A DNA stretch of 30,620 nucleotides from a virus (Duplodnaviria; Caudoviricetes): positions 1-30,620 of the IMG/VR virus record IMGVR_UViG_3300033153_010544; one strand, written 5' to 3'. A program made the translations under genes and the position numbers. Below the pieces are notes generated by a model. That model made no database searches and was not told where the DNA came from. It worked only from the letters and a program-made list of their open reading frames with translations. Shown here in pieces: positions 1 through 30,620 of the stretch; the stretch's first letter is position 1; each line of letters opens with the position of its first letter.

Positions 1-2334
1 GAACCTACAGGAGATACACCTAATGACATCAAACTCTATTACCCCAGCCGCGCTAAAGGACTCCCAAGGCAGCTTAGGTTATTCAACCAACGAGTGGTTG
101 GACGCAGCCCTGGACGAGTTAGTCCGGCAGAACGTGAGGGAGGCAGGGGCAGCGATCAACTCCCCACTCCACAAGAGATTATCGAAGCTGGCAAAAGAGA
201 CGGCGCATTTGACCGTGCAGATTTTACAGGGGCCGAAGCAGCAGTAACCAGAGAAGCCCACACGGATGCACTCCGGATACTCACTAATGGTATTGAATAT
301 CAATACTGGGGTATCCCCAAAGGATCTACACCATACAAAGTGCTTTCGGGTGATCTGGACATTTCTACAATGAAACCGGAACAGTTTACCGTTAACGAGC
401 TGCGCGGTATGGCCAGACTGGTTTCAACAAGTGAAACCGGCACAAAGGCTGAGTTGCTTGAACGGGTGATAAACAATCTGAATGTGGCAGATAGTTTGGA
501 CAGTTTTGCCTCTACAGATCGGCCCGTACTGGAAATGGATAATAAATATAAGCTGGCAGACCTTCAGCTCTTTGCCAGTTTCCTTGGTGTTAATCCGGTA
601 GGCAAAAAGCTGGAAGTCGCCGATAGGGTGTGGCGCAAATATATCCAAGATCGTTACCATACCATTAAGGGCTACATCCAGTTTCATGAAGATACCAAAA
701 AAGAGATACCTAAAGATGTTGCCGAAACATGGATTGAAACTCAGGACTTGTACCATAAAGCCTGGGGTGATGCACTGACGGTAAAACTTCCGGAAGTTGC
801 AGTGTCTCTTAATCCAAATTTTGAGCGTGGTGGTCTGGTTTCTACCGGTGAACTGTTTGATGCTTTGAAGCAGGCGGATCCCAAGCTGGATAAACGGCGC
901 TTCGACCGAATGATTAAAGATAGATTGCGCCAGGATTTCTTACTTTATAAAACACAAAATCCGGAAGGCTTGCCTGAAGTTGAGCGTGCCGCATTGGTTA
1001 AGATTGATGGCGTGTATTATGGTCAGGTTGGCAAGAAGGGTGTTTCTACTGTGGATGTTGCTGATCTGGTTAGTAAAATAGACTCTCCCCAGATGATTAA
1101 AGCCCTTCGACAAACCGGGTTTGACATTACAAGACAACGCGATCTTGGGACGCAACTCGGGATTCTGGGTATAGAGTACCCCTCTATCAAGAAAGCCTTA
1201 AAGTCGGCCTCTGATAAGCTCAGCAACCTATCTAAGCAGGCAGCCGCAGAGTCAGATACTGATCTTCAGATGATGCTCATGGAAACCGAGACTACTTTAG
1301 CAACCGCCAGTGATTTTATGGCTGCTTTTGCCGGCGAGAAGAACGGTATGAGCAAGTTGGCTGACCAGTATCGAGACCAAACGGCACCGATTAAAAATGA
1401 ATCAATCATCCGTCAGGTATTTTATAATGAAATGCCGGTACGGATTTCCGGACCGATTGAGCAATATATGGCCACACGTCAAGCTAAAGAAGCCTACGCT
1501 AAGCGCTATATGCGTGACCAGGGTGTCACCTTGGACGATATCAAGCGCTTATTTAAGGGCACTAACGTGATTAAAAAAGCTGACGGATCTGTAGCTGTAA
1601 CCACGCCTAATGGACAGCAGCTAATAATCAAGTCGGTAGATTCGGTGGATGTTAATAACGCCAACTTTTATGTGAACATGGGTCGGGTTCCTGTAAAAGG
1701 TGAAACCGCCATAGGAAAATATGCTGACGGCAAGATTGAATTACATAAAGATCTGGCTGACAACTGGGTTTTAGCTCACGAGTCGTACCACTGGCTGGAA
1801 GATGTAGGCTTTATTACATCTAAAGAATCAGACATCCTGCGAGATCACATCCAGGAACTACATGCCAACAACATGTGGGAATCAAGAAACATTAAAGATG
1901 TGGGCGGCGCTGAAGACAGGGCAAATTATATTTCCTGGTCCATTAATAATCGAGCTAAACAGACAGGGATTATTGAGAAGATCATACAAAAGATCAAAGA
2001 CCTGATTAATGGGTTCGTGGGTATATTTAAGCTTACTCCCCAGAGCATTGTCAGGGATATTGAGACCGGCAAGATTTATCAGGGTCCGAAACAGAAACCG
2101 TTTGCCCGAAAGTTTTTGGCTCCGCAATATCAGACAACTGCTTATCATGGATCCCCTTCTTTCTTTAAGCGTTTTCGCACCAGGTTTATTGGATCTGGAG
2201 AAGGGGCACAAGCCTTTGGGTGGGGTCTGTATTTTACTGACGAAAAGAGTAGACCTTTCCTGGAAAGCAGCTGGCGGAACGGTTGCAATTTGGGAAAGTC
2301 GTCAACCAACCAGTTACAGCCCGACTATGTTTAA
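1..2334 (+). CDS. Giant polyvalent/virion ejection protein, N-proximal part (5'-truncated): two SAP-like motifs, zincin metallopeptidase, first half of an ART-PolyVal-like domain
   Basis: Frame is open from base 1. Motifs FTVNELRGMARLVSTSETGTKAELLERV (SAP-like), LAHESYH (HExxH), AYHGSP..F.RF....IGSGEGAQAFGWGLYFT. Confidence 0.8.
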   Translation, partial: EPTGDTPNDIKLYYPSRAKGLPRQLRLFNQRVVGRSPGRVSPAEREGGRGSDQLPTPQEIIEAGKRDGAFDRADFTGAEAAVTREAHTDALRILTNGIEYQYWGIPKGSTPYKVLSGDLDISTMKPEQFTVNELRGMARLVSTSETGTKAELLERVINNLNVADSLDSFASTDRPVLEMDNKYKLADLQLFASFLGVNPVGKKLEVADRVWRKYIQDRYHTIKGYIQFHEDTKKEIPKDVAETWIETQDLYHKAWGDALTVKLPEVAVSLNPNFERGGLVSTGELFDALKQADPKLDKRRFDRMIKDRLRQDFLLYKTQNPEGLPEVERAALVKIDGVYYGQVGKKGVSTVDVADLVSKIDSPQMIKALRQTGFDITRQRDLGTQLGILGIEYPSIKKALKSASDKLSNLSKQAAAESDTDLQMMLMETETTLATASDFMAAFAGEKNGMSKLADQYRDQTAPIKNESIIRQVFYNEMPVRISGPIEQYMATRQAKEAYAKRYMRDQGVTLDDIKRLFKGTNVIKKADGSVAVTTPNGQQLIIKSVDSVDVNNANFYVNMGRVPVKGETAIGKYADGKIELHKDLADNWVLAHESYHWLEDVGFITSKESDILRDHIQELHANNMWESRNIKDVGGAEDRANYISWSINNRAKQTGIIEKIIQKIKDLINGFVGIFKLTPQSIVRDIETGKIYQGPKQKPFARKFLAPQYQTTAYHGSPSFFKRFRTRFIGSGEGAQAFGWGLYFTDEKSRPFLESSWRNGCNLGKSSTNQLQPDYV
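23..247 (+). CDS. Candidate overprinted 74-aa helical protein nested in the giant gene
   Basis: AGGAG RBS at 9-13, ATG at 23; amphipathic translation where the host frame is R/G/S/P-rich. Confidence 0.5.
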   Translation: MTSNSITPAALKDSQGSLGYSTNEWLDAALDELVRQNVREAGAAINSPLHKRLSKLAKETAHLTVQILQGPKQQ

Positions 2335-5300
2335 AACGGAAATGATGAAGAAGGCGCGTGATGACAGTCACGCAAACACACTGGCTATTACCAAAGCTAC
2401 GCTGGTTGAAGATTTGATGATTGAAGACTATGCTATGCACGCAGCCTACCATAATACCGGCGAGGCGGGTGTGGTAGCAGCCATCCAGGATGTTGTTGAT
2501 AATCTTATTGCAGGCTACGAACTCGACCGTCAGAGCGCTGAGGGCAAGGATCGTCAGGACGGGCAGGATTCTATTGATTATCTAAGGGCTATCCGTCCCG
2601 ATTCTATCAGTCAGCTGACAATGAAGCGGCCAAAAACCAAGGCGGTTTATAAAGTTACCCTACATAAGGGTAAGGATCCCAGCGAATATGATTGGTTGGA
2701 TTGGGACAAAGCTTTGTCGAAAGAGATCTTGGGAAAAATTATAAATCAATCTGAAAAAAAGGATATAGCTCAATATAGAATGAAAACATTTGGTAGATTA
2801 AAACATTGGTTCGATAAAGATTTAGATAGTTATGATTATACAAACCTTGGAGTTGGGCAAAATGCTTATGAAGAAATATCTACTGCTTTGGGTGGAGACA
2901 AAGAAGCTTCCCTGTTCCTTTTAAGAGCAGGTATAGATGGTATCAAATTTCCGTCCGGCACTCTATCCGGTATTAAAGATTCGCCGCATTTTAACTATAC
3001 GGTCTTTGACGAAAGTGCTGTTGATATCGAGGCTGTTGAACAGTATACCACAGCCACTCCCCAGGACGAAGAATTTATGCGAGAGCATGGCAACAGCGCA
3101 GCTGCTGAAAATGTGAGTAGATCCCTGCGTGATTATGCCATGACGAGTTGGGGCAAGATCGGTCGGTGGATGCTTAAAAAGAGAGAGATAGGAATTGGCG
3201 AACTTGAAGATACTACCGCATGGGAACGCCTGTTGTTTACGCCTATTCATTATTTCGGTAAGGTGCCAGCTGCCGGAGCCATGGTTGAGGACGGAACTAA
3301 TCGTTCAGACAATTATTTCAAAGGGCTGAACTTTATAGAAAAAGATTCTAACAAAAAATCCAGGCTACAAATCGGGAAAAAGCTGAAAAAAACAAACAAA
3401 AAAGAATATCGAGCCATCAATAAGTACCTGGACGACAACGATATGAATAAATATGGCTATACGGTAAAGATGAAAGAGGGCATCGAGGAATCAGTGGGCA
3501 AGACCTTCGAGATAAAAGATCCGGACGGAAAGGTTGTTGGTACTGCCAATAGTTATGATGATGGTTGGGCTGAAGCGACACGGCTGGAAGTAGCCAAATT
3601 GGCCGAGCTGGGATACTCTGAATTGGCTCAGGATTGGGTCCAGGGCACCAGAGAAATGTCTCATAATGTTTTTAACATTTTGCGTGGAGCGATCAACGAT
3701 CTAACTAAACGATACGCTGCTAAGGGAATGAGTCTTCCCAGTGTTGCCACCTGGGTAGATGGCGCACGGGTGGAAGTAGACCTGAAGGTAGCACTGGCTA
3801 AAATGGGTAATATGCGTGGATACTTTATGCCACGAATCCGCAAGCCCGGACGTTTCAGCATGTATGCAAAACCCAAGAAGGGTTATGAGAACAAACTCCA
3901 TCCAATCCTTAAGCATTTTGAGTCAGAGCTTTTCGCTGCTGAAGAAGCCAGCAGGAAAAAGTATGATAATTATATTGTTGATATTGAGAAGATTAATAAG
4001 ATGCCGGAAGATATTTTTAAAATAGCCGGACAGGTCGTGGCGTTTCAGGAGATAATGAACAAGGCGCTGGAGCAGGTCTCTGGTGAGATGAAGAAGGGCG
4101 TAGCCGCCGACGTTATGGCAGAGCTGGAAAAGGCACAGTTGGAGATGGGTAAGCAGCTGGCTGAAGGTGTGGCTAATCTCTTTAAGGGTCGTGGTGTTAG
4201 AACGCATATGATTATGCGAAATGATGCTGTCGGTGTTGGGGTGTGGAAGGGTTATGAAGAAGATTCAGTACAACGCATGGCTAAATATGTGAGGGGCGTA
4301 GCTGCCGGTGAAGCTAAAAAGAAAATGATGCTGGACATGCTGCGACACATGACCGGTACCGATATTTCATGGCAGGAATATCAAGCCGAACATACCAAGG
4401 CGGGTCTGGATACCACCTATAAGGATTATCTGGAATTTGTTAAAAATCGGCGTATTGATCCTGTTAAACAGCGAAACATTTTTCACGATGCTTTAACCTA
4501 TATGGAAGATATGGGTCGAAACGACGAAGCTGTGGACAGAATAATTGGTACGGTCAAGGGCCTGGCTGTGTTGAAATTTCTGGCCGGTCGGCCAGCAGCT
4601 GTAGCGGTCAACCTTACCAACCTTGGTATGGCTGTACCAGCAACAATGCGAGCTTTTGCCAACATCCCTATGCGAAAGACCCCTGGATTTTTAGTTGATG
4701 CCATGAAGGGATACCTGGAATACTATCGTGCAGGAAGATCTGATAGAGATCCAAACATCCCAGGATGGATGAATGATCTGTTTGAAGAAATCGAGGATAG
4801 CGGGTGGCATGCTGCCCAGTACAACAAAGAAGCCTTATCGTTACTTAAATCTAAGGTCGGCAATGGTTATGATACCATGCTTGAGGTTTTAATGATGGGT
4901 TTTGGTGTTTCTGAGCAGATAAATCGTATGGCTACTATAGCAGGGTCTTATATCGGACAACGTAAAATAAACCAAAAAAAATGGGATAGCGCCGGTGCCG
5001 AACAAAAGAAAGTGTTGCACAAAGAATGGATGGCAAATTCCAAAAAGGCTTCTGATATGGCTCATGGGGTTTATTCTAAGGCAAACCGACCACATTATGC
5101 CAGGGGTGCCAATCCGTTGGCACGGACGGCGCAAATGTTTTATGTATTTAAAACATTCAGCCATAACTATTTGCAGACGATGTATGATTTAGGTTTTAAA
5201 ACAAAAGATAGGACTGCTTTACTCTATATGGCATTAGCCCCAGCTGTTATTGGTGGGGCAACATCATCTTTATTAATCAAGGCTGTGATCGAAGCCTTTG

Positions 5301-6016
5301 GATTGCTACCGGGTGCTCCGGATGAACCGGAAGAAGCTATGTATGAATGGCTGGAAGCCAACTGGGGCGAAACAACGGAACAGATCGTCCGGTTGGGTGC
5401 TTTTGGTTTGGGTGGTCATGGTGTATCGTTGAAGGGATCTTTGGATATTTCAATCTTTGATGTCCCCACCACCTTGAAAGATTTGATGGGAGCACCTGGG
5501 TCTCTGGTATCTGACGTAGTGGTCGGTGGGAAGTCGATCCTGCGCGGTGATTTTGCAAAGGGAATTGAGCGCATATCACCCAATTTTATCGGGTCTGGGA
5601 TCAAAGCTTACCGTGAATCTACTCAGGGTGTGACAACAAGCTCCAATGCGCCACTGTTTTATGGACGTGAGGTGGTTAAATTGGATGGGATGGAGACCAT
5701 AATAAGAGGTCTTACTTTTAATCCTGCCAGGATAGCTAAGATTCGTGAACGCCAGTGGAAAGAACGCAAGGTCGAACAAAACATGGCTGATTTACGGCAT
5801 GACATTTATGCCAGGATTAAAGCCTTTTACAATCGACCCAAAGAGAAGCGATCAAAGTCTCGTTATATGGATATTTTAGAGGAAATTCGAGTTTATAACG
5901 TCTTAGTTCAGCGATCCGGAAAACCCTTCCCGGTTATCACGCACAAGTCTATCAAGAATAATCTGAGGCGTGCCTTTAGGCCATCCAGACGTGAACGGTT
6001 AAGGAGGACGTATTAA
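2243..6016 (+). CDS. Giant polyvalent/virion ejection protein, C-terminal part (second half of the ART-like domain plus a long helical region); joined to the upstream ORF across a +1 frame break
   Basis: VYKV...LDWDK...ASLFLLRAGIDGIKF...NYTVFD completes the domain begun by YHGS in the other frame; the computed start at 2009 is not credible. Confidence 0.8.
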   Translation, partial: KRVDLSWKAAGGTVAIWESRQPTSYSPTMFKTEMMKKARDDSHANTLAITKATLVEDLMIEDYAMHAAYHNTGEAGVVAAIQDVVDNLIAGYELDRQSAEGKDRQDGQDSIDYLRAIRPDSISQLTMKRPKTKAVYKVTLHKGKDPSEYDWLDWDKALSKEILGKIINQSEKKDIAQYRMKTFGRLKHWFDKDLDSYDYTNLGVGQNAYEEISTALGGDKEASLFLLRAGIDGIKFPSGTLSGIKDSPHFNYTVFDESAVDIEAVEQYTTATPQDEEFMREHGNSAAAENVSRSLRDYAMTSWGKIGRWMLKKREIGIGELEDTTAWERLLFTPIHYFGKVPAAGAMVEDGTNRSDNYFKGLNFIEKDSNKKSRLQIGKKLKKTNKKEYRAINKYLDDNDMNKYGYTVKMKEGIEESVGKTFEIKDPDGKVVGTANSYDDGWAEATRLEVAKLAELGYSELAQDWVQGTREMSHNVFNILRGAINDLTKRYAAKGMSLPSVATWVDGARVEVDLKVALAKMGNMRGYFMPRIRKPGRFSMYAKPKKGYENKLHPILKHFESELFAAEEASRKKYDNYIVDIEKINKMPEDIFKIAGQVVAFQEIMNKALEQVSGEMKKGVAADVMAELEKAQLEMGKQLAEGVANLFKGRGVRTHMIMRNDAVGVGVWKGYEEDSVQRMAKYVRGVAAGEAKKKMMLDMLRHMTGTDISWQEYQAEHTKAGLDTTYKDYLEFVKNRRIDPVKQRNIFHDALTYMEDMGRNDEAVDRIIGTVKGLAVLKFLAGRPAAVAVNLTNLGMAVPATMRAFANIPMRKTPGFLVDAMKGYLEYYRAGRSDRDPNIPGWMNDLFEEIEDSGWHAAQYNKEALSLLKSKVGNGYDTMLEVLMMGFGVSEQINRMATIAGSYIGQRKINQKKWDSAGAEQKKVLHKEWMANSKKASDMAHGVYSKANRPHYARGANPLARTAQMFYVFKTFSHNYLQTMYDLGFKTKDRTALLYMALAPAVIGGATSSLLIKAVIEAFGLLPGAPDEPEEAMYEWLEANWGETTEQIVRLGAFGLGGHGVSLKGSLDISIFDVPTTLKDLMGAPGSLVSDVVVGGKSILRGDFAKGIERISPNFIGSGIKAYRESTQGVTTSSNAPLFYGREVVKLDGMETIIRGLTFNPARIAKIRERQWKERKVEQNMADLRHDIYARIKAFYNRPKEKRSKSRYMDILEEIRVYNVLVQRSGKPFPVITHKSIKNNLRRAFRPSRRERLRRTY

Positions 6017-6044
6017 TTATTCATAATAATAATGGAGGTGCATC

Positions 6045-6278
6045 ATGTCAGCGACAAAAAGACCAGATTTTTATACTACCTTATCGGTAACGATAAAGGG
6101 AAAAACTCATTCAAGAACTTTTGATTTAACTCCAGGAAGTCTTAGGGGAAAACCATTAACCGAAAAAGAATATAATGAGTGTGTGAAACCCTTAATGTTA
6201 CTCATGACAATAGTGTTGAGGGAACACGGAAAGCTTATTGAGACTTCTCAATTTAAAGAAGCATACAAACAAGGATAG
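6045..6278 (+). CDS. Hypothetical protein
   Basis: GGAGGT RBS; fills the gap. Confidence 0.7.
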   Translation: MSATKRPDFYTTLSVTIKGKTHSRTFDLTPGSLRGKPLTEKEYNECVKPLMLLMTIVLREHGKLIETSQFKEAYKQG

Positions 6279-6282
6279 ACCA

Positions 6283-6711
6283 ATGATGACAGAAGATGAA
6301 AAACGAAGCGTTATGATTCAAGTGGCTATGAGCTATCATGGTACTTTTTATTCCTGGGGTGGCGACGATCCTGACAGTTTTGATTGCAGCGGCCTGCTCG
6401 TCGAATGTGGAAAATCTATCGGGGTTTTGCCAAGGAGGGGTGATTGGCCGGCAAGAGGGCTTTATGCCCGGTGGATAGGTAATGAAGTAACCATTCCGAA
6501 AGCTGGAGATGTTGTGTTCTGGGAAAACAAAACCAAAAACGATATCGTTCATGTCGAGATTATTCTAAACAGTGAACTTTCAATCGGTGCGTCTGGTGGT
6601 GGAAGCAGAACAAAAACAAGGCAGGATGCTATCAGGGATAACGCTTTTATTAAAATAAGGCCATTTAAAACCCGGCCCTATATAAAAGGGTTTTTTAATC
6701 CATATATTTAA
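6283..6711 (+). CDS. NlpC/P60 peptidoglycan peptidase (probable endolysin)
   Basis: YSWGG...FDCSGL, GDVVFW, HV motifs; start moved to the ATG after AAGGA. Confidence 0.88.
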   Translation: MMTEDEKRSVMIQVAMSYHGTFYSWGGDDPDSFDCSGLLVECGKSIGVLPRRGDWPARGLYARWIGNEVTIPKAGDVVFWENKTKNDIVHVEIILNSELSIGASGGGSRTKTRQDAIRDNAFIKIRPFKTRPYIKGFFNPYI

Positions 6712-6729
6712 TAAAAAAGGAGAGGAAAT

Positions 6730-7185
6730 ATGAGTTGGCTTACAGCGATAAAAAATTTTGCATTGGGTGCCCCACAAATTACAACGGATATATTCGATAA
6801 GAATGATGGGCTGCTTGTAAAGGTCGGAGGGTTTTTCAACGGTCTTCATCTTTCTGAATCTGAAAAGTTAGAACATAATATTAAGATGGGACAAGGTGTT
6901 ACAGAATTTGTAAAGGCTACCCTTGGAGAGAATACAGAAAAAAGCAAGGCAAGAAGGGAGCTTGCTGTATTGTGGATAAAGGTTCAGCTGCATTTAGTGT
7001 TGATAAACGTTATCTGTGTTCCCTTAGCTGTGCTGTTTCCTGAGCAAGGCAAGCCTATGTTTGACATGATGCTTCAGATTACACTTAGTTGGTTAATGGT
7101 GGGTGGCACGGTTTCTGTCATGGCGTATTTCTTTGGCACATATGGTTGGGGTACCTATGTCAGCGGAAAGAAAAAAAAATCATGA
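6730..7185 (+). CDS. Probable holin
   Basis: Two C-terminal hydrophobic helices, YFFG motif, basic tail, next to the endolysin. Confidence 0.7.
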   Translation: MSWLTAIKNFALGAPQITTDIFDKNDGLLVKVGGFFNGLHLSESEKLEHNIKMGQGVTEFVKATLGENTEKSKARRELAVLWIKVQLHLVLINVICVPLAVLFPEQGKPMFDMMLQITLSWLMVGGTVSVMAYFFGTYGWGTYVSGKKKKS

Positions 7186-7192
7186 CAACTGG

Positions 7193-7384
7193 TTATACCA
7201 TGTCTCGCAAACTGGTAATCGATACGATACAACATTCGCTATACTCTTTTTCATCTCCCTTATAATATGTTTGCCACCATGCACACTGGTCTTCACAACA
7301 CGGATAAGGACCCTCTGGGTTTGGTAATGTCATTGGGCAAATCTTTTCAACCGGTTCGTTGTCAGGTGAGTCTTTAATGCTCAT
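7193..7384 (-). CDS. Small Cys-rich protein, paralog of 16773-16973
   Basis: CPMTLPNP..CCEDQCAWW motif; AAGGA RBS. Confidence 0.8.
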   Translation of the reverse strand: MSIKDSPDNEPVEKICPMTLPNPEGPYPCCEDQCAWWQTYYKGDEKEYSECCIVSITSLRDMV

Positions 7385-7397
7385 TTTGTTTTATCCT

Positions 7398-7577
7398 TTA
7401 GTCTTGTTTTATAATTGATTTCACAACATTAGCCAACGCTGCTATGGCTGCTCCTTGATTTCCAAAATATTCAGCAACGGTCTTTCCATTGAAGGGTTGA
7501 CCGTCAAACTTCTCTGCATCATTCTTCATGTCTGCTGCTATCATTTCCAAAACTTTTATTTTGTCTTTATGTCCCAT
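7398..7577 (-). CDS. Hypothetical protein
   Basis: Start MGHKDK after GAGG; the longer computed start runs through a hairpin. Confidence 0.7.
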   Translation of the reverse strand: MGHKDKIKVLEMIAADMKNDAEKFDGQPFNGKTVAEYFGNQGAAIAALANVVKSIIKQD

Positions 7578-7592
7578 TTTACTTTGCCTCTT

Positions 7593-7642
7593 AAAAATAT
7601 AACGGGCGGATAGATGGAAAAGTCCGTCCACCCACCCGTTAT
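7593..7642 (-). terminator. Long hairpin: intrinsic terminator or processing stem
   Basis: About 20-bp stem AACGGGTGGGTGGACGGA/TCCATCTATCCGCCCGTT; three of its four non-canonical positions are G-U pairs on the minus strand; followed by TATTTTT. Confidence 0.7.
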
Positions 7643-7649
7643 CTTTCGT

Positions 7650-7988
7650 TTATTCTTTTTTTATTTCCTCGTTTTTGTCCTTTGTTTCGGCCTGTACTGA
7701 TTCCGGAGCTGGCTTTGGAGCTGGAACTGAAGCTGGAGCTGGCTTTGGAGCTGGAACTGAAGCTGGAGCTGGCCCTGGTACTGGTACTGCTTGGCCTTGC
7801 TCACTACCCGGTTGTGGCTGATTCATTTGAATATCCACCTGTACCAACATGAGTGGAGCCGGGAGTACTGCGTTTTGTTCCTTGGCTACAAACAACCGGT
7901 CGGTCAGTCGCATAATGACAAGGTACGATTTTCCGTTTTGTTGAACCACGGATCCAAAGGACAGTGTGTTAAGTAGATTGTTCAACAT
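7650..7988 (-). CDS. Hypothetical protein with Pro/Ala-rich tail
   Basis: AAGGAG RBS before MLNNLL; PAPASVPAPK repeats. Confidence 0.75.
   Translation of the reverse strand: MLNNLLNTLSFGSVVQQNGKSYLVIMRLTDRLFVAKEQNAVLPAPLMLVQVDIQMNQPQPGSEQGQAVPVPGPAPASVPAPKPAPASVPAPKPAPESVQAETKDKNEEIKKE
7705..7773. repeat. 30-bp tandem repeat, about 2.3 copies, in frame
   Basis: ggctttggagctggaactgaagctggagct repeated exactly. Confidence 0.95.
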
Positions 7989-8280
7989 CTTTTTTTCTCC
8001 TTTCGCTGTGCGTTTTAACCCAGGCTTCCATTTTTTCCCTGGACCCCCAGCATATTGCCGGGGTGTGGTTATAAAAATAATCTGCATAGGCTGCGATGTT
8101 ATGGAAGTTTACATCGTCGGCTTTGGCAAAAGCCTCTTTAAGATCATTGCAGATAACAGCCTGGAGAAACCCACCAGGCTTAATTCCTTCGTTGACATAG
8201 AGGTCGATGCCGTCACCCATATAGTCTGGGATGTAATACGGACGACCCATAAGCGTTGCTTCATGTTTTGGCATTAGCAT
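7969..8280 (-). CDS. Conserved phage hypothetical protein
   Basis: GIKPGGFLQAVICNDL...A.CWGS motif; AAGGA RBS. Confidence 0.8.
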   Translation of the reverse strand: MLMPKHEATLMGRPYYIPDYMGDGIDLYVNEGIKPGGFLQAVICNDLKEAFAKADDVNFHNIAAYADYFYNHTPAICWGSREKMEAWVKTHSERRKKDVEQST

Positions 8281-8329
8281 TATTCCTTTCGTTGCGTGCA
8301 ACTTTTTGGTTTTGGCGTACAGTAATTTA

Positions 8330-8605
8330 CTATGCTTCAATATTGTTAGCTTCTAAAACCGCCGTCTCTAAATCCTTTGCAGCTTTGAAAAATTTGTCAA
8401 CAAAAGAGTAAAGGTTCTTAAACTCGTAGGTATTTTGTAATTCCTTTATTTTTGTTATCGTTGTTGCGTAATCGATTGCTGGAATTTTCTGACCTATTTC
8501 TATCGTGCTTGGAGTTTTCCCGTTTACCGAAGTTAAAATATTTTTGACCTCATGCAGGGTTGCCTTTATCAAAAAGCCATCTTGGGTTTTTGCTGTGATT
8601 TTCAT
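8330..8605 (-). CDS. Hypothetical protein
   Basis: AAGGAG RBS; operon position. Confidence 0.75.
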   Translation of the reverse strand: MKITAKTQDGFLIKATLHEVKNILTSVNGKTPSTIEIGQKIPAIDYATTITKIKELQNTYEFKNLYSFVDKFFKAAKDLETAVLEANNIEA

Positions 8606-8626
8606 TTTTTTCTCCTTGTTAAAATT

Positions 8627-8941
8627 TCAACGGTCGCGTTCAGCCGCGCCGGTGCCGTCTTCGCTGGTGCCACAATTGCACAGGTGGCCCTTTAAATTAT
8701 AGTTTCCACATTTAGGGCATCGCCATTGCATGGGACCAAGGCCCTGGGTTGGCTCGGTTCCTTTTTTGAACCGATCAGACTCGGGACAGGTTGACCAGTG
8801 AACGACCCGACCCTTAAATGTCACTCCACCCATGGTGATGATCGTTACTTCTTCCGGATCTACCGGCATATTTTTCCCTTTGGATGTTTTAACCCAAACA
8901 ATAGGTCGCCCACACCCTTTACACTTAGCCCGTTTATTCAT
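8627..8941 (-). CDS. Zn-binding hypothetical protein
   Basis: CKGC, HWSTC, CPKC..CNC; ATGA coupling; AAGGAG RBS. Confidence 0.75.
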   Translation of the reverse strand: MNKRAKCKGCGRPIVWVKTSKGKNMPVDPEEVTIITMGGVTFKGRVVHWSTCPESDRFKKGTEPTQGLGPMQWRCPKCGNYNLKGHLCNCGTSEDGTGAAERDR

Positions 8942-9220
8942 TTCTTGTCTCCTTTTCTTCTTTCCTTCCATGCGTTCCACTCTAAGGCTCTTTTTTCGGA
9001 CATATCATATTCAATCATGCCGCAATCATCACACTTTGGGCAAGTATGTATTAGATAATATCCTGTTTCCCAATCACCGTCTTGTTCGGTTCCACATTCG
9101 GATAGACTACCACGCCAATCACACTCTTGACATATGGCAATGTCAGGACCTGGTTCTGGATCTTTCTCTGTTTCTTCGATAAGTTTTTGAAGATTAATCA
9201 CTGTTGAGATCTCTATTCAT
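8938..9220 (-). CDS. Zn-ribbon protein; the ATG at 9220 is out of frame with the body (or GTG start at 9201)
   Basis: CQEC...CPKC; the GAGGA RBS precedes the out-of-frame ATG. Confidence 0.65.
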
Positions 9221-9229
9221 TTTGATTCC

Positions 9230-9385
9230 TCAAACTTTTTTTAGTAGTATGCGGATTAACTCCGCCCGAAGGGTTAGAATCTCACGGATCGCTTCCCTTA
9301 AAGTGCTGGCAACATAATAATGGCTTTTTTCAGTTTCCGTCTGTTTCAGCAGGTCTTCCATTTTCGCTATCAGGTCCATTACCAT
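9230..9385 (-). CDS. 51-aa helical hypothetical protein (not in ORF track)
   Basis: MVMDLIAKMEDLLKQTETEKSHYYVASTLREAIREILTLRAELIRILLKKV. Confidence 0.7.
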   Translation of the reverse strand: MVMDLIAKMEDLLKQTETEKSHYYVASTLREAIREILTLRAELIRILLKKV

Positions 9386-9416
9386 TATCCTTTTTAAATT
9401 TCGTTTTTTGTTTATT

Positions 9417-9478
9417 AAGGTGCCTTCATCCTGTTAATCTATCCGGGATTATTCTTTGATGCGGGTCAAAGACCAGGA
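9417..9478. repeat. 62-bp exact direct repeat, copy 1 (copy 2 at 14953-15014)
   Basis: aaggtgccttcatcctgttaatctatccgggattattctttgatgcgggtcaaagaccagga. Confidence 0.97.
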
Positions 9479-9601
9479 GGTTTTGCTTGCCCGATCACCT
9501 TTAATTTCATCGTATTTATTGTTGATTTCTCCCCACAGGAAAAGAACAATAAGGGTTGCCATGCTGCCAATTAATATCCCAAGCAATAAAACTGGTATCA
9601 T
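9449..9601 (-). CDS. 50-aa single-pass membrane protein, paralog A (not in ORF track)
   Basis: MIPVLLLGILIGSMATLIVLFLWGEINNKYDEIKGDRASKTSWSLTRIKE; differences from paralog B are largely synonymous or conservative. Confidence 0.8.
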   Translation of the reverse strand: MIPVLLLGILIGSMATLIVLFLWGEINNKYDEIKGDRASKTSWSLTRIKE

Positions 9602-9716
9602 TATGTGCCGTCCTTTTTGTGTTGCCGCGCCGAACCCTCTTACCTGGTGGCTATGATGGTGCGACCATCAAATGGGTGTCGAACCCAAGACGCGGCAGTT
9701 ATGTGCCGTCCTTTTT
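9601..9716. repeat. 18-bp direct repeats (9601-9618, 9699-9716) flanking an 80-nt structured segment
   Basis: ttatgtgccgtccttttt occurs at both positions. Confidence 0.95.
9619..9698 (-). ncRNA. Putative multi-stem (tRNA-like) structured RNA
   Basis: Closing stem TGCCGCGTC/GGCGCGGCA; hairpin TGGG-TTCGACA-CCCA (T-loop-like); hairpin TGATGGT-CGC-ACCATCA. Confidence 0.5.
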
Positions 9717-10046
9717 CGGGGGTATAATCCCCGGCCTATCCAACAGGTCCCTTGCGACCTGATCGTCGTCAGATTTCGCTCTGAGAGAGTCTAACGAGGT
9801 AAATATGTCCTGTTTGAGGCTGGCAATTTGGTCTACCATAAGCTCAAGGGTTCTTGCCGAATTAATCTCCATGTCAATTAATCGACTATACACCTGTTGT
9901 AAATTATTAAAATGGCCTCTGGCATAAAAACCCAGTTTGCCCTTTTTGTTAACCTTCTTTTCAAACAGGGTGATTGCCAGCTGGTCTCCCTGGAAAGCCC
10001 AGTTGTCATTAATATGAATAAACTTTTCGTCTTCGTTTTGTTTCAT
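9699..10046 (-). CDS. Hypothetical protein
   Basis: ATGA-coupled ORF in the operon. Confidence 0.75.
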   Translation of the reverse strand: MKQNEDEKFIHINDNWAFQGDQLAITLFEKKVNKKGKLGFYARGHFNNLQQVYSRLIDMEINSARTLELMVDQIASLKQDIFTSLDSLRAKSDDDQVARDLLDRPGIIPPKKDGT

Positions 10047-10288
10047 TGCTTGAGCCTTCGGCGGATCAAGTGCAGCGTATCTGACAACAGTTTACTTTTT
10101 TCTTCCAGCAAGTCCAGCCTTTCGGTATGATGCCTTTGAACAATCGCATCCAGTTCTGTTCCAATAAAGATAAAAAATAAACAAATAGCTATGATATTAA
10201 AACTGCCGCCAACTACAAGCCAGCATATAGCCACAAAAACAATAGACCTGCCAAGGACAGCCCAGTTTCTTTTTAAAAATTGTTTCAT
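10043..10288 (-). CDS. Two-TM membrane protein
   Basis: Two hydrophobic segments; AGGAG upstream. Confidence 0.7.
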   Translation of the reverse strand: MKQFLKRNWAVLGRSIVFVAICWLVVGGSFNIIAICLFFIFIGTELDAIVQRHHTERLDLLEEKSKLLSDTLHLIRRRLKQ

Positions 10289-10380
10289 AAGTTTACAACG
10301 CTCCTGTGTGCCTGATATCTATCCAAACTTGTTTTGGGAAAACGCAAATTGGTTCAAATTTACAAAAAGCGTTTACCCGT

Positions 10381-11289
10381 TTAGGTTGCTCCTTTTCTCA
10401 TAGTCCTAACAGCTTTCGCAGCGGCCACTTTCATCCGTGCGCTTTTCGGGTTTATATTTATGTCCAATTTTTTGAAAACACGGGGTATGAATGTTTTGCT
10501 ATCAGAATGATTATTTACTTTTTGGAAAAAGTTTTTGTTTACTTCAAAAACACAGGCATCCATAACATTTCGCCCGTTGCTGCTTTTATAAGAATAAAAA
10601 GATGGCCCAGCTTTTTTAATAAATCTGATAAGATGGTCGATAGAGGCTCTATTTTCCCCTTTAGAATATTTCGATCCCTTGTTTTTCCCAAAAACCCGTG
10701 CGGAGTCTGCAAGGTTTATATAAACCCAAAGAAGCCCACAGATAAAAATTCTTTGGCCCCGATGCTTGCCTCTCTGTTTTTTTTTGGAAAGAGATTTCTT
10801 AAGAACGTATGATCCTAAAGTGTCTTTGCGACCGACGGTTTCGGCTATTTCTCTCAGCCCTATATCCCTGCCTCTAAGCAAATTAATAGCAACAATACAT
10901 CCGCTGGAAACGCTGTGGCAAAGATAAGCCATATATAAAAAAGCTATAATATCATCGGTTATTCCACAGGTAAAATCGGCATTTATAAAGTCTATTTCAT
11001 TTCTGCCCTTCCAGTCATTAATGACAGATGTTAGGTCGCTGTGTATGACATTAACGCCATTTTTGCGTAATATTTTTACAGATTTAAGGTCCCTTTCAAC
11101 TGCCAATAAATTGTGATCCGAAAACCCCTTTTTTATTGCAACCGGTCGGTCTAAATCTTGGGCCGCAGCAAAATATAAGCCCAGCGAATCCTTTATTGGT
11201 TTATGTGTCTTTTCCCTAATTCTGTTCCAGGTCCAAACACGCCATTTTTCTTTTTCGTTAAAATCGTAATTGTTTAGGCCAACAGACAT
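10381..11289 (-). CDS. Putative class I SAM-dependent methyltransferase-like protein
   Basis: LYFAAAQD, LLAVERD, VIHSDL, IDFINADFTCG strand pattern; AT-rich. Confidence 0.55.
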   Translation of the reverse strand: MSVGLNNYDFNEKEKWRVWTWNRIREKTHKPIKDSLGLYFAAAQDLDRPVAIKKGFSDHNLLAVERDLKSVKILRKNGVNVIHSDLTSVINDWKGRNEIDFINADFTCGITDDIIAFLYMAYLCHSVSSGCIVAINLLRGRDIGLREIAETVGRKDTLGSYVLKKSLSKKKQRGKHRGQRIFICGLLWVYINLADSARVFGKNKGSKYSKGENRASIDHLIRFIKKAGPSFYSYKSSNGRNVMDACVFEVNKNFFQKVNNHSDSKTFIPRVFKKLDININPKSARMKVAAAKAVRTMRKGAT

Positions 11290-11507
11290 AACCCCCCTTT
11301 TAAATCTTCCAGCGTTTCTGGGCTCGCTATGCCCATCAGTGTTGCAAGCAGTTTTGCCTGCGCCGTTGCCCTTTCTTTTTCATAGGGGGTCATTGTCTGA
11401 TGATTTTTTATTTCTGCAACCTTCCGATCAAAGAATATTTTAGCATCTCGTTTCATGGCTGCTGCCTTACGTTCTTCAAAGGTCCCCCTTTTTTTAGCTT
11501 CACCCAT
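11274..11507 (-). CDS. Hypothetical protein
   Basis: MGEAKKRGTFEERKAAA start; AAGGAG RBS. Confidence 0.75.
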   Translation of the reverse strand: MGEAKKRGTFEERKAAAMKRDAKIFFDRKVAEIKNHQTMTPYEKERATAQAKLLATLMGIASPETLEDLKGGLCLLA

Positions 11508-11532
11508 TAGCCCAGTCTCCTTTTGCGCTCCT

Positions 11533-11940
11533 TTAAGCGTACTGTTTGTGATGTTTTGCACACAACCAATCTACATCTAAGGGTTTGTCATAGTCTGGAT
11601 GGTGGCCGTGTGCTACCTTTCCACATATTCGACAAGGTTGGCGCTGGATCTTACCATCACGGATGGCATTGTTTAGTTTATTTTGTGCCCTGTATCCTTT
11701 GGGGTTTTTAGCACGCCAAACGCGGGTGTTCTCCGTGATGTGTTGCCTCCGGTGTGGTTTTTTGGCGCGGTTCCGATCATATTCACGGATTTGATCAATA
11801 TTCTTATTTCTGTGTTTTGCCACTCTTTTACGGGTGCAAGTTTTACAGAAATTCAAATATCCGTCGGCCATTTCTTTGTGTCGATAAAATTCCTTGGCGG
11901 TTTTTGTTTTACCGCACCTTCTACATACTTTTGCAATCAT
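11533..11940 (-). CDS. HNH-type endonuclease-like Zn-finger protein
   Basis: CRRC..EFY..DG.LN.CKTC; PCRICG..HGHHPDYDKPLDVDWLCAKHH. Confidence 0.8.
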   Translation of the reverse strand: MIAKVCRRCGKTKTAKEFYRHKEMADGYLNFCKTCTRKRVAKHRNKNIDQIREYDRNRAKKPHRRQHITENTRVWRAKNPKGYRAQNKLNNAIRDGKIQRQPCRICGKVAHGHHPDYDKPLDVDWLCAKHHKQYA

Positions 11941-11952
11941 ATTAACATCCTA

Positions 11953-12627
11953 TCAAAAAGGTATAGTGTCGTCGTCATACCCAGGATCTCCAGTTTCCGC
12001 GCCGGGTGGTATATCGGATGACTGTTGCGACCCTTGATACTGGCCCTGGTCCGGATGTAGCTTTTGATACTCTGGAGATGTCCGGACCAAGTTGGCAATC
12101 CAGTCTGGAATACTGTCCGGGACCATATCCCCACTATCGATTTCATATATGACTATATCGTGATCCGGTTCCAGTTTTGTCTGGTTTTTCATCAGGCCCA
12201 TAATCGCATTTATGTTAGCATAGGTTTTGTCTCCAGAGCTGGTTTTTTTCGTTACATGCACAACCTGGATGTTGGCATTAACGCCCAGCAGCTTAGAAAG
12301 ATCAAACCCCTGTAATTCTTCTTCGGAAAAAGGTTTCTGCCGCCACGCTTCAAGATCTTGTCTAAGGTTGGCTTTTTGGTGTAGGGATAACCGGTACAAT
12401 TTGGATATCACCATTGGCATATCGTTTTCCGGCTCTCCTTCTTTGGATATATCGATTCGATGTTCTGGAAACTCCCACATAATAAGAACTTTATAAATTT
12501 CCTTATTGAACAGTGGGTTTATTTGGGTACCTATGTCCACAACCGCTATACACACCGCTTGCCAGGCTCCTGCCGGTACCGGTTCGAAATTATCTGACCC
12601 ACCCGGGTCTTTTGCTGTTAAGCCCAT
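11953..12627 (-). CDS. Phage SSB-like/replication protein (NGO0469-like family)
   Basis: FEPVPAG..A.C..VVDIGTQ, SLHQKANLRQDLEAWR..PF, acidic DDDTIPF tail. Confidence 0.75.
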   Translation of the reverse strand: MGLTAKDPGGSDNFEPVPAGAWQAVCIAVVDIGTQINPLFNKEIYKVLIMWEFPEHRIDISKEGEPENDMPMVISKLYRLSLHQKANLRQDLEAWRQKPFSEEELQGFDLSKLLGVNANIQVVHVTKKTSSGDKTYANINAIMGLMKNQTKLEPDHDIVIYEIDSGDMVPDSIPDWIANLVRTSPEYQKLHPDQGQYQGSQQSSDIPPGAETGDPGYDDDTIPF

Positions 12628-12950
12628 AATTTTACTCCTTTCAACATATCAAGTTTTTTGGTTTTAAGTATGGCCATTTTTACCATCTTGGCCGTTAAAA
12701 ATTTTGATTGAACTCCCATTCCTGCCTCTGGGGCTATTATATTAACAAAATAGATTTGTTCTGGCCACTTGTTAGCCATAATTCGATCCAGCGGGAAGGT
12801 TTGTAAAATATGCACCTCATGGCCATGTTTATAAATCAACCGCATGACCGGATGCCCCTTATCATCTTTTAAGATAAGGACTTCTTTAACAAAGCTACCA
12901 AAGAGCATCGTGGCGATTTTAATTATCTTTCCTTCCCTTGTCCCGGCCAT
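12618..12950 (-). CDS. Hypothetical protein
   Basis: Overlaps both neighbours; operon position. Confidence 0.65.
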   Translation of the reverse strand: MAGTREGKIIKIATMLFGSFVKEVLILKDDKGHPVMRLIYKHGHEVHILQTFPLDRIMANKWPEQIYFVNIIAPEAGMGVQSKFLTAKMVKMAILKTKKLDMLKGVKLWA

Positions 12951-13861
12951 TTTTCATTAAACTCCCAGCAAAGCTGTTTGCAGTCTTCTTTGATCTCGCA
13001 ATAATTTGCACAACGATTACCATCCCAACACTCCCACGGCAAACACACCCTGGCATATTCGTCATCAAAAGCCTGGTTAACCTCAGCCTGGAGTTTGGCA
13101 TAGAACCCCAAGACTTCAGTGTCCTGTATCTTAGGCAACTCGATCAGGTACTTATTGCTGGTAATGCCGCGATTTTTGGCAATAAAGGTCCCACCATCTC
13201 TCGGTATGGCAAATATCCTCATTCGACTGATTTTAAAGCCATAAGTTTCATAAAAAATACGATAACGGTTAACCTGTAAGGATACCCCAAAAAGGTCTTT
13301 TTTTGGATCCACATAGATGATTTTAGATTCTTTTTTGGTTTTGGCCTGCCCTTTGTTTGGCCCGGATTTTAGATAGACCTGTTTACCATCTTTATCCAAA
13401 ACCGCCACATCGTTTTTTTCAATCTGGATACCCATCCACTTAGCTACAGCATAAGACCCGGATGTTTTGTGGTCGGTAAGAATATATTGGTTTGGGATCC
13501 ACTCGTCGTCTTCTAACAGGTCTGCAATCCCCTTAGAATCTTTGTCGGACAACGGTTCCTCGCTAAGCACATTATGGGTAATACCTCTGTCTGCCAAGCG
13601 GCTGTGAACCGTAGAGCCCAGGACTGCAAATACGCGACCATCCGGATCAGCTGCATAATCAAATACAGCCTTTCCCCAGATCAACCTTGGGCCATTACCG
13701 GCAGCTGAGGGGGTTACACCGGTGTACTTTCGATCATAACCAATCTTTCTTAGAAAGGGTAAGGGACAGCAGCGTTCATTCATACGACATCCTTTGGGTG
13801 TCAGGCATTGGCCTATTGATATTCTTTTGGAATCCGGACAGATAAAATGTGTTAAGCTCAT
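12923..13861 (-). CDS. Cas4-like PD-(D/E)XK exonuclease
   Basis: GSTVH, GIADLL, LTDHKTSG, Q.N.Y, C-terminal C..C..C cluster. Confidence 0.8.
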   Translation of the reverse strand: MSLTHFICPDSKRISIGQCLTPKGCRMNERCCPLPFLRKIGYDRKYTGVTPSAAGNGPRLIWGKAVFDYAADPDGRVFAVLGSTVHSRLADRGITHNVLSEEPLSDKDSKGIADLLEDDEWIPNQYILTDHKTSGSYAVAKWMGIQIEKNDVAVLDKDGKQVYLKSGPNKGQAKTKKESKIIYVDPKKDLFGVSLQVNRYRIFYETYGFKISRMRIFAIPRDGGTFIAKNRGITSNKYLIELPKIQDTEVLGFYAKLQAEVNQAFDDEYARVCLPWECWDGNRCANYCEIKEDCKQLCWEFNEKWPGQGKER

Positions 13862-13886
13862 AATATTCTCCTTATAGTTTATTTAT

Positions 13887-14243
13887 TTATGCCAACATCC
13901 ATTTTGGTGGAAGCTGAACTTCCTGGTCCCATGGTCGCCATAAGTGTAAAACCGTTTTTCCGACATTAATATAATCTTTTTCGGGTGGGTGAAATTGGAT
14001 GGCCAGCTCGTCACTTTTAAAAAACAGGTTTTTAATAAAACACATTTCTTCCCATTTGGGGCAACGGTGTTTTAATGATACTGAAACGTGATCCCAGCCC
14101 TCACCACAGCCACAAATTACCAATAACTTATGATATCTATACGGTATCCTAAAGCACCCTTCGATATTTCCGGGGATTTGTTTTTCGTAAAAAGGATGAT
14201 CTACTCGTAATTTTTCAAGGTTTGATGGTAATTTGTTTTTCAT
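13887..14243 (-). CDS. Conserved phage hypothetical protein
   Basis: GWDHVSVS..RCPKWEEMCFIKNLFF..QFHPP..YIN..LHLWRP. Confidence 0.85.
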   Translation of the reverse strand: MKNKLPSNLEKLRVDHPFYEKQIPGNIEGCFRIPYRYHKLLVICGCGEGWDHVSVSLKHRCPKWEEMCFIKNLFFKSDELAIQFHPPEKDYINVGKTVLHLWRPWDQEVQLPPKWMLA

Positions 14244-14482
14244 GGTCGTTCACTTTTTTCCATCAGTTCCTTATATTTTGCCAATAATTCGTCCCATGTG
14301 TCAAGATAGCCGGAAAAGACGTACTTAACGTTAAGCCAGAACTTGGCTATCCTTCTGTCAGGAAAAAATTTAAACGAAATGGCCTGGATAGAAACATCCA
14401 TTTTAAACTTTTCGCATAAGTTGTCTTCCATATATTCTATCTGTGTATAGCTTGGTTTTTCTGTTTTAGTTATCCGGTGCAT
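14240..14482 (-). CDS. Hypothetical protein
   Basis: AAGGA RBS; ATGA coupling. Confidence 0.7.
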   Translation of the reverse strand: MHRITKTEKPSYTQIEYMEDNLCEKFKMDVSIQAISFKFFPDRRIAKFWLNVKYVFSGYLDTWDELLAKYKELMEKSERP

Positions 14483-14508
14483 TTTACTTTTCCTTTTTTA
14501 ATGACTGA

Positions 14509-14658
14509 TTATACGCGATCTTCTTTAATGTCTATACGAACGATCGTACCAGCCCAATATGCTTTGACCGAAACCCCCTTGTCGTTTTTAAGGTCAATAC
14601 GCTTCATGCCGTCGGCGACTTTTGTATATGCTTCTTGTATTAATTCCATTGTATCCAT
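14509..14658 (-). CDS. 49-aa hypothetical protein
   Basis: GGAGG RBS before MDTMEL. Confidence 0.7.
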   Translation of the reverse strand: MDTMELIQEAYTKVADGMKRIDLKNDKGVSVKAYWAGTIVRIDIKEDRV

Positions 14659-14714
14659 TTTGCCTCCAAGTGTATAATAAAGAAATGGGCGCACAGAAAG
14701 CCGCATATTTCTGT

Positions 14715-14927
14715 TTAAAATTTTAAATCTGGAAAATCCAGTTGTTTTTGCATCAGGTTTCTAGCTTCAACCAAGTCTTTCTGTTGGTCTGCTTCCAAGC
14801 AGTTCCACCAAATAAGCCTATCTTCTATAATTAAATTGGTCATGTCAGACAATGTGCGCAGTTGTTCTCCGGTAAAGGTTAATGTAAATTCATTGGTTTC
14901 TGTTGGGTTGTTTGCTTTTGGTGTCAT
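14715..14927 (-). CDS. Hypothetical protein
   Basis: AAGGGA RBS. Confidence 0.7.
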   Translation of the reverse strand: MTPKANNPTETNEFTLTFTGEQLRTLSDMTNLIIEDRLIWWNCLEADQQKDLVEARNLMQKQLDFPDLKF

Positions 14928-14952
14928 TTATCGATTTCCCTTAAAGAAAAAG

Positions 14953-15014
14953 AAGGTGCCTTCATCCTGTTAATCTATCCGGGATTATTCTTTGATGCGG
15001 GTCAAAGACCAGGA
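14953..15014. repeat. 62-bp exact direct repeat, copy 2
   Basis: Identical to 9417-9478. Confidence 0.97.
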
Positions 15015-15140
15015 ATTTTTTGCTTGCCCGTTCACCTCTGATATTTCATCAATCTTATTATTAATTTCTCCCCACAAGAAAAGAGATATAGCAGTTAGCA
15101 TGCTGCCGATTAAAATTCCTAAAAGTAAAATTGGTATCAT
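14985..15140 (-). CDS. 51-aa single-pass membrane protein, paralog B (not in ORF track)
   Basis: MIPILLLGILIGSMLTAISLFLWGEINNKIDEISEVNGQAKNSWSLTRIKE. Confidence 0.8.
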   Translation of the reverse strand: MIPILLLGILIGSMLTAISLFLWGEINNKIDEISEVNGQAKNSWSLTRIKE

Positions 15141-15156
15141 TTTAAAACCTTTTTTA

Positions 15157-15279
15157 TTTGGCTACGGAAACTAAATTTACAGCTTCTTGTCAGGTTTAAG
15201 ATTAACACTGTTCATACCCACGCCCTGTAGTGGCTTAATTCCCGCAGCCAAACGGTAGCCTCCCGTTTACTTTACAAGG
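15157..15279 (-). promoter_or_regulatory. Putative structured 5' leader RNA
   Basis: 18-bp helix 15235-15252/15157-15174 with three G-U pairs on the minus strand; alternative three-way junction. Confidence 0.5.
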
Positions 15280-15298
15280 TTTGGTGGTAATTTATTTT

Positions 15299-15526
15299 TT
15301 ATGTCAAATGCTTTATCAATACATCCATAAAAGAGTCCACAAACCAGTTGGATGTTGGATCCTGTTTTTTAACATCCAAAGGTTTTTGTTTTTGTGGAAA
15401 CGAAATATTAGAAGCCGACCAGTCCACATGGTTGTTGGACAAAATCAGGTCCTTGGCTGTTTTGCTTAAATTAAATAGTGGTTGCCTGGTTTCCATGGTT
15501 TCTCCCGTTGTAATATTTTCACTCAT
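15299..15526 (-). CDS. Hypothetical protein
   Basis: ORF in the operon; start may be the second Met. Confidence 0.6.
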   Translation of the reverse strand: MSENITTGETMETRQPLFNLSKTAKDLILSNNHVDWSASNISFPQKQKPLDVKKQDPTSNWFVDSFMDVLIKHLT

Positions 15527-15689
15527 TATCTTTTTTAAACTCTTTCCATTCGTCGGTTAAACCATAGTGATCGTAGTAAGCTTTTGCCTGGCGCATATAC
15601 GCTTTATGGTCCGACCAGTTGCAATCTGTATCATCCGGATGAATCGGTGCGCCCTCGCCTTTTATGTGAGCCAATCCAAATCCACTCAT
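15519..15689 (-). CDS. 56-aa hypothetical protein (not in ORF track)
   Basis: AGGAG RBS; MSGFGLAHIKGEGAPIHPDD... Confidence 0.7.
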   Translation of the reverse strand: MSGFGLAHIKGEGAPIHPDDTDCNWSDHKAYMRQAKAYYDHYGLTDEWKEFKKDNE

Positions 15690-15704
15690 AATTTTCTTTC
15701 TCCT

Positions 15705-15941
15705 TTAAATATTTCTTAGCCCAGCCTCTTTTGTCATTCGGTTCATTGCTTGGTGGAAAAATTCTGTCTTAAAAGAATGTAGATAGGTTCCTCCACCTGC
15801 TCCAGCCCTTAGTTCTCCAGGCACTCCAAGAGCTTCAACCCTTTTCATTGCTTCTATTTCAGCATATGGAATAAAAAAATCAACATCTTTTTCGTACTGG
15901 GTTAATGCATCTCTTAATTCTGTCCGATATCTTTTCCTCAT
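15705..15941 (-). CDS. Hypothetical protein, first gene of the leftward operon
   Basis: GAGG RBS just downstream of the promoter. Confidence 0.75.
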   Translation of the reverse strand: MRKRYRTELRDALTQYEKDVDFFIPYAEIEAMKRVEALGVPGELRAGAGGGTYLHSFKTEFFHQAMNRMTKEAGLRNI

Positions 15942-15977
15942 AGATTGCCTCTTTTGTATTAATTTTGAGTTGCCAAC

Positions 15978-16006
15978 AATCTATGACACCACAACCTATT
16001 TGTCAA
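15978..16006 (-). promoter_or_regulatory. sigma70-type leftward promoter
   Basis: TTGACA-N17-TAGATT. Confidence 0.75.
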
Positions 16007-16113
16007 GCTTGATTATGGTAGGTTATAGGCACTGATGTATGATCTGCCCAAATATTTAATGTCAAATCAATTATTTTCATCGATTTTTGCTGATTTTTGT
16101 ATCAACCTGCTGC

Positions 16114-16142
16114 TTGACAGGTGTGCTACAATGACTCATAAT
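16114..16142 (+). promoter_or_regulatory. sigma70-type rightward promoter
   Basis: TTGACA-N17-CATAAT. Confidence 0.75.
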
Positions 16143-16195
16143 GATTCTAAAAGTTATTTATCCCATTAATTTCCATGACAATAAAGGAGTGTTAC

Positions 16196-16483
16196 ATGCC
16201 AATTCACAGTTTTGAAGAAATGGTTGAAATTCTACGAGAAGATCTTGGGTCACACAGTCACGTTGCCAGGGCTTTGGGTTTAACGGTACGACATTATCTA
16301 AGGTTGCGTACCATAGAACAAGCCAAAGATAAATCAATTCAAACCATGATACTGATGCGGATTTATTGTAAGATCATCCGTTTGAGTCGCACACACAAGC
16401 CCTTTCGTAATCATAAGAGAGAACTGGTTAGAGAATGGACCAGTGACCATCTGACTAAGCGTAAGATCAGAGTGTTGTGGTAG
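16196..16483 (+). CDS. Cro-like HTH DNA-binding protein
   Basis: GSHSHVARALGLTVRHYLRL; AAGGAG RBS; first gene after the divergent promoter. Confidence 0.65.
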   Translation: MPIHSFEEMVEILREDLGSHSHVARALGLTVRHYLRLRTIEQAKDKSIQTMILMRIYCKIIRLSRTHKPFRNHKRELVREWTSDHLTKRKIRVLW

Positions 16484-16773
16484 GATATCCAAAGCCAAAA
16501 CCTATCCGATTACCACGATATCTGGAATTTCTTACCACGCTTCCATGTACTCGTTGTAATCGGGTCAAATCTGAATATTTAGATATAGTACCGGCACATC
16601 AGGGTTTTGGATACGATCCTGGAATGGCCACGAAAAATAATGACAACCTGGCCCTGCCTCTTTGCACTGAATGTCACGACAGAGAACACCATGGAGCCAA
16701 AACATTCTGGAAGGGATTTGATAGGAAGATGGCAATAATTAAATGTTTGACGTTATATCTTTGGAGGCATTGA
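16477..16773 (+). CDS. DUF968/HNH-like Zn nuclease protein
   Basis: YLEFL..LPC..C, AH, GMATK..D..ALPLC..CH..H. Confidence 0.75.
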   Translation: MVGYPKPKPIRLPRYLEFLTTLPCTRCNRVKSEYLDIVPAHQGFGYDPGMATKNNDNLALPLCTECHDREHHGAKTFWKGFDRKMAIIKCLTLYLWRH

Positions 16774-16973
16774 TGGATATTAAAAATTTACCATGTGATA
16801 AACAAATAAAAACAATCTGTCCCCTTACGCTCCCAAATCCTAACGGCCCATATGCTTGCTGTGAAAAACAGTGTGTATGGTGGCAAACATATTATGAGGG
16901 AACTGAAAAAGAATGTGGTCGGTGTGTGATTGCATCAATCGTTCCGCTTAGAAGGCTTAGGGTGGAAAGTTGA
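16773..16973 (+). CDS. Small Cys-rich protein, paralog of 7193-7384
   Basis: GGAGG RBS, TGATG coupling; CPLTLPNP..CCEKQCVWW. Confidence 0.8.
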   Translation: MDIKNLPCDKQIKTICPLTLPNPNGPYACCEKQCVWWQTYYEGTEKECGRCVIASIVPLRRLRVES

Positions 16974-16976
16974 ATA

Positions 16977-17156
16977 ATGCCGTCAATAGAATTTGAGGTT
17001 TGGTGTTCGTGTGGTAACGGCCTTTGTGGCCAATGTACCGATAAAAGGGGTGGTATCGTTATTGAACCATGTGAAAAGTGTATGGAGATAGCTGCAAGTG
17101 AGGGCTATGATAGCGGATATGATGTAGGCTACAACGACAGAGATAACGAGGGTTAA
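16977..17156 (+). CDS. 59-aa Cys-rich protein (not in ORF track)
   Basis: MPSIEFEVWCSCGNGLCGQC...PCEKC...GYDSGYDVGY. Confidence 0.75.
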   Translation: MPSIEFEVWCSCGNGLCGQCTDKRGGIVIEPCEKCMEIAASEGYDSGYDVGYNDRDNEG

Positions 17157-17159
17157 ATT

Positions 17160-17555
17160 ATGGATGAAAATTATGATCTGGATCCTAATGAAATAATCCA
17201 ACAGCTTCAGGATTTAATTCAAAAAATTGAAGACAAAAATGACGAATATAAATCCTTGGGAAGAACCAGGGCCGATAAGACAAGAATTTTTAATATCGAA
17301 TTTGCCAAACAACAGTTACTGTTTAAAAACAAAGGAATGGCCATAAGTATCCTTAAATCCCAAACCCTGGGTCATGTTAAAATTTCAATGTTAAAGTTTG
17401 ATGTAGATGTTTCAGAGGCTGAATATCTGGCATGTAGGGAAGCATTACATGCCATGAGAGAAATTATTGGCACCTACAGGTCTTTTTTAACCTGGCTGCG
17501 GATGGAATATCAAGGACAGAACGTGCCACAGAGCGTGCCACGGTTTCATCCATAA
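17160..17555 (+). CDS. Coiled-coil phage protein
   Basis: Helical heptad pattern; GAGGG RBS. Confidence 0.75.
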   Translation: MDENYDLDPNEIIQQLQDLIQKIEDKNDEYKSLGRTRADKTRIFNIEFAKQQLLFKNKGMAISILKSQTLGHVKISMLKFDVDVSEAEYLACREALHAMREIIGTYRSFLTWLRMEYQGQNVPQSVPRFHP

Positions 17556-17563
17556 AAAAATAC

Positions 17564-17594
17564 TTGACAGGTTGAATTATATGTAATACATATA
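17564..17594 (+). promoter_or_regulatory. Possible promoter with a palindromic operator over the -10 region
   Basis: TTGACA at 17564; TATATGTA-A-TACATATA at 17578-17594. Confidence 0.5.
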
Positions 17595-17608
17595 GGGAAA
17601 CTAATATT

Positions 17609-17746
17609 ATGAAAAAAGACAAATGTAAAAGATGTGGGCATGAATGGTATAGGCGACAACCCGAAAAGCCAATCTTATGCCCAAAATGCCGTACAGCCTA
17701 TTGGGATAAAGAAAGAAAGGAAAAGGGGGAAAAACATGGCACCTAA
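17609..17746 (+). CDS. 45-aa Zn-ribbon protein (not in ORF track)
   Basis: CKRCGHEW...CPKCRTAYWD. Confidence 0.8.
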   Translation: MKKDKCKRCGHEWYRRQPEKPILCPKCRTAYWDKERKEKGEKHGT

Positions 17747-17945
17747 AATTGATATTGAGACATGTATAACACCTGGCTTTAATTTAATATTTTGCAATGG
17801 GGGCGCTGGCGGCGTTGAGTGTATTATTAAAGCGGGTTTTGGAAATAAAACTAACAGGGTTTTAATTGAGGAAGACGATTTAGAAAAAGTCTACCAAGCT
17901 ATTGGCTATGTGTTGGGCCTAAGTAAACTAAATAAAGAGATGTAG
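17736..17945 (+). CDS. Hypothetical protein
   Basis: GGGGG RBS before MAPKID. Confidence 0.7.
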   Translation: MAPKIDIETCITPGFNLIFCNGGAGGVECIIKAGFGNKTNRVLIEEDDLEKVYQAIGYVLGLSKLNKEM

Positions 17946-17964
17946 CAGATTTTAGGACCAAAGT

Positions 17965-18759
17965 ATGTCAAAAGAAGGTGGATATATATTATTGGCCAGA
18001 GCTTTGGATAATTCTGACATTATGAATAAACCACCACATTTTCGTGAAATTTGGTTGTGGTTTCTTCGTAATGCTGTATGGAAAGATTGTGTCCGAAAGG
18101 GTCTTAAGTTGAAACGTGGGGAGCTGCTGACCAGTTACAATGAAATCTTGGACGATTTAGCCTGGGATGTAGGAAATAGATCAGAAAGGTATAAAAAACA
18201 CCACGTTGACCGTGCTTTTAGGTTTTTTAAAGAAGCCGACATGGTGACGACAGCGAAGACGACAAGGGGGTTGAAGGTAACCATCTTAAAATATAATGAA
18301 TACCAGAGGTCAGAAAGTTATGAAGCCGACAGCGAAGACGACTATGAAGCCGACACGGTGGGTGTTGTACCATTTATAAGAAACATAAAGAAGAAGTACT
18401 TGGAAATCAAACTTCCTAAAAATTTTCCATTAAACCAATTTATCGAATACGAAATCGCAAGAATGAACGGTAAAAAAGATGGTCGTAAAAAATGGAATGA
18501 TAAAAATAGGCAGAGCGCAATTAAAACTTTTTTAAGTCTGGCGGAATTTATTGATGAAATAAAAGTGGATGGATATACCGGGCTAACTCATATTTTAGAA
18601 ATGGCCACCGAAAACAAGTGGCGCGGTTTCGAATATTTTAAAAAATCTATGAGAGGAATCCGCGAGAAACGAAAACAGGCCAGCATCCAATATAAAAAAG
18701 ATAAAGATAGTATGGCACGCCCACAACCACCAGCCTTTAATCCTAAAATGTTGGAGTAA
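17965..18759 (+). CDS. Phage replication initiator/replisome organizer
   Basis: GYILLAR..IWLWFL..A..LKRGELLTS N-terminal domain; internal repeats; upstream of the helicase. Confidence 0.8.
   Translation: MSKEGGYILLARALDNSDIMNKPPHFREIWLWFLRNAVWKDCVRKGLKLKRGELLTSYNEILDDLAWDVGNRSERYKKHHVDRAFRFFKEADMVTTAKTTRGLKVTILKYNEYQRSESYEADSEDDYEADTVGVVPFIRNIKKKYLEIKLPKNFPLNQFIEYEIARMNGKKDGRKKWNDKNRQSAIKTFLSLAEFIDEIKVDGYTGLTHILEMATENKWRGFEYFKKSMRGIREKRKQASIQYKKDKDSMARPQPPAFNPKMLE
18232..18355 (+). repeat. Iteron-like repeats (probable replication origin)
   Basis: GAAG(C/A)CGAC five times, three of them at a 12-bp period (18322-18354). Confidence 0.7.
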
Positions 18760-18761
18760 AA

Positions 18762-20090
18762 ATGAACACTATCGATATAAAAGCACTTCCACACGATACC
18801 GAAATTGAAGAATCTTTATTATCTGCTACACTTGTGGACAGTTCCATACTGGGAGAAGTAGCTGATATTTTAAGTCCGCGCCATTTTTATAAAACCGCTA
18901 ACGGCCTAATTTTTAAATCGATTCTCCAGTTGTTTAAGCTTGAGGAGCCGATAGACTATTTAACAGTTAAGAATAAGCTGGAAGAAAACGGAGACTTAGA
19001 CAAGGTTGGGGGTATGCCATATTTAATTAGAATGTCCGAAGCTCCACTGGCTGTTAATGCAATATATTATGCCCAAAAAATCAACAACCTGGCTGTCCGT
19101 AGACAGTTAGTTTATGAGTCTGCCAGGATACAAGCCGTAGCCTTTGATACAAGTAAGGATATTGAAGATGTGGTGGAAAACGCTCAAAAAAGGGTTTTAA
19201 GAATAAATACATATTCGAATCCGGAATATGTTTTTACCAATGATCTGGTAGTGGAAACGATAGACCGTTATGAGGAGATCCATAAAGAGAAGACTTTGGT
19301 AACTGGGGTGCCGACTGGTTTTGGTGATTTAGATCGAGTTTTATGTGGGATGCAGACCTCTGATTTGTTAATTTTGGCCGGTCGTCCATCTATGGGAAAG
19401 ACCGCCCTGGCCCTACAGTTTTCCAAGGGTGCGTCTGATGCAGGATATAAACCTTTTATTTTTTCTTTAGAACAACCACAAGACCAGTTAATGGATCGGC
19501 TATTTGCGGCCCAGACAAGGATGCCCACAACGGTATTTAGGTCTGGGTTTTGGAGTAATGATGACTGGAAACAAATAGCGGAGGGGGCTGGTGAGCTTAC
19601 TGGAGTTAATATCGGTATCGATGACCGTGGTGGTCAGAGCTACCGGGACATCTGTAAAACGGCCAGGATCGTTCACAAAAAGCATGGGGTTAATCTTATT
19701 ATTATTGATCACCTGGGACTGGTGACCGGAGCCGCCCATAAAAGCAGAAATGATGAAATTGGTATTTATACCAGGTATTTTAAAGCTTTAGCTAAAGAGT
19801 TGCGAATACCGGTTGTGGCCTTGTCGCAACTATCCAGGAAGGTTGAGGAGCGTTCCAATAAGCGGCCACAGTTGTCTGATCTTAGAGACAGCGGGAACGT
19901 AGAACAGGATGCAGATGTGGTCATGTTTATTTATCGTGATGAAGTTTATGACACCGACGAAAATAATCCAAATAAGGGCAAAGCTGAATTAATCATTGCA
20001 AAACAGCGCCAGGGGCCGGTTTGTACTATTTATTTATCGTGGCTGGCCAAGTGTACCCGATTTGAACAATACCACAAGGAGCAATATTGA
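18762..20090 (+). CDS. dnaB: Replicative DNA helicase DnaB
   Basis: GRPSMGKT, FSLE, IIIDHL, LSQLSR, RPQLSDLRDSGNVEQDAD, AKQRQGP. Confidence 0.97.
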   Translation: MNTIDIKALPHDTEIEESLLSATLVDSSILGEVADILSPRHFYKTANGLIFKSILQLFKLEEPIDYLTVKNKLEENGDLDKVGGMPYLIRMSEAPLAVNAIYYAQKINNLAVRRQLVYESARIQAVAFDTSKDIEDVVENAQKRVLRINTYSNPEYVFTNDLVVETIDRYEEIHKEKTLVTGVPTGFGDLDRVLCGMQTSDLLILAGRPSMGKTALALQFSKGASDAGYKPFIFSLEQPQDQLMDRLFAAQTRMPTTVFRSGFWSNDDWKQIAEGAGELTGVNIGIDDRGGQSYRDICKTARIVHKKHGVNLIIIDHLGLVTGAAHKSRNDEIGIYTRYFKALAKELRIPVVALSQLSRKVEERSNKRPQLSDLRDSGNVEQDADVVMFIYRDEVYDTDENNPNKGKAELIIAKQRQGPVCTIYLSWLAKCTRFEQYHKEQY

Positions 20091-20323
20091 TGTGGCCATA
20101 TCCGATTAAAAAATGTTGTAATTGTCAAGACTGGATCGAAACCCATTACCGGGGGTCGTGTGGTTTTAATGCAATACTGCGAGCCATTACTGTGGATCCA
20201 TATGAAAGAATACCAGAATGGTGCCCGTCTCCAGTTAATAAAAAAATAACAAAATCAAAACCAAACAACGACTCGATTGACTGGGAAAAGGTTGCAAAAT
20301 TAAACCCTGAACTATTACATTAA
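20090..20323 (+). CDS. Small Cys-rich protein
   Basis: CCNC..C..IPEWCP; AAGGAG RBS. Confidence 0.7.
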   Translation: MWPYPIKKCCNCQDWIETHYRGSCGFNAILRAITVDPYERIPEWCPSPVNKKITKSKPNNDSIDWEKVAKLNPELLH

Positions 20324-20342
20324 TTGGACCAAGGAGCATAAA

Positions 20343-20702
20343 ATGAGAAAACAGACAATAAATATGATTGCCGTGCTGGGCATATTATTATACATGTTGA
20401 TTTGGGTATATCTTTTAAACGTACAGCTTGGTAGGGAGCTGAAAGAGATTCAAAACCTTAAAGATAGCGTCAACCACACATTGCTCACATTTAATGTGCG
20501 GAAAGCAGATCTATTTTTAGAGGTTTGGGAAAACCGTAGGGATATATATGTCAACCGTAACGAGATTGCTAAAGTCAGAACCGTTATGATAACGTCGGAA
20601 TATCATATCGCCATGGTGCCAATACTGGTGCCTGGGAAGTCGATTGTTCCGAAAGCTGTAGTGAACCGATTAAAACCACAAAAAAGGGGGATCAATGAGT
20701 AA
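20343..20702 (+). CDS. N-terminal TM/coiled-coil protein
   Basis: Hydrophobic N-terminus; AAGGAG RBS. Confidence 0.7.
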   Translation: MRKQTINMIAVLGILLYMLIWVYLLNVQLGRELKEIQNLKDSVNHTLLTFNVRKADLFLEVWENRRDIYVNRNEIAKVRTVMITSEYHIAMVPILVPGKSIVPKAVVNRLKPQKRGINE

Positions 20703-21165
20703 ATCAATAACAATAATGGCACTTGATCTTGGGCGTCAGACCGGATGGTCTGTTCTACAGAATGAAGTTATTACTCTGGGAACAGAGAACTTTCCGCTTG
20801 TCAGGGGAGAATCGCCAGGTATGCTTTATTTGCGCTTTGGTGGGTGGCTGGAAAAGATGTATGACATTATGATGCAACAACTGGGGATGGTGATTTATGA
20901 ACAGGCCCACCACCGTGGTGGCGCCGCTACCCAGGTTGGTGTGGGTTTACAAACAAAAGTGATGGAGTTCTGCGCCAAGTATGAGATTGAGTGTATGACT
21001 GTCCATACAGCGACGCTTAAGAAGTTTTCAACCGGCAACGGTGCTGCCGGCAAAGAAACGATGATAGAAGCAGCTAAAGCTAAAGGGCAAAGCCCCCAGA
21101 ACGACGACGAGGCTGACGCTTTCTTAATGCTGGAATACGCCAAATATGAAATTGGCATAACCTAA
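20695..21165 (+). CDS. RuvC-like Holliday junction resolvase
   Basis: MALDLG..TGW, IYE, TLKKF.TGNG.A.KE.M, DDEADA. Confidence 0.88.
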   Translation: MSKSITIMALDLGRQTGWSVLQNEVITLGTENFPLVRGESPGMLYLRFGGWLEKMYDIMMQQLGMVIYEQAHHRGGAATQVGVGLQTKVMEFCAKYEIECMTVHTATLKKFSTGNGAAGKETMIEAAKAKGQSPQNDDEADAFLMLEYAKYEIGIT

Positions 21166-21632
21166 TGGACTGGGAATTTACAACCATAGGGGTTGGTGGG
21201 ATTACGGTTGGGTTGGGATATATATGTCCAGACTGTGGTGTAATCCGGCCAACAATGGAGTGTAGTTGCCAACCAAAACCCGTAAAGGAGATGAAAATGA
21301 CTATTTTAAACCCGAAACCGATTATTGACAAACTGGAAAAGGATGGAGTGGAGACAGTTAAGGTAAAAAGGGGCAAGGGCCTCTATCGTGCAGAAAAATT
21401 AAAACTGGTTAACGAGTGGCTGGCCGAGAAAGCTGGTGCGATAATCCGCAAGGGTAGCCCGGACGAAGACCTGGAACCGACCGACAAGCAGTTGTCTGAA
21501 AGGGCTTTTGAGAAAGAAGTTAAAACCCTGGAATTAGCCAACAAGACCGACGAGGAATATGAGGCCGCTGATGCAAAAACCAAACGTGCAATCACCATGG
21601 CCAGGAAAAAGCTGGCTGCTGAAAAAGAATAA
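21165..21632 (+). CDS. Hypothetical protein (possible internal start near 21291)
   Basis: CPDC..C.C N-terminus; internal AAGGAG-ATG. Confidence 0.65.
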   Translation: MDWEFTTIGVGGITVGLGYICPDCGVIRPTMECSCQPKPVKEMKMTILNPKPIIDKLEKDGVETVKVKRGKGLYRAEKLKLVNEWLAEKAGAIIRKGSPDEDLEPTDKQLSERAFEKEVKTLELANKTDEEYEAADAKTKRAITMARKKLAAEKE

Positions 21633-21645
21633 AGGGAGGTAGATC

Positions 21646-21927
21646 ATGGAGGTTAGTTTTTCTGAACGCGAAAAAATATCAGGCATGGTAAACCAGCTCA
21701 TGGTTGACTATGAAAAAGAGATTGAGGCGGCCTATCTGGCTACCGAAGGTGTATTTAAGATTGCACTTTCTGCCAAGATTGAGTCACAGGGCAACACCAA
21801 GGTTATAACAGTGGAAATGTCTTTTGATCCGGCCAAAAAGATAAAAGACAGAATCACAGAGACTATAGATCTGGATCAGATGAAGTTGCCATTTAAGGAC
21901 AAACAAGATTTAGAACCGGCTGGTTAA
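21646..21927 (+). CDS. Hypothetical protein
   Basis: GGAGGT RBS. Confidence 0.75.
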   Translation: MEVSFSEREKISGMVNQLMVDYEKEIEAAYLATEGVFKIALSAKIESQGNTKVITVEMSFDPAKKIKDRITETIDLDQMKLPFKDKQDLEPAG

Positions 21928-21957
21928 AAACTATTTTACCAGTCAAAGGAGCGCTAA

Positions 21958-22302
21958 ATGAAACTGTATTGCATGTGTAAAATAACAGGCCCCGGCCAGT
22001 ATAAGGAAGGAAAGGTCCTGGACGACCAGGTGTATATGGCCCCAAATCGATTTATTCCACCCGAAAAGGTTGATGGGAACCTTTCTGTTATGCTTCCACG
22101 GTCTATGAAAAACATCAACATGGGTGTCGAGCAACGGGTACCGAACAGTTCAGACGACAAATATCCGAACCTGCATCCGAAAACCAAAGGTCAGGTGGAA
22201 AGTGAACGGAAGAAGCTGCGCGAGAAGACAAGGCAGCATTTTCCTAACGTAGATCTATATCACTGTACCCGTTGTGGGGCCATGGTCTGTCTGGAGGGAT
22301 AA
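21958..22302 (+). CDS. Hypothetical Zn-binding protein
   Basis: CMC...CTRC; AAGGAG RBS. Confidence 0.7.
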   Translation: MKLYCMCKITGPGQYKEGKVLDDQVYMAPNRFIPPEKVDGNLSVMLPRSMKNINMGVEQRVPNSSDDKYPNLHPKTKGQVESERKKLREKTRQHFPNVDLYHCTRCGAMVCLEG

Positions 22303-22646
22303 TGGATTGGGACTTTAACAGAATAACCGACGTTTTACTTGAAGTAAGGGGAGAGAGAGAAAACCAACACTTAAGGTACGGCAACAACCCTTTTAATGAC
22401 ACTGTTTACAACATGATGTTAGTTTTAGCCGAAGAAGTGGGCGAGGTTTCTGCTGCTCTGGTTGAGACAAGGGTTAACGAGATGGAGGCCGATAGTTGCA
22501 CCAGTGCCAGCCTTTGCGATAAATATATTACAAAGGCCGAAGCTGCAATCAAACACGCCCGAAAAGAATTGATCCAGGTGTCAGCTGTAGCTGTGGCCAT
22601 GGTTGAGCTGATCGATTCGCTGAAAAGGGAGGAAAGTACATGCTAA
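22302..22646 (+). CDS. MazG-like nucleotide pyrophosphohydrolase-fold protein
   Basis: LAEEVGEV...RKELIQVSAVAVAMVE. Confidence 0.8.
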   Translation: MDWDFNRITDVLLEVRGERENQHLRYGNNPFNDTVYNMMLVLAEEVGEVSAALVETRVNEMEADSCTSASLCDKYITKAEAAIKHARKELIQVSAVAVAMVELIDSLKREESTC

Positions 22647-22855
22647 CGATTAGAGAATTAGAGAACAGGTTTACTTACCACAAACCGACAGGAAAGAATC
22701 AGGTTAAAAGATACGAGGAAATCAGACGCTCTGCCTTAAATTTCGCTGAGTTTTTATTTGAGTTTACTCCGGAGTCCAGGGAACAGTCTTTGGCAATTGG
22801 TCGTCTGGAGGAGGTTGTATTCTGGGCAAATGCTGCGATAGCCCGTAATGAATGA
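22640..22855 (+). CDS. Acb2/Tad1-like hairpin protein (candidate nucleotide-signal sponge)
   Basis: NRFTYH.P...RYE.IR...SREQSLA...LEE..FWANAAIAR. Confidence 0.7.
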   Translation: MLTIRELENRFTYHKPTGKNQVKRYEEIRRSALNFAEFLFEFTPESREQSLAIGRLEEVVFWANAAIARNE

Positions 22856-22867
22856 AAGGAGGGCGCC

Positions 22868-23332
22868 ATGAGCATGTATAATATGATGTTTGGTGTAAAC
22901 CAGTTTGCGCCACTGCTGGTCGGTATGATTGGGTTGGACCATAAAAATGTTCCGCGGTTTAGAGATGCCTATATAGGTGAAAGAGATATCGATGGAGATC
23001 CGCTCGCCAAGGTTATTGTTATTCACACCCGTACCGGTGGTGGAAATCGTGAGGCTTATCAAGAGTTGAACGAGACCCTGAAGAATGAACATTATATCTT
23101 TGACAGGGATGATGATTTTGACAGCACTTATGCCGATTGGTTTTATCGGGTACCCGAAAAGTGGAAAGATTTTATTGAAGCTATATCTTCTGTCGGCGAT
23201 CACCGTCCACCCAAAGAGAAATGGCAGAGTTTGTTTAATAAAATTAAAGAAAATAAAGTTGAGGATCAGGAAGTTTTAAGGGCTATGGAGGCGTTCCGTA
23301 AAATATTTATTTCTCTGGGTATTATTAAGTAG
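22868..23332 (+). CDS. Conserved phage hypothetical protein
   Basis: YN..FG, RFRD, HTRTGGGNRE.Y, DDDFDSTYA. Confidence 0.85.
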   Translation: MSMYNMMFGVNQFAPLLVGMIGLDHKNVPRFRDAYIGERDIDGDPLAKVIVIHTRTGGGNREAYQELNETLKNEHYIFDRDDDFDSTYADWFYRVPEKWKDFIEAISSVGDHRPPKEKWQSLFNKIKENKVEDQEVLRAMEAFRKIFISLGIIK

Positions 23333-23369
23333 CCCTGGCATAACTGTCGAGTAGCCCTTGCATGACTGT
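23328..23369 (+). repeat. Two 20-bp direct repeats, 22-bp period
   Basis: agtagccctggcataactgt / agtagcccttgcatgactgt. Confidence 0.8.
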
Positions 23370-23543
23370 TTAAAAATCGGATCTGAAAAATTTTTGGAAA
23401 TTTTTAGAAAAATTCTGGTGGGGGTTTTTGCCGGAACCTTTGCCGGGTTGCCTGGCTGAAAAGGGGCTGGATTATCCGGGTGCTTTACCCGGTGTGTTCC
23501 TGGTGCCTATCGGGGGCCATAGTTCAGTTCTGGCCAGGTTTAA

Positions 23544-23589
23544 AACAAAAAAAATGGCCCAGGGTTTGAGCCCTGAGCCGTTTTTTTGT
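23544..23589. terminator. Bidirectional intrinsic terminator
   Basis: A-tract, GGCCCAGGG-tttgag-CCCTGAGCC, T-tract, between convergent operons. Confidence 0.8.
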
Positions 23590-23610
23590 CTGGGGTGTGT
23601 TCTGTTGTTT

Positions 23611-24003
23611 TTAGTCTCCTTTCTCAATAATATTATAATCAAGCCAACCGTCGCCCTCATGACAACCATACAAGAAGGCGCTTAGTTCCGCCTTTGTTTC
23701 AAAGCTATAGGTTTGCGTGAATGCGCCCTCTTGACTCCACGCTACGGTTACGCTGTAAGGTTTTTCGTTGCTTAAGTTCAAGGTTTTGTATTCGCCGGGG
23801 TCAAGTCCCTCTTTTTCTAATGATTTTATGGCGTTTTGTACTACCTGGGGCCAGTCTTCGGGGTTGTTGTCTGCTTTTATGCAACAAAGTTCTTCGTCTG
23901 ATCCGCCGTCAAAGTCCAACACCAGGACGTCAAGGGCCTGCGGACTGTCCACGTTCTGAACAAGTCCGCCGTCCACTGTTATGATTATGGGTGTTTTTTC
24001 CAT
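23611..24003 (-). CDS. Hypothetical early protein
   Basis: IIITVDGGLVQNV...VLDFD; AGGAG RBS. Confidence 0.8.
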   Translation of the reverse strand: MEKTPIIITVDGGLVQNVDSPQALDVLVLDFDGGSDEELCCIKADNNPEDWPQVVQNAIKSLEKEGLDPGEYKTLNLSNEKPYSVTVAWSQEGAFTQTYSFETKAELSAFLYGCHEGDGWLDYNIIEKGD

Positions 24004-24019
24004 GGCCTTTAATCTCCTT

Positions 24020-25126
24020 TTAATCAACTCCGCCACTTGATGACCAACTTGCAAGGGCTGTGTTGATGTGAGCTGAAAAGATTTTAATATTTTCAATTGT
24101 TGATAGTTTCAACTGTGCGTGGTCGCCTTCGCTGTGGCGTATTTGGCCGGAAACTATTATTTGACTGCCGTCACAGTGCCTTAAAGCGTGTTTAAAATGT
24201 TTGGCCGTTTTTTCCGCCGTTAAAAAGGCCACCTGTGATAGTCTCCCGCCCCTGGTGGCAATGTGCGCCGCCCCTGGCCGGTTGCTGGCGTCGGTAAGGT
24301 TAAACTTGGGGTCAAGTTGTTTATATATCTGCCTTGCCGTGCTGCCTTCAAAGATCGGATAAAAAAACCATTCCCCTTGTCGTTGTATTTTTTCACCTCT
24401 GGCCTCTGCCTGGCGGATCGCTTTGGGTTTCAAGATGTCGTATGCTTTGCCAACGCTGGCCGCTGGGCCTGGCAGTTGTGATATGAAATAACTTCCTTCA
24501 TCCATGCCGAGTATAAAATATTTTACTGGGTGCTTTACCTTCCTCTCTCCCGTAGACTTCCAGGGGTCTTGATGGTTTTCAAACAATAATTTGGTTTCCG
24601 TCCAGGCGTCCCACATAAGAACGGCGGCGGCGGGCCTGTGCCAATAGCTCGGGGCCTGTTGTCTTTCTCCCTCTTTATCTTTCCAGCTTTGAAATCTGAC
24701 CGTTGCGCCTTTGGGGGCTGATTTAATAAACTTCTCGGCGTCTTCTCGTGCCGCCTTCCCGTAAAATTTAGGATCGAAATAAAAATCTTCTTGCTGGTCG
24801 GGTTGTGTGCTTACAATATGCAAACTTTCTGAGTCGTACTCTATGCCCGCAGCTTGTAGGGCTGAAAACGAAATGGTTATATCTCCCCGCCCTTCATCGC
24901 GGTATGCGGCGGTTTCGCTTTGGTGCCTGCCGGTGCTGCTGCTGTACTTGTCGCCATTAAATAAATATGAACCGCTGCGGAGTTTATAAGCAAGCGGAAA
25001 GTGCCGCCCGTAACTGTAAAGGGTTTTTTTATCCTCCCAGTAAACGTTCCCGGCTCCCGTTGGGCCGTCTGCGGCCTGGTCAAAAAATGCCTCTATTACG
25101 TTGTTATTCGTGCCGTATCTGCTCAT
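24020..25126 (-). CDS. Hypothetical 368-aa early protein
   Basis: LYSYG.HFPLA, YS.STGRHQS, RQGEWFF motifs; GGAGG RBS. Confidence 0.85.
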   Translation of the reverse strand: MSRYGTNNNVIEAFFDQAADGPTGAGNVYWEDKKTLYSYGRHFPLAYKLRSGSYLFNGDKYSSSTGRHQSETAAYRDEGRGDITISFSALQAAGIEYDSESLHIVSTQPDQQEDFYFDPKFYGKAAREDAEKFIKSAPKGATVRFQSWKDKEGERQQAPSYWHRPAAAVLMWDAWTETKLLFENHQDPWKSTGERKVKHPVKYFILGMDEGSYFISQLPGPAASVGKAYDILKPKAIRQAEARGEKIQRQGEWFFYPIFEGSTARQIYKQLDPKFNLTDASNRPGAAHIATRGGRLSQVAFLTAEKTAKHFKHALRHCDGSQIIVSGQIRHSEGDHAQLKLSTIENIKIFSAHINTALASWSSSGGVD

Positions 25127-25153
25127 TGTTTTATCCTCCCTTCTATTGTTAAA

Positions 25154-25531
25154 TTATATATCTTTATATCTTCCAAGGTGGTCTTGATAATGAAAATTAC
25201 TACTATCAAAGCACGAACAAAACAGCCTATAAGATGCTTCAAAAAGCATATCCATGCCGCACCCGCTAATTCTGACAATTCCGTTTTTTCTATTGTCGCC
25301 ATATAGTTTCCAGAATGGCGTATAGTTTAGATTGATCATTTCTTTTTTATAAAGAATGTAAACAGATATTGTCCTACTCATGCCGGAAGCTGCAACGGTG
25401 TTAACCTGTGCATAAACCCCCCGCCTAATCTGCCTTCTTAGTGGTTCCCATAGCCTTTTAATTTCTTCTATTTCGTAGCGGTTTAGCTTTTTACCGCCCA
25501 TTTTTTTTATGGCCTTATCTATTAATTTCAT
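25154..25531 (-). CDS. Conserved MGE hypothetical protein
   Basis: V..SGMSR.I and GCGMDM motifs. Confidence 0.8.
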   Translation of the reverse strand: MKLIDKAIKKMGGKKLNRYEIEEIKRLWEPLRRQIRRGVYAQVNTVAASGMSRTISVYILYKKEMINLNYTPFWKLYGDNRKNGIVRISGCGMDMLFEASYRLFCSCFDSSNFHYQDHLGRYKDI

Positions 25532-25552
25532 GGCCTTTAGTCTCCTTTATGT

Positions 25553-25768
25553 TTAATAAGTTTCTGTTAACAGTCCGATTACATAGTCGGTCGGGTTGTC
25601 TGCAAGGTAAACCGGCGGGCCCTTTGACTGCTCGCTGTTTATTTTTACATGCGCCTTGCTGCTGTCAAACCTGACAAGATCAACCGTTTTCTTGCTGGCC
25701 TGGCATACAAGCCACACCTGGCCATCAAATCGGGTTATATTGCCGGGGTGTAGGTGTGAATAGGTCAT
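25553..25768 (-). CDS. Hypothetical protein
   Basis: AGGA RBS; operon position. Confidence 0.7.
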   Translation of the reverse strand: MTYSHLHPGNITRFDGQVWLVCQASKKTVDLVRFDSSKAHVKINSEQSKGPPVYLADNPTDYVIGLLTETY

Positions 25769-25789
25769 AGGCTTTAATTTCCTTTTTAT

Positions 25790-25948
25790 TCAATGGAAGG
25801 CGTGGTTGACGTCTTCCTGGTTTACTTCAAAGGTGCGTTCACAGTTTTGACAAGTGACCTGGTTATAAATCTCTATCTCTTTGTTAAGGGTGTCACACTC
25901 TGGACACGTCCATTCATATCCGCTTGCAATAAGTCCCACCGTTTCCAT
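25790..25948 (-). CDS. 52-aa Zn-ribbon protein (not in ORF track)
   Basis: GGAGGT RBS; WTCPEC...VTCQNC. Confidence 0.8.
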   Translation of the reverse strand: METVGLIASGYEWTCPECDTLNKEIEIYNQVTCQNCERTFEVNQEDVNHAFH

Positions 25949-25961
25949 TATTATTACCTCC

Positions 25962-26241
25962 TTACTGCTTGCTTTGTGGTTCTATAATGTAATCAAGAAT
26001 ATTCTCGTTTTCGTAAATATCAACTATATACCGGCGGTTGTTTTCTGCGTCGTCCCTGGTGGCCTTTAGTCCGCTGAATATCCAGGCGTTTTTAAGATAT
26101 TCTTCTGTGATCTCCCAGTTTATACGCCACACTTTTTCCCTTTCAGCGGTTGCGGGCTTTTTAATTATTAAAAGCCGCTGCCTTCCTTAAGTGCTTTTCC
26201 TCTGGGGTGCTTTCCGTGATTAAGTCAAATGGTTTTCTCAT
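25962..26241 (-). CDS. Hypothetical protein with an apparent +1 frame break near 26185 (or a 26-aa ORF plus a GTG-started ORF 25962-26132)
   Basis: AAGGAG-ATG ORF stops at 26161; the adjacent frame RQRLLIIKK...EPQSKQ ends in the next RBS. Confidence 0.55.
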
Positions 26242-26530
26242 GGTGTCCGGTCTCCTTTCTCGGTTAGATTGTTTACATTGATGACGGTTTCATTATCAAC
26301 ACAACGGTTTCTTTCTGCCTTTTCTATGGTTGTAAAGAATCTGGCCTTGCGGTTTCCATGCCAGCTATTGCCTGCACACTGATTAAGCCAATTTTAATAT
26401 AGCTAACATACCAGCCGTGCTCTTTTTGTATCATTATCTCCGCCGTGTCGGTTTCTCCGTCGTGCCTCGTAAATAATAGATTATATTTCTTTGTTTTAAA
26501 ACCTTCCCTTGATCTGTGGATTATTTCCAT
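26238..26530 (-). CDS. Hypothetical protein with an apparent -1 frame break (about 26345-26395)
   Basis: Second frame ...KARFFTTIEKAERNRCVDNETVINV... ends in an ATGA overlap with the next gene. Confidence 0.6.
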
Positions 26531-26575
26531 TTATACCTCCCGGGTTGTGGGTTATTAGTTTATCTACCCGTTTAT

Positions 26576-26604
26576 AATATAGGACATCACAGCTTACTTG
26601 TCAA
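26576..26604 (-). promoter_or_regulatory. sigma70-type leftward promoter of the early island
   Basis: TTGACA-N17-TATATT. Confidence 0.8.
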
Positions 26605-26748
26605 GCTTTATCTTATCTTTTTTTTATCCTGAAATCATTATATATTTGCCCTCCCTGTGGGCTGTTGTGTCTTAGTCTGCAACACTCTGTTATAATAGAA
26701 TAAAACTATACCGAAACGGGGAAAAGAAACTGAGTAACAAATAAACAC

Positions 26749-26778
26749 TTGACATCTTCTTTCATAACATACTATAAA
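26749..26778 (+). promoter_or_regulatory. Possible rightward promoter
   Basis: TTGACA-N18-TATAAA. Confidence 0.5.
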
Positions 26779-26851
26779 CCCTTCCATCTTTTTACCATCA
26801 ATCAATTATATCCCGTCTCCATAGTTTTAAGTCCGGTTAAGCTAGATCCAG

Positions 26852-27217
26852 TTGCGTGACGCTGGTCTGAACCTCCAGGAAATTGGTGATATGTGCGGTT
26901 GTTCAAAGGCTAATGTTTCCGCCCGGTTAAAGGCTGTTAAGGCTGAATTTAAGGGCCTGGCGGTGTTCAAGGATAAGAGGGCCGATATTCTGGCCTTGAT
27001 GCAGCAGAAGATGCTCTATTCTTTGACGGACAAGGATATAAAACGGATGCCTGGCGGTTCCCGGGTGCTTGCCATGTGTCAACTGTACGATAAGGAACGG
27101 ATCGAACGTGGTCAACCTGGGGTTTACGTCCAATATTCTGACTTCCAGGGTGAACTTGACGACGTTAACAGTGAAATCAAGCAGTTAGAAATGGAACTGG
27201 CCGAGCTGGGAGGGTGA
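26852..27217 (+). CDS. HTH protein, probable terminase small subunit (start uncertain)
   Basis: GLNLQEIGDMCGCSKANVSARL HTH, LYDKERIERGQ, coiled-coil tail; position before the late genes. Confidence 0.6.
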   Translation: MRDAGLNLQEIGDMCGCSKANVSARLKAVKAEFKGLAVFKDKRADILALMQQKMLYSLTDKDIKRMPGGSRVLAMCQLYDKERIERGQPGVYVQYSDFQGELDDVNSEIKQLEMELAELGG

Positions 27218-27346
27218 CGGGTGGCCTGGTCGGATTAGCCTGGCCGTGATCGGCGCCCTGGTCTGGGTTATCAGCTACCTGGTGACCTCTTGTTTGCTCT
27301 GATTTACTGGGAAATATGGAGATATCCCCTTGATAATAATATTGAT

Positions 27347-27374
27347 AGTTAACATAATACATCTTATAAGACGC
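27347..27374 (-). other. dif-like XerC/XerD recombination site
   Basis: GCGTCTTATAA-GATGTA-TTATGTTAACT, 11-6-11 layout. Confidence 0.8.
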
Positions 27375-27654
27375 GCCGCTGCATGGTGTGCCTGCCCTGG
27401 TCGGGCCTGTTCTTTTCGTGGGCCTGGTCTGATCGCGCCCGGTCCCGGCATGGTTTGCCCTGGAACCGGAACCGCCCCAGCCCGCGGCCTGGAAAGGCCG
27501 ACCCCCAAAATACGGTGGAGCGAAGCTATATCTCCTAATCCCATAGATTCCAATAAATATAAAACAACAGGACATAACGTCCTATGGGTTATGTTCAGGT
27601 TGGCTAAAATGATTAACCGGCTGTATTTATTTCAAATTTTAAAAAGGAAATTAA

Positions 27655-28164
27655 GTGGCTGAAAGAACTGGTATAAAATTATCTTCACTCGCTAAAGATT
27701 TAGGGTTGACCGCCAGGGATGTTTACGAGGCTTTATTATCTTATGGAAATTTAAACCAGCGGAAGGTCCTTGCATATTCGGGCGAAGATCTTGTAATCCC
27801 CGAGAGCTTGCATGCGGAGTTACTGGAGATAAACGATCATTTACAGGAACTTATATATTCCGAGGTTCTGATAGAAGAAACAGCTTCCACCCAGATCCCG
27901 TTTGATTCTATGCCGAGAGTATATTTTCTTTTAGATGGGAAGGTGATTGTCTATATTGGACAGAGTTTGTCGATAGCCGGTAGGATCAATAAGCACTCAG
28001 AAAGCAAAACATTTAACAGGGTTGCGACGTTTAAGGTCACACAGGATGAACTATCTATAACTGAAGCGATGAATATAAATTATTATCATCCGGTATATAA
28101 CATACACACAGCACTTACCGGCCAATATATCGAAAATATATTATCAAGGGTATCGGTTTGGTAA
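27655..28164 (+). CDS. GIY-YIG nuclease-domain protein with an N-terminal HTH-like region
   Basis: RVYFL....IVYIGQS....RI..H...E...I..Y.P.YN. Confidence 0.75.
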   Translation: MAERTGIKLSSLAKDLGLTARDVYEALLSYGNLNQRKVLAYSGEDLVIPESLHAELLEINDHLQELIYSEVLIEETASTQIPFDSMPRVYFLLDGKVIVYIGQSLSIAGRINKHSESKTFNRVATFKVTQDELSITEAMNINYYHPVYNIHTALTGQYIENILSRVSVW

Positions 28165-28374
28165 AATTGCATCAAGCGCAACAAGATAAAGTTAAAGCCC
28201 CACAAAAATGGGCACTTGTTGTACGAGACGAAACAAATTGAGGTGGTTATGATTATGCTGATCGAAAGATGCAGCGATGCCGGGGCAAGATTCCTCGTTA
28301 AAACTTCATCTGCTGGGTAAGAGCATCGGTAAACCCACGGCATAATTAAGTTAAGGTTGGATGGGAGGTAAAAT

Positions 28375-28551
28375 ATGAATGGTGAAAGAGCAAAAAAGAT
28401 AAGGGGTATGCTTGGCTATCGGGTTGAAGAAGATCCTTGTACTCGCCGTAAATATACCCTTGGCCATGGAGGTGTGATCTGCACGGGTCTTCGTAGAACG
28501 TATCTTGTATTAAAAAGAAAGGTTAGCTATGGACAAGTCCACGATAATTGA
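28375..28551 (+). CDS. 58-aa basic protein (not in ORF track)
   Basis: GGAGGT RBS; MNGERAKKIR...R.Y..LK. Confidence 0.7.
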   Translation: MNGERAKKIRGMLGYRVEEDPCTRRKYTLGHGGVICTGLRRTYLVLKRKVSYGQVHDN

Positions 28552-28993
28552 CCCTAAGCCGCCTTCTGTGCCCCTGGGCCAGTGGTCAAGGTCGATAATA
28601 ATCGATCCAAAAAGGGATGATCTGCTGGCTATTTTTAAGGAAAAGAAGGTTGAGTTCTATCCGGAAGTGGGTAATTTTGCATATTGTCCCACCAAAGAGT
28701 CGTACTTGACTGTTATGAGTGCCGGGATTAAGAGGGAAGGGTCTAAGGCCGAGTTATTCCAGTCTGAGATTGGTGCGCTGGTAGCCTGGGATAACACTAT
28801 ACGGAAGATAATCTCCGGTTTGAACGGGAAATTGACGGTTTTCTGGCGAAAAATGCCGGAAATGAGGTTTTTTGAACCATTTGAGGGGAATTATCAGCGC
28901 TGGACGGTATATTCAAGGTTTAGGATTTCGAATTTAAAGATTGTTCAAAGCGCAAATTATAAGGATGTAAACTTTAAAGAGATGGGAGGATAG
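28529..28993 (+). CDS. Hypothetical protein
   Basis: 154-aa ORF in the operon. Confidence 0.75.
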   Translation: MDKSTIIDPKPPSVPLGQWSRSIIIDPKRDDLLAIFKEKKVEFYPEVGNFAYCPTKESYLTVMSAGIKREGSKAELFQSEIGALVAWDNTIRKIISGLNGKLTVFWRKMPEMRFFEPFEGNYQRWTVYSRFRISNLKIVQSANYKDVNFKEMGG

Positions 28994-28996
28994 ATT

Positions 28997-29155
28997 ATGG
29001 ATATTTTAATTTCTTTTTTGGTGGGCGTGGTAGCAGCTACAGTTGTGTGGTTTCTGATCGCCCGAAACAACAAGAAGCACGTCACGGATATTTTAAATTT
29101 GGATCCCAGGGCTAAATGGGGCGAGATCCTAAAAAAGATTCGCGAAAAACTATAG
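28997..29155 (+). CDS. 52-aa membrane protein (not in ORF track)
   Basis: GGAGG RBS; MDILISFLVGVVAATVVWFLIARNNKK. Confidence 0.75.
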   Translation: MDILISFLVGVVAATVVWFLIARNNKKHVTDILNLDPRAKWGEILKKIREKL

Positions 29156-29219
29156 TATCGGCTCTATTTTACGGAGCTTTTCTTTTTTCTAATAACTTTT
29201 TTTCTAATTGGAGGGCATT

Positions 29220-29615
29220 ATGGGTGACACTCATTTATCAGGACCGCTGCTCGTAGAGGCTGGAATAGAAGGTGCGAGGTTGTTTGCAACTGAAGGTGTG
29301 AAGAAGGTAGCAACGGTATATGCTGCTAATGTGGCTTTGGGCGATGTGGACTTTCCGACCGATTATATTGAGCTGGATGGGACTCTTGCTGCTGTCGGGA
29401 TTACCGAATTTACCCCGACGCCCGGCAAGACGTACGTTTTTGTATGCTCAAACTCTACTGAGGCGACGACACTAACGGCTTCTTCCGGTGTAACGTTGGA
29501 CGGGACTAACGATGTGGTGACTTTTGTGGCCGCAAACGATATTCTGGTATTGTTTGCAGTTTCTGCGACCAAATGTTTGGTTGTGGCTAATCCGCAGACG
29601 CTGACATTCAGTTAA
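29220..29615 (+). CDS. Probable virion structural (beta-rich, decoration-like) protein
   Basis: MGDTHLSGP start; T/A/V/G-rich. Confidence 0.55.
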   Translation: MGDTHLSGPLLVEAGIEGARLFATEGVKKVATVYAANVALGDVDFPTDYIELDGTLAAVGITEFTPTPGKTYVFVCSNSTEATTLTASSGVTLDGTNDVVTFVAANDILVLFAVSATKCLVVANPQTLTFS

Positions 29616-29616
29616 A

Positions 29617-29955
29617 ATGAAGCGTTACGGGGCTATACTGGCAATTTTAGGATCTCTGGTTGTCCTGGGATCCGTGGTGGTGGGCGCTTATACTCAATTT
29701 ACGACGAAAGAGCGCCACGTTTTAGATCACCAGGCCCAACAACTGGAAATTGCCGGTGTTTCGTTATTCCAACAGCAGGTCAGCACCCAGCAGCAGATTA
29801 AATGGTTGGAACAGGATCTTAGGGAATATTATAGAAAGTACGGGAAACCACCGTATTCTGATCCCGAGGTCCAGCTTGACTATGAAAAACTGAAGCGGGA
29901 TCTGGACGACGAAAGAGCTGCCCTGCGGGATATACGCAATAAGATTAAAAAATAA
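29617..29955 (+). CDS. N-terminal TM, coiled-coil protein
   Basis: Hydrophobic N-terminus followed by heptads. Confidence 0.7.
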   Translation: MKRYGAILAILGSLVVLGSVVVGAYTQFTTKERHVLDHQAQQLEIAGVSLFQQQVSTQQQIKWLEQDLREYYRKYGKPPYSDPEVQLDYEKLKRDLDDERAALRDIRNKIKK

Positions 29956-29966
29956 AGGAGCGCATA

Positions 29967-30188
29967 ATGCATATAAATGATAAAGATGATAACTGGCAAC
30001 ATCGATCAGAGCGTATGCGTTGCAGCACTTGTATGTGGTGGGTTAAAAAAAGCTCTCTTTCTGAAAATCCTACCACCGGGGCAGAAATCGGTCGTTGTCG
30101 CAAAGGGGCACCAACGATGTGCGGATGGCCGGTATTATTTGCTACCGACTGGTGTGGGCAGCACAAATTGGACGAAACTAAAATATAG
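29967..30188 (+). CDS. Small Cys-rich protein
   Basis: CSTC.WW..GRCR..P..WP....DWCGQH; AAGGAG RBS. Confidence 0.75.
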   Translation: MHINDKDDNWQHRSERMRCSTCMWWVKKSSLSENPTTGAEIGRCRKGAPTMCGWPVLFATDWCGQHKLDETKI

Positions 30189-30199
30189 GAGATTAACCT

Positions 30200-30427
30200 A
30201 TGGGTTATGACGTAAAAGCCTGGCTGTCGAATAAAATTTTTGGCGGCGGCGAAAGGGGCGAGGATCCCCAGGAGGGTGTTTCCGGGTATATGAAGCCCAA
30301 GGCCGGTGTGACAAGGAAGTTGGACGAGGCTGGCGATATTAGCGGGCCTCCTCCGCGCAGAGGCGACACTGATGGCGATTATGATACATACACTGAAGAC
30401 CGCAACCTGGATGAAGACGAAGATTAA
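30200..30427 (+). CDS. Acidic, probably disordered hypothetical protein
   Basis: AGGAG RBS. Confidence 0.65.
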   Translation: MGYDVKAWLSNKIFGGGERGEDPQEGVSGYMKPKAGVTRKLDEAGDISGPPPRRGDTDGDYDTYTEDRNLDEDED

Positions 30428-30620
30428 TGCGAGGGATTAGCCTTTATTTACATAATGGGCAACCGCGGCAGCTTCAACGAGTGTCGGCATCCCTGAAACC
30501 GGCTGTTGGACTGTATGAAATAAAAAAGTCAGCGCCAGCGGGAAGTTTAGCCAGTCGAAAAGCTCTGGCCCCAAAACGACAGTCGAGGGCGAAACGTAGC
30601 CAGACTGGAGCTTTGCCTGG

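Follow-up and report, generated by a model that had tools for sequence, protein, structure and literature searches.

How two genes of a phage came to be separated by 80 nucleotides of strongly structured, tRNA-like sequence lying between exact copies of an 18-bp repeat, and what this sequence could do there, is the question raised by this locus. The window, that is, the whole stretch of DNA that was analyzed (30,620 nucleotides, IMG/VR record IMGVR_UViG_3300033153_010544), is phage DNA, and the virus record is estimated to be 46% complete. The genes of the window include those for a DnaB-like helicase, a RuvC-like resolvase, endonucleases, and tail-related proteins, and the element is located within a series of small genes oriented leftward. 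Each of the two flanking proteins is recorded on 6 contigs, the longest of 66,499 bp, which are possibly copies of one assembly.

A repeat-flanked core at a gene junction

The first-pass annotation had described an 80-nt element between 18-bp direct repeats. Both exact copies of the 18-mer AAAAAGGACGGCACATAA (minus strand) were located, at 9716-9699 and 9618-9601, 98 bp apart, and they enclose a core at 9698-9619. The features of the junction are as follows.

Positions 9699 to 10046, minus strand: gene A, 115 aa; its last five codons and stop codon lie in repeat 1
Positions 9699 to 9716, minus strand: repeat 1, 18 bp; end of gene A, with homologous ends in the related phage contigs L002, L003, and L004
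Positions 9619 to 9698, minus strand: 80-nt core; 60% GC compared with 43% for the window; predicted four-way junction
Positions 9601 to 9618, minus strand: repeat 2, 18 bp; putatively duplicated junction that supplies the ribosome-binding site (RBS) of the peptide gene and the A of its ATG
Positions 9449 to 9601, minus strand: 50-aa peptide gene; hydrophobic N-terminal half, predicted membrane protein

Gene A showed a weak PHROG match (phrog_154, E 1.8e-8) to a family labeled replication initiation protein, and the 50-aa peptide matched no Pfam or PHROG family. It had been claimed that the repeat holds both the upstream stop codon and the downstream RBS, and this was confirmed. Repeat 1 encodes the final residues and the stop of the 115-aa ORF (KKDGT*), and repeat 2 places AGGA 9 nt ahead of the ATG of the 50-aa ORF, the last A of the repeat being the A of this ATG. 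The translational coupling that had been predicted on loss of the element was likewise evident from the sequence, since removal of the core and one repeat leaves a TAATG junction. Outside a proline-rich tandem array at approximately 7690-7800, this is the only exact repeat of at least 18 bp with copies less than 1 kb apart in the window, and no such exact repeat was held by any of 200 block-shuffled windows. The 18-mer was found at only one locus in IMG/VR, in a single copy within unrelated AT-rich sequence.

Because recombination between the repeats would restore the TAATG coupling, an excisable DNA switch that uncouples the peptide had been proposed. However, no recombinase was detected among the 49 proteins scanned, and the peptide gene has its own RBS, which is predicted to be open; this part of the first-pass annotation found no support. 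An assembly artefact is also improbable: nothing else in the window is similar to the core, and the 18-bp repeat is below the usual assembly k-mers, which are longer. An excisable switch or an artefact is the least probable of the explanations considered here.

Predicted fold of the core

The multi-stem element with a 9-bp closing stem and a TTCGACA hairpin that had been noted by eye was reproduced in the predicted fold of the minus strand. The arms are ordered from 5' to 3' as closing strand, T-loop hairpin, two unpaired bases, 7-bp hairpin, UA, D-like hairpin, and closing strand.

Positions 9689 to 9697, minus strand: closing stem, 5' strand; part-complementary to the repeat in 5-nt and 6-nt stretches
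Positions 9673 to 9687, minus strand: T-arm-like hairpin; 4 bp and a 7-nt TTCGACA loop
Positions 9654 to 9670, minus strand: acceptor-stem-like hairpin; 7 Watson-Crick pairs and a 3-nt closing loop
Positions 9634 to 9653, minus strand: UA linker, then D-arm-like hairpin; its loop contains GG and is enlarged, and the mimic is weakest here
Positions 9623 to 9631, minus strand: closing stem, 3' strand, in the predicted fold

The closing stem is predicted to consist of 8 Watson-Crick pairs and 1 G-U pair, and its arms begin 1 and 4 nt inside the core ends. The core alone folded at −33.9 kcal/mol (z −3.7), and none of 1000 shuffles was as stable. The z value was only −1.8 (12 of 200 shuffles) for the whole 116 nt including the repeats, and the opposite strand of the core folded more weakly (z −2.5).

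Four other identities were rejected. The core is not a diverged duplicate of the gene A end, as 1420 of 2000 shuffles aligned equally well. A coding role was dismissed because the minus strand has no ATG-started frame of useful length, and an integron attC site because no GTT-type right end was seen in a by-eye comparison with the consensus. A terminator-like hairpin on the plus strand (9692-9709) was discarded as a signal, since 11 such hairpins were found against 8.0 expected.

The partial complementarity between the closing stem and the repeat suggests an alternative in which the core is a translation-sensing RNA switch. In the absence of gene A translation, the 5' strand of the closing stem would pair with repeat 1, and on translation it would pair with the 3' strand, thereby setting access to the peptide start. 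Consistent with this idea, a fold forced to pair with repeat 1 was predicted at −48.1 kcal/mol compared with −49.8 kcal/mol for the cloverleaf (1.7 kcal/mol apart); the 5' strand matches the repeat in the two stretches listed above, and the 3' strand resembles the repeat. However, predicted access to the RBS varied erratically with the ribosome footprint assumed (a footprint of 0 nt left it open, one of 6 nt closed it, and one of 12 nt left it mostly open), pairing with repeat 2 would be unfavorable by 7 kcal/mol, and the T loop would be left unexplained. A switch of this type appears unlikely.

Resemblance to tRNA and permuted tRNA

The predicted layout of the core corresponds to a tRNA that has been opened at its anticodon arm and whose acceptor is capped by a loop. 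Tests of this resemblance gave a mixed picture. tRNA genes accounted for 53 of the 87 IMG/VR matches of a pattern from the 5' part of the core, which indicates that this part has tRNA spacing, as in canonical tRNAs and their 3' fragments, and the CACATAA of repeat 1 sits at the position of the anticodon loop. On the other hand, the core has no upstream 5' half, no CCA at the right distance, and A instead of U at position 33. ARAGORN, a check proposed in the first-pass annotation, found no tRNA gene on the linear sequence, and the core matched no Rfam family. A canonical tRNA was rejected on these negative results and on the lack of a linear acceptor-D-anticodon-T cloverleaf.

A covariance model (R1) was built from 20 T-acceptor-D modules of other genomes; 21 had been extracted, one of which was left out as a probable tandem tRNA pair, and two of the 20 came from a locus found through its likeness to the core. 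R1 placed the core first in the window with 15.7 bits (rough E 0.006), the runner-up having 7.0 bits, and the best score across 78 kb of relatives was 9.5 bits. The same model gave 54-64 bits for four held-out YrlA-like modules, compared with the 15.7 of the core, and 16 bits for ordinary tRNA 3' halves, the same as for the core. When 100 of 120 genomic loci with an identical T arm were scored, 15.7 bits was reached by two, both true tRNA genes; the best non-tRNA locus had 13.2 bits, and the T arm alone contributed 6-8 bits. Shuffles that kept the T arm in place produced an acceptor-like hairpin and then TRG in 32 of 20,000 cases, by a descriptor composed after the element had been seen.

The core was also scored after circularization. 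ARAGORN then gave 90.1, a value reached by 3 of 2000 shuffles, and 20 of the 21 extracted modules gave 82-103 when treated in the same way; the fit of the core uses a different acceptor register. Among 15,270 circularized 80-mers of the window, seven reached 90, two of which overlap the core. Sequence-only profiles from 140 tRNAs gave no significant match (E 0.55 for the 3' half, whereas the 5' half missed the core). A fair reading of these model-based comparisons is that the core would be a permuted tRNA mimic, real but loose. The term "tRNA-like" used earlier was borne out in this sense and can be sharpened, in that the arm order is a circular permutation, as in the Y RNA YrlA.

Comparison with YrlA

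The YrlA report (PMC4201824) gives the arm order of YrlA as T arm, acceptor-like hairpin, and D arm, and states that YrlA RNAs are found in phages too and that the sole YrlA cleaved by RNase P was the one whose acceptor stem has 7 bp. Compared with YrlA (RF02553) as described in that report, the core has the closing stem, T arm, loop-closed acceptor hairpin, UAG, and D arm. The T-acceptor-D order inside a terminal stem is present, with the D arm fitting loosely, and the 7-bp acceptor is that of the YrlA reported there to be cut by RNase P. In contrast, the near-invariant T and D stem-loop sequences of YrlA are missing, the D arm is weak and enlarged, a 2-nt gap separates the T arm from the acceptor, and the core is placed in a coupled-gene junction between direct repeats.

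The RF02553 model did not match the core, and the Ro60-binding motif GNCGAAN0-1G had no match in 9560-9800 on the minus strand. A YrlA is expected to have a Ro60 gene no more than 4 kb away, on its own strand. No Ro60 (TROVE, PF05731) gene was found in either of two records, G000 (46% complete) and G001 (92% complete), in a search in which 2 of 14 controls were positive. YrlA identity was rejected on these three grounds. Our verdict is that the core has a YrlA-type topology without the Ro60 module, inside a coupled-gene junction. In the literature searched, which covered few subscription papers, no phage was reported to carry a permuted tRNA-like insert flanked by direct repeats.

Separately, two clean permuted T-acceptor-D modules were observed in a phage tRNA array of record G067 (L148, 375-447 and 500-570). 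The YrlA model, which has a cut-off of 69, gave them 22.5 and 28.6 bits, and no TROVE gene was found in this record, which is 17% complete. These modules are likely to be divergent phage Y RNAs.

Comparison with C4 and CI RNAs

The first-pass annotation had also called the element reminiscent of the P1 C4 and P4 CI RNAs. PMC5320573 describes C4 as an RNA of approximately 77 nt that is an RNase P substrate and has GGW at its processed 5' end. In PMC5320573 and PMC4825925, C4 and CI are said to act by pairing of their loops with flanking targets, and two like sequences, seqA and seqC, are placed upstream and downstream (PMC4825925). A C4-/CI-type antisense RNA, cut out of the message and acting on both flanking repeats to repress the peptide gene, was therefore considered.

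The likeness to P1/P7 C4 (RF01695) and P4 CI is one of arrangement. These RNAs and the core are multi-stem elements of approximately 80 nt (80 for the core and about 77 for C4) that lie ahead of a small gene and between two like sequences, as with seqA and seqC, and the second like sequence overlies the RBS. However, complementary matches of at least 5 nt between the core and the repeat were found only in the 5' strand of the closing stem and in no loop, and cofolding of the folded core with the repeat in trans gave no energy gain. Furthermore, the stem of the core starts with UGC rather than GGW, no RF01695 match was obtained, and repeat 1 is the conserved coding end of the upstream gene. Membership of the C4/CI class was rejected for the lack of loop complementarity, predicted trans binding, and an RF01695 match. 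The reminiscence stood for size and flanking repeats only, the defining loop-to-target complementarity being absent, and repression by a C4-/CI-type RNA is highly improbable.

The junction in related phages

Three related phage contigs carrying gene A (L002, L003, and L004) were found in alignment scans that took in 28 of 64 metagenome parts and 37 of 64 viral parts. The core, and the peptide at the gene A junction, were absent in all three. The end of gene A reads GTGATG in both L003 and L004, and the ORF coupled directly to it there is small and hydrophobic but is not the peptide gene. The L002 contig has an unknown 77-aa ORF after gene A; exact 28-bp repeats at 4340-4367 and 4536-4563 flank this ORF, another copy of the stop/start motif lies behind it, and the insert is unstructured (z +0.5). 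Thus, gene A is directly coupled without an insert in two of the three relatives, each time to a gene other than this peptide. A strict empty site, in which gene A is coupled to this same peptide, was not present in the three relatives, whose downstream genes differ.

Since the relatives have no core, two being directly coupled and one having a different insert, the core is likely to be a recent gain at a variable junction. The direct coupling would be ancestral, and the junction appears to have taken up new DNA repeatedly. Because all five homologs retain KDG at the gene A end, repeat 1 is probably the original copy and repeat 2 the duplicate. The unrelated L002 insert has its own repeat at the same junction, which argues that the repeat reflects the site and not the element. 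An insert presumably survives here only when the stop/RBS overlap is duplicated, and this would explain the content of the repeat without a transposase. Therefore, repeats around inserts at a coupled stop/RBS junction, which carry a copy of the overlap, need not mean transposition.

Searches for a second copy of the core, which were exact-pattern or partial, found none in the window, a 61-kb relative, the phage and plasmid collections, or the IMG/VR pattern matches. The BLAST of the 80-mer suggested by the first-pass annotation, made against phages and plasmids, yielded short chance matches only. Patterns from the core matched 3 and 87 loci in viruses and, in 1/64 of the collection, 120 loci in genomes. 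A descriptor scan of all collected loci gave one other match, L213, which is weakly tRNA-Sec-like and is not listed by a one-sequence model (R2). R2 had no match in 150 genomes of a phylum guessed to contain the host, and the count for gene A was 0 of 401. The 20-mer of the peptide tail had no match in IMG/VR, and peptide queries led to no confirmed case among 38 viral and 172 metagenome candidates. No homolog of the core was found in these searches, and hence there was no covariation and no sign of selection.

These results bear on the proposal of an insertion with a target-site duplication, similar to a SINE or MITE. MITEs and tRNA-derived SINEs are short, non-coding elements with an exact flanking duplication; they occur in several copies and have terminal inverted repeats or a mobilizing partner enzyme. 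The core is likewise short and non-coding, with an exact 18-bp duplication, the first copy of which belongs to the conserved sequence of gene A. A small non-autonomous mobile element would also account for repeats that start in an A run, a GC content unlike that of the window, tRNA-like content, and absence from the three relatives. In contrast, the core is single-copy in the searches made and shows no clear terminal inverted repeats, with the stem arms inset from its ends as noted above. No transposase or reverse transcriptase was seen among the 49 proteins scanned of a record that is 46% complete, and the unrelated insert at the same junction is flanked by repeats too. Insertion with duplication of the junction was supported by the relatives. 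Mobility of the SINE/MITE kind was not, given the lack of a second copy in these searches and the unrelated insert at the same junction. We regard a mobile element as quite unlikely.

A more serious alternative is that the core is a functionless passenger, that is, the decayed remains of a tRNA or Y RNA, or hairpins arising by chance, captured by recombination at this variable junction and tolerated since the duplicated overlap keeps both genes working. The core is a single instance with no homolog found, its R1 score is weak and equal to that of tRNA 3' halves, the L002 insert at the same junction is unstructured, and the peptide RBS is predicted to be open, all of which are compatible with a passenger. 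On the other hand, no stem is disrupted, none of 1000 shuffles folds as stably, a permuted order seldom arises by chance, and the paralog of the peptide gene also has a structured leader (see below). In addition, the identical repeats make the gain look recent, yet the core is far from any tRNA or YrlA seen and its pairing is kept. A passenger is somewhat doubtful on this evidence, although it is the strongest of the competing explanations.

A possible role as mRNA punctuation

The explanation that we tentatively prefer is that the core is a permuted tRNA mimic embedded in mRNA and cut by host RNase P, which would give the peptide gene its own stabilized leader. As for its origin, the stop of gene A and the RBS of the next gene overlap, so an insert would leave both working only if this overlap were duplicated. 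The 18-bp repeat would then be a by-product of recombination or repair, for example, of unequal crossover at the AAAAAGG run, rather than the mark of a dedicated transposase. The module would be cotranscribed with the leftward early genes inside a phage early mRNA, where the T arm and the 7-bp hairpin could present a tRNA-like surface to RNase P.

Cleavage would occur in the hairpin loop, 5' of the second strand, between 9661 and 9660, a site placed by analogy with YrlA as described in PMC4201824. PMC11143913 reports that RNase P cuts C4, intergenic RNAs, and mRNAs. The analogy is supported because the YrlA with a 7-bp acceptor is cut and because RNase P cuts C4 and mRNAs. After cleavage, the pieces would be kept together by the closing stem, which would also protect the peptide message, and the RBS would stay open, so that the peptide could be translated independently of gene A. 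In the predicted fold with the closing stem formed and gene A blocked to its stop, the peptide RBS was open, with an unpaired probability of 0.89-0.99.

A bolder variant is a bacterial counterpart of SINEs, in which a permuted tRNA-derived 80-nt RNA moves itself, being copied from RNA and pasted at A-rich stop/RBS junctions. Pasting would produce the 18-bp duplication, RNase P would cut the host message, and both neighboring genes would remain intact. We consider this variant very unlikely.

If punctuation by an RNase P-cut mimic is correct, the phage would uncouple and stabilize one cistron through a host tRNA enzyme. Bacterial permuted tRNA mimics are known from Y RNAs encoded beside Ro60, and if the module works in mRNA without a Ro60 site or gene, the fold would have been borrowed as punctuation. 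The weight of this suggestion is limited by the single example, for which the searches found no homolog.

The peptide paralog and other repeats in the window

A paralog of the 50-aa peptide is encoded at 14985-15140. Directly upstream of its gene, a structured element was found at 15157-15252 (minus strand), the sequence of which is unrelated to the core and matches no Rfam family. It is predicted to have a closing stem of approximately 19 bp with 4 G-U pairs, and its fold is specific to the sense strand (z −3.6, compared with −0.3 for the other strand). This element could be an RNase III-type site. Because the paralog gene also follows a sense-strand-specific, stem-closed structure, the comparison suggests that the message of the peptide benefits from a structured leader.

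The last 62 bp common to both peptide copies (9417-9478 and 14953-15014) are identical, whereas the other 126 aligned columns are 75% identical. These ends show no unusual fold, and they may reflect recent gene conversion or a signal at the DNA level. Protein P0003 is a third homolog of the peptide; its body is nearer the 9601 copy, and its N-terminal extension, KGFEM, resembles the sequence upstream of the 15140 copy.

Further repeats were observed elsewhere in the window. A 33-bp direct repeat (88% identical) is present at 14212-14244, at the start of a 118-aa gene, and at 15271-15303, just upstream of the second structured element; it is possibly an older junction duplication. An 80-bp inverted repeat (81% identical) is located at 7245-7324 and 16833-16912, 9.5 kb apart. 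The DnaD-like gene contains short repeats at 18248 and 18327, and repeats were also seen near the matching place in G001 (L216, 135-244); these repeats may be origin iterons. The most stable predicted folds of the window are included in GC-rich regions at approximately 27200-27510 and 23440-23580.
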